DNA of 64,000 nucleotides from a phage, in the NCBI GenBank assembly GCA_036253495.1, contig GCA_036253495.1_4125.1; one strand, written 5' to 3'. Position numbers and translations under genes: made by a program. Below the pieces are notes generated by a model. That model was not told the DNA's origin. It saw only the letters and a list, made by a program, of their open reading frames with translations, and searched no databases. Positions 1 to 64,000 of the stretch are shown one piece after another (position 1 is the stretch's first letter; each line of letters starts with the position of its first letter).

Positions 1-89
1 AGTACTGGATTAAATTATCCATTACTCAAACGTATTCCTCCAACCAATTTCTTTGGGTATAAAGAATATAAAATTAAAAAGGATAAGGA

Positions 90-482
90 ATGAAACCATA
101 TACGTTCTACACTATTAATACCGTTGTAGATATAGGTGATGGTAGTACTCCAACTATAATCGATTCAAAATTCACAGGTGCTATGAATTTGTCCCGATTA
201 CTTGAAGCAATCATGGTGCATGATTATCCAATGATGGTAAGTGTTGTTAGAGATGAAGTTGATTTGACTAAAGGAAACAATTCTGAATTTTACAGCTTAC
301 CATCGTCATGGGGAAAATGTATTGTTAGTACTTTCAAATTTGCATTACCAGTTGATGTTAATTTGAGATTAAATGGAATACCATTAGTACTACCTACAGT
401 GGTTAATAATAACCGCATTACAAAATTTATCACAACGAATTGTACTCGTAATATTAGCATCAGTAAACAGACCTTTTCTTAA
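90..482 (+). CDS. hypothetical protein
   Basis: 130-aa ORF; ATG preceded by AAGGA; no recognisable motif. Confidence 0.5.
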   Translation: MKPYTFYTINTVVDIGDGSTPTIIDSKFTGAMNLSRLLEAIMVHDYPMMVSVVRDEVDLTKGNNSEFYSLPSSWGKCIVSTFKFALPVDVNLRLNGIPLVLPTVVNNNRITKFITTNCTRNISISKQTFS

Positions 483-535
483 TTGTGATAAATATCATAA
501 AGCAAGACTAAGGTCTTTTTTATTTTGGAGAATAT

Positions 536-1492
536 ATGGACATGCAACAAACCGCAAGCGAACTACAGAAGTTTGCTGATGCTCATGGAATGAACATCGA
601 TGTGGCAATTATTATTGATAATATGGATGCAGGTGATTTCGTTGCTCTTAATGGTGCAATGGATAATTCAGACAACCGTACAATTATGCAATTGCTACAA
701 AAATATAAAGCACATATGAGTGAGAGTTATAATTATTTTAGCCCAACCAATTTTATGAAACACATCAATGAATCATCTGAATTGTGTTCTAAAGTTGACT
801 CAATGAGTGCGAAAGAATTAACCGAACATTATCGTTCAATGAACACCTACTGTGATGTATCCAGTCTTAGTATTCAAGAACTTAAAGCTTTGGTTTTTGA
901 AGATATCACTTCACAGCTAAAATCAAATCAAGCCGTGAATATGAACAATAATACGCAACAAATGAATCCACAAACACAAGCAAAACTTAAACAAGCGGAA
1001 TTACAAAAGAACGCTAATAATATGCAAGTTACTGTTCCTGGGTCACAATCTGGAACTGATGCTGTTGAGCCAGTCGTTGGTGTTGATATTGGTGCAACCC
1101 CAGACCAATCTTTGGTTATTACAAAAAATGGTAATAAACCAAATGAATTAAATGTATTTTCACTTGATGATGTAACTCCGGTTGATATGCAAAATCAAAA
1201 AGTTACTGAAGATCAAGAAACCCGTGTTTCTGATGAAAAAGACCCCAATGAAATCAATGATGAATTGATGGCTCCCCCTGATAATGCAGGTCTTTCAACC
1301 GATGAGCCAAGTGACTCACCATTGACCAATCATCAGCCTGGTATGGGTGAGATGATTCATGCAATCAATGATATTGAGAAAGAAGAAGACCTTTCTGGTG
1401 AAGAAAGTCAAATGGGTAATAGTGCTCAATCGGATAATGATGATATTATTAACCAAATTATTGATGCTTGTTCGAGAATGAGAGGACTATAA
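536..1492 (+). CDS. hypothetical acidic protein
   Basis: 318-aa ORF, GGAG before ATG; D/E/N/Q-rich low-complexity C-terminal half. Confidence 0.55.
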   Translation: MDMQQTASELQKFADAHGMNIDVAIIIDNMDAGDFVALNGAMDNSDNRTIMQLLQKYKAHMSESYNYFSPTNFMKHINESSELCSKVDSMSAKELTEHYRSMNTYCDVSSLSIQELKALVFEDITSQLKSNQAVNMNNNTQQMNPQTQAKLKQAELQKNANNMQVTVPGSQSGTDAVEPVVGVDIGATPDQSLVITKNGNKPNELNVFSLDDVTPVDMQNQKVTEDQETRVSDEKDPNEINDELMAPPDNAGLSTDEPSDSPLTNHQPGMGEMIHAINDIEKEEDLSGEESQMGNSAQSDNDDIINQIIDACSRMRGL

Positions 1493-1710
1493 TGCGTACT
1501 GTTCCGAATTTACACGGACACAATACTATGGTTTCCAACGAAGAATATAAGTTATTACAAAAAATAAAGGCACGCGGTACTGTGCCTGTTAAAAATGTCA
1601 ATGAATACTATGAAGAATTGGCTGAAAAACTTGTATCTCGTGGTGTTCTAAATAAGGAACAGAACGATGATGGTGATGAAGTATATGTGTCAATAAGGAG
1701 TAAGAAATGA
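1492..1710 (+). CDS. hypothetical protein
   Basis: Start moved to ATG 1492 (TAATG overlap with upstream stop, GAGAGGA SD 8 nt upstream); track ORF began at 1468. Confidence 0.45.
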   Translation: MRTVPNLHGHNTMVSNEEYKLLQKIKARGTVPVKNVNEYYEELAEKLVSRGVLNKEQNDDGDEVYVSIRSKK

Positions 1711-2396
1711 ATTACGAATATGACCAAAAATCGGTTGACATGATGACTAACTTACTAAGTGGTTTGAATGATATCGAGTCTGGTAATGTGTCTGCATCAT
1801 CTGGTGCACATTATAATACTGGTGGTGATATTGGGGCAATGACTGATATTTTGACCTCATTAAATGAGGCTGGTATGAATTACGGTGAACCAGTACAACA
1901 GGTACACCAAGAACATCCTCATGTAACAACATATAATAGCCCTTACAATGAACACATTATGGGGCATCCAGCGTCCACACCACAATACGCACCTAGTGCC
2001 AGTACTAAACCAAAAACCAACTGGAGTTTAGTAGAAGAGAAAGTTCCAGGAACTAAAAATACAAAAACCTATAGTATCAAAAGTAATCATAGCTCACAAA
2101 TACTAATGAATAATATCATGATGTACGAAGCTGCACTTACTTTAGTTAACTTATTAAATGAAGGTCGAGTATTGACTGATGCTAAAATTTTAGGTATCAT
2201 TAGCTCTGGGATGCAATTCACTCATGTGATGAACGAAGCACTTAATGCTGCAAAGAAGAGACAACAAGTATTGAATGAGTCTAAGTACGATGAAGCTAAA
2301 GATCTAGACGTACTAATTGCTGAAAAGAAAGCAGAAGCATTTAAACTTAAAGAACGTGTTATGAACTTCCTCAAGAGTGAAGGTTATATCAAGTAA
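1707..2396 (+). CDS. hypothetical protein
   Basis: 229-aa ORF, ATGA overlap with upstream gene. Confidence 0.55.
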   Translation: MNYEYDQKSVDMMTNLLSGLNDIESGNVSASSGAHYNTGGDIGAMTDILTSLNEAGMNYGEPVQQVHQEHPHVTTYNSPYNEHIMGHPASTPQYAPSASTKPKTNWSLVEEKVPGTKNTKTYSIKSNHSSQILMNNIMMYEAALTLVNLLNEGRVLTDAKILGIISSGMQFTHVMNEALNAAKKRQQVLNESKYDEAKDLDVLIAEKKAEAFKLKERVMNFLKSEGYIK

Positions 2397-2429
2397 ATAA
2401 ATTTAGGATATTTTTATAAGGAAATACAA

Positions 2430-3059
2430 ATGTCAAATTACAAAAAACTAATGGAGTCTTCTTCTAAGGCTGAAGCAATGACTTTTATTAAACTCAACGA
2501 ATCCAATATCGAAAAAGCAGAAATTGTTTTGGCAGTTAAAGGTGAAATCGTTGATAAGCTACAACGTCAATCTGAAGTTATCAACAACATGGGCGTTGAC
2601 GTACTAGGCCCACTACTTGACCGTATCAAAGCTGAGCAAGGTCTAGATGCAGCAGAAAACTTTAAAAACAGCGTTAGTGGTTTACTACAACAAGCAGTAA
2701 CAACACTAATGGATGTTAAGGACAAGATCAGTACTGAAACTCTAAAGCTAACTGGTGATATCACTGATGCACCAGACGTATCCGATTTGGGTGCTGATGA
2801 GTTTGATGTTGATGTAACTTCTGAACCATCTTTTGATATGGGTGCAGATGCAGATTTCGAAGAAGACCTAATTTCAGAACCAATCCCAACCGAACGTGAA
2901 ATGAAAGAATCAGTACAATTCACAAAAATTGGTGTTGAGATGGAAAGTGTTCGTGGCACTATTGGTACTAAGTACTTCTCGAATAAAGCAGAAATGAATT
3001 CTTGGCTAACTGAAAACCAACACAAAATCAAAAAAGTTTTGGGCGTTGTGAAGAAATAA
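2430..3059 (+). CDS. hypothetical protein
   Basis: 209-aa ORF; predicted coiled-coil N-term, acidic middle. Confidence 0.55.
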   Translation: MSNYKKLMESSSKAEAMTFIKLNESNIEKAEIVLAVKGEIVDKLQRQSEVINNMGVDVLGPLLDRIKAEQGLDAAENFKNSVSGLLQQAVTTLMDVKDKISTETLKLTGDITDAPDVSDLGADEFDVDVTSEPSFDMGADADFEEDLISEPIPTEREMKESVQFTKIGVEMESVRGTIGTKYFSNKAEMNSWLTENQHKIKKVLGVVKK

Positions 3060-3069
3060 GGATATAATT

Positions 3070-3402
3070 ATGAAATTCAGTGATCTAACTGAAGATGCAC
3101 CACCAAAAGACATTCGCAACATGATCACATCTATTGCATTGTCTCTGGTATCTTCTGGTCGTGAAGAAGTGAATTTGCAATCCTTAATTTCCGAAATTAA
3201 AAAAAGAACTAACATCGACGTACCTTACAATGTGATGATGGATATTCTTAACACATTGCCATTTGTACAAGATGTTAATTCTGATATAGTGAAATTTGCA
3301 GGTGCTGATGGGGACACAAATCCATCACCTGATGGACAAGAAAATTCAGAAGAACAGGTTACCGACTGGGCTACTAAAGCTGCATCTGTGACTAAAGATT
3401 AA
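3070..3402 (+). CDS. hypothetical protein
   Basis: 110-aa ORF directly after upstream stop. Confidence 0.5.
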   Translation: MKFSDLTEDAPPKDIRNMITSIALSLVSSGREEVNLQSLISEIKKRTNIDVPYNVMMDILNTLPFVQDVNSDIVKFAGADGDTNPSPDGQENSEEQVTDWATKAASVTKD

Positions 3403-3450
3403 AAAAATTGAGACAAACAAAAATATAGTGCTATAATTAGGAGTACACGG

Positions 3451-4170
3451 ATGTACACACCACCGATTGTTAGCAGATATACTTATGTTGATTATAAAAG
3501 AATTGAAGGCGGCTCTGAAGGTCGCCTTTATTCTACTCCAACGGGTAATCTGCCGTCAGTAACAACAATACTTAGTGCCACTTCAGATAATGAAGGTTTG
3601 AAGAAATGGCGTGAGTTTGTTGGAGAAGAAAAAGCAAATGAGATAACGTTGGAAGCCTGTACTGTTGGTACTTTCATGCATGAAAATTTAGAATTCCGTT
3701 TGGAAGGTAAACCGGACCATGAAGGTGGAATGCCAATACGAGTTCTTGCACGAAAAATGGCTGATAAAATCCAGTCAGAAGCATGGCCTCGAATCAACGA
3801 GGTATGGGGTCAAGAAGTTCCTTTATTCTATGAAGGTTTGTGGGCAGGAACAACAGATTTAGTTGGTGTTCATGATGGTATACCTACGATAATGGATTAT
3901 AAAAACTCCCGAAAACTCAAAACATGGGAACATATTGAAAATTATCGTATGCAAATCGCCGCGTATGCATTAGCACATAATCAAATGCATGGTACTAACA
4001 TTGAGCGTGGTGTGATTTTTATTTGTGTAAGAAAAGATCCACAAAATTTACAATATCAAGAATTTGTTATTGAAGGACAAGACTTTAAAGACGCAGTTGA
4101 TATGTGGATTGGTCGTGTAGAACAATATTATATTTTACGTGGAGAAATTGAAGCCAATGGAGCAGCATAA
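3451..4170 (+). CDS. putative PD-(D/E)XK family nuclease (RecB/Cas4/YqaJ-like)
   Basis: 239 aa; AGGAG SD; motifs ...IMDYKNSRK... and QIAAYALAH (QxxxY) typical of RecB-fold exonucleases. Confidence 0.5.
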   Translation: MYTPPIVSRYTYVDYKRIEGGSEGRLYSTPTGNLPSVTTILSATSDNEGLKKWREFVGEEKANEITLEACTVGTFMHENLEFRLEGKPDHEGGMPIRVLARKMADKIQSEAWPRINEVWGQEVPLFYEGLWAGTTDLVGVHDGIPTIMDYKNSRKLKTWEHIENYRMQIAAYALAHNQMHGTNIERGVIFICVRKDPQNLQYQEFVIEGQDFKDAVDMWIGRVEQYYILRGEIEANGAA

Positions 4171-4717
4171 ACAAATGAAACAAGACTTATATATTATCAA
4201 AGCACTACGTAGTAAAGGTTATGAAATTGATGAAGTTATGGCAATGAGCATTGAGGAAATCGAAGCATTACCACTACCACAGCGTATCATTGAAAACGCA
4301 AAGGATTACAAAGCTCGTGGTGCTAAGCCAGTAGAAGTAATCAAAGAAAAGATTTTTGAAGATATTAGTGTAGATGAAGCATCTCGTAATGTTAAACCTG
4401 AAGTTATCGAAGAATACGTAGAAAATTCAGAAGATCAAGAAAAAGCACTAGAAGAAGTAAAACAAATTGTAGAAGAACAACAAGAATCTGTTGAATCCGA
4501 AGAAGATGTTGTTGTTATTGAGCGTATCGAAGCTTCCAAAGAAGATCTAGATATCATCAAAACTTCTCTACAATCAAAAGAACTAAAAACTGTAGCAGCA
4601 TATATCAAACACCTAAAAGCTGAAGTTCCAGAAGCAATTCTTGCAGCGGTTGATAGTTCAGTTGTATCTCGTTTAGTTAACGAGCGTATTGCTGAAGTAA
4701 AAGAAAATGCTAAATAA
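4139..4717 (+). CDS. hypothetical acidic protein
   Basis: 192-aa ORF; start uncertain (ATG at 4139, 4157 or 4175); glutamate-rich. Confidence 0.45.
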   Translation: MEKLKPMEQHKQMKQDLYIIKALRSKGYEIDEVMAMSIEEIEALPLPQRIIENAKDYKARGAKPVEVIKEKIFEDISVDEASRNVKPEVIEEYVENSEDQEKALEEVKQIVEEQQESVESEEDVVVIERIEASKEDLDIIKTSLQSKELKTVAAYIKHLKAEVPEAILAAVDSSVVSRLVNERIAEVKENAK

Positions 4718-4745
4718 TCCTATAATACTATAGGAGAACATTAGT

Positions 4746-5327
4746 ATGGCACAACAACAGATTGCGTTGCAGCAAATTAGAACTGGCAAACAGCGTGATT
4801 TACCAGATGCATTAGAAAAAGGTCAATTGGCATTCAGTACTGATGTAGGTCGTATGTTTGTTGGTTTACCTTCTTCATCTGACCCAGCTAGTATTGTAGC
4901 GGGTAGAACATGGGAAACTGACCCTAATTCTGGTAAAGAAAACGTGGAAATCATCACAGAATTTACCCCGTGGCAAACTGTTTCTAAAATTATAAATCGA
5001 CCATTCGTTTATGATTTACTTAAAGATGTAGAGACGTATGACATTTATATTCAAAGTCAAAGTCGTGTATTCGTTGATTACATTGCTTATAATACCAGTA
5101 ATACAATTCTTGAATCAGGAACTATTCAAATTGTAACGATTGGTGGAAACACTCTACTAACCCAATTTAACAATACCAACAGACCAGATGCTATTATATC
5201 TATTACATTCGAAAATCCAAGTTACGATGAACAAACTAAAAATATGAGTTTCACAGTTCGTAATAATGATTTTGCAGAATCAGGATATACTTTAGAATTT
5301 GTATACCGTGGGTGGGACAAACCTTAA
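4746..5327 (+). CDS. hypothetical protein
   Basis: 193-aa ORF; TATAAT-like box and GGAGA SD upstream. Confidence 0.55.
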   Translation: MAQQQIALQQIRTGKQRDLPDALEKGQLAFSTDVGRMFVGLPSSSDPASIVAGRTWETDPNSGKENVEIITEFTPWQTVSKIINRPFVYDLLKDVETYDIYIQSQSRVFVDYIAYNTSNTILESGTIQIVTIGGNTLLTQFNNTNRPDAIISITFENPSYDEQTKNMSFTVRNNDFAESGYTLEFVYRGWDKP

Positions 5328-5346
5328 AAGGCGTCCCGCCTTTTTC
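5327..5346 (+). terminator. intrinsic terminator
   Basis: GGCG-TCC-CGCC hairpin followed by TTTTT. Confidence 0.55.
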
Positions 5347-5406
5347 TTCCCCATAATTTTGCAGTACTAAATATTGAACTGAAATAATGAGTAACAAGGA
5401 TGATAA

Positions 5407-7725
5407 ATGATTAACGTAACCAAACGTGATGGTTCAAAGGAACCGTTGAATCTGGACAAAATTCACCAAATTTTATTCTTTTCGTGTGAAGGTCTAAGTG
5501 GTGTGTCTGTATCTGAAATCGAGATTAAAGCACAACTACAATTTTATGAAGGTATTGAAAGTAGTACTATTCATGATATTCTTATTAAATCCGCTGCTGA
5601 ACTAATCACAGAGGATACCCCGAATTATCAATACGTTGCTGGTCGCCTACTAAACTATAGTATTCGTAAGCAAGTATATGGACAATATGAGCCAATTAAA
5701 TATTCTGCTCATCTACAGGAGATGGTAGACACTAAGATTTATGATCCTGAAATCCTAGAAAAATACACCCTACAAGAAATCGAAGAACTGGGTAAGTATA
5801 TCAAGCATAAGCGTGATGACCGTTTCACCTATGTCGCAATGCGTCAATGGGAAGGGAAGTATTTGTGTAAGAACCGTGTAACCAAAAAGATTTATGAATC
5901 CCCGCAAATGGCATACATGACCATTGCCGCAATTATCTTTATGGGTTATGATAAAGACGTTCGTATGTCATATGTTAAGAAGTTTTATGATGCAATCAGT
6001 AACTTCGACATTAGTCTACCTACACCAATCATGGCTGGCTTACGTACTAATACACGTCAGTTTAGCTCATGTGTAGTACTAAACGTTGGTGATAGTCTAG
6101 ATAGTATTGGTTCATCAAACCATGCTATTTTGCGTTATATCTCACGCAAAGCAGGACTTGGTATCAACATGGGACGTATTCGTGCACTTGATTCTGAAAT
6201 CCGTGGTGGTGATGCAGTACATACTGGTTTGATTCCATTTATCGCAAGTACTGCAAAAACCGTTAAAAGCTGTTCACAAGGTGGTGTGCGTGGTGGTGCA
6301 GCAACTGTGCATTTCCCATTGTGGCATTTAGAATTTGAAAGTTTAGTTGTATTAAAGAATAACAAAGGTACTGAATTTAACCGAGTACGTCAACTAGATT
6401 ATTGTTTCCAGATTAATAAAACTTTATATCAACGTTTGGTTGATAATAAAAATATTAGTTTCTTTAGTCCTGGTGATGTTCCTGGGTTATATGAAGCATT
6501 CTGCTCTAACCAAAAAGAATTCGAGCGTCTATACAAGAAATATGAAGCAGACCCAAGTATTCGTAAGAAAGTGGTTCCAGCATTGGAAGTATTCAGTACT
6601 TTAATGCAAGAGCGTGCAGAAACTGGTCGTATCTATATTCAAAATATTGACCATGCAAATACGCATTCACCATTTGATGAAGTTGTTGCACCTGTTGAGC
6701 AATCCAACTTATGTCAAGAAATCGCACTACCGTCAGTGCCATTTGATGATATTAATAATGGTGATGGTCTAATTAGCCTATGTACTCTAAGTGCAATTAA
6801 CTGGGGTAATTTTGAAAATCCAGAAGATATGGAGTTGGCGTGTGAGTTGTCAGTTCGTGCATTAGACTCTCTATTAGACTATCAGGACTACCCCGTATTG
6901 CACGCAGAACGAGCTACAAACCTCTATCGTCCATTGGGTGTGGGTATCATTAACTTCGCTTACTTCTTAGCTAAGCGTGGCTTACGTTACGATTCTAAAG
7001 CATTGGATACCGTAAACACATGGACTGAAGCATGGTCATATTATTTGCTTAAGGCATCCGTCCAACTGGCAAAAGAAAAAGGCCGCTGTGAAGGTTTTGA
7101 AAATCTGAAATATGCAAAAGGTATTTTGCCTATCGATACCTATAAATCAGATATTGATGAATTAGTTTCTTCTGAGTTGAAACAAGACTGGGAATCATTA
7201 CGTGCTGATATCAAACAATATGGTATTCGTAACGCAACAACTATGGCATTAATGCCAGCAGAAACTAGTGCACAAATCAGTAATAGTACTAATGGTATCG
7301 AAAAACCGCGTTCGCTAGTATCACGTAAAATATCCAAAGATGGTATTTTGAAACAAGTAGTTCCTGAGATTGGTAAATTGAAGAATAAGTACGATCTACT
7401 ATGGGATCAAAAAGATAATATTGGTTATCTACAAATCTGTGGTATTCTTCAGAAGTATATTGATCAAAGTATTAGTGTCAACACTAGTTACAATCCTGAG
7501 CATTTCCCAGAAGGGAAATTACCAATGTCTACACTTTTGACCGAATTGATGTATGCGTACAAAGTAGGTCTTAAGAACCTTTACTATCATAACACCAATG
7601 ATGGTTCAGATGAAATCGACGTTGAGAAACTACTAAATGAATCAGCACCAAAAGAGAAAGGTGGTTTTGTATTACCTGACCTCACTGGAATGGATGCTGA
7701 TGACTGCGACAGTTGCAAAATCTAA
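5407..7725 (+). CDS. nrdA: ribonucleoside-diphosphate reductase large subunit (class Ia NrdA)
   Basis: 772 aa; N-terminal ATP-cone (VTKRDGSKEPLNLDKIHQIL), NLCQEI catalytic region, C-terminal CDSCKI redox cysteine pair; uninterrupted. Confidence 0.9.
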   Translation: MINVTKRDGSKEPLNLDKIHQILFFSCEGLSGVSVSEIEIKAQLQFYEGIESSTIHDILIKSAAELITEDTPNYQYVAGRLLNYSIRKQVYGQYEPIKYSAHLQEMVDTKIYDPEILEKYTLQEIEELGKYIKHKRDDRFTYVAMRQWEGKYLCKNRVTKKIYESPQMAYMTIAAIIFMGYDKDVRMSYVKKFYDAISNFDISLPTPIMAGLRTNTRQFSSCVVLNVGDSLDSIGSSNHAILRYISRKAGLGINMGRIRALDSEIRGGDAVHTGLIPFIASTAKTVKSCSQGGVRGGAATVHFPLWHLEFESLVVLKNNKGTEFNRVRQLDYCFQINKTLYQRLVDNKNISFFSPGDVPGLYEAFCSNQKEFERLYKKYEADPSIRKKVVPALEVFSTLMQERAETGRIYIQNIDHANTHSPFDEVVAPVEQSNLCQEIALPSVPFDDINNGDGLISLCTLSAINWGNFENPEDMELACELSVRALDSLLDYQDYPVLHAERATNLYRPLGVGIINFAYFLAKRGLRYDSKALDTVNTWTEAWSYYLLKASVQLAKEKGRCEGFENLKYAKGILPIDTYKSDIDELVSSELKQDWESLRADIKQYGIRNATTMALMPAETSAQISNSTNGIEKPRSLVSRKISKDGILKQVVPEIGKLKNKYDLLWDQKDNIGYLQICGILQKYIDQSISVNTSYNPEHFPEGKLPMSTLLTELMYAYKVGLKNLYYHNTNDGSDEIDVEKLLNESAPKEKGGFVLPDLTGMDADDCDSCKI

Positions 7726-7730
7726 TAATT

Positions 7731-7755
7731 AATCCCACTTCGGTGGGATTTTCTA
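7731..7755 (+). terminator. intrinsic terminator
   Basis: ATCCCAC-TTCG-GTGGGAT hairpin plus TTTTCT. Confidence 0.7.
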
Positions 7756-7770
7756 CAAAAAGGAATATAA

Positions 7771-8895
7771 ATGTCAGTCTTTAAAATTAACGAAAAATCA
7801 CACTTAGAAAAAAATATGTTTTTTGATGAAAGTGTTGACATTCAACGATTTGAAAGTGTAAAATATTCAGCACTAGAGAAACTAACTGAGCAACAAAAAA
7901 GTTTCTTCTGGACACCTGGTGAAGTTGATGTAACCAAAGATAAGATTGATTTTGCAGGTTTATCACCATCTGAAAAGCATATCTTTGATTCGAATCTAAA
8001 GCGTCAAATCTTACTTGATTCGGTTCAGGGTCGCGGTCCAAACTTGATGCTTCTCCCCTATGCATCATTACCAGAATTAGAAAACTTCATTGAAACTTGG
8101 GCATTTTTCGAAGGTGCAATCCACAGTAAGTCATATACGCACATCATTCGTAATATCTATGCAAATCCATCAGAAATTTTTGATACTATGCTTGATATTC
8201 CAGAAATCACCGATTGTGCGGCAGATGTGTCTAAGTACTATGATGAACTGGATGAGCTAGGTACATGGTACAAAGTACTGGGTGAAGGAACACATAATGT
8301 CAATGGTAAAACTATTGTCGTTGATATGTACGAACTTAAAAAGAAAATGTGGCTGTGCTTGAATAGTATCAACATTCTTGAAGGCGTTCGTTTTTACGCT
8401 TCTTTTGCTTGTTCCTGGGCTTTTGCTGAAAATAAATTGATGGAAGGTAACGCAAAGATTATCCGTCTAATCTGTCGTGATGAAAACCTACATCTTGCCG
8501 CAACCCAAATGATTCTACGTCTTCTTAAGAAAGAAGATCCAGACTTTGCAAAAATTGCAGAAGAGTGCTATGATACAGTACAAGCAATGTTCATTGATGC
8601 CATTGAACAAGAAGAAAAGTGGGCAGACTATCTATTCAAAGATGGTTCTATCATTGGGTTGAATGCAGAAATCCTAAAACAATATGTTCGTTGGATTGGT
8701 TCTAAACGTATGTCCGGTGTTGGTGTTAAATGTCCGTACAGTGTATCAAAGAACAATCCACTACCTTGGACTGAACACTGGATTACAAGTGCAGATGTTC
8801 AAGTCGCACCACAAGAAACTGAAATCAGTTCATATATCATTGGTGGTATTGTGAACGATGTGAATGAAGATACTTTTACTCCATTCAAACTATAA
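7771..8895 (+). CDS. nrdB: ribonucleoside-diphosphate reductase small subunit (NrdB)
   Basis: 374 aa; di-iron/tyrosyl-radical signatures (EGVRFYASFA, DENLHL); immediately downstream of nrdA. Confidence 0.9.
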   Translation: MSVFKINEKSHLEKNMFFDESVDIQRFESVKYSALEKLTEQQKSFFWTPGEVDVTKDKIDFAGLSPSEKHIFDSNLKRQILLDSVQGRGPNLMLLPYASLPELENFIETWAFFEGAIHSKSYTHIIRNIYANPSEIFDTMLDIPEITDCAADVSKYYDELDELGTWYKVLGEGTHNVNGKTIVVDMYELKKKMWLCLNSINILEGVRFYASFACSWAFAENKLMEGNAKIIRLICRDENLHLAATQMILRLLKKEDPDFAKIAEECYDTVQAMFIDAIEQEEKWADYLFKDGSIIGLNAEILKQYVRWIGSKRMSGVGVKCPYSVSKNNPLPWTEHWITSADVQVAPQETEISSYIIGGIVNDVNEDTFTPFKL

Positions 8896-8906
8896 TAATC
8901 TAACCT

Positions 8907-8932
8907 AGGGGATTCAACTGAATCCCCTTTTA
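8907..8932 (+). terminator. intrinsic terminator
   Basis: AGGGGATTCA-AC-TGAATCCCCT perfect hairpin then TTTT. Confidence 0.75.
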
Positions 8933-8946
8933 CATGGGTATATTTT

Positions 8947-9120
8947 ATGAATGATATTTTTTCAATTGAGCCTGGTATCGTCTATGAGTTTGTTGTTGTA
9001 GGTGGATACAAAATTACTGGTTCTGTGATTGCAGTACGTGATAATGGTATGATCTTAAATGATGGTACACATCTCGTGCAAGCACATGTGATAATGTTTA
9101 CACCTAAAATTGAAGAATAA
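8947..9120 (+). CDS. small hypothetical protein (57 aa)
   Basis: ORF below 60-aa track cutoff filling the intergenic gap. Confidence 0.35.
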   Translation: MNDIFSIEPGIVYEFVVVGGYKITGSVIAVRDNGMILNDGTHLVQAHVIMFTPKIEE

Positions 9121-9145
9121 TCTGGTACTGTGTGTTTTATGGTGA

Positions 9146-14728
<5,583 letters not shown>

Positions 14729-14772
14729 CAATAAATAATCAAAAGTGCTTTGTATAATGGAGAAAATATACA

Positions 14773-15339
14773 GTGAACAATTTATTAAAAGTATTTAAAA
14801 TCAGTGTGTCTGGTACAAATCTAGATAACAAAATGTATAATCAATATGATGATTATGATTCATCAGATGCAACACTAGCACCAACTGATGCAGAAACTAA
14901 AGCGAAAAGTATTGCTTACTTGCGTATGCAATATGTAACTCGTTTACTATCTGAATATTCAGTACCTACCTATTATACCGTAGAATTCGGTACTGAAGGT
15001 ACAGCAAAAACCATCCCTTCTGATGCAACTATTCATGTTGGGTATATTAGTTATGAGCCATTCTTAAGTACATTGAGTGCCGAAGAACAAAAAGAACTCA
15101 CAACTGAAGATCTAAAAACTGCCGCAGCAGCTAAAGTTATTCAGGATATGCTAAATGCAGCATTAACTGGTAACGGTACTAATGCATTAGAACAAGAACA
15201 AATTTCAGTTCAAAAAACCATCCAACGTATTGATAATGCTTTTGAAAAAACCACCATTGATTTTGTGGAATATGAAAACATTTACGTTGATGTGCCATCT
15301 TTGGCTGATGCAACCGAAGTAACATACGTTAAACTATAA
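14773..15339 (+). CDS. hypothetical protein
   Basis: 188 aa; GTG start 9 nt after GGAGA; TATAAT box upstream. Confidence 0.5.
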   Translation: MNNLLKVFKISVSGTNLDNKMYNQYDDYDSSDATLAPTDAETKAKSIAYLRMQYVTRLLSEYSVPTYYTVEFGTEGTAKTIPSDATIHVGYISYEPFLSTLSAEEQKELTTEDLKTAAAAKVIQDMLNAALTGNGTNALEQEQISVQKTIQRIDNAFEKTTIDFVEYENIYVDVPSLADATEVTYVKL

Positions 15340-15363
15340 TTTTTATTACATGGAGTTCTTGAC

Positions 15364-15558
15364 ATGGAAGACAAATCATTCTATGATCGTATCATTGATG
15401 ACAAAGGTGTATTCGACAAAGTTGTATATGACCTTGACATTATGATTAAAAATGCACCAAATCCACGAGTTCGTACTCAAGCTGAGTTTGCAAAAACTTA
15501 TCTCATTCAAGTACAAGCTATTTGTGATGCATTAAAAAAACACAATAATGGAGCTTGA
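15364..15558 (+). CDS. hypothetical protein
   Basis: 64-aa ORF with GGAG SD. Confidence 0.45.
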   Translation: MEDKSFYDRIIDDKGVFDKVVYDLDIMIKNAPNPRVRTQAEFAKTYLIQVQAICDALKKHNNGA

Positions 15559-15631
15559 CAGAAATCAATTATTGTTATACAATCTTTACTGTAACCAACA
15601 CCTATTACAAACTATTTGGAGCTTTTATTAC

Positions 15632-18875
<3,244 letters not shown>

Positions 18876-18876
<1 letters not shown>

Positions 18877-19730
18877 TGCCATCTAAATCAAAATCACAAG
18901 CAAGACTATTTGCTGCTATGGCTCATGATCCAGAGATAGCAAAGTCACACGGCGTATCCACTGATACTGCGAAGGAATGGAATCATGCTGATGAAAAAGC
19001 TGGAAATCTTAAAAAAGGGGCGAAGTTGCCCCAACACGTTAAAAAGAAAACTACTGAATCTTCAATGAAAGGTTGGGTGGATATCATTCAAGATGCAGAA
19101 ATTGCACAGGACAATCCTGAAATTGATGATACAATGGATGTACACGCAGATGATTGTGAGTGTGAACAGTGTTGTCAAAATAAAGAACATCACTTCTATG
19201 AAAATACTGAGAAGTTGGAAGAAATGCCACAACGCTTTGATAGTTTTCAGGGCCAAGACCGTGATGAGTTTGTAGATAAGACAGCAGAAATGACAGGTAA
19301 GCATAACATGGTAATCTTTGCTAAGCACAATGATTATGACGTTTATCAGAATAAGAATGGTACTGGTTTTATCGCATATGATAAGAGCGGTAAACAACTA
19401 GCTATTGTTAGTGGTTATACTTCTAATGATGCAGTACTAGGTGTTCAGAATGTTTTCGAAATCGCAGCAACTGCATCTAAAACAGGCACAAAAGGTATCA
19501 TTTACACTATCTTTATGGATATGCTAAAGCACGGCTACGCTATACTTAGTGATAGTTTACACACTGATGATGCAATTAAATTTTGGACTAGACTAATTGG
19601 ATCACATCAAGTGTACATTGTTGGTGGTGGTGAAGTTTTAGCAAAGGCAACACCAGAAAAAGTTCACAAATATTGGAGTGATGATGAGACAAGCCCAAGT
19701 GCTGAGTTACAATTACTCCTTGTTAAATAA
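18876..19730 (+). CDS. hypothetical protein
   Basis: 284 aa; start overlaps upstream stop; Cys cluster CECEQCC. Confidence 0.55.
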
Positions 19731-19739
19731 GGATACTAT

Positions 19740-20126
19740 ATGAGTATACTTTTAGTTTTTGGGCTATTGGCATTATTTCAAATAAAACATTTTCTGTGTG
19801 ATTATATATTCCAAGGCAAATACATGCTTGGTAAATTTAAAGAGCATGGGTGGTTTCTACCATTGGCAGCACACGTTGCTGTTCATGTATTAGGAACTGC
19901 AATAATTATTGCAATTTTTGCTTGTTATATTGGAACAACGTGGAAGGTGTTTTTCATGCTTCTTGCAATTGATGCAGTTGTTCATTTTGTAATGGACCGA
20001 GTTAAAGTTGTTGGCTCTAAACAACACACACCACAAGATGCTGAATTTTGGTGGTGGTTAGGGTATGATCAAATGATTCATCATTTTACCCATTATGTTA
20101 TCATTTTTGGATTACTTCTTTTGTAA
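19740..20126 (+). CDS. hypothetical multi-pass membrane protein
   Basis: 128 aa with about four hydrophobic segments. Confidence 0.55.
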   Translation: MSILLVFGLLALFQIKHFLCDYIFQGKYMLGKFKEHGWFLPLAAHVAVHVLGTAIIIAIFACYIGTTWKVFFMLLAIDAVVHFVMDRVKVVGSKQHTPQDAEFWWWLGYDQMIHHFTHYVIIFGLLLL

Positions 20127-20130
20127 TTAT

Positions 20131-20165
20131 ATTCGGGGGGCTTTATGCTCTCCGAATTCTTTTTG
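20131..20165 (+). terminator. intrinsic terminator
   Basis: ATTCGGGGGG...CTCTCCGAAT stem with wobble pairs, then TCTTTTT. Confidence 0.55.
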
Positions 20166-20226
20166 AGACAAATAAACTTTTCGTGATACAATATCACAAG
20201 ACACAGAGACACTAAAAGGAATTAAA

Positions 20227-22191
20227 ATGGCTAAGAAAGAAAGTGCTGTTCTACAAGAACATGACGTTCAACGTCTAAACGATTATCAACATGCTCGTCT
20301 ACGTACTGAGATGTATCTTGGTTCTCGTTCTATTCACGAAAGTCAAGTACTGATTTTTGGTGAAAATGATTATGCTGTAAAAAATATGGAATGGGTTCCT
20401 GCAATTCTTACTGCAACTCGTGAAATTATTGATAACAGTCTTGATGAATTCAAAAAAGCTGGTACGAAAGAACCAGTACTGAAAGTTGATTTCAATGAAG
20501 AAGACCTTTCCTTCGAAATCAGTGATAATGGTCGTGGTATTCCGATTGATTATGTCCCAGAGTATGAGAAAAACCTCTGTACGATGGTAATGACTGAAAC
20601 TAAAACTGGTCGTAACTTTGATGATTCTAAGCGTGATGAAACAATCGGTCAAAACGGTCTAGGTGGTTCTGTGGCTATGATTGTTAGCTCTAAAGCAGAA
20701 CTTGAAATTCACCGAACTGGACGTCCATATAAAACGCAATCCAGTAATGACGGTTATGATGGTATGTACAAATATACACAGAAGTTTGAAGAAGGTACAA
20801 TTATGTTCCCTGAACTTCATGTACATGAACCAACTATTCGAAAAGTACAATCCGATAAAACTGGTACAACTATTCGCTTTACCCTAAGTAAAGAAGTATT
20901 TCCTAATCGCAAGCTACCAACTGAATTACTTTATAGTATTCTAAAAGAAATGGCAGCAGCGAACCCAACATACAAAATCTTCTTGAATGGTAAACGTATT
21001 GCAATTAAAGGAAGCACAGAAAAGGCACTCTTTAATGCTTCAAAACTAATGTCATTGAATGTTAAAGATGAATCATTCAATTTCAATAGTACTTTTTATA
21101 TTGTACCTAATGCTGTATCTGGTATGAACACAAACTTCCATATGCATGGTCTTGTGAATAATGCTCCAGCATTTGATGGTGGTACACATCTAGATACCTT
21201 CAAGAAATTCTTTTCTTTAGGGGTAGGAACTGCATTAGAGAAAGAAGCGAAGAAGCGTAAGATGAAACCAAACCGTTCTGATATTGAAGAAGGTTTGTTG
21301 ATTTACAATGTAACTACAATGAAAGCACCATCATTCAACTCACAGATTAAATCTAAGTTGACTAATGAAAATGTAATTCGTCCTATTCAGCAAGCTATGA
21401 GTGCTGACTGGTTTGATGAATTGGTCAAGAAAAATAAAGAATGGGTTGATGAGATTTTTGAACGTTGTGCTGCCCGTACTAATAAGAAAGACGCAGAAGA
21501 AGACCGTCGCCTTGCCAAGAAACTTTTGAAAGGTAAAGTTGCAAAACTACTTGATAGTACTGGAACTGACCGTTCACAATGTATTCTATTGGTTGCGGAA
21601 GGTGACTCTGCTATTTCCAACATGGCAAGTGCTCGTATTCCTAGTATTCATGGTATCCTCCCATTGCGTGGTAAGATTATGAACGTTAGTGGGAATGAGA
21701 AAACCAAAGAATTAATGGATTCTATGGCATTGCATGATATAATGGCAAGCATCAACTTGGTCCCTGGAGTTAAAGCTGAACGTGCTGATTTGAATTACGG
21801 TAAGCTATATATCTGTGCGGACGAAGATGAGGATGGTAAGAACATTGGTGCACTAGTTTGTAACTTCTTGTACAAATTCTGGCCCGAATTATTCCAAGAT
21901 CCTGATAATCCGTTTGTATACGTATTCAAAACTCCATTTATTATCTTGGAGAAAGGTAAGGAATCTAAGTATTTTTATGGTCATAACGTCCATGAATATA
22001 TTCCTGAAGATTGGAAAGGGTGGAAAGCAACTCGTGCGAAAGGTTTAGGAACACTCGAAAAAAGTAACTTCCGCGATGCATTTACGAATAGTGTTGCAGT
22101 AGCAATTACTGATGACGGTCGTCTTGGTGAAACATTAGATTTGATTTTCAACAAGAAACGTGCTGATGATCGTAAAAACTGGATGGAATAA
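20227..22191 (+). CDS. 39: DNA topoisomerase II large subunit (GyrB-like ATPase + Toprim; T4 gp39/gp60 equivalents fused)
   Basis: 654 aa; GHKL box EIIDNSLDE, QNGLGGS, Toprim LLVAEGDSA and PLRGKIMN, acidic ICADEDEDG. Confidence 0.9.
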   Translation: MAKKESAVLQEHDVQRLNDYQHARLRTEMYLGSRSIHESQVLIFGENDYAVKNMEWVPAILTATREIIDNSLDEFKKAGTKEPVLKVDFNEEDLSFEISDNGRGIPIDYVPEYEKNLCTMVMTETKTGRNFDDSKRDETIGQNGLGGSVAMIVSSKAELEIHRTGRPYKTQSSNDGYDGMYKYTQKFEEGTIMFPELHVHEPTIRKVQSDKTGTTIRFTLSKEVFPNRKLPTELLYSILKEMAAANPTYKIFLNGKRIAIKGSTEKALFNASKLMSLNVKDESFNFNSTFYIVPNAVSGMNTNFHMHGLVNNAPAFDGGTHLDTFKKFFSLGVGTALEKEAKKRKMKPNRSDIEEGLLIYNVTTMKAPSFNSQIKSKLTNENVIRPIQQAMSADWFDELVKKNKEWVDEIFERCAARTNKKDAEEDRRLAKKLLKGKVAKLLDSTGTDRSQCILLVAEGDSAISNMASARIPSIHGILPLRGKIMNVSGNEKTKELMDSMALHDIMASINLVPGVKAERADLNYGKLYICADEDEDGKNIGALVCNFLYKFWPELFQDPDNPFVYVFKTPFIILEKGKESKYFYGHNVHEYIPEDWKGWKATRAKGLGTLEKSNFRDAFTNSVAVAITDDGRLGETLDLIFNKKRADDRKNWME

Positions 22192-22239
22192 TGTAATAAG
22201 GGGGACATGGTGTTCCCCGCTTAACAAAGAGACAATGGA

Positions 22240-23652
22240 ATGGCTAAAAGTAAGAAAAACACTAATACAAATGTTGATGAATTAACTCTAACTTTACTTG
22301 ATTATAAAAGTTCAGATTATGTCAATACTACATCATTAGAATACTCAATGTACACACTTGACCGTGCTATCCCAGGGATTGACGGACTCAAGAGTTCTCA
22401 ACGTAAAGCAATCTTCACATTATCCAAAATCAGTGGGGAGATTAAAACTGTTTCATGTGCAGGTCGTATGATCAGTGATGGGATTTACGTTCATGGTGAC
22501 ACATCTGCATCAGGAACATTACAAAACCTAGCTAGTCCAGTTGCTAACAACTACCCACTGATTGGTAAGCGTGGTGGTTTCGGTACACAAGTTAACAGTA
22601 CTCCGGCATCTGCTCGTTATACCTACGTCAAAAAGACAAAAACGACTGAAGCATTAGTTCTACGTGATATGGATATAATTCCAATGAAAGAGAACTATGA
22701 TGGTACAACAATGGAACCAGCACACTTCCTTCCTATCATCCCATTAGCATTGTTTGGTAATGATAGTATGTCAGTAGGATATAAGAGTACAATTCTACCT
22801 CATAAAATTGAAGATGTAATCAAGAACTGTATTCGTGCAATAGAAGGAAAACCACTCAAAGAGATGACACCATATTATGCATCTGTTGGTGCTAGTGATG
22901 TGGTAACTAAACTAGACGAAAACAAATATGAATTTTATGGTAAAGCACAGGTAATTGATGCAAGTACTGTTAAAGTTACAGGGCTTCCACCTAATTATAG
23001 TATTGAAAAGTTCATTGAAAAACTAATCAAGATGAGTGATGATGGTGATATACGTGATTACGATAATGACAGTACTGATGTTATTGATATCACCATTAAA
23101 CTACCACGTGGTATTTCTCAAAAATGGACAGAGGCAGATGTAATTGAGTATTTTGGATTGAATAAAAAGATGACTCAATTGTTAACTGTTTTGGGTGAAA
23201 ATGGTAAAGTTCGCGTATATGACAGCACACTGGACCTTATTAAAGATTTCGTCAATTTCCGTTTCAAATATTATGTGAAACGTTACGAGAAGAAGCTTGA
23301 AGACTGTGCAGCAGAAGTTCGTTATAAAATTCTCATCAAAGAGTGTTTTGATAATGATATGATCGGTAAAGTGAAAGGATTTGCAAACCGTGCTGAAATG
23401 GTTGATTTTGTAACTTCACTCAATACTGAAATTGAAGCAACAAATGAGAATATCCAAAGTATCGTAAACTTCCCATCATATCGTTGGACTAAAGATAATT
23501 ATGATGCAGTACTAAAAGATATTCAAGATAATCTAGACCTAATGGATAGTTATAATGATTTACTTAACAATCATGATAAAATCTGGAATATCTATAAAGA
23601 AGAATTACAAGAATTACTAAAAATGGACTTTACACCTAAGTCTGAAGATTAA
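22240..23652 (+). CDS. 52: DNA topoisomerase II medium subunit (GyrA-like, T4 gp52 equivalent)
   Basis: 470 aa; LDRAIPGIDGLKSSQRKAIF resembles the GyrA/ParC N-terminal signature. Confidence 0.85.
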   Translation: MAKSKKNTNTNVDELTLTLLDYKSSDYVNTTSLEYSMYTLDRAIPGIDGLKSSQRKAIFTLSKISGEIKTVSCAGRMISDGIYVHGDTSASGTLQNLASPVANNYPLIGKRGGFGTQVNSTPASARYTYVKKTKTTEALVLRDMDIIPMKENYDGTTMEPAHFLPIIPLALFGNDSMSVGYKSTILPHKIEDVIKNCIRAIEGKPLKEMTPYYASVGASDVVTKLDENKYEFYGKAQVIDASTVKVTGLPPNYSIEKFIEKLIKMSDDGDIRDYDNDSTDVIDITIKLPRGISQKWTEADVIEYFGLNKKMTQLLTVLGENGKVRVYDSTLDLIKDFVNFRFKYYVKRYEKKLEDCAAEVRYKILIKECFDNDMIGKVKGFANRAEMVDFVTSLNTEIEATNENIQSIVNFPSYRWTKDNYDAVLKDIQDNLDLMDSYNDLLNNHDKIWNIYKEELQELLKMDFTPKSED

Positions 23653-23659
23653 TATATAA

Positions 23660-23690
23660 GGGAAGACCCAATGGGTCTTCCTTCCTCCTT
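23660..23690 (+). terminator. probable intrinsic terminator
   Basis: GGAAGACCC-AAT-GGGTCTTCC stem; weak T-tract. Confidence 0.5.
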
Positions 23691-23692
23691 TA

Positions 23693-23700
23693 TATAAATA
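23693..23700 (+). promoter_or_regulatory. T4-type late promoter box TATAAATA
   Basis: Exact TATAAATA about 34 nt upstream of ATG 23734; the only exact copy noticed. Confidence 0.35.
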
Positions 23701-23733
23701 ATCTATAGATATTAGTAGCTATGGAGAAATAAA

Positions 23734-26121
23734 ATGGCATCTTTTACCCCGTATTGGGATTTAAAGGCTGATACTCAATATATTCAAGAAGGAACTGACA
23801 TTCTTATTAGATTAAGTATCAATAAAGAAGGAACTACAGGTGATAGCTATACACTAAGTGAAAATGAATACTTAGAGATGATTTTCACTATACAATGTTT
23901 AGATAATGTTGGTAATGTTTTTAATGCTGAAACCCACTATTCATTATTTGTTGGAAATGACCCGAACAATCTAGTGCCATTATCTGATGGAACAACTGGA
24001 AATAAGTTTTTAAATGGAAGACATAAGTGTAGAATACAAAAGAATAATTTTTATCTTCCAAGTACAATAATCAGTGAAGATGTGTATTATTTAAAACTAC
24101 ATTGTAAGCGTGATGGTACATTTAACAACGTGGAAAGTGTTGTTTTCAATTTACAGGCTATTAACGTCATGCATTTTGGGAACATTTCACCATCAGGATT
24201 ATTGCGTGCCAACAAAGCAACTGTTACATTTGATAGTAAAGAAATATGGGTAACACCTGGATTAACTGTTACCGATGATGAACAGTTATATTGTATTGGA
24301 GACATAGAGTATGGTTCAGATAGTACTTTATTCATTCAAGGCTTCGGTCGTAAACGTCCGTATCAGCCAAATGTAGATAGTGCCGTTGACACCAGTCCAC
24401 GTGTATTCTTCCCCGCTTATCGCTTGCTTGATATAACAGAACAAGATTTACCGTCTCGACATATTACAGGTAAAGCAGCTTACTTACGTCCAGATGACTT
24501 AGCGTTTCCTGTGGACGGAATTAATAAAGAAGTTAAAGTTAATATAGTTGATGATACTGGTAAGATTACAAAAAGTGGGCTTTCTTTTAACCCGAATGGA
24601 CAATTCTTACAAACATTTTTACATGAATCAGAACCAACTGACGTTTACTTTAAGGTTGAAATCGTAGATATTCTCAAAACCTACATTACACTTGCTGAAC
24701 GTTTTGCTATTGATCAGCGTTTTAAAGCATATCAAATGTGGGTATGTCCAAACGATGTATCTACTATTGCTGCTACTGATGAAAAACCAAAACCTAATCA
24801 TTTATATCAATTAAGAGATAACGTTGTGTATCCATATGTTATTAGTGGTGAATATGATGAAGGTATGATCAAACCATTATTCAAAAGTTCTGATTGGAAT
24901 GATTTGGGTTATTATGATGTGTCATTGGGTAGTGGTATTATTGGTGAAAAGCGTATGTTCCGTTTCTTGGAAAACGCCGCTGAAGGTTCATCTATACAAA
25001 TAATTACCGATCCTGACTTGGGAACTATACACGTTGGGGAATACTTCGGTCATACAGTATATCCTCAAATACTTACTAATAGTAAGAATCAAGTATCTTG
25101 TGTATTAGTGGGTGGTGATGACATAACAAAATATGGATTAGATCTTACACCTGATGGGTATCTTGTAGGTACAGCATATGCATTAAGCACTGATTTTAGT
25201 GCCAATGATGATATAAAATTGAATTTCCAGGTTGAAGTTTATGACACTGAAGGTAGTAGTGTTATTGGTGATTTCAAATTAAAAATCGTTCGCGGGTTGG
25301 GGCAAAATCATTTGAGTTCACATATTGTTCCATCTGTTCAATTTGAACGTGAATGGTTTAAATGTATCAGTACTCAAACATTTGCTAATTTTGGTTTCCA
25401 TCGTCAATCTGATGACAGATATGGTTTACAGAAAGTTCCTAGGATTCTTCTAAAAGAAAACTTTGTTAGTCAAAACTATAATTACACTAACTTAAATGAT
25501 TTGAAAAAAGTTCTCCGTGAGAATATAATAGATCCATCAGGGGCGACAATCCCTAACGGTAAATTCAAGATGGTTATTGGTAATTACAAAATCATGTCAG
25601 CACTTGACAACAAAGGAAACCTTTTGTATGATTTAGTGTTTAGAGAGTTACATCCAGAAGGAACACAAGTTGCTGTTTCTACCAATCCCAGAATCTACAC
25701 AAACGTAGATAACGGACTACTTGCCGAATTATTTGGTTTACGCCAGAATATTTACAAGGCTGTCGGTGAAGACACAACCAACTTGGTAAAAGACCCAACC
25801 GACTTAGTTAACCGTGGATTGTATGTTGATGCTATACCCGGTATCAGTGATGAGATGATTGATACTGTTCCACGCTTCATGAATCATCCATACATTGAAG
25901 ATTGGATTGAGAAAAAATTTATGCCTATCATTCCAGTAGCATACTGCTTACCTGGTAAGGGTGAAGCGTTTTTCCAAATGTTATTACAAAACAACGAACA
26001 TAGTTCAATGGTTAGTACTGAATTTGAAGTAACAGCAGTTGAATTCGGATACTTTGCTCAAGAACATGAGCGTTATGTACATGATACATTTAGAATTGCA
26101 TTACAGAATGATATAATATAA
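23734..26121 (+). CDS. large hypothetical protein (795 aa), possibly late/structural
   Basis: Long ORF with GGAGA SD behind a late-type promoter box; no recognised motif. Confidence 0.6.
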   Translation: MASFTPYWDLKADTQYIQEGTDILIRLSINKEGTTGDSYTLSENEYLEMIFTIQCLDNVGNVFNAETHYSLFVGNDPNNLVPLSDGTTGNKFLNGRHKCRIQKNNFYLPSTIISEDVYYLKLHCKRDGTFNNVESVVFNLQAINVMHFGNISPSGLLRANKATVTFDSKEIWVTPGLTVTDDEQLYCIGDIEYGSDSTLFIQGFGRKRPYQPNVDSAVDTSPRVFFPAYRLLDITEQDLPSRHITGKAAYLRPDDLAFPVDGINKEVKVNIVDDTGKITKSGLSFNPNGQFLQTFLHESEPTDVYFKVEIVDILKTYITLAERFAIDQRFKAYQMWVCPNDVSTIAATDEKPKPNHLYQLRDNVVYPYVISGEYDEGMIKPLFKSSDWNDLGYYDVSLGSGIIGEKRMFRFLENAAEGSSIQIITDPDLGTIHVGEYFGHTVYPQILTNSKNQVSCVLVGGDDITKYGLDLTPDGYLVGTAYALSTDFSANDDIKLNFQVEVYDTEGSSVIGDFKLKIVRGLGQNHLSSHIVPSVQFEREWFKCISTQTFANFGFHRQSDDRYGLQKVPRILLKENFVSQNYNYTNLNDLKKVLRENIIDPSGATIPNGKFKMVIGNYKIMSALDNKGNLLYDLVFRELHPEGTQVAVSTNPRIYTNVDNGLLAELFGLRQNIYKAVGEDTTNLVKDPTDLVNRGLYVDAIPGISDEMIDTVPRFMNHPYIEDWIEKKFMPIIPVAYCLPGKGEAFFQMLLQNNEHSSMVSTEFEVTAVEFGYFAQEHERYVHDTFRIALQNDII

Positions 26122-26133
26122 TAGGAGAAAAAT

Positions 26134-26442
26134 ATGTTCAATCCATTTTTTGACCCTTCTGGTATGAGTGATAAAGAACTCCAACAAAAGATTAATGATC
26201 AAAGTTTACGTATTAGTTCCGCTCGTGCCGCTGGCTTGAGTGATTCTATCATTGGTAACATGCAAATAGTACTGAATCAGTGCTATGAAGAAATGACTTT
26301 ACGACAAGGTAGAAAAGAGAAAGACACATACGAAGATACTGATCCATGTATTTTTGATATGAATTCTTATCTATCAGATGAAGAGGATAGTAAAAAGAAA
26401 AATGAAAGTTCAAGGAAACAGATATATAAGTCCCAATGGTGA
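26134..26442 (+). CDS. hypothetical protein
   Basis: 102-aa ORF; 3' end overlaps next ORF in another frame. Confidence 0.4.
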   Translation: MFNPFFDPSGMSDKELQQKINDQSLRISSARAAGLSDSIIGNMQIVLNQCYEEMTLRQGRKEKDTYEDTDPCIFDMNSYLSDEEDSKKKNESSRKQIYKSQW

Positions 26443-26920
26443 TGTTAAATGTAATTTGAATGCTGTAGTTTATGCTATGAATTGTGGGTCTGATATACAG
26501 TACCTACAATTACAAGATATAGATGAACAAGAGCGTTTGAAGTTTAACGATAACTGTAAAAAATTTGGACTAGAGCAACGTATGTTGGATTATACAATTG
26601 ACCATGATAGTAATCATGAGTTATGGCGTTATGATCCAATGTATGACAATATCAATCTAAGAGAATTCTTTTTACAAAAGTGTTCCACACCTGAAGCAAG
26701 ACAGCGTGTGGAATACGAAATTGATTTATACGAACAATATAATATGACAAAGCTATTGCGTTGTATGATATGGTTGGTAGATTATATGGAAGAGCACAAC
26801 ATCTTCTGGGGCTTAGGGCGTGGTAGTTCTGTAGCCTCATATTGTCTGTTTCTGATTGGTTTGCATATGGTTGACTCATTGAAGTATGATCTCGATGTGA
26901 ACGAATTTCTGAAATGGTAA
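26402..26920 (+). CDS. hypothetical protein ending in a DnaE-like GRGSxxxS...D motif
   Basis: Start tentative (ATG 26402); C-terminal WGLGRGSSVASYCLFLIGLHMVDSLKYDLDVNEFL resembles the Pol III alpha palm GRGSAAGSLVAYALGITDVDP block (recall). Confidence 0.4.
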   Translation: MKVQGNRYISPNGDVKCNLNAVVYAMNCGSDIQYLQLQDIDEQERLKFNDNCKKFGLEQRMLDYTIDHDSNHELWRYDPMYDNINLREFFLQKCSTPEARQRVEYEIDLYEQYNMTKLLRCMIWLVDYMEEHNIFWGLGRGSSVASYCLFLIGLHMVDSLKYDLDVNEFLKW

Positions 26921-26978
26921 CGAAACATGTGATATAATGGTTGTTGTGACGTTATAGCACTTAGAAAAGGGATTTTAT

Positions 26979-27341
26979 ATGTCAAAACATACTACTTATC
27001 GTGGCACTATCATTGATATGGATATGCTAAAATATCAGAACCAACATCAGGTTGCATTGGGTAATGCTAAACTAAATGCTCGTGGTGATAAAATTGGTTC
27101 TGGTGGAACTGTAATTAAAACTCGTGAAGAACTACTTCAAGAGAAAGAACGTGAAATGCAAATTCCTGACTATATTCCAGAACATCAGGCACAAAGCACT
27201 GATTATTCTGATGATGGTTGGGATGATGCAAGCTTTGAAGTTGAGCATGTCGTTGTACAAAACGAAGAAACAGTTGATCCTTCAGTTGCACCTGAAGAGA
27301 AGAAAGCACCACGCAGAGCAAAAACTAAAGATCAGGAGTAA
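26979..27341 (+). CDS. hypothetical protein
   Basis: 120-aa ORF; extended -10 TGATATAAT about 40 nt upstream. Confidence 0.5.
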   Translation: MSKHTTYRGTIIDMDMLKYQNQHQVALGNAKLNARGDKIGSGGTVIKTREELLQEKEREMQIPDYIPEHQAQSTDYSDDGWDDASFEVEHVVVQNEETVDPSVAPEEKKAPRRAKTKDQE

Positions 27342-27346
27342 TACAA

Positions 27347-27670
27347 ATGTCTAAAGTTATGACAGCATGTAAGGGAAAAGTACTGGTTACTGATTTAGAA
27401 CATGGCGAACGAAAAACTGCTGGTGGAATTGTTTTAACAAATGATGACGGTAAAATTCGTGGTATTCGTTGTCGTTGGGCTAAAGTTTATTCAGTTGGTG
27501 AAGATATAACTGATATTAAAGAAGGTCAATGGATTCTTATTGACCACGGTCGCTGGTCCAGAACTATTGAGGTTGATGGTGTTCAATTAAACTTAGTTGA
27601 TTACCCAGCCGCAGTATCTTTGGTTTCCGATGAAGACCCACGTACTTCAGTACAAACATTTGGACGTTAA
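27347..27670 (+). CDS. GroES-like co-chaperonin (T4 gp31 functional analogue)
   Basis: 107 aa; KVLVTDLEHGERKTAGGIVLTNDDGK parallels the GroES mobile-loop region; AGGAG SD. Confidence 0.7.
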   Translation: MSKVMTACKGKVLVTDLEHGERKTAGGIVLTNDDGKIRGIRCRWAKVYSVGEDITDIKEGQWILIDHGRWSRTIEVDGVQLNLVDYPAAVSLVSDEDPRTSVQTFGR

Positions 27671-27680
27671 TTATAAAAGT

Positions 27681-27712
27681 AAGCTCGGAATATATATTCT
27701 GGGCTTTTTATT
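27681..27712 (+). terminator. probable intrinsic terminator
   Basis: Imperfect palindrome AAGCTCGGAATATATATTCTGGGCTT followed by TTTTTATTT. Confidence 0.5.
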
Positions 27713-27724
27713 TGGTTATATAAT

Positions 27725-27994
27725 ATGATTACAGATAATGATAAGTTTAGCTTTTCGGATATTCGACTTGTTTCAAAGAATAATAGATTTTTGTTTGAAG
27801 ATAGGAAGAATACCAAATATGTTTATGAAGTATCTCACGATGTATTTAAGCACTTACTTGTAGTTGCTGCAAATGCAAAAGCACGTGGCATTGACAATAA
27901 AGTAAATTCTTTTGACTATCTCTTTAATCAGTTGGAGATGACAGAAGACCTATTCACCGCACTACTATACCATCTATCAGATTGGACTCACTAA
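27725..27994 (+). CDS. hypothetical protein
   Basis: 89-aa ORF. Confidence 0.5.
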   Translation: MITDNDKFSFSDIRLVSKNNRFLFEDRKNTKYVYEVSHDVFKHLLVVAANAKARGIDNKVNSFDYLFNQLEMTEDLFTALLYHLSDWTH

Positions 27995-28013
27995 TTTACA
28001 TGAGGAATAATAA

Positions 28014-28967
28014 ATGACTACACTATGGACTGAAAAATATCGCCCACAAACCCTAGAAGATTACGTTTTCAAAAATGATGCTCTTCGTAAAAAGATGGAA
28101 GAATGGATTTGTACTGGCAATATTCCACATATTGGATTCTTTGGTCCCGCTGGTACAGGAAAAACTTCAGCGATTAAAGTACTACTAAATGGACTTGAAG
28201 CTAATGGTCACCTGGACCCAAGTGATGTAACAACTCTAAACATGTCAGATGAGGGTATTGATGCTGTGCGTGATAAGATTGACGCAGCCGCAAAACTATC
28301 ATGTTTTGGACGTTATCGTGTGTTTGTTCTGGAAGAAATGGAACAGATGAACCACAAAGCACAAGGTAGCCTGAAGCGTGTAATGGAAGATTATCACGAG
28401 AATGCTCGTTTTATTCTAACCAGTAATGAGCCACATAAAATTTTGAAACCTATTATTTCTCGTGTGCAAGTAATTACAATCGAGAAGCATGATATGGAAC
28501 AGTTTATGACCCGTATCATCAACGTACTGTTAGCTGAGGGTGTAGATTTATCATCAGAAGAAAGTATTGATCAAGTGCAGCAATACATCAATGCATCGTA
28601 CCCTGACTTCCGTAAAACATTAAACGTATTGCAGAGTTCAGTAGTTGATGGTAAACTAGTAAAACTAGAAGACAGTATTGAGAATTCTGCTGGGTATCGC
28701 ACGGCAATCGTTGATGCATTAAAGGCGGGAAACATTCGTCAGATGCGTGAGCAGATTGTTCAAAATATCCCTGATGACGAAATGGATGCATTTTTCTCGT
28801 ATCTGTATCGTAATGCAGAAATGTTCAGTACTGATGAAATCACACTAATGAAAATCAAGGTTAAAATCCGTGATGCAGTTGTCAAACAATCAACAGTTTC
28901 TGATCGTGAGATGAACCTGAGTGCATTACTATGTGAAATTGACTTGATTTGTTCAGGAAATATGTAA
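28014..28967 (+). CDS. 44: sliding-clamp loader AAA+ subunit (T4 gp44 / RFC small-subunit-like)
   Basis: 317 aa; EKYRP box, Walker A GPAGTGKT, DEAD-like LEEMEQM, sensor ISRVQV, PDFRKT. Confidence 0.85.
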   Translation: MTTLWTEKYRPQTLEDYVFKNDALRKKMEEWICTGNIPHIGFFGPAGTGKTSAIKVLLNGLEANGHLDPSDVTTLNMSDEGIDAVRDKIDAAAKLSCFGRYRVFVLEEMEQMNHKAQGSLKRVMEDYHENARFILTSNEPHKILKPIISRVQVITIEKHDMEQFMTRIINVLLAEGVDLSSEESIDQVQQYINASYPDFRKTLNVLQSSVVDGKLVKLEDSIENSAGYRTAIVDALKAGNIRQMREQIVQNIPDDEMDAFFSYLYRNAEMFSTDEITLMKIKVKIRDAVVKQSTVSDREMNLSALLCEIDLICSGNM

Positions 28968-29593
28968 TGAAACAACGTTGTGTAGTATGGGATTGTGATG
29001 AAGTGCTATTGGACCACATTGGTGGTCTATATAATTTTGTTAAAGAACATTATGATATTCATCCAGAAACACCATATCCAGAAAAATATGATTTGTGTCA
29101 GTGGTTGGGTGGAATTACTCAACCTGAAGTGCAAGAGATTCTAAAACACTTCAACCATCGTTCTTATGAGTTTGGTCTACTTGACCCAGTAGAACATAAC
29201 ACGGTTGGAATTATGCAAGAATTACGTGATAAGTTCCCATATGATAAATTTGTAGTACTGACTAAATCGGGTACATTCGGTCACGGGGAAGTTCTCCGTA
29301 AGGTGAATCTCATTAATGTCTTTGGTGAGGGTATTTTTGATGATATCATTATCATTGAAATGTATGAATCCAAAAAATCAGCACTAATGAAATTAAAAGC
29401 TCAATATGACGTTAAATTTTTGATTGACGATTATATTAAAAATATAGAAACGGCTATAGAGTTGGATATACCTGCTGTTATGATGTGTGCGTGTCATAAC
29501 CATGAATACAAGCATAACAACGGCTTTGATTATGTTAATAATTGGAGCGAACTTCGTCTAAAAATTTACGAACTAATGAAAAAATTACAATAG
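28967..29593 (+). CDS. HAD-superfamily phosphatase, probable 5'(3')-deoxyribonucleotidase
   Basis: Start moved to ATG 28967 (TAATG overlap); VVWDCDEVLLD is a DxDx(T/V) HAD motif I. Confidence 0.5.
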   Translation: MKQRCVVWDCDEVLLDHIGGLYNFVKEHYDIHPETPYPEKYDLCQWLGGITQPEVQEILKHFNHRSYEFGLLDPVEHNTVGIMQELRDKFPYDKFVVLTKSGTFGHGEVLRKVNLINVFGEGIFDDIIIIEMYESKKSALMKLKAQYDVKFLIDDYIKNIETAIELDIPAVMMCACHNHEYKHNNGFDYVNNWSELRLKIYELMKKLQ

Positions 29594-29617
29594 GGGAACT
29601 TGATTCCCCTTTCATTG
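29593..29617 (+). terminator. intrinsic terminator
   Basis: GGGGAA-CTTGA-TTCCCC hairpin then TTTC. Confidence 0.6.
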
Positions 29618-29670
29618 TTTTCAAAGTAGTAAATAATATAAATGTTCAAGTTTTTAAGGGAATAAAAAAC

Positions 29671-30246
29671 ATGGAAGATATGAATACAACAGACAATGCT
29701 ATCCAGCAATTATATGATAATTCTGGAATGTTAGACATTCTTCTGGCGGTTGAAAAATATTTTGATGACAATGATTTATATGCCTATACTGGTGTAATTG
29801 AAGGTGAACTAGTTGAGGGACCAAATGTTACTAAGTACTGGTGTACTGTTACATTCAAATATTATAGAGAAAACTTTCCAGATCCAACAGCATTCACAGT
29901 TTTAGAAAAACACGGCACTAAAGTTCAAGTTAAAGCGGATTATGAAATACGACCAATTGCGAAGCCTCGTAGTCGTAATGATATGAAAACACAAGCAACT
30001 CAACATGGATCAGTGAATGTACCAAGAACCGAAAGAGTACCAGTACTACTAGTTCGTTTTCAAATACCGCGAAATCTAATTAATCCAGAAAGCTTTGATG
30101 AATACAAACTCATGGCATCTGAATTTAATAGTAATCCAATGAACTTAGATCAAAACACGCCTGATATGAGTATGGAAGATGAGCAGGATGTTCAAGAATT
30201 AGATGCAGAATTTGGTGCACCTGATGAACAAAAAGGAGGAATGTAA
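29671..30246 (+). CDS. hypothetical protein
   Basis: Start moved to ATG 29671, downstream of the terminator that the track ORF would span. Confidence 0.5.
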   Translation: MEDMNTTDNAIQQLYDNSGMLDILLAVEKYFDDNDLYAYTGVIEGELVEGPNVTKYWCTVTFKYYRENFPDPTAFTVLEKHGTKVQVKADYEIRPIAKPRSRNDMKTQATQHGSVNVPRTERVPVLLVRFQIPRNLINPESFDEYKLMASEFNSNPMNLDQNTPDMSMEDEQDVQELDAEFGAPDEQKGGM

Positions 30247-30926
30247 TGTCTAAACAATTAAATGAACAGGGATTGCGTCCTGAAGTGCTTAAAGACCTGA
30301 TTTACCCTATTATCAGTGTTGATGAATATACGCCTAAAATTGAAGATGGTAATATCGTTGTTATGTTTCAGGTGTTGAATAATTTTGATGCTGCATATGA
30401 TTTGTCCTCTTTCATTGAGAAATCACCAATCACTGCGGTAGATACTGAAGCTGCTGAAACACCTAACCTAGATGGTAGATATCAAGTATTTGTTGAAATG
30501 GAACGTAATGCAGAGTTTCCAGAAAAATTACTAACTCTAATTAAGACTATTGAAAACATTTGTCCAAATCCAGGATGGAAAATACAGCTTTATGGTGTTA
30601 ATGATCCAATTGATGTAGACTTTGATGAAGTTCAGCAACGTGTTGAATTGGGAACACCAGATGCACTAAGTGAGTTTTTGGATTATGCTGGCATAACTGT
30701 ACTCAAAGAGGGTAATAACCTAAAACTACAAACCGTGTATGGTGATTTATGTTATAGCACTGGTAGTGGTTTTGCATCTGAGGAATACATCAAATCTATG
30801 CTGAAAACTGAAACCAAATTAGATACATCAAGACTTAGTTCTATATTAGGTGAAAACTATACAGTACTACGTAGTGGTAATCAGTATATAGTTGGTAGAG
30901 ATGGGAAGTATCTGGTGCTAAGATGA
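30246..30926 (+). CDS. hypothetical protein
   Basis: 226-aa ORF, ATG overlapping upstream stop. Confidence 0.55.
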   Translation: MSKQLNEQGLRPEVLKDLIYPIISVDEYTPKIEDGNIVVMFQVLNNFDAAYDLSSFIEKSPITAVDTEAAETPNLDGRYQVFVEMERNAEFPEKLLTLIKTIENICPNPGWKIQLYGVNDPIDVDFDEVQQRVELGTPDALSEFLDYAGITVLKEGNNLKLQTVYGDLCYSTGSGFASEEYIKSMLKTETKLDTSRLSSILGENYTVLRSGNQYIVGRDGKYLVLR

Positions 30927-31741
30927 GAATTTTAAATATGTTGAAATCTCTACATGAAAGTACTAAATTGGTTCAGGATGAAAAGTATCGTCGCAGTACT
31001 ACAAAAGATTTAGCTTGTAGAATGTATATGCGTAGATTTGAGATTTCAAGGATTGGTAAGGGATGGGATGACATTAAACGTGATGATATCGATCCCGATG
31101 CAATCTTTAAAGCATATATGGCACGAAAGGTTTTCATTAATGAAAAAACATTTTATATTGACAGTGATAGAGAACGTGAAGTACAATTCACAAAAGGATT
31201 GTGGAAAATCTGGTGCATTGAGACATTTGGTGAGTTGTTACCTGAACCACCAGTACCAGAGACGTACAAAGAACTAAAGAACATCTTTGATAATGAACAT
31301 ATACATATGAATTTTTCATTATATGAGACTGTCAATGAGGCATTGTTCTATGGTGAACTACACGGTCATAATGAATATTTTAGTTCTATGGTAGAGTTTG
31401 ATTTGTTTTGTCATTTACCTGGGGTACAAAGCTGGACATCTGATCAGTACAGAGCCAGTAAGGTTGACAAACGTAAATTTTCAGCACAGAGATTTGTACA
31501 AGCAGCAATGGGTATGTATAAACTGGACTATCTAAACTGTCCAGAACCATATAAACATTTTTGGAAAGAAAGAGCACAGAAATGTTTAAACTATGCTATC
31601 ATACGTCTTATGGAAGTTTACATTTTAAAATTTAGGAATGCAACGGTGTATGATATGCCGGAGCCACCTAAAGATGAGAAGTACCCACCAGTTAAGGGTT
31701 TCAACTGGTACAGAGAGAAGAACAACAAAGGGACGTGCTAA
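30923..31741 (+). CDS. hypothetical protein
   Basis: 272-aa ORF, ATGA overlap. Confidence 0.55.
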   Translation: MRILNMLKSLHESTKLVQDEKYRRSTTKDLACRMYMRRFEISRIGKGWDDIKRDDIDPDAIFKAYMARKVFINEKTFYIDSDREREVQFTKGLWKIWCIETFGELLPEPPVPETYKELKNIFDNEHIHMNFSLYETVNEALFYGELHGHNEYFSSMVEFDLFCHLPGVQSWTSDQYRASKVDKRKFSAQRFVQAAMGMYKLDYLNCPEPYKHFWKERAQKCLNYAIIRLMEVYILKFRNATVYDMPEPPKDEKYPPVKGFNWYREKNNKGTC

Positions 31742-31757
31742 GGTGCGTCCTTTTTTT
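31731..31757 (+). terminator. intrinsic terminator
   Basis: GGACGTGC...GTGCGTCC stem followed by TTTTTTT. Confidence 0.65.
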
Positions 31758-31767
31758 CATTTAGGTG

Positions 31768-31796
31768 TTGACAATACTAATCAAGTTAGATAGAAT
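31768..31796 (+). promoter_or_regulatory. sigma70-type promoter (TTGACA-17-TAGAAT)
   Basis: Consensus -35 with 17-nt spacer; about 40 nt upstream of ATG 31833. Confidence 0.55.
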
Positions 31797-31832
31797 AGCA
31801 TTATTGATTTACTATTAATTAAAAAGAGGCTG

Positions 31833-32954
31833 ATGATGAAAGGAAAATATTTTTTCATTGAGAACAAACAAGAAATTGAAATCCAAGAGTTTGATTACCA
31901 GTTTGTGTTGAATTCATTACTGAAAAAGTATGATCGTCGCGACAATAAAAAGTACTTTTATAATGTAATCGTAAAACGTACTTATGATTCAATGGGAAAT
32001 CCCGAATTTGATGTTCGTAATTTAGAACTATCAAAAATTTACTATTCAAACACACGTTTGAATATGTTAGATCTCATGAAAGATGAAATTCATTTTAAAA
32101 ATATTCAGATTCGTGATTTACCAGTGCCCCCACTTGAGCGTGAATACGAAGCATGGAAAGAAGGTCGTCTTAAACCACGTCCAGAACTTGCAGTGGTTGA
32201 AGTGCCAGCACCAATTGTTCTGACTAAAACACCAATTGATCCAGAAGATGAACGCATTGCGGATATCGAACAATGGATGGAATTTCCTGAAACTATTAAA
32301 AAGGATTCTGTAAAAGTACTGGATTGGTTCGTAAACTTACCAGTATGTGCACAGGAAGTTGGTGTGAAGATTCAAAAAATTTCAGAGCGTCAATTGGACC
32401 TTAATGATGCATTACATAAGCATAGTGATTATGTTAGAACATTAATGAATAACTTAACCACTGCACTTGAATCGTTATTCCCATTGAAACCAACATTTAC
32501 ACAAAAACTGTTTGGTAAAGCTGATATAAAGGTTCAACAGGCCGATTTACCTAAAGTAATGAAAGCATTGAATGATGCAGTGAAATATGATACGAATAAG
32601 TTTAGTGGTTTAACTTCATTGTTTAATGAAATTCGAACTGAAGTTCGTGATATTAAAGATGAATTAGAATACGGAAAAATTGGGTGTGAGTATGCTATTC
32701 GTCGTTTGGATGATGCATTTGAATATGAACTGACTCTTGAACGTATCATGAAAATGAGCATTACCGCCGCAATGACTGAAGCTAGTATCGTTAATGTGAG
32801 TAAACAGTATCAGATTGATATGAATAGAATGGTAGATATCCAAACTATTACTATTCCGTTGATTATCAATCGTTTACAGACACAAGTTGGAAAAGCAGTA
32901 GACGCAGATACCGCCGCGATCATTCGCAACTTAGCTTACGGCGATAAAGAGTAA
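31833..32954 (+). CDS. hypothetical protein
   Basis: 373-aa ORF downstream of promoter. Confidence 0.55.
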   Translation: MMKGKYFFIENKQEIEIQEFDYQFVLNSLLKKYDRRDNKKYFYNVIVKRTYDSMGNPEFDVRNLELSKIYYSNTRLNMLDLMKDEIHFKNIQIRDLPVPPLEREYEAWKEGRLKPRPELAVVEVPAPIVLTKTPIDPEDERIADIEQWMEFPETIKKDSVKVLDWFVNLPVCAQEVGVKIQKISERQLDLNDALHKHSDYVRTLMNNLTTALESLFPLKPTFTQKLFGKADIKVQQADLPKVMKALNDAVKYDTNKFSGLTSLFNEIRTEVRDIKDELEYGKIGCEYAIRRLDDAFEYELTLERIMKMSITAAMTEASIVNVSKQYQIDMNRMVDIQTITIPLIINRLQTQVGKAVDADTAAIIRNLAYGDKE

Positions 32955-32963
32955 AAATAGTTG

Positions 32964-32992
32964 TTGACATAACTGTGTGTTGCTCGTATAAT
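32964..32992 (+). promoter_or_regulatory. sigma70 consensus promoter (TTGACA-17-TATAAT)
   Basis: Perfect -35 and -10; flanked by inverted repeat GTGTTGCTC ... GAGCAACAC. Confidence 0.6.
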
Positions 32993-33039
32993 GTTTATCA
33001 CAGAGCAACACTATTTTAAATTAAATGAGGAATAACCTA

Positions 33040-34167
33040 ATGTCCGAGAAAGAAATCAATCCAAAAAAAGCAACTACCAAAACTTCTAAGCGTACTACGA
33101 CCAAAACCAAAGGTAATACTTTTGATGCGAGTGATATTTTCGACCAACAGTCTAAGACGTTACCAGTACTGAAAGATACAAAAGGTAACACTATGTCTTT
33201 AACTGTTCAGAACATTAACACCATTGGAACAACTGCTGGTGCAGGTGTCGGACGACTGGCTGATGAAATCATGTCAAAAGTGAACGTCACTGATGACAAT
33301 ACTGAATTTGGTAAATCAATTACCACAATTTTATCACTAACCCGTGCTGTTGATATTGACAGTCTACAAGATGATAAATCAATTGTAGGTTGGGTCAAAA
33401 AACTCTTTGTCAATGCAAAACAGAAAGTTGGTGATCAGTACAAGAATAGTAAAGAGCAGATTGATGAAATCATGAACACACTCCAGGTTGGTATCAATCG
33501 CCAACATAGTGAATGTGAGTGGTTGGATACTGCTTACAATGAGAATAAAGCCTATCTATTTGAATTACGCGATACGCTGGTTGAATTGGAACAAGTTACA
33601 AAAACTCAAGATGCTAAACTGGAAGAAATGCAAGCGAACCCTGATGTGGATTCTTTCGCAATCCAAGAGCAGAAGATGATTTGTGAAGCATTGTCTAAAC
33701 AGGAAGATAAGATTCGCCGTCTTATCATGATGTGTGAGCTTAGTGGCCCTCGTCTGATGAGTATGAAGAAAGTGAATCTAAACACTGTATCTAAATTTGA
33801 AGATCTGAAATCTGTTGTCATCCCTGCATGGAAATCACAACTAGCAGAACAATTGATTTCTGAACGCCAACGCAAAGATAATGAGTTGGGTAATTTGATT
33901 GATAATGAAACTAACCGTTTACTTGAAGTGAACTCCAAAATGGTAGCAACTAATATGTTAGATGCTGCTAAAGCTAATAACCGTGGTATTGTGGATATTA
34001 AAACATTGCGTAACGTACACAAAACAATGATCGATAGCATCGAAGCAGTACTGATTGAAGAGAAGAAAGGTAAGGAAGAACGTGAACGTGCTAAACATGA
34101 AATTGCACAGTTGTCCTACGAACTTGAAGAAACTCTTCGCGAAATTGCTGACAAAGCTAACAAGTAA
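33040..34167 (+). CDS. hypothetical coiled-coil protein
   Basis: Start moved to ATG 33040 (GAGGA SD 8 nt upstream); K/E-rich helical-looking sequence. Confidence 0.55.
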   Translation: MSEKEINPKKATTKTSKRTTTKTKGNTFDASDIFDQQSKTLPVLKDTKGNTMSLTVQNINTIGTTAGAGVGRLADEIMSKVNVTDDNTEFGKSITTILSLTRAVDIDSLQDDKSIVGWVKKLFVNAKQKVGDQYKNSKEQIDEIMNTLQVGINRQHSECEWLDTAYNENKAYLFELRDTLVELEQVTKTQDAKLEEMQANPDVDSFAIQEQKMICEALSKQEDKIRRLIMMCELSGPRLMSMKKVNLNTVSKFEDLKSVVIPAWKSQLAEQLISERQRKDNELGNLIDNETNRLLEVNSKMVATNMLDAAKANNRGIVDIKTLRNVHKTMIDSIEAVLIEEKKGKEERERAKHEIAQLSYELEETLREIADKANK

Positions 34168-34170
34168 TAG

Positions 34171-34199
34171 TTGACATATAGATGTGCCCATTGTATAAT
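34171..34199 (+). promoter_or_regulatory. sigma70 consensus promoter (TTGACA-17-TATAAT)
   Basis: Perfect boxes; -10 embedded in palindrome ATGTGCCCATTGTATAATGGGCACAT. Confidence 0.6.
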
Positions 34200-34232
34200 G
34201 GGCACATATTTTATTAATTATCTAAGGATAAT

Positions 34233-34934
34233 ATGATGGCAGATAAAGTTACACACTATGCAGTTGATATTGAATCTTTCGGAACTCCAGAACGTAGTGG
34301 TTATGATATTATCATTCCAAATTACGCAATTGTTTTAGTTCCAACTAACCCAATGAAAGATATCTCACGTTATGCATATGTTAAACTACCATTCCAAAAA
34401 CAAATTGATGCTGGTCTTAAAGTTGATGCAGGTTCAATGAACTTTTGGATGAATATGTGTCAAAATGATCATAAAGGTGCATATGAAGAAGTAGTTAGTA
34501 CACTCACGTTGTCAGAACCTGAGATTATTTCCGGTAGTCAAAACAATTTGTATAAAACAAAAAATGTACTTGATTTGTGGAATGCACTTCGTTATGATCT
34601 TAATGGAAATGAGAACAATATTGAAATTTGGGGTAATGGCTGTCACTTCGATTGTAGTATTCTTCAAGCAAACCATCGTAAAATGTTTGGTGTGGGCGAA
34701 TTGTGGAAATACAATGCACCACAGAATGCCCGAAGTGTTAAGAATCGCCTAACTGAAGATGAAAAATTTGACATGGATTCCATTGTTGATGTACAATTGA
34801 AAAAGTTTGTGGAGATGGTTGCTGATCATGGTCTTTATGGTCTAGAACTTCACCACCCATTATTCGATGCAGCACGTGAAGCTATCCAGGTTTCATATTG
34901 CTTAAATGCAATCAACGAACGCGGAAACTATTAA
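34233..34934 (+). CDS. dexA: DEDDh 3'-5' exonuclease (T4 DexA-like)
   Basis: 233 aa; Exo I VDIESFG, Exo II HFDCSIL, Exo III HHPLFDAAREA. Confidence 0.65.
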   Translation: MMADKVTHYAVDIESFGTPERSGYDIIIPNYAIVLVPTNPMKDISRYAYVKLPFQKQIDAGLKVDAGSMNFWMNMCQNDHKGAYEEVVSTLTLSEPEIISGSQNNLYKTKNVLDLWNALRYDLNGNENNIEIWGNGCHFDCSILQANHRKMFGVGELWKYNAPQNARSVKNRLTEDEKFDMDSIVDVQLKKFVEMVADHGLYGLELHHPLFDAAREAIQVSYCLNAINERGNY

Positions 34935-34944
34935 AGGTAACACA

Positions 34945-36042
34945 ATGAACTTAGCAATTCTTCTAATACCAAGTTTGATAGTTGTTCTAATCATGAAGTT
35001 CAAATACCATACTGCCATAACAACAAAGGAATTGCTAATTCATACTGGAATTTGCTTTCTTGCAGCGGTGTTGGTATTGGGAACATCATACTTGATAAAC
35101 TACAGCCAACTTCGTGATGTTGAAATTCTAAATGGTCAGGTTACAGAGAAATACAGCCAACGTGAGAACTGCACATCACAATCAAGTTCTTGTAAACACT
35201 ATACTTGGCATGAGCGTTGCTGGACTACCTATGATTCTAAAGGTCGCTCACAACGTGAATGTGAATCTTATAAGGTATTCGACTATCCGTATGAGATTGA
35301 TTGGTACGTTAAAAGCACTGTTGGTAAGTTTGAGATTGAAAGGGTCAATAGACAAGGAACACAAACTCCACCACGCTGGCAAGAAGTGAAAATTGGTGAT
35401 TATGCAGCAGCAGAAAACACATACATAAATTATCTATTTGCAGATAAACACTCATTATTCAGTACTGAAGATTTGATTTCTATGTATGATAAAGAATATC
35501 TGGAATCTTTACCTGAATATCCAAGTATTAGTGATTATTATAAAACACACCACGTTATTAATAAAACTGATTACGATGTGAGTGGGTATGATGAATATTT
35601 ACGTGAAGTGTTAAAAACATTAGGTGCACAAAAGCAAGTAAACATTCAAGTACTAGTATATGATTATCATGACGTGAATTTTGTTGATGCAGTAACCTCA
35701 ATCTGGCGTGGTGGCAAGAAGAACGATGTTATTATGTTCTTTGGTATCAGTAATGATGGTGTCGTTAAATCATTCAATAGTACGTCATTCGCTAAAGGTA
35801 TGAATAATGAAGAATTGCATTCTAAAATGCGAATGGATGCGTTAAATGAAGTATTAACACTTGACTTACTTAAAGTTCAGGTTCATAATATACAGACTAA
35901 GTTTGAACGTCTGTCTAATAAAGAGTTTGAATACATGGCAGTTAAAATGGAACCACGAAAAGATGTTATGATTGCTGCATCGTTGATTCTCATTGTACTG
36001 TCGATTGTTGTTGGTCTTTATATGAAGGAAAATAATGTATGA
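34945..36042 (+). CDS. hypothetical membrane protein (N- and C-terminal TM segments)
   Basis: Start moved to ATG 34945; hydrophobic stretches at both ends. Confidence 0.5.
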   Translation: MNLAILLIPSLIVVLIMKFKYHTAITTKELLIHTGICFLAAVLVLGTSYLINYSQLRDVEILNGQVTEKYSQRENCTSQSSSCKHYTWHERCWTTYDSKGRSQRECESYKVFDYPYEIDWYVKSTVGKFEIERVNRQGTQTPPRWQEVKIGDYAAAENTYINYLFADKHSLFSTEDLISMYDKEYLESLPEYPSISDYYKTHHVINKTDYDVSGYDEYLREVLKTLGAQKQVNIQVLVYDYHDVNFVDAVTSIWRGGKKNDVIMFFGISNDGVVKSFNSTSFAKGMNNEELHSKMRMDALNEVLTLDLLKVQVHNIQTKFERLSNKEFEYMAVKMEPRKDVMIAASLILIVLSIVVGLYMKENNV

Positions 36043-36593
36043 ATAAGCCTCTGATTTTGTTGGTTGGTGTGTTGGTGATTTTTGTTATTGGTGTGTTTGC
36101 AACTGTAAGTATGTATAGTTCAGCACATGATAGTGCAGTGAATTTTGAAGGTAATATTAAAAAGTACTACGATGCATCTGAAAGTCAACTGAGCAGTTAT
36201 ACACTAACTATTCAAGAAAAGGTTCAAGTATCGGACAAATATAAGGATGCATTGAAAGAGACAATCGAAGCGTACTTTAAGGGACGTGAAGGAGTTGATC
36301 AGAAATTTGTAATGTCACAGATTCAACAGCAAGTTCCAAATCTTGATCCTAAGATTTATCAAGAGTTGATGGTTACAATTGATGCAGGGCGTGAGAAGTT
36401 CAATAACTTGCAGAAAATGAAAATTGAACAATGTACTGATTATGAGAAATTCCGCAAAGGATTCTGGAACTCCAAAATCATCGATTCTAATACATTCCCA
36501 AGTAAAGATATTGAACATTTGTGTACTGTCGTTTCTGATACTCGCACTAAGAAAGCAATGGAAACTGGTATTCAGGAAGTAATTAAATTGTAA
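36039..36593 (+). CDS. membrane-anchored protein, possibly LemA-like
   Basis: 184 aa; N-terminal TM anchor then helical domain; LemA resemblance weak. Confidence 0.4.
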   Translation: MNKPLILLVGVLVIFVIGVFATVSMYSSAHDSAVNFEGNIKKYYDASESQLSSYTLTIQEKVQVSDKYKDALKETIEAYFKGREGVDQKFVMSQIQQQVPNLDPKIYQELMVTIDAGREKFNNLQKMKIEQCTDYEKFRKGFWNSKIIDSNTFPSKDIEHLCTVVSDTRTKKAMETGIQEVIKL

Positions 36594-36600
36594 GTATTTG

Positions 36601-36628
36601 GGGAGTACATTATTGTACTCCCTTTTTA
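36601..36628 (+). terminator. intrinsic terminator
   Basis: GGGAGTACA-TTAT-TGTACTCCC perfect hairpin then TTTTT. Confidence 0.8.
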
Positions 36629-36644
36629 ATAGGATATATAAACT

Positions 36645-37226
36645 ATGTTTTATAATGAAACTCTTAAGTTGTTCGAGCGTATAGCAGAAATCAAAAAGCG
36701 TGCATATGATAATATAATTCTTCCTTATAGTTTTGAATCAGATACTATAATTTTTAAAATGAAACATCATGCTCGTCATTATGAATTTATTTTAGGGATA
36801 AAAGAACCTAAAATTGAATCCAATGTTCCAAATATATCATCATCTATCGCAGTTCCAAGCGGTGTAAATATTACCCACGGTCATCCAATGACAATTGCGG
36901 CAACTTCATCCAATACGATTATTGAGCGTTATATTAAAGTTTGTACAACAACAGCTATGCAAAATATCATATCAGTTGAGTGGAGTGAACTACCAAGTAA
37001 GTTCATTTACTTCACCAATAGTAATGGTACAACGCCTGAGAAAGAATATATGGGTAATAAGATTATGTCAGCTATGATTCTACATGAAAAAACGCTTATC
37101 AATGGTGAAATATATTCATTAGAAGACAATCCAGATGCATTTATTAAAGACATTGAGGGTTCCAATAAATTTAGTATTTTAGAAGTATTAAATCTTGAAA
37201 AGGATTATAAACATGCAATACGATAA
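36645..37226 (+). CDS. hypothetical protein
   Basis: 193-aa ORF. Confidence 0.5.
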   Translation: MFYNETLKLFERIAEIKKRAYDNIILPYSFESDTIIFKMKHHARHYEFILGIKEPKIESNVPNISSSIAVPSGVNITHGHPMTIAATSSNTIIERYIKVCTTTAMQNIISVEWSELPSKFIYFTNSNGTTPEKEYMGNKIMSAMILHEKTLINGEIYSLEDNPDAFIKDIEGSNKFSILEVLNLEKDYKHAIR

Positions 37227-37743
37227 TAAAGATCTACCATATCTCCCCGATCTGGAAAGAGGTGTTAATGAGTTCGTTCAGGTAATATCAGAGTGGGATG
37301 TATCAGTATTTTCATATAATCGTAAGAAGGATTTCGAATATAAAGGCGTTCATTTTTTTATCACGGATAATTTAATAACCCTGCAATCTAAAATAGAAAT
37401 GTTTGGATCTTTAGACCCCATATATCGTCAGCCATATTCTGATCCATACAAAGAAAATATTGCAAGAATGTTTGAAAATAGAACAAGACAATATACCCGA
37501 AATTATTTTGGCACTTTCGATTTCACTAAAAAAGGTACATTGGTTGGATATACCATATCAACAGAATCTTTCACATCTATACATAGTGTGATTCTTGGTG
37601 AGAAAAAAATGTTAGTTAATAATGAATATTGGTTAGACCGTGAAAATTTTCATGAATATGCATTTCAGCATTCTGTAGCAAATCCAAAAGAACCATTTGA
37701 TGTGTTCTTTATTTCTAATGTATTAAGAATGTTAGGAGAATAA
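37213..37743 (+). CDS. hypothetical protein
   Basis: Start moved to ATG 37213 (AAGGA SD 8 nt upstream). Confidence 0.5.
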   Translation: MQYDNKDLPYLPDLERGVNEFVQVISEWDVSVFSYNRKKDFEYKGVHFFITDNLITLQSKIEMFGSLDPIYRQPYSDPYKENIARMFENRTRQYTRNYFGTFDFTKKGTLVGYTISTESFTSIHSVILGEKKMLVNNEYWLDRENFHEYAFQHSVANPKEPFDVFFISNVLRMLGE

Positions 37744-37744
37744 T

Positions 37745-38098
37745 ATGTTGATTTACTTATGTGTGCTTTTGGTTTCATTGGTTGTAGCAGTATTAGTACT
37801 GAAAACTATTTCAACTATTCGTTCTAAAATTGATAAACATCAAGAAAATTCTGTTATCGATTTAGTTATGGATTTTCCTAAAATCAGTGCAGCCGTTGTT
37901 TTTGTTGTTATGTTATTTGGAACATACTGCGTAAAAGGCTACCTCTATGGTATGTATGATTGTAGCGTTCGTTCATATTCACAAGGTGTTGAAACTGACT
38001 ATAGCTGGTACTATGGTAAGTGTCGTTTTAAAAATGAACATGGTATTTGGGTAGATTTTGATAAACTACGCGGAACACCATCAGGTGATGAAGAATAA
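37745..38098 (+). CDS. hypothetical membrane protein
   Basis: 117 aa; two hydrophobic segments. Confidence 0.5.
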   Translation: MLIYLCVLLVSLVVAVLVLKTISTIRSKIDKHQENSVIDLVMDFPKISAAVVFVVMLFGTYCVKGYLYGMYDCSVRSYSQGVETDYSWYYGKCRFKNEHGIWVDFDKLRGTPSGDEE

Positions 38099-38592
38099 TG
38101 TTTGAATTTCCTGATGAACAACCAAAAAACTACATTGACTGTACTGAAGATGGATACACGCATATCAATATCTACAGTAAAGGGAAAACTAAGCTAGGGA
38201 GAGATTTATCTAATTTTTCTCCCCATAGCTTTACACTAGAACCATATGGATGGTTTCCTTCGGTTGAGTCTTTTTATTTCTGGTTCCTCACTGGACAACA
38301 GCATGAAGAACTTAGAAAGGTATCAGGAGCCGCAGCGAAAGCCGCTGCAAACAAATATATGCATGACCGTATAGAGATGACACCTGAGCGATTAAATGTA
38401 ATCCAGGATGCGATATGTGCTAAAATAATGCAGAATCCTGAACTTGCTGAACGATTGCGTAAAAGTACTCTGAAGTTTGAGCATTATTATTTGTATGGTG
38501 GTAAGATTATTGATGTTAGTGATGACCACCGTTGGTTTGTTCAGACCTTTGAGGATATCAGAACAGTACTGAAGGAGATGAATAATGGATAA
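38098..38592 (+). CDS. possible NADAR (YbiA/DUF1768-like) domain protein
   Basis: 164 aa; INIYSKGKTKLGRDLSNFSPHSF, FPSVESFYFWF, ELRKVSGAAAKAAANKY parallel YbiA blocks (recall, not searched). Confidence 0.4.
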   Translation: MFEFPDEQPKNYIDCTEDGYTHINIYSKGKTKLGRDLSNFSPHSFTLEPYGWFPSVESFYFWFLTGQQHEELRKVSGAAAKAAANKYMHDRIEMTPERLNVIQDAICAKIMQNPELAERLRKSTLKFEHYYLYGGKIIDVSDDHRWFVQTFEDIRTVLKEMNNG

Positions 38593-38860
38593 AGTGAAAA
38601 TTTGTTGTCTTGAATGTGAGATGTTTGTCACTCCGTCTGATACAATGTTGACAATAGAGGAACAAGTCTTTCCATTAAGAGGTGGCTATATAAAATTACC
38701 AACACCATTTTATAGTACATCTTGTTCAATATGTGGTAATGAACTTGTTCTTCATGAGTTGAATTGCGTTAATATTATGGTTGTAAATGCAATTAGTTCG
38801 TATGCAAAAGAATTGGTTAGAAATGACAGTTCATTTGCACATTTATGGGGTTTCAACTGA
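38585..38860 (+). CDS. small Cys-rich protein (putative zinc ribbon)
   Basis: 91 aa; CCLEC ... CSICG cysteine pairs. Confidence 0.45.
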   Translation: MDKVKICCLECEMFVTPSDTMLTIEEQVFPLRGGYIKLPTPFYSTSCSICGNELVLHELNCVNIMVVNAISSYAKELVRNDSSFAHLWGFN

Positions 38861-38861
38861 T

Positions 38862-39134
38862 ATGAATCATTCAAGAACTTGTTGGATATGTTACAATAAG
38901 GATGTAGATCATACTCTTGAACTTGAATATATGGAGATGAACTATGCAACAGACGTAAGATCATTTTCTGCTGGTCGTGTTATAATAAAAACACCACAAT
39001 ATCAGTGTTTGTGTTCAGTGTGTGGTGGGAATGGTGTATATCGCAATGAGGTTCAAATGGTAAATGATGCTATTGAGCTTTATTTTGGACAATATGTTTT
39101 GGATTTATATAAAAATGAACAAACTAACATTTGA
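38862..39134 (+). CDS. small Cys-rich protein (putative zinc ribbon), paralog-like of 38585..38860
   Basis: Start moved to ATG 38862; CWICYNKD ... CLCSVCGG. Confidence 0.45.
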   Translation: MNHSRTCWICYNKDVDHTLELEYMEMNYATDVRSFSAGRVIIKTPQYQCLCSVCGGNGVYRNEVQMVNDAIELYFGQYVLDLYKNEQTNI

Positions 39135-39345
39135 TGCAACCCCAATAAATGAACTTTTAGTGCCAAGTGAAGGAAGCACTGTTAAAATGAACATGTACTG
39201 GATTGTCAAAGATGGAAACGTATTCAGACATAAAATAACAAAAGTATGGCAATGTAACAAAAATGAAAGTATTGTTAAGATGATAGCTGATACTGTAGAT
39301 GGTGCTGAAGTTGTTTTTATGCCGTATGCATATATTAAGGAATAA
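39115..39345 (+). CDS. hypothetical protein
   Basis: Start tentatively ATG 39115; overlaps upstream gene by 20 nt. Confidence 0.35.
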   Translation: MNKLTFDATPINELLVPSEGSTVKMNMYWIVKDGNVFRHKITKVWQCNKNESIVKMIADTVDGAEVVFMPYAYIKE

Positions 39346-39510
39346 ACATGAAAAAAGAGTTGACAATATTCGTCATTCCAACTATAATGTTGATATTGGC
39401 TCTGGTGTTCCCACAATCACATGTGGTTATGCTTAACATCATAGAACTAATTTTATTGGTAATACACTGTATTGTCTGTTACTATTACATTAACAGTAAT
39501 GAGGATCGTG

Positions 39511-39933
39511 ATGAAGTATTATAAAATTCGTATCATTACCAGTTCAGGGGCATCAGCGTGGATTTTTTATGATCTTCCAGATTCATATACCATCGATGAT
39601 GTAAAAGATTTATACTACGAAGATAACAATTGGGTTTTTGATTTAGAATCCAAAAGTGTAGAGATTGATGAGATTACTGAACAAGAATACAAGATTGGCA
39701 CACAAGCTATGAAGTACTTTGAACGTAATCTTAAAATGTTACAGGAAAATGTGTTCCCTGTAAAAGAATGGGCAATTCTCCTTGCTAATTCCAATAAACC
39801 TGTTAGAATTGGTTATCCAAACTTTCATATGGTATATCGTATGAATGAAAATCGTGAATTGAGTTATCAATTTGATTACGATGCTGCTAAGTTTGGTGTT
39901 CTGAAATCGTTTGAAAAGGCATATCCAGTATGA
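39511..39933 (+). CDS. hypothetical protein
   Basis: Start moved to ATG 39511 (GAGGA SD). Confidence 0.5.
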   Translation: MKYYKIRIITSSGASAWIFYDLPDSYTIDDVKDLYYEDNNWVFDLESKSVEIDEITEQEYKIGTQAMKYFERNLKMLQENVFPVKEWAILLANSNKPVRIGYPNFHMVYRMNENRELSYQFDYDAAKFGVLKSFEKAYPV

Positions 39934-40265
39934 GTAAAGATAGCAAAGAGTTTATGTTGCGTTGTACTTGTGGTGATAAAAATGAACATTGTGTTCACAT
40001 TGCACAATTTGACTTGACAGAAGAACACGGTGATGATAAACTTGGTCAATGTACAGTCAGTATGCGTTTGAATCCTTTTCTTAAATGGTACAAGCGTGTA
40101 TGGGTTGCAGTGAAGTATGTTTTTGGTCGCAATGACTTTCATTACGTAGAAGCTGAAATTGATGTTGACATTCTTAAAGAAGTTGTGTTACAATTAGATG
40201 ATACACGAACTGATGAGGAAAAGAAAGACGCACGAGATAAACGTACTGATGTGAAGGTTTTATGA
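39930..40265 (+). CDS. hypothetical Cys-containing protein
   Basis: 111-aa ORF; ATGA overlap. Confidence 0.5.
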   Translation: MSKDSKEFMLRCTCGDKNEHCVHIAQFDLTEEHGDDKLGQCTVSMRLNPFLKWYKRVWVAVKYVFGRNDFHYVEAEIDVDILKEVVLQLDDTRTDEEKKDARDKRTDVKVL

Positions 40266-40456
40266 ACGTCGAGTTGATTGAAAAAAAGTACTGTACAAAT
40301 TGCAATACAGCGTATACAATACAAGGTATGTTAGTTTGTACAACATGTCAGGCAACAGAAACAGCAACATTTTTGGTTGATGACCGATTCAGTGATTTGA
40401 AACAATTCAAAGCTAATCGCAATCTCCGTAACTTTAGTGATATGAATAAGGAATGA
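40262..40456 (+). CDS. small zinc-ribbon-like protein
   Basis: 64 aa; CTNCN...CTTCQ. Confidence 0.45.
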   Translation: MNVELIEKKYCTNCNTAYTIQGMLVCTTCQATETATFLVDDRFSDLKQFKANRNLRNFSDMNKE

Positions 40457-40890
40457 ATATGAATCTTGAACAAGTAATCCGTAACAACCCATTCTTCGCA
40501 GAAAACCCTTCTCGTGTAATTGAAGCGATTAAAGTTGAAGAGCTAATGATTACCGTCAAATATAAAGAAGAAGGTGATGAAATTAGTAGCGTAGTATGTG
40601 CTCTTCGTGCACCTTTCCGTAAAGAAGCAGCTAAGAAACCAGCATATGTACTATCTATCTGCTTGGGTTGTGTAGTTAAACTGGTTGTTGATGAAAATAG
40701 TTTCAACATCAAGGTTGCACCAACTAATGATGATGAGAATGTTGATCTCAACTTTGATGGTGGGTTGCCAGAAGAAGAATTCTTCCAACAGTCACTTGTT
40801 GTAGATTTCCGTTCAGTAACTTATGACCATATCAAACTAATCAATGAAATGGTTGATATCGTCGCTAAGTTCGAAGAAGAAACCGCATAA
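40453..40890 (+). CDS. family-1 paralog (C-terminal PEEEFFQQSLVV motif)
   Basis: 145 aa; shared motif [ST]EEx[YFL]F[QM]xS[LT][VI] about 40 aa from C-terminus. Confidence 0.55.
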   Translation: MNMNLEQVIRNNPFFAENPSRVIEAIKVEELMITVKYKEEGDEISSVVCALRAPFRKEAAKKPAYVLSICLGCVVKLVVDENSFNIKVAPTNDDENVDLNFDGGLPEEEFFQQSLVVDFRSVTYDHIKLINEMVDIVAKFEEETA

Positions 40891-40903
40891 TATAAAAAGA
40901 AAT

Positions 40904-40930
40904 AAGGCTCTCAATCGGGAGCCTTATATT
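40904..40930 (+). terminator. probable terminator
   Basis: AAGGCTC-loop-GAGCCTT hairpin; weak T-tract. Confidence 0.45.
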
Positions 40931-40967
40931 CATTTGTTAAATAAGACAAAGTAAAGGAGTACTTAAT

Positions 40968-41519
40968 ATGATCGAACAAATTCAAAAATTCACGAACCAA
41001 ATTGTAAATTTCCTAGCAGATAAAGAAGGATTCAGTACTGAAGTTACACATCACGGTGTTAACCTTAACGTTACTGCACCAAGCGGTGATGTAACGTCAT
41101 ATGACATGTATGAGTTATTGCTTTATACAATGGCAGTACGCAAAATAGGTTCTGATATAGAGCTAAACATCAATACTGATGACAAAGGGAACAATATTTT
41201 TGCTATTAATACGGATGCTAAACTTGATGTAATTGCAGAAATTCAAAAAATTAACGAGTCATTTATTAATTTCCAACATGATACGATACAATCCGTTTTT
41301 ATTGGTCATCAAACATCTGAAAGTGTTTGCCCTTTTTGTGTAATGACTCTCTATAAGAATGGTAATTGGATGCGTCATGATTTGGCTAAAGCTGAAGTTC
41401 TTTATGCCATTACACATGGTATGAAACTTGAACTAGATGACAGTGCTTTTGTCTTTAAGAAACTAAGAAAATTAACACTAGATGTTCAGACTAAATTAAA
41501 AGAGCTTAATGATAAATAA
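40968..41519 (+). CDS. hypothetical protein
   Basis: 183-aa ORF with AAGGAG SD. Confidence 0.55.
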   Translation: MIEQIQKFTNQIVNFLADKEGFSTEVTHHGVNLNVTAPSGDVTSYDMYELLLYTMAVRKIGSDIELNINTDDKGNNIFAINTDAKLDVIAEIQKINESFINFQHDTIQSVFIGHQTSESVCPFCVMTLYKNGNWMRHDLAKAEVLYAITHGMKLELDDSAFVFKKLRKLTLDVQTKLKELNDK

Positions 41520-41630
41520 TTATGCCAGTAATGGCTAACATATTATTATGTTATTTTTCCTCCCTTCTATAATAAAATTAATTTATTATATTTTCCATTT
41601 CTTATTGTACATTTTATATCTTTTCGTACT

Positions 41631-41653
41631 GCCCCTCCCAGGGGCATTTTTTA
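41631..41653 (+). terminator. intrinsic terminator
   Basis: GCCCC-TCCCA-GGGGC hairpin then ATTTTTT. Confidence 0.6.
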
Positions 41654-41667
41654 TATTAGGATAAAGT

Positions 41668-42063
41668 ATGTTAGGTAGTAGAATAGGCAGCATCGTCACA
41701 ATTAAACTTTCTTATTATCTAAATGATTTTTCAAAGATCGATTTATCAAAATATCAGCAATCATCATTCTATTATGAATCATCTGAGCATAAATTTTCTA
41801 TCAGCAAAGAACCGGTAAAACTAAAGTATCAGGGGGTTGCAGAAAAGAATGAATTCGTGTATGATTATGGTATGGACAAAATTGTATTCACTGAATATAC
41901 TAAGGGTACAAGACCTACATGGAAAGCGGATTATCATAGAAAATCATTCATCAATATACATAAGTATCTTGATGAAGAGCATTACTTTCAACAGTTGCTT
42001 TTGGAGGATTTACCATTCACTATTGATGATCTAAAAACATTATTTAAGTACTATGCGATATAG
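41668..42063 (+). CDS. family-1 paralog (DEEHYFQQLLL motif)
   Basis: 131 aa; divergent copy of the family motif. Confidence 0.5.
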   Translation: MLGSRIGSIVTIKLSYYLNDFSKIDLSKYQQSSFYYESSEHKFSISKEPVKLKYQGVAEKNEFVYDYGMDKIVFTEYTKGTRPTWKADYHRKSFINIHKYLDEEHYFQQLLLEDLPFTIDDLKTLFKYYAI

Positions 42064-42080
42064 TACTAAAGGAGATACAT

Positions 42081-42515
42081 ATGATTATATCATTCAAAAA
42101 AGTACTAAAATATTTCCAAAATAATAAACTTAAAGATATGAAAGTACGTGTCAATTTCTTTGCTAAAAGTGTGTGGTTTTGTACAGAGGATGAAATTAAG
42201 GTTAATGTAAGATTAACTGATTCATATGAAATAATTCGCCTGTACGCAACCATTGATGGTGTGGATACCAAGATATCATACATTTCAACTAGTGGTACGT
42301 TGATCATGAGTACGCGAGAAAATGAAACTGATACATTCAATGAAATTAAGATAGAAAACATCCATGAAATCACATCTGAAGAGATACTATTTCAACGTTC
42401 ACTTGTTGACAATGTACTAGATTTAACATATGATAATATCATACTAATTCACAAACTGCATGATGAGGCAAAAGCGTTTGCTCTAACCAAATTCGGAGAA
42501 TTGGATGATAAGTGA
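42081..42515 (+). CDS. family-1 paralog (TSEEILFQRSLV motif)
   Basis: 144 aa; family motif plus conserved following helix. Confidence 0.55.
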   Translation: MIISFKKVLKYFQNNKLKDMKVRVNFFAKSVWFCTEDEIKVNVRLTDSYEIIRLYATIDGVDTKISYISTSGTLIMSTRENETDTFNEIKIENIHEITSEEILFQRSLVDNVLDLTYDNIILIHKLHDEAKAFALTKFGELDDK

Positions 42516-42930
42516 CCTGTTGAATATTGATATCACTAAACTAAAAATTACCGATTGTGGTATGTGTGTCAATGATAAACGTAAGATTGATTATGCTATA
42601 CTTACTGATGGCAATAAATCTCTTTGGTATGATAAATCTGTAGGAATTCAATTTAGACATAGTTCTAGTATTGAAAAGTATTCAGAGACATTAGATTACA
42701 TAAGTAATGGTAGTATTATCTATGTAAAATATTCAGAATCTGGAAAAATTACAAATACCATTACATTCAATGAAAAGAAGTACACTGAAGAAGAATTCTT
42801 TATGGTTAGTACTTTGTATGATTTTGGGTGTATCAGATACTGTGATTATGTTAAAACATTGGACATTTCCAATAAGATCTATTCGATACTTGAGCAATAT
42901 GAAAAGGAGATAGTAGATGACAGTAAGTAA
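42505..42930 (+). CDS. family-1 paralog (TEEEFFMVSTL variant)
   Basis: 141 aa; Q replaced by M. Confidence 0.5.
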   Translation: MISDLLNIDITKLKITDCGMCVNDKRKIDYAILTDGNKSLWYDKSVGIQFRHSSSIEKYSETLDYISNGSIIYVKYSESGKITNTITFNEKKYTEEEFFMVSTLYDFGCIRYCDYVKTLDISNKIYSILEQYEKEIVDDSK

Positions 42931-43327
42931 ATGTTACATTATCATTCGTGAAGACTTAGATATGCCAGTTGGGAAGCTTGCTGCTCAGGCGGGTCATGCG
43001 GTTGATTCTATCTGGTCCACGATTACCGTTGCTGGTACATCAATTCGTGGTTGTAATGCTGTTGGTGAGAACCCAAGAGATGAAGATGAAAAGATCCTGA
43101 ACGATTTCAGTACTTGGGTACAGGACGGTCGTCGCAAGATTATCTTAAAGGCTAAATCTGAAGAACAGATGCTTAATCTATTCGATAAAGTGAAAGCTGA
43201 AGGATTCACTGCAACTAAGATTCATGATTATGGATTCAACCATTTTGATGGTCTAACATTAACTGGATTCGTTGTGTTCCCGTGCACTGACGAAGTTAAA
43301 GCATTGAAAAGGGTAAGATTATGGTAG
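42917..43327 (+). CDS. peptidyl-tRNA hydrolase, PTH2 family
   Basis: 136 aa; CYIIIREDLDMPVGKLAAQAGHAV and KIILKAKSEEQMLNLFDKVKAEGF...TGFVVFP parallel archaeal/eukaryotic Pth2 (recall). Confidence 0.7.
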   Translation: MTVSKCYIIIREDLDMPVGKLAAQAGHAVDSIWSTITVAGTSIRGCNAVGENPRDEDEKILNDFSTWVQDGRRKIILKAKSEEQMLNLFDKVKAEGFTATKIHDYGFNHFDGLTLTGFVVFPCTDEVKALKRVRLW

Positions 43328-43701
43328 ATGAATTGGATAGAAAAATTGATGCTTTGTATAAATCAATTGAAACCAATGAGGTTACTGTATATTATGGGAG
43401 ACAGAGTGTACAACAATCAAATTCATGTTTACGTTTAACCATAACCTTAGATTCAAGAGATAATCCATATACTTGTGTTTTCAAAGAAAGAAACACCATT
43501 GAATGGATTGGTTGGTATATAGATGACCGTCTTTCATACCTTTATGATTTTGAAAATTATGATAGTTCAGAAGTTTACTTGAATTCAACTGAAGAAGAAT
43601 TATTTCAACTATCATTAATTGAAAAACATGTAATGTCATATGACAATTTACAAAAAATCAAGTCAATAATGAATTATGCTCTATCTAAGGTAAAGCAATG
43701 A
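43321..43701 (+). CDS. family-1 paralog (STEEELFQLSLI)
   Basis: 126 aa; family motif. Confidence 0.55.
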   Translation: MVDELDRKIDALYKSIETNEVTVYYGRQSVQQSNSCLRLTITLDSRDNPYTCVFKERNTIEWIGWYIDDRLSYLYDFENYDSSEVYLNSTEEELFQLSLIEKHVMSYDNLQKIKSIMNYALSKVKQ

Positions 43702-44138
43702 ACATTAAATTAGTTAAAAAATATATCAGTACTTTTAATAAAATTAAATTTATCAACGATGGTTTGACTGATCCTGAAGAACAAATTAAAAATACCACAT
43801 ACGTAGGTCAGAATTGCTTTAAGATTATTATTGAAAATAATGTATTATCATTATCAGTTAATAATCTGGTATATGGTGATCAGATGTATATCGTGCACAA
43901 TGTTAATAACAATAACTTAGAAATTATGCTTCGTGATGATAATGTTATCAAAATATATCAGGTACAAAATGTAAGTGAATGCACTACTGAAGAGGGGTAT
44001 TTCCAGGAATCACTGGTTCAAACATTTAATATTGATTTCAAGGATTTAAAATATCTCATGAGTACGCTAACAAAAATGCGTTCAGCTATCTTTAACATCT
44101 TTTTTATTGATGAACAGCGACAAATGGATGTAAAATGA
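43698..44138 (+). CDS. family-1 paralog (TTEEGYFQESLV)
   Basis: 146 aa; family motif. Confidence 0.55.
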   Translation: MNIKLVKKYISTFNKIKFINDGLTDPEEQIKNTTYVGQNCFKIIIENNVLSLSVNNLVYGDQMYIVHNVNNNNLEIMLRDDNVIKIYQVQNVSECTTEEGYFQESLVQTFNIDFKDLKYLMSTLTKMRSAIFNIFFIDEQRQMDVK

Positions 44139-44557
44139 ACCCAAGAGATTGTTTTGATTTGTTAAAGGGAATGCCTATAGATTCACTAGTACCTGATAAT
44201 AGGTTTGAGCACAATCTTGATTTTCATGGTGAAAATTACAATGTATATATAAGCTACAGTGATGATGAGAGTGAAGAACTAACATTTGTGTTCATTTATA
44301 ATGTTTTTGAAGGTGATAAGTTGTTGGATGTTGAAATTGCATCATATACTGTCACAAATCAATACGTTATCGAAGATGATCTTCGAAACAAATTTGATAT
44401 AACACTGTACAGTACTGAAGAAGAGTTGTTTCAGTTAAGTACTATCAGTGATGTGTGCACAACTGTCGAAGAGTTAGCAGACGTTAAGAAAATCATTGAC
44501 ACTGTGTACAACAAGATATACAATACATTCCATATTGAGAAACAATTAAAAGGGTAA
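44135..44557 (+). CDS. family-1 paralog (STEEELFQLSTI)
   Basis: 140 aa; family motif. Confidence 0.55.
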   Translation: MNPRDCFDLLKGMPIDSLVPDNRFEHNLDFHGENYNVYISYSDDESEELTFVFIYNVFEGDKLLDVEIASYTVTNQYVIEDDLRNKFDITLYSTEEELFQLSTISDVCTTVEELADVKKIIDTVYNKIYNTFHIEKQLKG

Positions 44558-44561
44558 CAAA

Positions 44562-44822
44562 GTGACTACAGTTGTTCGTAAACGCCACATGATGAATATG
44601 GATGAATTCCGTACATTTGACAAATATCGCACTATGTTTCGTATGCTGACACAGGGGCGACCAATTGTCATTGTAACAGAAAATTACATGTCACCTGAAA
44701 TCATGTTTGGTAATTATGAAAAGGTTTTCATGTTGTATGTGAAGCGTGGATTGTTAACTATCAAGACCTTAGCAGAAGCAACTGATGAAGACATGGATGG
44801 TGATAACACATTCACTATGTGA
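44562..44822 (+). CDS. hypothetical protein
   Basis: 86 aa; GTG start 8 nt after AAGGG. Confidence 0.45.
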   Translation: MTTVVRKRHMMNMDEFRTFDKYRTMFRMLTQGRPIVIVTENYMSPEIMFGNYEKVFMLYVKRGLLTIKTLAEATDEDMDGDNTFTM

Positions 44823-44898
44823 GGAACTATGAGCGAAAAACCAAAAGAACCATTAGATCGTGATGATGATTACTACGACGAACGTTATGGTGATAAAG

Positions 44899-45150
44899 AT
44901 GAGTGAACATAATGCAGTACTAAAAAAGATTTTAAATGATTTGGGTAGTGAATTTGAAGTTTCAGACGAAGAATATGAATTTTGGAAAAAGGATTTTGAA
45001 CAACTGTCCGAGAGTGATAAAGTGTTCAATATGATTGGTGTTGTCAGTCAGTACTTACTCGGTGGTGGTCGTGCTAGTGCTTCAATCCTTGCATCGGCAA
45101 TCATCTGTACTGCCCGATGGTGTCAAGAAAAAAGTATTGACGCTTTCTAA
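44899..45150 (+). CDS. hypothetical protein
   Basis: Start moved to ATG 44899. Confidence 0.4.
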   Translation: MSEHNAVLKKILNDLGSEFEVSDEEYEFWKKDFEQLSESDKVFNMIGVVSQYLLGGGRASASILASAIICTARWCQEKSIDAF

Positions 45151-45208
45151 ATTAGGAGATATAATGTTTGTATCAGAGAGAAAGAATGTATAAGGAATTA
45201 TATTTTGC

Positions 45209-45237
45209 TTGACAATGGAGCAATAATATTATACAAT
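45209..45237 (+). promoter_or_regulatory. sigma70-type promoter (TTGACA-17-TACAAT)
   Basis: Consensus -35, 17-nt spacer, in 290-bp intergenic region before the methyltransferase gene. Confidence 0.5.
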
Positions 45238-45387
45238 TAATCAATCTTATACAACGAGGAAACTCCAATTGAAATATGTAATGCTCCTTATTCCAGTGGG
45301 GTCATTCCGTGAAATTCTACCTACTGATGTACTGGATGGTCTTAAAAAGAGAAATCCACATAAGTTTTAAATAGTATTAAAAAGGAC

Positions 45388-45424
45388 AATACTGGGCGAA
45401 TATTCGTCCAGTATTTTATTTTAT
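45388..45424 (+). terminator. intrinsic terminator
   Basis: AATACTGGGCGAATATTCGTCCAGTATT palindrome followed by TTATTTTA. Confidence 0.6.
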
Positions 45425-45436
45425 AAAGGATTATAG

Positions 45437-47335
45437 ATGGAACCGATACGTGTACTATCACTATTCAATGGGATGAGTGTTGGGTATATGGCCTTGCAAA
45501 GTGCAGGAATACCAGTTGAAAAGTACTACTCATCTGAAATTGATAAATTTGCTATAGCTGAATCCCAGGCTAACTTTCCTGATATCATCCAATTGGGTGA
45601 TGTAACTAGATGGAAAGAATGGGATATCGAATGGGACAAGATAGATCTTCTGATGGGTGGTTTTCCTTGCTTCCCAGCAGGAACCATGATCATGACAAAT
45701 GAAGGTCATAAAGATATAAAAGATATAAAAATTGGTGATATGGTTCTTACACACACTGGACAATACCAAAAAGTATTGAGTATTGGTAGCAAGATTGCAC
45801 CAACAAGAATCATCACAGGTCAGGGACATATACCAATTGAATGCACTGATAATCATCCATTTTATGCGAGAAAAATGAGCAAGAAGTGGGATAATGAAAA
45901 ACGACAATATGTTCGTGAATATACAGAACCTACATGGATCGATGCACATGAACTCACAGAAGAACATGCTATATGTAATGTTCGTTGTAATGTGAATTTT
46001 CAACATAACAAGAGTGAAAGCTTTTGGTATTTCATGGGTAGATTTATGGGTGATGGATGGACTTACAAAGTAAAACGACAAAATAGAAAAAATAGTTATC
46101 AATATCGTGTTTTTATTTGCTGTGCTCATGATGAATTTGATGAATTGGTTTCATGTTTTGATGGTATGAATATGAAATATAATTTTGTTAAAGAAAGAAC
46201 ATCTTATAAATTCTATATTTGTTCAAAAGAACTAGTTGAATTTTGTGAACAAATGGGTAAGGGTGCTTCAAATAAACAAGTACACCCCACACTTTTCACT
46301 GAAAGTATCGCTAATCAGAAAGCATTCATTGATGGTTATTTTGACGCAGATGGTCACCATGACAAGAAAGATGATTGTTTAAAATTTACATCAACATCAA
46401 AGAATGTTATTCTTGGTATACAACAACTAATTATGAATGTGTATGGTCGTCATTCTAACATAACATACTTTAAACCGTCTGAAACAAAAGTTATAGAAGA
46501 ACGTGTTGTTAATCAGAAGCCGTATTACGTATTAACATACAAAAAAGAAAAGCACCGAAAAGATGAAGCATTCTATGATGATGGGTCATATTCATGGGTA
46601 AAAGGTGTTAAATCGAACACCACAACCGGAGAATGGAAAACCGTTTACAATATTGAAGTTGCAGTAGATAACACATATACGGCGAACAATATTGTAGTTC
46701 ATAACTGCCAAGCGTGGTCAGTTGCTGGGAAACAAGGCGGTGTGAATGATCCTCGTGGTATGTTATTCCATACAATGGTTGATATTTACCAGCACATAAA
46801 AAGTCTCAATCCTAACTTGAAAGTTCTTTTTGAGAATGTTAAGATGAAGGAAGATTTCAAGGATTATATCAATGGCGTGTTGGAAATGACACCAATTTTG
46901 ATAAACTCCCAGCATTACACGCCTCACTTCAGGCAACGTTACTACTGGTACAGTACTGATAAGTTATTCATACCACCTGCAATATCCAAAGCCCCAAAGC
47001 TTCAAGATATACTTGATGATGGTTGGTACACAGACAGAACCGCTTCGTACTGTATTGATGCCAATTACTTCAAGGGTGGAGATCCGAATCAGTACTTCAA
47101 TAAGTCAAGAAGACAAATCGTTTTCAAAGACCCTGATATCAACAGGAACTTCCTGATTGAGAAGGGTAAACGAAATGTGGACTATCGACATTTGACAGTG
47201 CAAGAGTGTTGCATTTTACAGGGAGTTGATGTAAACTATTTCAAAGTGTCAAGTAACACACAAGCGTACAAAATGCTTGGTAATGGCTGGACAGCACCTG
47301 TTATAGAACATTTACTTCGTGATATATTCTTTTAA
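45437..47335 (+). CDS. DNA (cytosine-5)-methyltransferase precursor interrupted by an intein
   Basis: 632-aa ORF; exteins carry motif I LFNGMSVG, IV GGFP|CQAWSVAG (split), VI LFENV, VIII RQRYYW, X GNGWTAPV; mature enzyme about 286 aa. Confidence 0.8.
   Translation: MEPIRVLSLFNGMSVGYMALQSAGIPVEKYYSSEIDKFAIAESQANFPDIIQLGDVTRWKEWDIEWDKIDLLMGGFPCFPAGTMIMTNEGHKDIKDIKIGDMVLTHTGQYQKVLSIGSKIAPTRIITGQGHIPIECTDNHPFYARKMSKKWDNEKRQYVREYTEPTWIDAHELTEEHAICNVRCNVNFQHNKSESFWYFMGRFMGDGWTYKVKRQNRKNSYQYRVFICCAHDEFDELVSCFDGMNMKYNFVKERTSYKFYICSKELVEFCEQMGKGASNKQVHPTLFTESIANQKAFIDGYFDADGHHDKKDDCLKFTSTSKNVILGIQQLIMNVYGRHSNITYFKPSETKVIEERVVNQKPYYVLTYKKEKHRKDEAFYDDGSYSWVKGVKSNTTTGEWKTVYNIEVAVDNTYTANNIVVHNCQAWSVAGKQGGVNDPRGMLFHTMVDIYQHIKSLNPNLKVLFENVKMKEDFKDYINGVLEMTPILINSQHYTPHFRQRYYWYSTDKLFIPPAISKAPKLQDILDDGWYTDRTASYCIDANYFKGGDPNQYFNKSRRQIVFKDPDINRNFLIEKGKRNVDYRHLTVQECCILQGVDVNYFKVSSNTQAYKMLGNGWTAPVIEHLLRDIFF
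45668..46705 (+). mobile_element. intein with LAGLIDADG homing-endonuclease domain
   Basis: 346 codons in frame; starts Cys (CFPAGT), block B TDNH, LAGLIDADG-like FMGRFMGDGW and FIDGYFDADGH, ends VVHN before extein Cys; removal restores GGFP-CQAWSVAG. Confidence 0.75.
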
Positions 47336-47350
47336 CCATTAGAGGCACAA

Positions 47351-48735
<1,385 letters not shown>

Positions 48736-48739
<4 letters not shown>

Positions 48740-49179
48740 CAGTACTGCACCAATTAAAGAAAGTTAAACATCCGGTAGTTTATAATGATTGGCTACGCCA
48801 GAAGGAGATGGGGGACTTTTACTACCCAAAGTCTAAAGTACTGGCAACGTCAAAAACTATATACCTGAAATATAACGATGAAGATTGTTTGTGTATTCAA
48901 ATGGGATTCCATCCTAAAGTTGGATTGTTTACATCAAATCAAACATTTTATAAATTTAGAATTCAAAAAGATACATTTAGTATTCACATTGAAAAGCATG
49001 ACGTAGAAGATACAATATATCGTGTGGAAAGTGAGCCTTTGAATCTTGTTGGGATTCCGTACAATAATTTAGAAGAAATGTACTTTCAGCAGTTGACAAT
49101 ACAAGAAGACTTTGGTATGATAGGACTTCAAGAGTTAGAGATGATTAAACAAATTCGTGATATCTACTTTAAGGAGTAA
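48736..49179 (+). CDS. family-1 paralog (LEEMYFQQLTI)
   Basis: Start moved to ATG 48736 (ATGA overlap); family motif. Confidence 0.5.
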
Positions 49180-49181
49180 TT

Positions 49182-49325
49182 ATGCCAGTGCGTAACAGTA
49201 CATCACGCTTTACACTTCAACAGAAAGCAGATCTTCTGAATATGGCTAATAAAGATTCTAATTTTTACTATCTAGTACTTGGTGGTTCAGTTGAAAAGAT
49301 TGATCTACGCGAGTGTATGAAATAA
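49182..49325 (+). CDS. small hypothetical protein (47 aa)
   Basis: Strong AAGGAG SD; below track cutoff. Confidence 0.4.
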   Translation: MPVRNSTSRFTLQQKADLLNMANKDSNFYYLVLGGSVEKIDLRECMK

Positions 49326-49337
49326 TAAGGGGACAAA

Positions 49338-49508
49338 ATGAGTCTGAGTGAATCCTGGAAACAGTTCAAAGAAGAGATTGGTTATCGTGGTGTATCGAGT
49401 GAACCAATCAATCGTACTGAAAGCATTAAGGCCAGTACTAACGGTACTACCTATGACCGATATGACCCACGATACGGGTTACATGAAGAAGTCAAAAAAG
49501 AAGATTGA
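49338..49508 (+). CDS. small hypothetical protein (56 aa)
   Basis: ATG with AAGGGGA SD; preferred over overlapping track ORF 49348..49548. Confidence 0.4.
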   Translation: MSLSESWKQFKEEIGYRGVSSEPINRTESIKASTNGTTYDRYDPRYGLHEEVKKED

Positions 49509-49571
49509 CAATATATCGAGAGTGTGTGATAATACTCTCGTCTTTTAATTAAACAAAAAGGTAAAATAAAA

Positions 49572-50138
49572 ATGGCTGGATGTGAAAAGATTTGTGAATA
49601 CTGTGATGAATACATTGGACATGAAATGTATCACCATAAACGTAACCATATTCAAGTACTATCTAAGCACAGAAAACATTTCCGTGGTAAAGAGGCAACT
49701 CTTTTTGTTTTTGAAAATGGTTTGAAAGAAGTTTGGAAATCAGGTGGTAAATCCGACGCATCATTGGAATGTGTGAATCCCAATCCTACAGAAGAGAATT
49801 GGGATAATTATGAATACTTCCGCATGTTTAAACGTACACCGTGGGGTAAATCCGAATGCTATGCTGTGTTTTTTGAAAACCTCGATGAATACAAAGCTGC
49901 ACTGAAACAGATCCAGCAACGACTGGTAATGGAATATGCATATTACCTGTATGTACCAGATGTACCAGGTAAAGTCGGTGGTATGTATCTTAACTTCTCA
50001 ACTGATCTGAGTGCAGTTAAGCGTCGTTTGCGTCGTCTGGTAGGCACACGCAATCTTAAAATCAAATACATGAAAGGTGATTTCTGCGATTTCTATAATG
50101 AACAGAAATTGGTTAGAATCGGTTCAGAGGACATGTAA
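49572..50138 (+). CDS. hypothetical protein
   Basis: 188 aa; N-terminal Cys/His cluster (CEKICEYCDEYIGHEMYHHKRNH). Confidence 0.5.
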   Translation: MAGCEKICEYCDEYIGHEMYHHKRNHIQVLSKHRKHFRGKEATLFVFENGLKEVWKSGGKSDASLECVNPNPTEENWDNYEYFRMFKRTPWGKSECYAVFFENLDEYKAALKQIQQRLVMEYAYYLYVPDVPGKVGGMYLNFSTDLSAVKRRLRRLVGTRNLKIKYMKGDFCDFYNEQKLVRIGSEDM

Positions 50139-50392
50139 TGGAACATCTTAAAACTATATGGGAACAAGTGAAAATCATCGTTGAATGTGTGGTATTCGCT
50201 CTTATGTCCTTAATCACAATTGTAGTTGCTTTGATTCCATCCATCATTTATCAATATAATGGTGGAACTAACACTGATATTGACTTAGCATTGCGTATAT
50301 TAGGTTTTGTGATTTGGCTCCTATTTGTTGTTTGGGTGATGAACCGTAAAAGTCCATATGAGCAAGATGAGAAATCGGATAATGAGTATTGA
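50138..50392 (+). CDS. small membrane protein
   Basis: 84 aa; two hydrophobic helices. Confidence 0.45.
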   Translation: MEHLKTIWEQVKIIVECVVFALMSLITIVVALIPSIIYQYNGGTNTDIDLALRILGFVIWLLFVVWVMNRKSPYEQDEKSDNEY

Positions 50393-51176
50393 AAAGATAT
50401 TAAAAGATAACTTAACAAAGTACTTGATGAATTGCGACCGTGATGTACGCCGTAAATTTAACGGGTACTTAAAACGTTATCCTTACATCATGTTTTGTCC
50501 TATTAAAATTAATAACGAGGAAGAACACGATTGTCTTCACATTGGATTCACAAATCGTGTACTGAAAAAAAGTGAATTGTCTGAATCGGACGTATGGATT
50601 GAAACAGATGCACATGAGACTAATGTTTTCTATCTGTATACTCCATATGCAGAGATTGTACATAACATATGTGATGCTGTATTCATTAGTACTGATGAGT
50701 TTCCAAAACTTTATATAAAGCCAGCACCACTTAAAGTTGCTATCAATGCACCATCTGTCGGGGAGGATGTATTTGGTACAATACAGTACTGTGTAGAAGA
50801 ACATTTGGATCGTGAGATTTCAATTGAAATGGCAGACATGCTTGCTGATGCTGTATCTGAATGTACGGCCCTTGAAAGTTACCTTATATATGATAAATCG
50901 TATTATAATTTGAATAACATTGTTGAAGGTGAAATCACAGTATGTATCAAATACAACAGTGAAGTTATTGGGTTTGTTCATTGTAAAGGGCATGATTTGT
51001 ACCGTAAAAACATATCAGTGGTTGATCTACAGAAATGGAATCAGGTGATGGATTTAATCATTGACAACAGCGGTGTAAATGATATACTCGTTAAACAATA
51101 TAGAGTAATCAACCCTAAAGATGACTGTGATTTGTACTTCCCAGTACAAGGTGTAACTGACGAGGATAAGCGATGA
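50382..51176 (+). CDS. hypothetical protein
   Basis: Start moved to ATG 50382 overlapping upstream stop. Confidence 0.5.
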   Translation: MSIEKILKDNLTKYLMNCDRDVRRKFNGYLKRYPYIMFCPIKINNEEEHDCLHIGFTNRVLKKSELSESDVWIETDAHETNVFYLYTPYAEIVHNICDAVFISTDEFPKLYIKPAPLKVAINAPSVGEDVFGTIQYCVEEHLDREISIEMADMLADAVSECTALESYLIYDKSYYNLNNIVEGEITVCIKYNSEVIGFVHCKGHDLYRKNISVVDLQKWNQVMDLIIDNSGVNDILVKQYRVINPKDDCDLYFPVQGVTDEDKR

Positions 51177-51436
51177 AAATTTTAGAATACGTATATGGCA
51201 GTGAACATCAAAGCACTCTTTATGTTGGTAATGAATTCAGTCCAGACCCTCTGGATATGTTACAACGCATTCAAGGGTTGAAGAAAGATATCAGTACTAA
51301 GGAACCGTTTGTTAAGCGTGTTGACGTTCAATCACGCAATCCAGAAGAATATATTACCACAGATGCTGATATTAAAAAACTTCTTGCAAAGAATGGTTAT
51401 GTTGAGTATAATCCTCACATCGTCAATCTTCAATAA
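51173..51436 (+). CDS. hypothetical protein
   Basis: 87 aa; ATGA overlap. Confidence 0.5.
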   Translation: MKILEYVYGSEHQSTLYVGNEFSPDPLDMLQRIQGLKKDISTKEPFVKRVDVQSRNPEEYITTDADIKKLLAKNGYVEYNPHIVNLQ

Positions 51437-51446
51437 GGGAAAGCGA

Positions 51447-51722
51447 ATGACTGAATCAACAGAAGTACTGAAAGAACGCCTATCTAAACTCCGTGAAGAA
51501 CGCCGCATTGTTCGTCTGGATTGGGATATTCTTAACCGCAAGGATGAACAATCCTATGCCAACTGGAGTTCAGATAAAGTTCGTAACGAACGTTCTAAAG
51601 AAGATGCTAAACAATTTTCAGCACTGTCCAAGCGTCTATCATGTCTGAATAGTGAGATTACTGGAATTCAAAAAGAAATCACTGAGCGTTTACTATCTGA
51701 ACTGAGATCAATGTATGAATAA
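51447..51722 (+). CDS. hypothetical coiled-coil protein
   Basis: Start moved to ATG 51447 (AAGGGA SD). Confidence 0.45.
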   Translation: MTESTEVLKERLSKLREERRIVRLDWDILNRKDEQSYANWSSDKVRNERSKEDAKQFSALSKRLSCLNSEITGIQKEITERLLSELRSMYE

Positions 51723-52011
51723 ACATGAAGTTCTAGTTTTTGATAATAAGTTCTATGTACCAACATGTGGAAGTACTGAATCATATTATCTAATTAATAA
51801 TATCATGTCAGCAACCCAAACGTGTTGCCGTCAACGTCCAGGTGAGTACGAGTTCAGCCAGACTATCGGGTATTACCGTTATACTGAGTTGGAAAGTTTC
51901 ACAATTGATTCTAAAAAAGTTATTGACGTTCTTATCAGTAACGGTTACAATGAACAAGAATCAAATAACACTGATTTACCTGTAGTTGAGATTGTTCTAA
52001 AAAATTCTTAA
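51715..52011 (+). CDS. hypothetical protein
   Basis: 98-aa ORF overlapping upstream stop. Confidence 0.45.
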   Translation: MNKHEVLVFDNKFYVPTCGSTESYYLINNIMSATQTCCRQRPGEYEFSQTIGYYRYTELESFTIDSKKVIDVLISNGYNEQESNNTDLPVVEIVLKNS

Positions 52012-52130
52012 GAAGTTGTGGAACAATTTCGAATCCAATGATATAATGTTTTCATCGGCAGATGTTAAAATGCAAATCACTTCCTCAATGATTGAGGGTT
52101 CTATAAAAAAGAAATAAAAGGGTATTAACA

Positions 52131-52340
52131 ATGGCACAAGAAATTAAAGCACAAGTACTAGACGTAACTGATTTTGACCGCACTGTAAACTACATTCAGT
52201 TCCAAATTCACCAAGCGGAAGAAGCACTTGCTCAATTCCACGGTACTGGTGCTAAGCCAATCATGTTCGCTCATCTCATCACTTGGAAGAAAAATCTCCA
52301 AGAAGAACTACACGAACTGCGTAAAGCAAATCGTAAGTAA
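52131..52340 (+). CDS. hypothetical protein
   Basis: 69-aa ORF. Confidence 0.45.
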   Translation: MAQEIKAQVLDVTDFDRTVNYIQFQIHQAEEALAQFHGTGAKPIMFAHLITWKKNLQEELHELRKANRK

Positions 52341-52351
52341 TTAGGGTTTAT

Positions 52352-52378
52352 GCCCTGTCCATATGGATGGGGCTTTTT
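52352..52378 (+). terminator. intrinsic terminator
   Basis: GCCCTGTCC-ATAT-GGATGGGGC hairpin then TTTTT. Confidence 0.65.
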
Positions 52379-52405
52379 AATCAAAAGTATAGAGGAAAAA
52401 AGAAA

Positions 52406-52945
52406 ATGGGTGTAGAATATTATTTTTTATTTGGATGCCTTAGTGTTCTGGTGTTGATAACAGTAGGATTAATTATTAATACATGCATAAGTGGTTCTAA
52501 ATATTTTCGTTCTTTCCAGTTTCTTATGTCAGCTATGTCATATAATAAAGAAGCTGATACAGCCATTAATCTATTACTAGATAAGACTGAAGCTGGAATA
52601 CTTATTGCGAAATTATCACCATCTGATGACACGATTATGTTTGTCAATCCAAACGATGAAGAAACAACACTTGTAGCAAATCAATATCGCACTAGTCATG
52701 CAGATCCACGTTATGTTAAAGTTCTTAATTCAGAAGGTGAAATCTGGATTGGTTCTAAATACTATGCTTATGGATACATCCATCGTTACTACGGTCAACG
52801 AAAGGAAGAATTTTATAAGAAACGTCCAAGTTTAAATACATTTAAACGTATTCTAAAACTTGAACACGAGTTAAAGAAACCAAGTTCAGAAAACGCAGCA
52901 CCAAATCATGTGCATAAGCGTGATAGTGATATCGTGGAGTTATAA
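52406..52945 (+). CDS. hypothetical membrane protein
   Basis: Start moved to ATG 52406 (AGAGG SD); track start lies inside the terminator hairpin. Confidence 0.45.
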   Translation: MGVEYYFLFGCLSVLVLITVGLIINTCISGSKYFRSFQFLMSAMSYNKEADTAINLLLDKTEAGILIAKLSPSDDTIMFVNPNDEETTLVANQYRTSHADPRYVKVLNSEGEIWIGSKYYAYGYIHRYYGQRKEEFYKKRPSLNTFKRILKLEHELKKPSSENAAPNHVHKRDSDIVEL

Positions 52946-53241
52946 TGTCACCAGATGAAGCAAGTAAAGTCCTCGTTGAAGTTCAAAATCGACTTCTACA
53001 CGTAATGGACGCAGTAAAAGATTTACCACAAGGATATCAGTATAAGGTTCGCGAAATGCTTTCTTGTGCTGAAACCGTAGTCTCGATGTATTGTGATGTT
53101 CAACACGGAATTATCCCTGAAGTTCTGAAGAAAGATGTAACAGAAGAACGAGAAATCCCTGAAGAAGTTCAGGTAACACAAGTTGTTAAACAAAAAACAA
53201 TCCTTGATATTAGTGATATCAATCTAGACTTAGGAGATTAA
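52945..53241 (+). CDS. hypothetical protein
   Basis: 98-aa ORF. Confidence 0.45.
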   Translation: MSPDEASKVLVEVQNRLLHVMDAVKDLPQGYQYKVREMLSCAETVVSMYCDVQHGIIPEVLKKDVTEEREIPEEVQVTQVVKQKTILDISDINLDLGD

Positions 53242-53243
53242 AA

Positions 53244-53387
53244 ATGAGTTCACAGAAAGTTGATTTGGTTTTAAAACTCCAAGAGATTCAAGCACTTGCA
53301 AAAAATCTCGATGAAAAAAGTACTAAAATGGTAGACGACCTCTGTGCATCTATTTTAGTAGTGTTTGCTGAAGCAGAAAAGAAATAA
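53244..53387 (+). CDS. small hypothetical protein (47 aa)
   Basis: ATG with TAGGAGA SD; below track cutoff. Confidence 0.4.
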   Translation: MSSQKVDLVLKLQEIQALAKNLDEKSTKMVDDLCASILVVFAEAEKK

Positions 53388-53394
53388 AATATAT

Positions 53395-53425
53395 TACCCA
53401 GTACTTAGATACTGGGTATTTTTTT
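53395..53425 (+). terminator. intrinsic terminator
   Basis: TACCCAGTA-CTTAGA-TACTGGGTA perfect hairpin then TTTTTTT. Confidence 0.75.
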
Positions 53426-53436
53426 AAGGAAAATTC

Positions 53437-53829
53437 ATGACTGATACTGACTTACAAAAACTCATTGATTACATCTATGAAATGGTTCAAGATAAAAACA
53501 ATATAAATTACATAGCTTCCGGCTCAAAACCAATTGGAAATGTAATGACATATTCTTTGTCTTTGTGGTTACATCAGTACTATAAGGTTGATTGTGTGTA
53601 TTATCGCCCAGATATCAATGCATTTTATTTTGTGAACCCAGCAGTATTGTTTGACCGAACAAAGAAGCTTCCAGATGATGAATCATTTATACCTAGTCCA
53701 TTCTATGTATCCGAATCAGACGAAGACGAGTTCCAAAAAAATACTTCTTTAGAGCGTGATGCGGGATGTATCCCTTATAAACTCAAAGATAAAATTGATT
53801 TCATTGTAGAAGTTATGAAAACATGTTGA
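53437..53829 (+). CDS. hypothetical protein (weak family-1-like SESDEDEFQK segment)
   Basis: 130-aa ORF. Confidence 0.45.
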   Translation: MTDTDLQKLIDYIYEMVQDKNNINYIASGSKPIGNVMTYSLSLWLHQYYKVDCVYYRPDINAFYFVNPAVLFDRTKKLPDDESFIPSPFYVSESDEDEFQKNTSLERDAGCIPYKLKDKIDFIVEVMKTC

Positions 53830-53855
53830 TAAGTACAGTGAAACTCTGATATAAT
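53826..53855 (+). promoter_or_regulatory. sigma70-type promoter with extended -10 (TTGATA-18-TGaTATAAT)
   Basis: TGATATAAT recurs before several genes (also near 26931, 52039, 57584). Confidence 0.45.
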
Positions 53856-53879
53856 ACTATGACTTACTAAGGAGAACAT

Positions 53880-54449
53880 ATGAACTTTATTAAATTCAAC
53901 ACATATGAGTCAGAAGCATACTTTAATACAAATAATAAATTTAATATTATTCTTAAAGACGGAACGGTTGTTATCGGAGTATCATTGCTTTCATTTGATG
54001 GCGAAAAACTCAAAACTGTTTATAAATTCACCAATCTTGATGGTGATTACTGGGATACGTCAGATGTATCTAAAATTTGCACACATTATGTATTTGAATC
54101 TATTGAAGTTGGTGATGGCTGGGCATTGACCTGTAATGGTAATAAAGTATTTTCTGGTAACATATTTGGAGTAATTTCCAGTAAAGAAATCGTAGACCAT
54201 CATCTTCATGTTCTCAATAATAACGCCAACACTTATACACCTGATAATATCAAAATTCACGATATTGTAACATACACTGATTATAATGGTTTCAGACATA
54301 AAGCAATCGTAACTGAAGTTAAAAAACCAAAAAATTATTTCGACCACGGTTTAATTGAAGTATATATGGTAGGTGGCGAAAAACAATACTTTGATCATTT
54401 CACTTATACTGGTTGGGATAGATTCCTAACCGTTATTGAGGAATACTAA
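53880..54449 (+). CDS. hypothetical protein
   Basis: 189-aa ORF. Confidence 0.5.
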   Translation: MNFIKFNTYESEAYFNTNNKFNIILKDGTVVIGVSLLSFDGEKLKTVYKFTNLDGDYWDTSDVSKICTHYVFESIEVGDGWALTCNGNKVFSGNIFGVISSKEIVDHHLHVLNNNANTYTPDNIKIHDIVTYTDYNGFRHKAIVTEVKKPKNYFDHGLIEVYMVGGEKQYFDHFTYTGWDRFLTVIEEY

Positions 54450-54450
54450 C

Positions 54451-54927
54451 ATGCCGATTCGTGGTGTGCCAGAACCATTAATTGAAGTTATTAAGCATGT
54501 CAATGTTGGAACACGAGAAGTTAATCAGCGACGTGGTAATATATATTACTTTAAAACTACAGGAATGAGTTCTATACAGGTTGTTATTGGCACATCTATT
54601 GCGGTCACGCGTGTTCTTGATGGTAGTACTGACTTCGTTGGATACAATGTACTTACTAATAAAGTAACACATACATATAAATGGAGTGGTTATAAAACCA
54701 TCACATATGAGTTTGACTTAGCTAGAACTGAAGAAGAACGATTTATGTTGAGTACTATTAATCCAGCAAACTATCCTGACCTTGATGCATTTTTGCTAAT
54801 TTTAAAATTGTATAATGAAGCAAATGAGAAAGCTAAAGAGTATGATAGAATCATGTATGAACGTAGAAAAGAACGTTCTCAAAAAAGTTATGATCTGTAT
54901 GAAAGTTACATTCATAGATCCAAATGA
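54451..54927 (+). CDS. family-1 paralog (RTEEERFMLSTI variant)
   Basis: Start moved to ATG 54451 (GAGGA SD). Confidence 0.5.
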   Translation: MPIRGVPEPLIEVIKHVNVGTREVNQRRGNIYYFKTTGMSSIQVVIGTSIAVTRVLDGSTDFVGYNVLTNKVTHTYKWSGYKTITYEFDLARTEEERFMLSTINPANYPDLDAFLLILKLYNEANEKAKEYDRIMYERRKERSQKSYDLYESYIHRSK

Positions 54928-54965
54928 AATAAATAGTTACCTATAGATTAATCTAAGGAGTAACT

Positions 54966-55316
54966 ATGTTTAAAAGTAATCTTAAAGTAGAATTAATTAA
55001 TAACGAAGGTCAACGTTGGAAAGTTCTAGAAGATCTAGAATACGAGTATAACGGTATTAAAATTGTTGTTCCCGCAGGTTTCAAAACTGATTTTGCAAGC
55101 GTCCCACGTATTCGTGGTATATTTGAACTAGTCGGTAATATGGGTCACGCCGCAGCAACAATACATGACTACTTGTATAGTACTGGTATGCTATCCCGTA
55201 AAGATAGTGATAAGGTGCTACTACAGGCTCTACGTGCTACTGAAGTTGGTAAGCCACGTAGTATGATTATGTATGCTGGTGTTCGTGTATTCGGTTGGTT
55301 GTTTTACAAAAAATAA
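54966..55316 (+). CDS. DUF1353-like protein
   Basis: 116 aa; GFKTDFASVPR matches the F-x-TDG-ASIPR signature of DUF1353 (recall). Confidence 0.5.
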   Translation: MFKSNLKVELINNEGQRWKVLEDLEYEYNGIKIVVPAGFKTDFASVPRIRGIFELVGNMGHAAATIHDYLYSTGMLSRKDSDKVLLQALRATEVGKPRSMIMYAGVRVFGWLFYKK

Positions 55317-55324
55317 AACTATTT

Positions 55325-55357
55325 ATGAGTACTGCTTGCAGTACTCATTTTTTTTTT
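55325..55357 (+). terminator. intrinsic terminator
   Basis: ATGAGTACTG-CTTG-CAGTACTCAT perfect hairpin then TTTTTTTTT. Confidence 0.8.
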
Positions 55358-55371
55358 ACTCCGAGGTACAT

Positions 55372-55587
55372 ATGAAAGTTATTATTAATCCAGCATCAAA
55401 CTTTTTTGGTGAGGTTTTCGGTGCAGACATTATTGTGCATAATTTTCCACGAATTGAAATCGACGGAATTGAAGTCCAACGATATGGCAACCTGTACTAT
55501 GTAATAGATGAAAATGGTTCTATTGTACACGACAGTGCATTCTTTACCGAAGAAGAGATGAAACACTTGATAGTACTGGACAAATAA
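55372..55587 (+). CDS. hypothetical protein
   Basis: Start moved to ATG 55372. Confidence 0.45.
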   Translation: MKVIINPASNFFGEVFGADIIVHNFPRIEIDGIEVQRYGNLYYVIDENGSIVHDSAFFTEEEMKHLIVLDK

Positions 55588-55588
55588 A

Positions 55589-55774
55589 ATGACACTAGAT
55601 GAATGGCATAAAAGAAACGATAAGCTGTATGAAAATGATATTTTCTTCTTCGCATTCGGTGGTCTTGGAAGTATTTTACGTGATAGTGATGATTACTTCA
55701 ATTCGATCATTAGCTATTATGATTGCTATGGGACTATGTACGCCATAGCACGAACAACGGGATGTTACAAATGA
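55589..55774 (+). CDS. hypothetical protein
   Basis: 61-aa ORF. Confidence 0.4.
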   Translation: MTLDEWHKRNDKLYENDIFFFAFGGLGSILRDSDDYFNSIISYYDCYGTMYAIARTTGCYK

Positions 55775-55950
55775 CACATCAAGAATGGTTAGATGAATTA
55801 AAATTCAAACATGATCATTTTGGCTTTGGTGTACGCCAGGGTCATTATGATATTTTAAAAGATAAGAACAAGTTTAAATCATTTATCTTGGATGATGATA
55901 GTAATCGCTGGTTCATCTATGAGCTTGCGGTTAGAGGTAAAAAAAAATGA
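55771..55950 (+). CDS. MTH-EW mini-protein family member (MTHQEWLDEL...)
   Basis: 59 aa; one of five paralogs starting MTH(E/Q/A)(E/D)W. Confidence 0.45.
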   Translation: MTHQEWLDELKFKHDHFGFGVRQGHYDILKDKNKFKSFILDDDSNRWFIYELAVRGKKK

Positions 55951-55999
55951 CTAGTACTGATATATATGCTATTCTTTTGTTTTAATCAGGAGAACAATA

Positions 56000-56499
56000 A
56001 TGCTCATTACGCATGTACCGGAAAGTATTACTGAAATTTTAAATAAAATTAATGTTAATGAGTTTGAACGAACAGTTCGAAAACAGGGCACTTATCACTA
56101 TAAGCACAAAGATGGTGAACATCGAATAAGCTTAGATCAGAATTATCAAACTTTAACAATTACAATGGTTACTCGCTGGAATTTCGTTCGTAAAGACACT
56201 ATTATCTGTGATTTTGGTAAAAATCTACTTAGAAAATGTTTCTCTGAAACAAATGGCATCTATCCAAACCCGAATAGAATTTTTACATATCGATACATCA
56301 CAGATGAAGATGTACATTTCCAAGAGAGTTTGGTATGCGATAATAAGTACTTTCCCGCATTTTCTGATAATTTGAAGTTAAAAGAACTATATAACTATTT
56401 CTTAAATGACAATATCCTGTGGGATGAAGAATTAAAAAAACGACAGATAGAACGTGAAAAGAAAAAAGTATGGACTGGCTCACATTGGATGCAACGTAA

Positions 56500-56503
<4 letters not shown>
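56000..56503 (+). CDS. family-1 paralog (ITDEDVHFQESLV)
   Basis: 167 aa; family motif. Confidence 0.5.
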
Positions 56504-56687
<184 letters not shown>

Positions 56688-56688
56688 G

Positions 56689-56825
<137 letters not shown>

Positions 56826-56838
56826 CGAGGAATCCAAA

Positions 56839-57036
56839 GTGACTAAAGCAGAACTTGTAGCATTATTGGAATCATATCCCGATGATGCATGTATTGAAGT
56901 TGTTCATAGTGCGAGACATTTTGACATTGAAGATGTAGTACGTTATAATGACAAAGGTGTACTCATCATGGAACTATGTATTGGTGAAATGAAAACTGTA
57001 CCCGAATCAGAAAAACGTAAAAATAGTAAACCGTAA
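56839..57036 (+). CDS. hypothetical protein
   Basis: 65 aa; GTG start with GAGGAA SD. Confidence 0.45.
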   Translation: MTKAELVALLESYPDDACIEVVHSARHFDIEDVVRYNDKGVLIMELCIGEMKTVPESEKRKNSKP

Positions 57037-57046
57037 GGAAAATAAA

Positions 57047-57265
57047 ATGGAATCTACTCTATTAGAAGTTATTAACTCATTAAACGCTGGCGACAATGTT
57101 CAAGTACTCCTACAGGGATACCGTGTAAAAGGTTCAGTAGTTTTAGTTAATGACACCACTGTTGTTGTAACTGAAACTAACCCGTTTGACAGTAATGAAC
57201 TTGCTAATATCCATATTGATATTAAAAGTATTATTGGTGTTGGTGTAACTAAACCACAAGAATAA
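57047..57265 (+). CDS. hypothetical protein
   Basis: 72-aa ORF. Confidence 0.45.
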   Translation: MESTLLEVINSLNAGDNVQVLLQGYRVKGSVVLVNDTTVVVTETNPFDSNELANIHIDIKSIIGVGVTKPQE

Positions 57266-57286
57266 CAATTGTTATTGGGGATTACT

Positions 57287-57559
57287 ATGCATTTTGAAAA
57301 ATTCAATACAAATCGTAACACACGCATTGACGTTCTTTATGAAACACAAGACTCAATAAGCATTCGTACACGTAGTGGTGATGTATATCATGACTGTACT
57401 ATTGGTTGGGAACAGGGAAGAACACGTAGTGCAGAATTCGATAACTATCGCTTCTACCAAGGGGACACCACAATCTGGCCTGAAGACGTAGAAGATATTG
57501 CGATTGAAGATGAACATAAAGATGAATTTATAAAATTTAATCCCGAAACCGAATCATAA
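57287..57559 (+). CDS. hypothetical protein
   Basis: Start moved to ATG 57287 (track start is TTG). Confidence 0.45.
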   Translation: MHFEKFNTNRNTRIDVLYETQDSISIRTRSGDVYHDCTIGWEQGRTRSAEFDNYRFYQGDTTIWPEDVEDIAIEDEHKDEFIKFNPETES

Positions 57560-57599
57560 ATATTGGAACAGACTATAAAGATGTGATATAATTATTATC

Positions 57600-58018
57600 A
57601 TGATAACAAAATACATGGAACGTAAAATGTGGGGAAACGAATATAAATCAAAACAAGGAAATATTGGAGTTGCTCGTGCAATAGATTACTATGTCACAAA
57701 TGGTTATTCAGTGTCTATACCCATGAATGATACACAATCATATGACTTGATAGTTGATGATAATATTAAATTGTATAGAGTATCAGTAAAACAACATCAT
57801 ATAAAGCACCATCTGGAAATTATAATGTTCAACTAAAAAATAGTGGTGGTTCTAGCGGTAAAAGTGTTATACGAAATTTTGATAAAACATCGTGCGACAT
57901 ACTGTTTGTGTTGTGTGATAACAACGACATATATATCATCCCAATTGATGACATTGATGCACATTCAGCACTTACATTAACTGAAGAACGTAAGAAATAT
58001 ATTAGAAAATTATATTAA
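57600..58018 (+). CDS. Hjc-like PD-(D/E)XK endonuclease gene, apparently interrupted by a -1 frameshift
   Basis: Frame 0 (57600..57836) gives GNIGVARAIDYYVTNGYSVSIP...YDLIVDD...YRVSVK then stops; -1 frame from the GTAAAAC run continues TTSYKAPSGNYNVQLKNSGG...IYIIPIDDI to TAA at 58018; joined length about 138 aa. Confidence 0.4.
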
Positions 58019-58025
58019 AAAATAT

Positions 58026-59714
<1,689 letters not shown>

Positions 59715-59717
59715 TTC

Positions 59718-59873
<156 letters not shown>

Positions 59874-59901
59874 CAAAACGAAATGATAATAGGAAATTAA
59901 A

Positions 59902-60087
59902 ATGCAACTTTTAATTCTTTCAATATTGTATATTATTATAATGGTTCCTATATCAATACGTTTAATTATACTTGAACGATTTTTATCGAAACATGGAAAT
60001 AGATCTATGATATTTGTACCAATCGGGCTTATATTGTTTGGTATATTTGCATTTATAATGGGAATTAACGCTACATTCATTTCATAG
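59902..60087 (+). CDS. small hydrophobic protein
   Basis: 61-aa ORF after the tRNA cluster. Confidence 0.35.
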   Translation: MQLLILSILYIIIMVPISIRLIILERFLSKHGNRSMIFVPIGLILFGIFAFIMGINATFIS

Positions 60088-60096
60088 GAAACAAAT

Positions 60097-60578
<482 letters not shown>

Positions 60579-60585
60579 AAGAACG

Positions 60586-60618
<33 letters not shown>

Positions 60619-60619
60619 C

Positions 60620-60675
<56 letters not shown>

Positions 60676-60676
60676 T

Positions 60677-60807
<131 letters not shown>

Positions 60808-60808
60808 A

Positions 60809-60883
<75 letters not shown>

Positions 60884-60926
60884 GGTTCAAGAAGAAAACT
60901 GGGGTTTTTAACCTAACGAGGTCAAT

Positions 60927-61069
<143 letters not shown>

Positions 61070-61070
61070 A

Positions 61071-61201
<131 letters not shown>

Positions 61202-61202
61202 T

Positions 61203-61631
<429 letters not shown>

Positions 61632-61639
<8 letters not shown>

Positions 61640-61994
61640 TCTAATAGTACGTATAATGCAAGATGTTCGAAAGAACCTTTATACAGGCAATTTTGACGAT
61701 TCGAACATTAAACTATTATGTTATGATGGTTTTACCTTGGTACATCCATCTGAATCAAATAATATATACATATCATATACTTCCAAAAATCAATTATATC
61801 AATTTGATATATATAGCACAATGGCTAAAATAACTTTGGACGTATCCAAGCAGCCTATTCTTATCGCTGTACCAGAATGCAATTACACTGAAGAATCACT
61901 GTTTCAGTACTCAATGATAAATGACATTGGCGACTTGACATTAGAAGAGATTAACGCTATACTAGATGTATCACGTTTGATTAATGCCTACTAA
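61632..61994 (+). CDS. family-1 paralog (YTEESLFQYSMI)
   Basis: 120 aa; family motif. Confidence 0.5.
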
Positions 61995-62199
61995 TTTGGA
62001 GATTAATATGTTCTGGAATTTGTTATGTCTTTTTGGTCGTACCTTTGTTCTTGCAATTATTCATACACCAGGTATTCGTAATTTTGTTTCTTATGAATTT
62101 AAGAAAAATTATCACAACAATACTGAAGTTCGTGCCACTAAAATGTGCAAAGACTTCAATGTAACAGTACCACCATTTAAGAAGTACGAGGATGAATAA
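61984..62199 (+). CDS. hypothetical protein
   Basis: 71-aa ORF. Confidence 0.4.
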   Translation: MPTNLEINMFWNLLCLFGRTFVLAIIHTPGIRNFVSYEFKKNYHNNTEVRATKMCKDFNVTVPPFKKYEDE

Positions 62200-62477
62200 T
62201 GGAATTCATTGTAGCTCCTGAAGAACTCAAGACCTTTAAGTTCAAAGATAATTATACGTATTCAAATCATTCCTTGAATTCAATTCATGTAATTGCAATG
62301 GTTGCATCTGAATATAAAGATAACCCGTGTATTGATTTTAAAACCACTGATGGTGAATATACATGGGTGATCCCACGAGATAAATATAGTTATCAAGGGG
62401 CAGTAGAAATTCGTGACTCGATTCTAAAACAAATCGAAGATGGACATACTCATCCTAAACTAAACATTCAGTACTGA
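62199..62477 (+). CDS. hypothetical protein
   Basis: 92-aa ORF; stop lies inside an ATTCAGTACTGAA palindrome. Confidence 0.45.
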   Translation: MEFIVAPEELKTFKFKDNYTYSNHSLNSIHVIAMVASEYKDNPCIDFKTTDGEYTWVIPRDKYSYQGAVEIRDSILKQIEDGHTHPKLNIQY

Positions 62478-62727
62478 AAATGTTATACCGATAGCTTCTG
62501 GAGCAGTACTGAATCCTCCTTTTTCTTTCAGAAGCTATCACATATTTTGTCGTAAAATGGTACTGTGAGTGTTTTGTCTTTCCATTCTCTCCAGGTCCAG
62601 TACCTATCATTGTAGTTCTGGAGAGATATAACATGTATAATGTTTTTTACCTCCTGTTTATCATTATATATGTCACTAAACGAGTAATAACTACCCTCCC
62701 TCTAGGTTATTACTTTTGATTTTGGTA

Positions 62728-62756
62728 TTGACTTTCAATGCCGCAAATGTTATACT
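62728..62756 (+). promoter_or_regulatory. sigma70-type promoter (TTGACT-17-TATACT)
   Basis: Consensus-like boxes directly upstream of a terminator hairpin. Confidence 0.45.
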
Positions 62757-62759
62757 TAA

Positions 62760-62795
62760 GGCTGATTCAAATTGAATCGGCCTTTTTTTCTTTTT
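62760..62795 (+). terminator. intrinsic terminator overlapping the predicted transcription start
   Basis: GGCTGATTCA-AAT-TGAATCGGCC 10-bp stem then TTTTTTTCTTTTT; sits between -10 and the RBS of CDS 62808. Confidence 0.6.
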
Positions 62796-62807
62796 AAGGA
62801 GAACACC

Positions 62808-63203
62808 ATGAATTTGGTTGTAGAAGACGATATCTTTTCCGATGCTATTGAGTATATGTACAATCTTGTTAGACTTAATGAATTTGTACAACGTCATACA
62901 TTGACACATAAGGATGGGATTATTACTGTTGGTGCATACAATAATGGATACTTAACCGAGTTTTACAATTGTGATAACATTTTTATAACCATTGATAATA
63001 TCACTACGACTAATGACATATCCATTGATTTATTCAAAGATCATATTGAAATTGATATAGACAAGATGATTGCCATCGATATTGATCCTGTAATGTATGA
63101 GTTACAAGAAGAAATGTATGAGCAATTATGCTTTGTGTATGATTTGAGTAAAATTTCATTCTTTGACTTACGCAGAATCTGTTACGTAGTAGGTAAGTTA
63201 TGA
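62808..63203 (+). CDS. hypothetical protein
   Basis: Start moved to ATG 62808 (AAGGAGAA SD). Confidence 0.45.
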   Translation: MNLVVEDDIFSDAIEYMYNLVRLNEFVQRHTLTHKDGIITVGAYNNGYLTEFYNCDNIFITIDNITTTNDISIDLFKDHIEIDIDKMIAIDIDPVMYELQEEMYEQLCFVYDLSKISFFDLRRICYVVGKL

Positions 63204-63673
63204 CAAATATACGTGATGTATTAATGCAGTACGGTATCAGTACTGAAATGCTTTCAGTTGAAATTATTAAAAACTCTAAGATAGAATTTATGTTTAATAG
63301 ACACCGTTATCCAGGTGTTTATATTAATCGATCCTGTTCATTAATTTACTTTGAATACATGGATGAATATGTTATCATTGAAGAAATCAAACTCAATGGA
63401 TGGCACTGTACAATTGAGTTAACGAAACCAAGAACCAAGAACAAAATAGTGATTAGTATTAATATCTATTACGATATTAGTACTGAAGATGGAGCCTCAC
63501 ACTTTGTTCGAGTTTTGTCATCTGATGATAATTTAAAGTTAGATTATAAATCAGAAGAAGAATACTTTCAGGAAAGTTTAATCAATGATTTAGTTTTTGA
63601 TTATAACTTTTATAAAGAACTATCAAAAAACTTCGTTGAATGTATCAAACTATATGAGGAAGAGGACGAATGA
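63200..63673 (+). CDS. family-1 paralog (KSEEEYFQESLI)
   Basis: 157 aa; motif encoded at 63551..63580. Confidence 0.5.
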   Translation: MTNIRDVLMQYGISTEMLSVEIIKNSKIEFMFNRHRYPGVYINRSCSLIYFEYMDEYVIIEEIKLNGWHCTIELTKPRTKNKIVISINIYYDISTEDGASHFVRVLSSDDNLKLDYKSEEEYFQESLINDLVFDYNFYKELSKNFVECIKLYEEEDE

Positions 63674-64000
63674 AAAATTATAAGTTAAGTACAGAATACA
63701 ATGAAATGATCATCAATGCACTTGATAATCATGGTGAGTTTCGTTATCCAGGTGAAGGATTGAACGTTTACTTCGGAGATGAAAACTGGTGCTATCTGAA
63801 TAATGGTGTTCTGACTATCCATATTCAGGATATTAAAAGTGATGTATCATTTGGAATTCACCTAGTTCCCGGTACATTGGTTAATGACGCACGTATCAAT
63901 GTTATTGTCAATGAGAACGAATTCTTTCATGATGATTTTGAAGATGTTAAAATGGCAGCTAGTAAGTTGTATACTACTGAAGAAGAGTACTTTCAGGATA
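63670..64000 (+). CDS. family-1 paralog, 3'-partial (TTEEEYFQD... runs off window)
   Basis: ATG 63670 (ATGA overlap); motif at window end; truncated by the window edge. Confidence 0.45.
   Translation, partial: MKNYKLSTEYNEMIINALDNHGEFRYPGEGLNVYFGDENWCYLNNGVLTIHIQDIKSDVSFGIHLVPGTLVNDARINVIVNENEFFHDDFEDVKMAASKLYTTEEEYFQD

What the first reader, a model, noticed from the sequence alone, without database searches (positions are those of the whole stretch)
62480..62807. ORF-free region with nested hairpins and a terminator inside a promoter leader
About 330 bp without a convincing ORF contain an 11-bp stem GATAGCTTCTG...CAGAAGCTATC (62492..62540), a 9-bp stem TCTCTCCAG...CTGGAGAGA, a 9-bp stem AGTAATAAC...GTTATTACT, then a promoter (62728..62756) followed immediately by a strong terminator hairpin (62760..62795) just before the RBS of CDS 62808. 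This looks like a structured RNA or an attenuator/insulator.
Basis: seen in the sequence. Interest (0 to 1): 0.4.

Follow-up and report, generated by a model that had tools for sequence, protein, structure and literature searches.

The report
Structured inter-operon boundary in jumbo coliphage
A 330-base gene-free stretch of an Asteriusvirus jumbo phage folds, as + strand RNA, into a conserved chain of hairpins that ends in a strong terminator overlapping the next operon's promoter, so it most likely insulates two early operons; its pyrimidine-rich CCUCC loops hint at an extra, untested RNA function.

Summary
The window is an Asteriusvirus (99.4% identical to Escherichia phage A4). Bases 62478-62807 hold no conserved ORF. 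As + strand RNA the region folds far better than shuffles (z about -7 to -9), while 18 other ORF-poor segments of the window give z of 0 to -2.75. Five lineages keep the same chain: H1 (62490-62539) interleaved with a second 11-bp helix (62466-76/62504-14), H3, H4, H5 (over the -35 box) and terminator H6. H2 is an A4-lineage insertion. Changes in stems are compensatory or G.U on the + strand, so the structure is selected at RNA level. The promoter TTGACT-17-TATACT ends one base before H6. The predicted start (62763-62765) lies inside the 5' arm of H6, so H6 (-16 kcal/mol) stops upstream transcripts, not the promoter's own. This resembles the PeSL promoter-terminator cassettes of T4-type phages, and it sits at a mosaic junction. 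Still unexplained: 3 of the window's 10 CCTCC copies lie in the hairpin loops, which may mark a 3'UTR-derived anti-Shine-Dalgarno RNA. No Rfam family matches. In passing: AGTACT is 8-18x over-represented across this phage clade.

The parts
62466..62476 (+). 5' arm of helix I3 (ATTCAGTACTG). It covers the last codons and the UGA stop of CDS 62199-62477 and contains one copy of the genome-wide palindrome CAGTACTG.
   Evidence: It is kept in JNE01 even though the upstream gene is absent there.
62490..62539 (+). Hairpin H1 (= I4): 11-14 bp stem GATAGCTTCTG/CAGAAGCTATC with a 28-nt loop. The loop holds the 3' arm of I3 (62504-62514) and TCCTCC (62514-62519). I3 and I4 are interleaved, giving either an H-type pseudoknot topology or two alternative hairpins.
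   Evidence: 100% of cells are paired across 6 sequences, with one G-C<->A-U compensatory pair and U.G variants. I3 folds at -13 to -16 kcal/mol and I4 at -12 to -19 kcal/mol.
62545..62630 (+). Insertion of about 85 nt found only in the window/A4 lineage. It holds hairpin H2 (62586-94/62618-26), whose 3' arm sequesters a GGAGAG Shine-Dalgarno-like motif.
   Evidence: only A4 matches.
62631..62673 (+). Hairpin H3: 12 bp including one G.U. The loop is UUUUUUACCUCCUGUUUAU (CCTCC at 62650). The 5' arm contains TGTATAATGTTT, identical to the -10 region of two tRNA-region promoters.
62633..62719 (+). Lineage-specific 28-aa ORF (MYNVFYLLFIIIYVTKRVITTLPLGYYF) with RBS GGAGAG-7nt-ATG. It is not conserved in the other lineages and is probably not a gene.
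62682..62715 (+). Hairpin H4: 9 Watson-Crick pairs plus 2 G.U pairs. The loop is ACCCUCCCUCUA. It is followed by UUUUGAUUUU, so it is a weak terminator-like stem-loop just upstream of the -35 box.
   Evidence: The stem sequence has turned over completely between lineages while a hairpin of -9 to -13 kcal/mol is kept. Only 5.4% of 40-nt windows reach -9 kcal/mol.
62723..62743 (+). Hairpin H5 (UGGUAUUGA/UCAAUGCCG), overlapping the -35 hexamer and the spacer.
   Evidence: It is present in all 7 sequence variants with different arm sequences.
62728..62756 (+). Sigma-70-type promoter TTGACT-17-TATACT with TGn extended -10 (TG at 62748-49). The predicted start is 62763-62765.
   Evidence: 10 of 12 matches, TG present. 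The -10 is invariant in all relatives.
62758..62795 (+). Intrinsic terminator H6: 12-13 bp stem (62758-70/62772-84, with one conserved U.G), 3-nt loop, U tract UUUUUCUUUUU. It terminates the upstream operon.
   Evidence: It is 88-93% identical in all lineages.
62796..62810 (+). Shine-Dalgarno AAGGAG (62796-62801) and the ATG (62808) of the first gene of the downstream operon.

Best explanation
The region is the boundary module between two early, host-RNA-polymerase-transcribed operons of an Asteriusvirus jumbo phage. The upstream operon is predicted to run from the promoter at 60855-60883 through tRNA-Thr and four small ORFs to the stop codon at 62477. It continues as a roughly 310-nt untranslated tail folded into a chain of selected + strand RNA hairpins (H1/I3, H3, H4, H5; plus H2 in this lineage). 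It ends at the strong intrinsic terminator H6, with H4 and its U tract acting as a weaker first stop. The promoter of the downstream operon (62728-62756) is packed into this array. H5 covers its -35 box, and H6 begins one base after its -10 hexamer. Its own transcripts therefore start inside the 5' arm of H6, cannot form the terminator, and read into the gene at 62808. The net effect is insulation: upstream read-through is stopped, the 3' end of the upstream mRNA is capped by stable hairpins, and the downstream operon depends only on its own promoter. Because the cassette is much better conserved than the gene behind it, it also serves as a homologous junction for gene shuffling, as PeSL cassettes do in T4-type phages. 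Shown here: the structures, their conservation and strand, the promoter and terminator consensus matches, the geometry, and the mosaic junction. Inferred: the actual start site, termination efficiency, mRNA stabilisation, and any role of the CCUCC loops.
For: Fold: z = -7.3 and -8.9 on the + strand, an outlier in the window. In all five lineages the + strand z is -5.4 to -7.2 and more negative than the - strand.
Conservation: the hairpins are kept in window/A4, 121Q, BF17, UE-S1 and JNE01. There are compensatory pairs in I3, I4 and H6, about ten G.U variants against one A.C mismatch on the + strand, and whole-stem sequence turnover in H4 and H5.
Promoter and terminator: both match consensus. 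Between the promoter at 60855 and this region there is no other + strand terminator-like site.
Geometry: the hairpin is -16.2 kcal/mol in read-through RNA but -4.7 to -0.2 kcal/mol when RNA starts at 62763-62765.
Mosaic junction: the upstream protein is 82% identical to its 121Q counterpart. The downstream protein is 44% identical (33% to JNE01). The -10/H6 block between them is 88-93% identical at the nucleotide level.
Other composites: the same window has other promoter/stem-loop composites, at 34171-34209 (hairpin over the -10) and at 20158, 31755 and 60848 (terminator just before a -35).
Context: related jumbo phages place RpoD-like promoters in early regions full of short ORFs (PMC5259590).
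Against: One terminator would be enough for insulation. The model does not explain why about 250 nt of additional selected hairpins precede it. It does not explain why two 11-bp helices are interleaved, or why 3 of the window's 10 CCTCC copies sit in the loops. H1, H3 and H5 lack good U tracts in most lineages, so they are not terminators. Among 55 promoter-like sites in the window this is the only one with a strong hairpin right after the -10, and no sequence-similar copy of the cassette exists in the window, so it is not a repeated PeSL family by sequence. No transcript data exist for any Asteriusvirus, so the start site and 3' ends are predictions. Only 5-6 independent lineages are available, so covariation statistics are modest (11 of 500 shuffles reach the observed value).
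Confidence: 0.5

Rival explanations
1. The untranslated tail, or a processed part of it ending at terminator H6, is a trans-acting phage small RNA. Its hairpin loops display anti-Shine-Dalgarno motifs (UCCUCCUU, ACCUCCU, CCCUCCCUC) that pair with ribosome-binding sites of host or phage mRNAs, or otherwise mimic the 3' end of 16S rRNA. It would resemble 3'UTR-derived sRNAs and the C-rich-loop sRNAs of other bacteria.
For: Three of the window's 10 CCTCC copies lie in these 250 nt. It is the only place in 64 kb with 4 CCTC in 250 nt, and all copies are unpaired in the predicted folds. Relatives keep 2-4 such motifs (TTCCTCC, TTACCCTC, TTCCTCTT) in loops or linkers even where the loop sequence has changed. 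The RNA ends in a strong terminator with a long U tail, as Hfq-dependent sRNAs do. Selection is on the + strand RNA. The related phage PA5oct expresses four ORF-free ncRNAs, two of them at 2-5% of phage reads (PMC7318152). A weak sub-threshold Rfam hit to mmgR/suhB covers 62705-62797 (16.9 bits against a gathering score of 41).
Against: No conserved dedicated promoter precedes the region. The TATAAT in H3 lacks a -35 box and is absent in UE-S1 and JNE01. UE-S1 has lost the motif from the H3 and H4 loops. Phage ph0011 has deleted H1-H3 entirely. There is no Rfam match and no similarity to the PA5oct ncRNAs. Anti-SD pairing is generic, so no specific target can be named.
Confidence: 0.17
2. The inverted repeats act at the DNA level. 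They could be hairpin or cruciform sites or protein-binding palindromes, such as the two CAGTACTG copies. They would serve recombination or cassette exchange, replication, or promoter control, and the RNA folds would be a by-product.
For: The cassette sits at a mosaic junction. PeSL stem-loops are crossover points in T4-type phages (PMC2839356). CAGTACTG is a genome-wide over-represented palindrome that also sits in the spacer of two strong promoters. H5 overlaps the -35 box.
Against: Single-sided changes in stems are almost all G.U on the + strand and would be A.C on the other strand: about 10 against 1. The + strand folds better than the - strand in every lineage. The arm sequences of H4 and H5 differ completely between lineages, which a sequence-specific protein site would not tolerate. 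AGTACT copies are not clustered beyond chance: 14 close pairs against 13 expected.
Confidence: 0.1
3. One reading: H6 is an attenuator in the leader of the 62728 promoter and controls the downstream operon's own transcripts.
For: The hairpin and U tract lie between the -10 hexamer and the SD. If initiation were unusually close to the -10 (62757-62760), -14 to -16 kcal/mol of hairpin would be in the RNA.
Against: Sigma-70 holoenzyme normally starts 6-8 nt after the -10 hexamer (established knowledge). That places +1 at 62763-62765, inside the 5' arm. The remnant hairpin is no stronger than -4.7 kcal/mol and is detached from the U tract. No alternative anti-terminator structure or sensor lies downstream of the start.
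Confidence: 0.05
4. Translation-coupled switch. I3 and I4 are alternative or pseudoknotted helices. A ribosome finishing CDS 62199-62477 covers the 5' arm of I3, which favours H1. In the 121Q lineage H1 is followed by U5-7, so it could terminate there. Without translation I3 forms first and delays H1.
For: The 5' arm of I3 contains the last three codons and the stop. The two helices are near iso-energetic. Both are conserved, each with a compensatory pair. 121Q, G17 and SD-1 have CACUUUUU(UU) after H1.
Against: In JNE01 the element lies about 15 nt beyond a different gene's stop codon. The U tract after H1 is missing in the window, UE-S1 and JNE01. The helices share no nucleotides, so they are not strictly exclusive.
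Confidence: 0.06
5. Small protein-coding genes are hidden here: the 28-aa hydrophobic ORF 62633-62719 (type I toxin-like, with its RBS sequestered in H2), or the ORFs annotated in relatives (121Q gp145; a - strand ORF in SD-1_S14).
For: GGAGAG-7nt-ATG is a good RBS and is buried in H2. The peptide has a hydrophobic N-terminus. Annotators called small ORFs at this position.
Against: The reading frames are not conserved: the start is ACG in 121Q, a stop codon occupies the same frame in BF17, and indels shift the frame. The RBS lies in an insertion unique to the A4 lineage. The A4 annotators did not call this ORF.
Confidence: 0.04

Closest known systems
PeSL (promoter-early stem-loop) cassettes of T4-type phages (Arbiol et al. 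2010, PMC2839356; Comeau et al. 2014, PMC4122927)
   Same: Both are intergenic composites of a near-consensus sigma-70 promoter plus stem-loops that terminate upstream transcription. [quoted passage not shown] All three positions are occupied here.
   Different: PeSLs are about 100 bp long and occur as many sequence-similar copies per genome. This module is about 330 bp with five to six stem-loops, and it has no sequence-similar copy in the 64-kb window. Its upstream hairpins (H1/I3, H3) have no counterpart in PeSLs. The host phage is a Rak2-like jumbo phage, only distantly related to T4.
T4 genes whose promoter lies inside a hairpin (e, soc, 49, I-TevI; recalled from the literature, not checked here)
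   Same: The logic is the same. Long upstream transcripts contain both arms of an inhibitory hairpin. Transcripts from the internal promoter lack the 5' arm and escape it.
   Different: In T4 the hairpin blocks the ribosome-binding site, which is translational control. Here the hairpin is an intrinsic terminator, which is transcriptional control.
sRNAs with C-rich anti-Shine-Dalgarno loops (RsaE/RoxS, S. aureus RNAIII, MmgR/suhB RF00519)
   Same: They have several hairpins with CCUCC- or UCCC-type loops, followed by an intrinsic terminator.
   Different: There is no sequence or covariance-model match (16.9 bits against a gathering score of 41). No own promoter is evident. The phage and host group are different. 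Trans activity is untested.
ncRNA001-004 of jumbo phage PA5oct (Lood et al. 2020, PMC7318152)
   Same: They are ORF-free, 236-619 nt, + strand regions in a related jumbo phage that are transcribed during infection and have unknown function.
   Different: There is no sequence similarity and no CCUC clustering, and the folds are less extreme (z -2.2 and -4.3). The PA5oct ncRNAs lie in the terminal repeat.

Membership tests
PeSL cassette (T4-type phages) | Near-consensus sigma-70 early promoter in the intergenic space | tested here: met
   TTGACT-17-TATACT with TGn, 10 of 12 matches. This is a consensus match only; activity was not measured.
PeSL cassette (T4-type phages) | Adjacent or overlapping stem-loop able to terminate upstream transcription | tested here: met
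   H6 folds at -16.2 kcal/mol and is followed by a U tract. H4 lies upstream of the -35 box and H5 over it. These are predictions only.
PeSL cassette (T4-type phages) | Many sequence-similar copies spread through the plastic regions of one genome | tested here: not met
   blastn-short of 62722-62807 against the window finds no other copy. Relatives hold one place per record. Other promoter/stem-loop composites exist, but with unrelated sequences. Only 64 of about 355 kb were examined.
PeSL cassette (T4-type phages) | Association with insertion, deletion or replacement of flanking ORFans between close relatives | tested here: met
   The downstream gene is 44% and 33% identical against 82% for the upstream gene, while the cassette is 88-93% identical. 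JNE01 lacks the upstream gene. ph0011 and A4 carry indels inside the module.
PeSL cassette (T4-type phages) | Recombination between cassettes (mini-circles, crossover in the stem-loop) | not testable with these tools
   This needs PCR or long-read data from phage stocks.
Intrinsic (Rho-independent) terminator | G+C-rich stem, short loop, U tract immediately 3' of the stem | tested here: met
   12-13 bp including 5 G-C pairs, a 3-nt loop, and UUUUUCUUUUU directly after the stem.
Intrinsic (Rho-independent) terminator | RNA 3' ends at the U tract in vivo | not testable with these tools
   No Asteriusvirus transcriptome was found.
Any Rfam 15 family (riboswitch, leader, sRNA, tRNA-like) | Score at or above the family's gathering threshold | tested here: not met
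   Nothing reaches gathering score in the region. The best sub-threshold hits are 13-21 bits against thresholds of 32-100. ARAGORN finds no tRNA here.
C-rich-loop anti-SD sRNAs (RsaE, RNAIII, MmgR type) | Several CCUCC/UCCC motifs exposed in hairpin loops | tested here: met
   CCTCC at 62515, 62650 and 62695, all in predicted loops. That is 3 of 10 copies in the whole window.
C-rich-loop anti-SD sRNAs (RsaE, RNAIII, MmgR type) | Discrete transcript with its own promoter or a defined processing site | tested here: inconclusive
   No conserved promoter lies upstream of H1 or H3. Processing cannot be assessed.
C-rich-loop anti-SD sRNAs (RsaE, RNAIII, MmgR type) | Base-pairing with ribosome-binding sites of target mRNAs | not testable with these tools
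   This needs RIL-seq/CLASH or reporter assays.
H-type RNA pseudoknot | Two helices in interleaved order with loops long enough to span them | tested here: met
   S1 is 62466-76/62504-14 and S2 is 62490-500/62529-39. The loops are 13, 3 and 14 nt. Both helices are 94-100% paired in 6 sequences. That the loop lengths suffice is an inference.
H-type RNA pseudoknot | Both helices formed at the same time | not testable with these tools
   ViennaRNA does not model pseudoknots. This needs SHAPE/DMS probing.
Type I toxin-antitoxin locus | Conserved small hydrophobic ORF with a sequestered RBS | tested here: not met
   The 28-aa ORF and its RBS exist only in the A4 lineage, and the frame is broken in 121Q and BF17.
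Rho-dependent terminator (rut site) | C-rich, G-poor, largely unstructured stretch of about 80 nt | tested here: not met
   GC skew is only -0.10 to -0.18, and the region is extremely structured.

The most novel reading that the evidence does not exclude
The roughly 310-nt tail is a new phage non-coding RNA, so far seen only in Asteriusvirus. It would be a multi-hairpin RNA carrying a double 11-bp pseudoknot and three to four exposed CCUCC (16S-3'-end-like) loops. It would be released from the 3' end of an early tRNA-mRNA operon and act in trans on Shine-Dalgarno sequences, for example damping translation of host or early phage mRNAs.
Probability: 0.15. Interest if true: 0.65.

Novelty: new variant of a known kind. 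Interest (0 to 1): 0.4.

Why it matters
If the main reading holds, the compact promoter-within-terminator logic and the cassette-junction role described for T4-type PeSLs also operate in the Rak2-like jumbo phages. That gives a concrete, testable operon boundary in a 355-kb genome whose transcription map is unknown. It also gives annotators a reason to drop the small ORFs called here in several relatives. If the anti-SD reading holds, this would be a new, structurally defined phage ncRNA with a predicted seed, in a clade where ORF-free transcripts have been seen (PA5oct) but none is understood. Separately, the clade-wide 8-18-fold excess of AGTACT, seen beside wholesale loss of G+C-rich palindromes, is an unexplained genome signature that deserves its own study.

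Tried and rejected
- Rfam at gathering and at E<=10: nothing credible.
- tRNA or tmRNA in the region: none.
- Conserved ORFs on either strand, including - strand ORFs behind the GGAGG motifs: none conserved (by inspection).
- More homologues for covariation: the IMG/VR pattern scan returned only 121Q itself plus unrelated coding hits. The metagenome scan returned one G17-like contig. E. coli genomes gave no match. The A4-specific insertion has no other copy in phages.
- Second copies of element A: a covariance model found none in the window or in 50-kb pieces of GAP32 and RaK2. The best outside hit (RaK2 18765-18845, 25.5 bits) is an unrelated SD-sequestering hairpin between non-homologous genes.
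- Repeated PeSL family by sequence: not found.
- Similarity to the PA5oct ncRNAs: none.
- LexA box from the TACTG/CAGTA half-sites: the spacing is wrong (27 nt, not 10; by inspection).
- Recoding signal at the UGA stop: no slippery site, read-through adds only 5 codons, and the element is detached from any stop codon in JNE01.
- Promoter in front of H1 or H3: the -35 boxes are poor and not conserved.
- Direct-repeat similarity between element A and the promoter/terminator cassette (D1/D2): not significant by blastn (E = 0.93).
- Clustering of AGTACT copies into hairpins: not above chance.
- Formal pair counting for H4 and H5: the MAFFT alignment puts the lineages in different registers, so only per-sequence folds were used.
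Full report
IDENTITY AND CONTEXT. The 1.2 kb around the finding is 99.4% identical to Escherichia phage A4 (Asteriusvirus, 355 kb). It is 84-86% identical, with gaps, to 121Q, PBECO4, G17 and about 30 other Asteriusvirus genomes. The region lies just downstream of the tRNA cluster of the window (tRNA-Gly, Ser, Met, Asn, Thr). The surrounding + strand ORFs are small, have no Pfam match, and fall in PHROG families of unknown function, some of them paralogous. The window carries many near-consensus sigma-70 promoters: 55 sites with at least 10 of 12 matches on the + strand, several of them perfect. This fits the early regions described for the related jumbo phages CBB and GAP32, which combine RpoD-like early promoters with a T4-like late motif (PMC5259590).

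OBSERVATION. The first is an 11-bp helix I3 (62466-76/62504-14), interleaved with the first stem I4/H1 (62490-500/62529-39). The second is a 12-bp hairpin H3 (62631-42/62662-73). The third is a 9-bp hairpin H5 (62723-31/62735-43) over the -35 box. The hairpins are tandem rather than nested. As + strand RNA, 62460-62800 folds at -93.8 kcal/mol, against -62.5 +/- 4.3 for dinucleotide shuffles (z = -7.3). The - strand gives z = -4.0. For 62478-62795 z is -8.9, while 18 other ORF-poor segments of the same window range from 0 to -2.75. The region is therefore exceptional within its own genome.

RELATIVES. I recovered eleven distinct versions of the intergenic region, falling into five lineages plus one deletion derivative. 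The lineages are window/A4, the 121Q/G17/SP27/SD-1/SHEFM2K group, the BF17/Ecwhy_1/CMSTMSU/TH47/EC.P1 group, UE-S1, and JNE01/Turkey5. Phage ph0011 has deleted H1-H3. Bases 62545-62630 (hairpin H2) are an insertion found only in the window and A4. Every lineage keeps H1 with I3, H4, H5 and H6. H3 is kept in three lineages and is weaker in UE-S1 and JNE01. In all five lineages the + strand z-score (-5.4 to -7.2) is more negative than the - strand z-score (-2.4 to -4.8).

For I3 and I4, 94% and 100% of cells are paired. Each helix has one compensatory double change (A-U<->G-C; G-C<->A-U) and two or three single-sided changes to G.U. Sliding the partners by 1-3 columns drops pairing to 18-39%. 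H6 is nearly invariant, with one U-A<->A-U swap in JNE01 and a U.G pair that becomes U-A in ph0011. H4 and H5 have changed their arm sequences completely between lineages. For H4 the arms are AGTAATAAC, ACAGTATC and GGTATCTTA. For H5 they are GGTATTGA and AGAAGTT. They still fold at -9 to -13 kcal/mol and -5 to -9 kcal/mol respectively. Only 5.4% of 40-nt windows in this genome reach -9 kcal/mol. Across all stems I counted about ten G.U variants and one A.C mismatch on the + strand. On the - strand those G.U pairs would all be mismatches. The selected object is therefore a + strand RNA, co-linear with the flanking genes. The sample is small, at five to six independent lineages, so the shuffle statistics are modest (11 of 500). 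Scans of IMG/VR, JGI metagenomes and E. coli genomes added no further diversity.

PROMOTER AND TERMINATOR GEOMETRY. The -10 hexamer TATACT occupies 62751-62756, preceded by TG at 62748-49. The terminator stem starts at 62758. With the usual 6-8 nt between the -10 and +1 (established knowledge of sigma-70 promoters), transcription should start at 62763-62765. RNA starting there retains a 5-7 bp A/U-rich remnant (-4.7 to -0.2 kcal/mol), separated from the U tract by the unpaired bases (C)GGCC. RNA arriving from upstream forms the full -16.2 kcal/mol hairpin directly abutting UUUUUCUUUUU. Between the predicted promoter at 60855-60883 (upstream of tRNA-Thr) and this region, my scan finds no other + strand terminator-like site. 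H4 (62716) and H6 (62786) are the next ones. H6 is therefore best read as the terminator of the upstream operon, which runs tRNA-Thr, then four ORFs, then a structured tail. The promoter is the independent start of the next operon.

COMPARISON WITH PeSLs. In T4-type phages, PeSLs are about 100-bp intergenic composites of a strong sigma-70 promoter and a stem-loop. They have experimentally shown promoter and terminator activity. [quoted passage not shown] Recombination between cassettes shuffles the flanking ORFans (PMC2839356, PMC4122927). The present module has stem-loops in three of those positions (H4, H5, H6). It also sits at a mosaic junction. The upstream protein is 82% identical to that of 121Q, and the downstream protein only 44% (33% to JNE01). 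The -10/H6 block between them is 88-93% identical in all lineages. JNE01 lacks the upstream gene altogether yet keeps the whole element, including the I3 arm that elsewhere forms the last codons of that gene.

Other composites occur in the window. A hairpin overlaps the -10 at 34171-34209, and terminators lie immediately before a -35 at 20158, 31755 and 60848. However, the cassette has no sequence-similar copy in the window. It is the only one of 55 promoter-like sites with a strong hairpin directly after the -10. So it works like a PeSL, but it does not meet the repeated-family criterion.

WHAT THE BOUNDARY MODEL LEAVES UNEXPLAINED. Insulation needs one terminator, yet about 250 nt of additional selected structure precede H6. 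Three features stand out.
(i) I3 and I4 are interleaved, both are conserved, and they are similar in stability (-13 to -16 against -12 to -19 kcal/mol). Loop lengths of 13, 3 and 14 nt would allow an H-type pseudoknot (inference). Alternatively they form a kinetic switch, since the 5' arm of I3 overlaps the upstream stop codon in most lineages.
(ii) The loops are pyrimidine-rich and carry anti-Shine-Dalgarno-like motifs. CCTCC occurs 10 times in 64 kb, and three of those copies are here (62515 in the H1 loop, 62650 in the H3 loop, 62695 in the H4 loop). This is the only 250-nt stretch of the window with four CCTC. Relatives keep TTCCTCC, TTACCCTC and TTCCTCTT in equivalent unpaired positions, although UE-S1 has lost two of them.
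(iii) The arms of I3 are two copies of CAGTACTG, the most over-represented octamer of the window.

These features keep open a 3'UTR-derived or processed sRNA with anti-SD seeds. The related jumbo phage PA5oct expresses four ORF-free RNAs of unknown function (PMC7318152), but they share no sequence or architecture with this region. Against an essential role, ph0011 lacks H1-H3. No Rfam family matches. A covariance model of element A finds no second copy in the window or in 50-kb samples of GAP32 and RaK2. The best outside hit proved unrelated.

CODING ALTERNATIVES. The window has a 28-aa hydrophobic ORF (62633-62719) with a good RBS buried in H2. The RBS lies in the A4-specific insertion, and the frame is not kept in 121Q or BF17. 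The small ORFs annotated here in 121Q/G17 (gp145) and on the - strand in SD-1_S14 are likewise not conserved and are probably over-annotation. The - strand GGAGG motifs are not followed by usable start codons (by inspection).

GENOME-WIDE SIDE OBSERVATION. CAGTACTG occurs 25 times in the window against 0.7 expected. Its core AGTACT occurs 122 times against 15 expected and is the top hexamer. It appears in all three reading frames and in non-coding DNA, evenly spread and not clustered. It prefers C before and G after the core. The same excess holds in GAP32 (253 against 14 in 50 kb) and RaK2 (119 against 12). PA5oct is the opposite (1 against 11). At the same time 22 palindromic hexamers, nearly all with four or more G+C, have zero copies. 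I found no paper that mentions this. It bears on the finding only in that I3 is built from two copies of this motif. Close pairs of the motif are no more frequent than chance (14 against 13), so part of the pairing in I3 could be a by-product. Against that, I3 is conserved, it has a compensatory pair, and BF17 carries a G.U variant that breaks the DNA palindrome.

VERDICT. The best explanation (about 0.5) is a structured inter-operon boundary. It consists of the hairpin-capped 3' untranslated tail and terminator of an early tRNA-mRNA operon, fused to the promoter of the next operon so that the promoter's own transcripts start inside the terminator. This is a PeSL-like insulator and recombination junction in a Rak2-like jumbo phage. 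The interleaved helices and the CCUCC loops are not explained by this model and leave about 0.15-0.2 for a genuine new phage ncRNA. Novelty: new variant of a known kind. Interest is moderate (0.4).

Noticed in passing
whole window; also L045 (GAP32 1-50000) and L046 (RaK2 1-50000): AGTACT is the most over-represented hexamer: 122 against 15 expected in the window, 253 against 14 in GAP32, and 119 against 12 in RaK2. In PA5oct it is avoided (1 against 11). CAGTACTG occurs 25 times against 0.7 expected, and TTCAGTACTGAA 5 times. The motif appears in all three reading frames and in non-coding DNA, is evenly spread, and prefers C before and G after the core. The cause is unknown, and no paper found mentions it.
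   Followed up: partly
whole window: 22 palindromic hexamers have zero copies, nearly all of them with four or more G+C. Sixteen were expected at least 3 times (CCATGG 8.6, GCATGC 7.8, TGGCCA 7.6, CTGCAG 6.6, CAGCTG 6.6, GGATCC 5.6 and others). This looks like strong restriction-site avoidance. It is shared with GAP32 and, less strongly, RaK2.
   Followed up: partly
window 58630-58657 and 59589-59617: Two strong tRNA-region promoters share the 23-nt string CTTGACTAAATAGTTCAGTACTG, which places the CAGTACTG palindrome in the spacer directly before the -10. This could be an operator-like arrangement.
   Followed up: no
window 34171-34209: A perfect TTGACA-17-TATAAT promoter has its -10 inside the loop of a 10-11 bp G+C-rich hairpin (ATGTGCCCAT TGTATAA TGGGCACAT) followed by TTTTATTA. 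This is a PeSL-like composite of the 'stem-loop over the -10' class. Terminators at 20158, 31755 and 60848 sit immediately before promoters.
   Followed up: partly
window 60579-60926: An ORF-poor stretch between the tRNA cluster and the promoter at 60855 holds two copies of the 16-mer GTATTCAGTACTGAAT, 121 nt apart (60602, 60723). The fold is not exceptional (z = -1.7).
   Followed up: no
window 58026-58104: Rfam calls a weak tRNA (32.6 bits against a gathering score of 29) that ARAGORN does not report. It may be a degenerate or unusual tRNA.
   Followed up: no
window 55328-55350: A terminator-like hairpin has arms ATGAGTACTGC/GCAGTACTCAT, that is, two AGTACT copies, followed by T8. About 5 of 20 + strand terminator-like hairpins contain the motif or its AGTAC/GTACT half-site.
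   Followed up: no
L002 1929-2036 (121Q gp145), L003 1960-2037 (G17_00168), L036 675-782 (SD-1_S14, - strand): Small ORFs annotated inside the hairpin array in relatives are not conserved in frame or strand between lineages. They are probably over-annotation.
   Followed up: yes
window 61208-61994 and 62808-64000: Neighbouring small ORFs form paralogous families (phrog_17453 twice). Several share a C-terminal (S/T)TEEE(Y/F)FQ-like motif whose codons contribute some of the CAGTACTG copies.
   Followed up: no
L046 18765-18845 (RaK2): A 12-bp hairpin ATATAGCACCTC/GAGGTGCTATAT lies right after a stop codon (…CAGTACTAA). Its 3' arm is the SD/start region of the next gene, which makes it a candidate translational-coupling hairpin. 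It is not homologous to the element studied here.
   Followed up: partly
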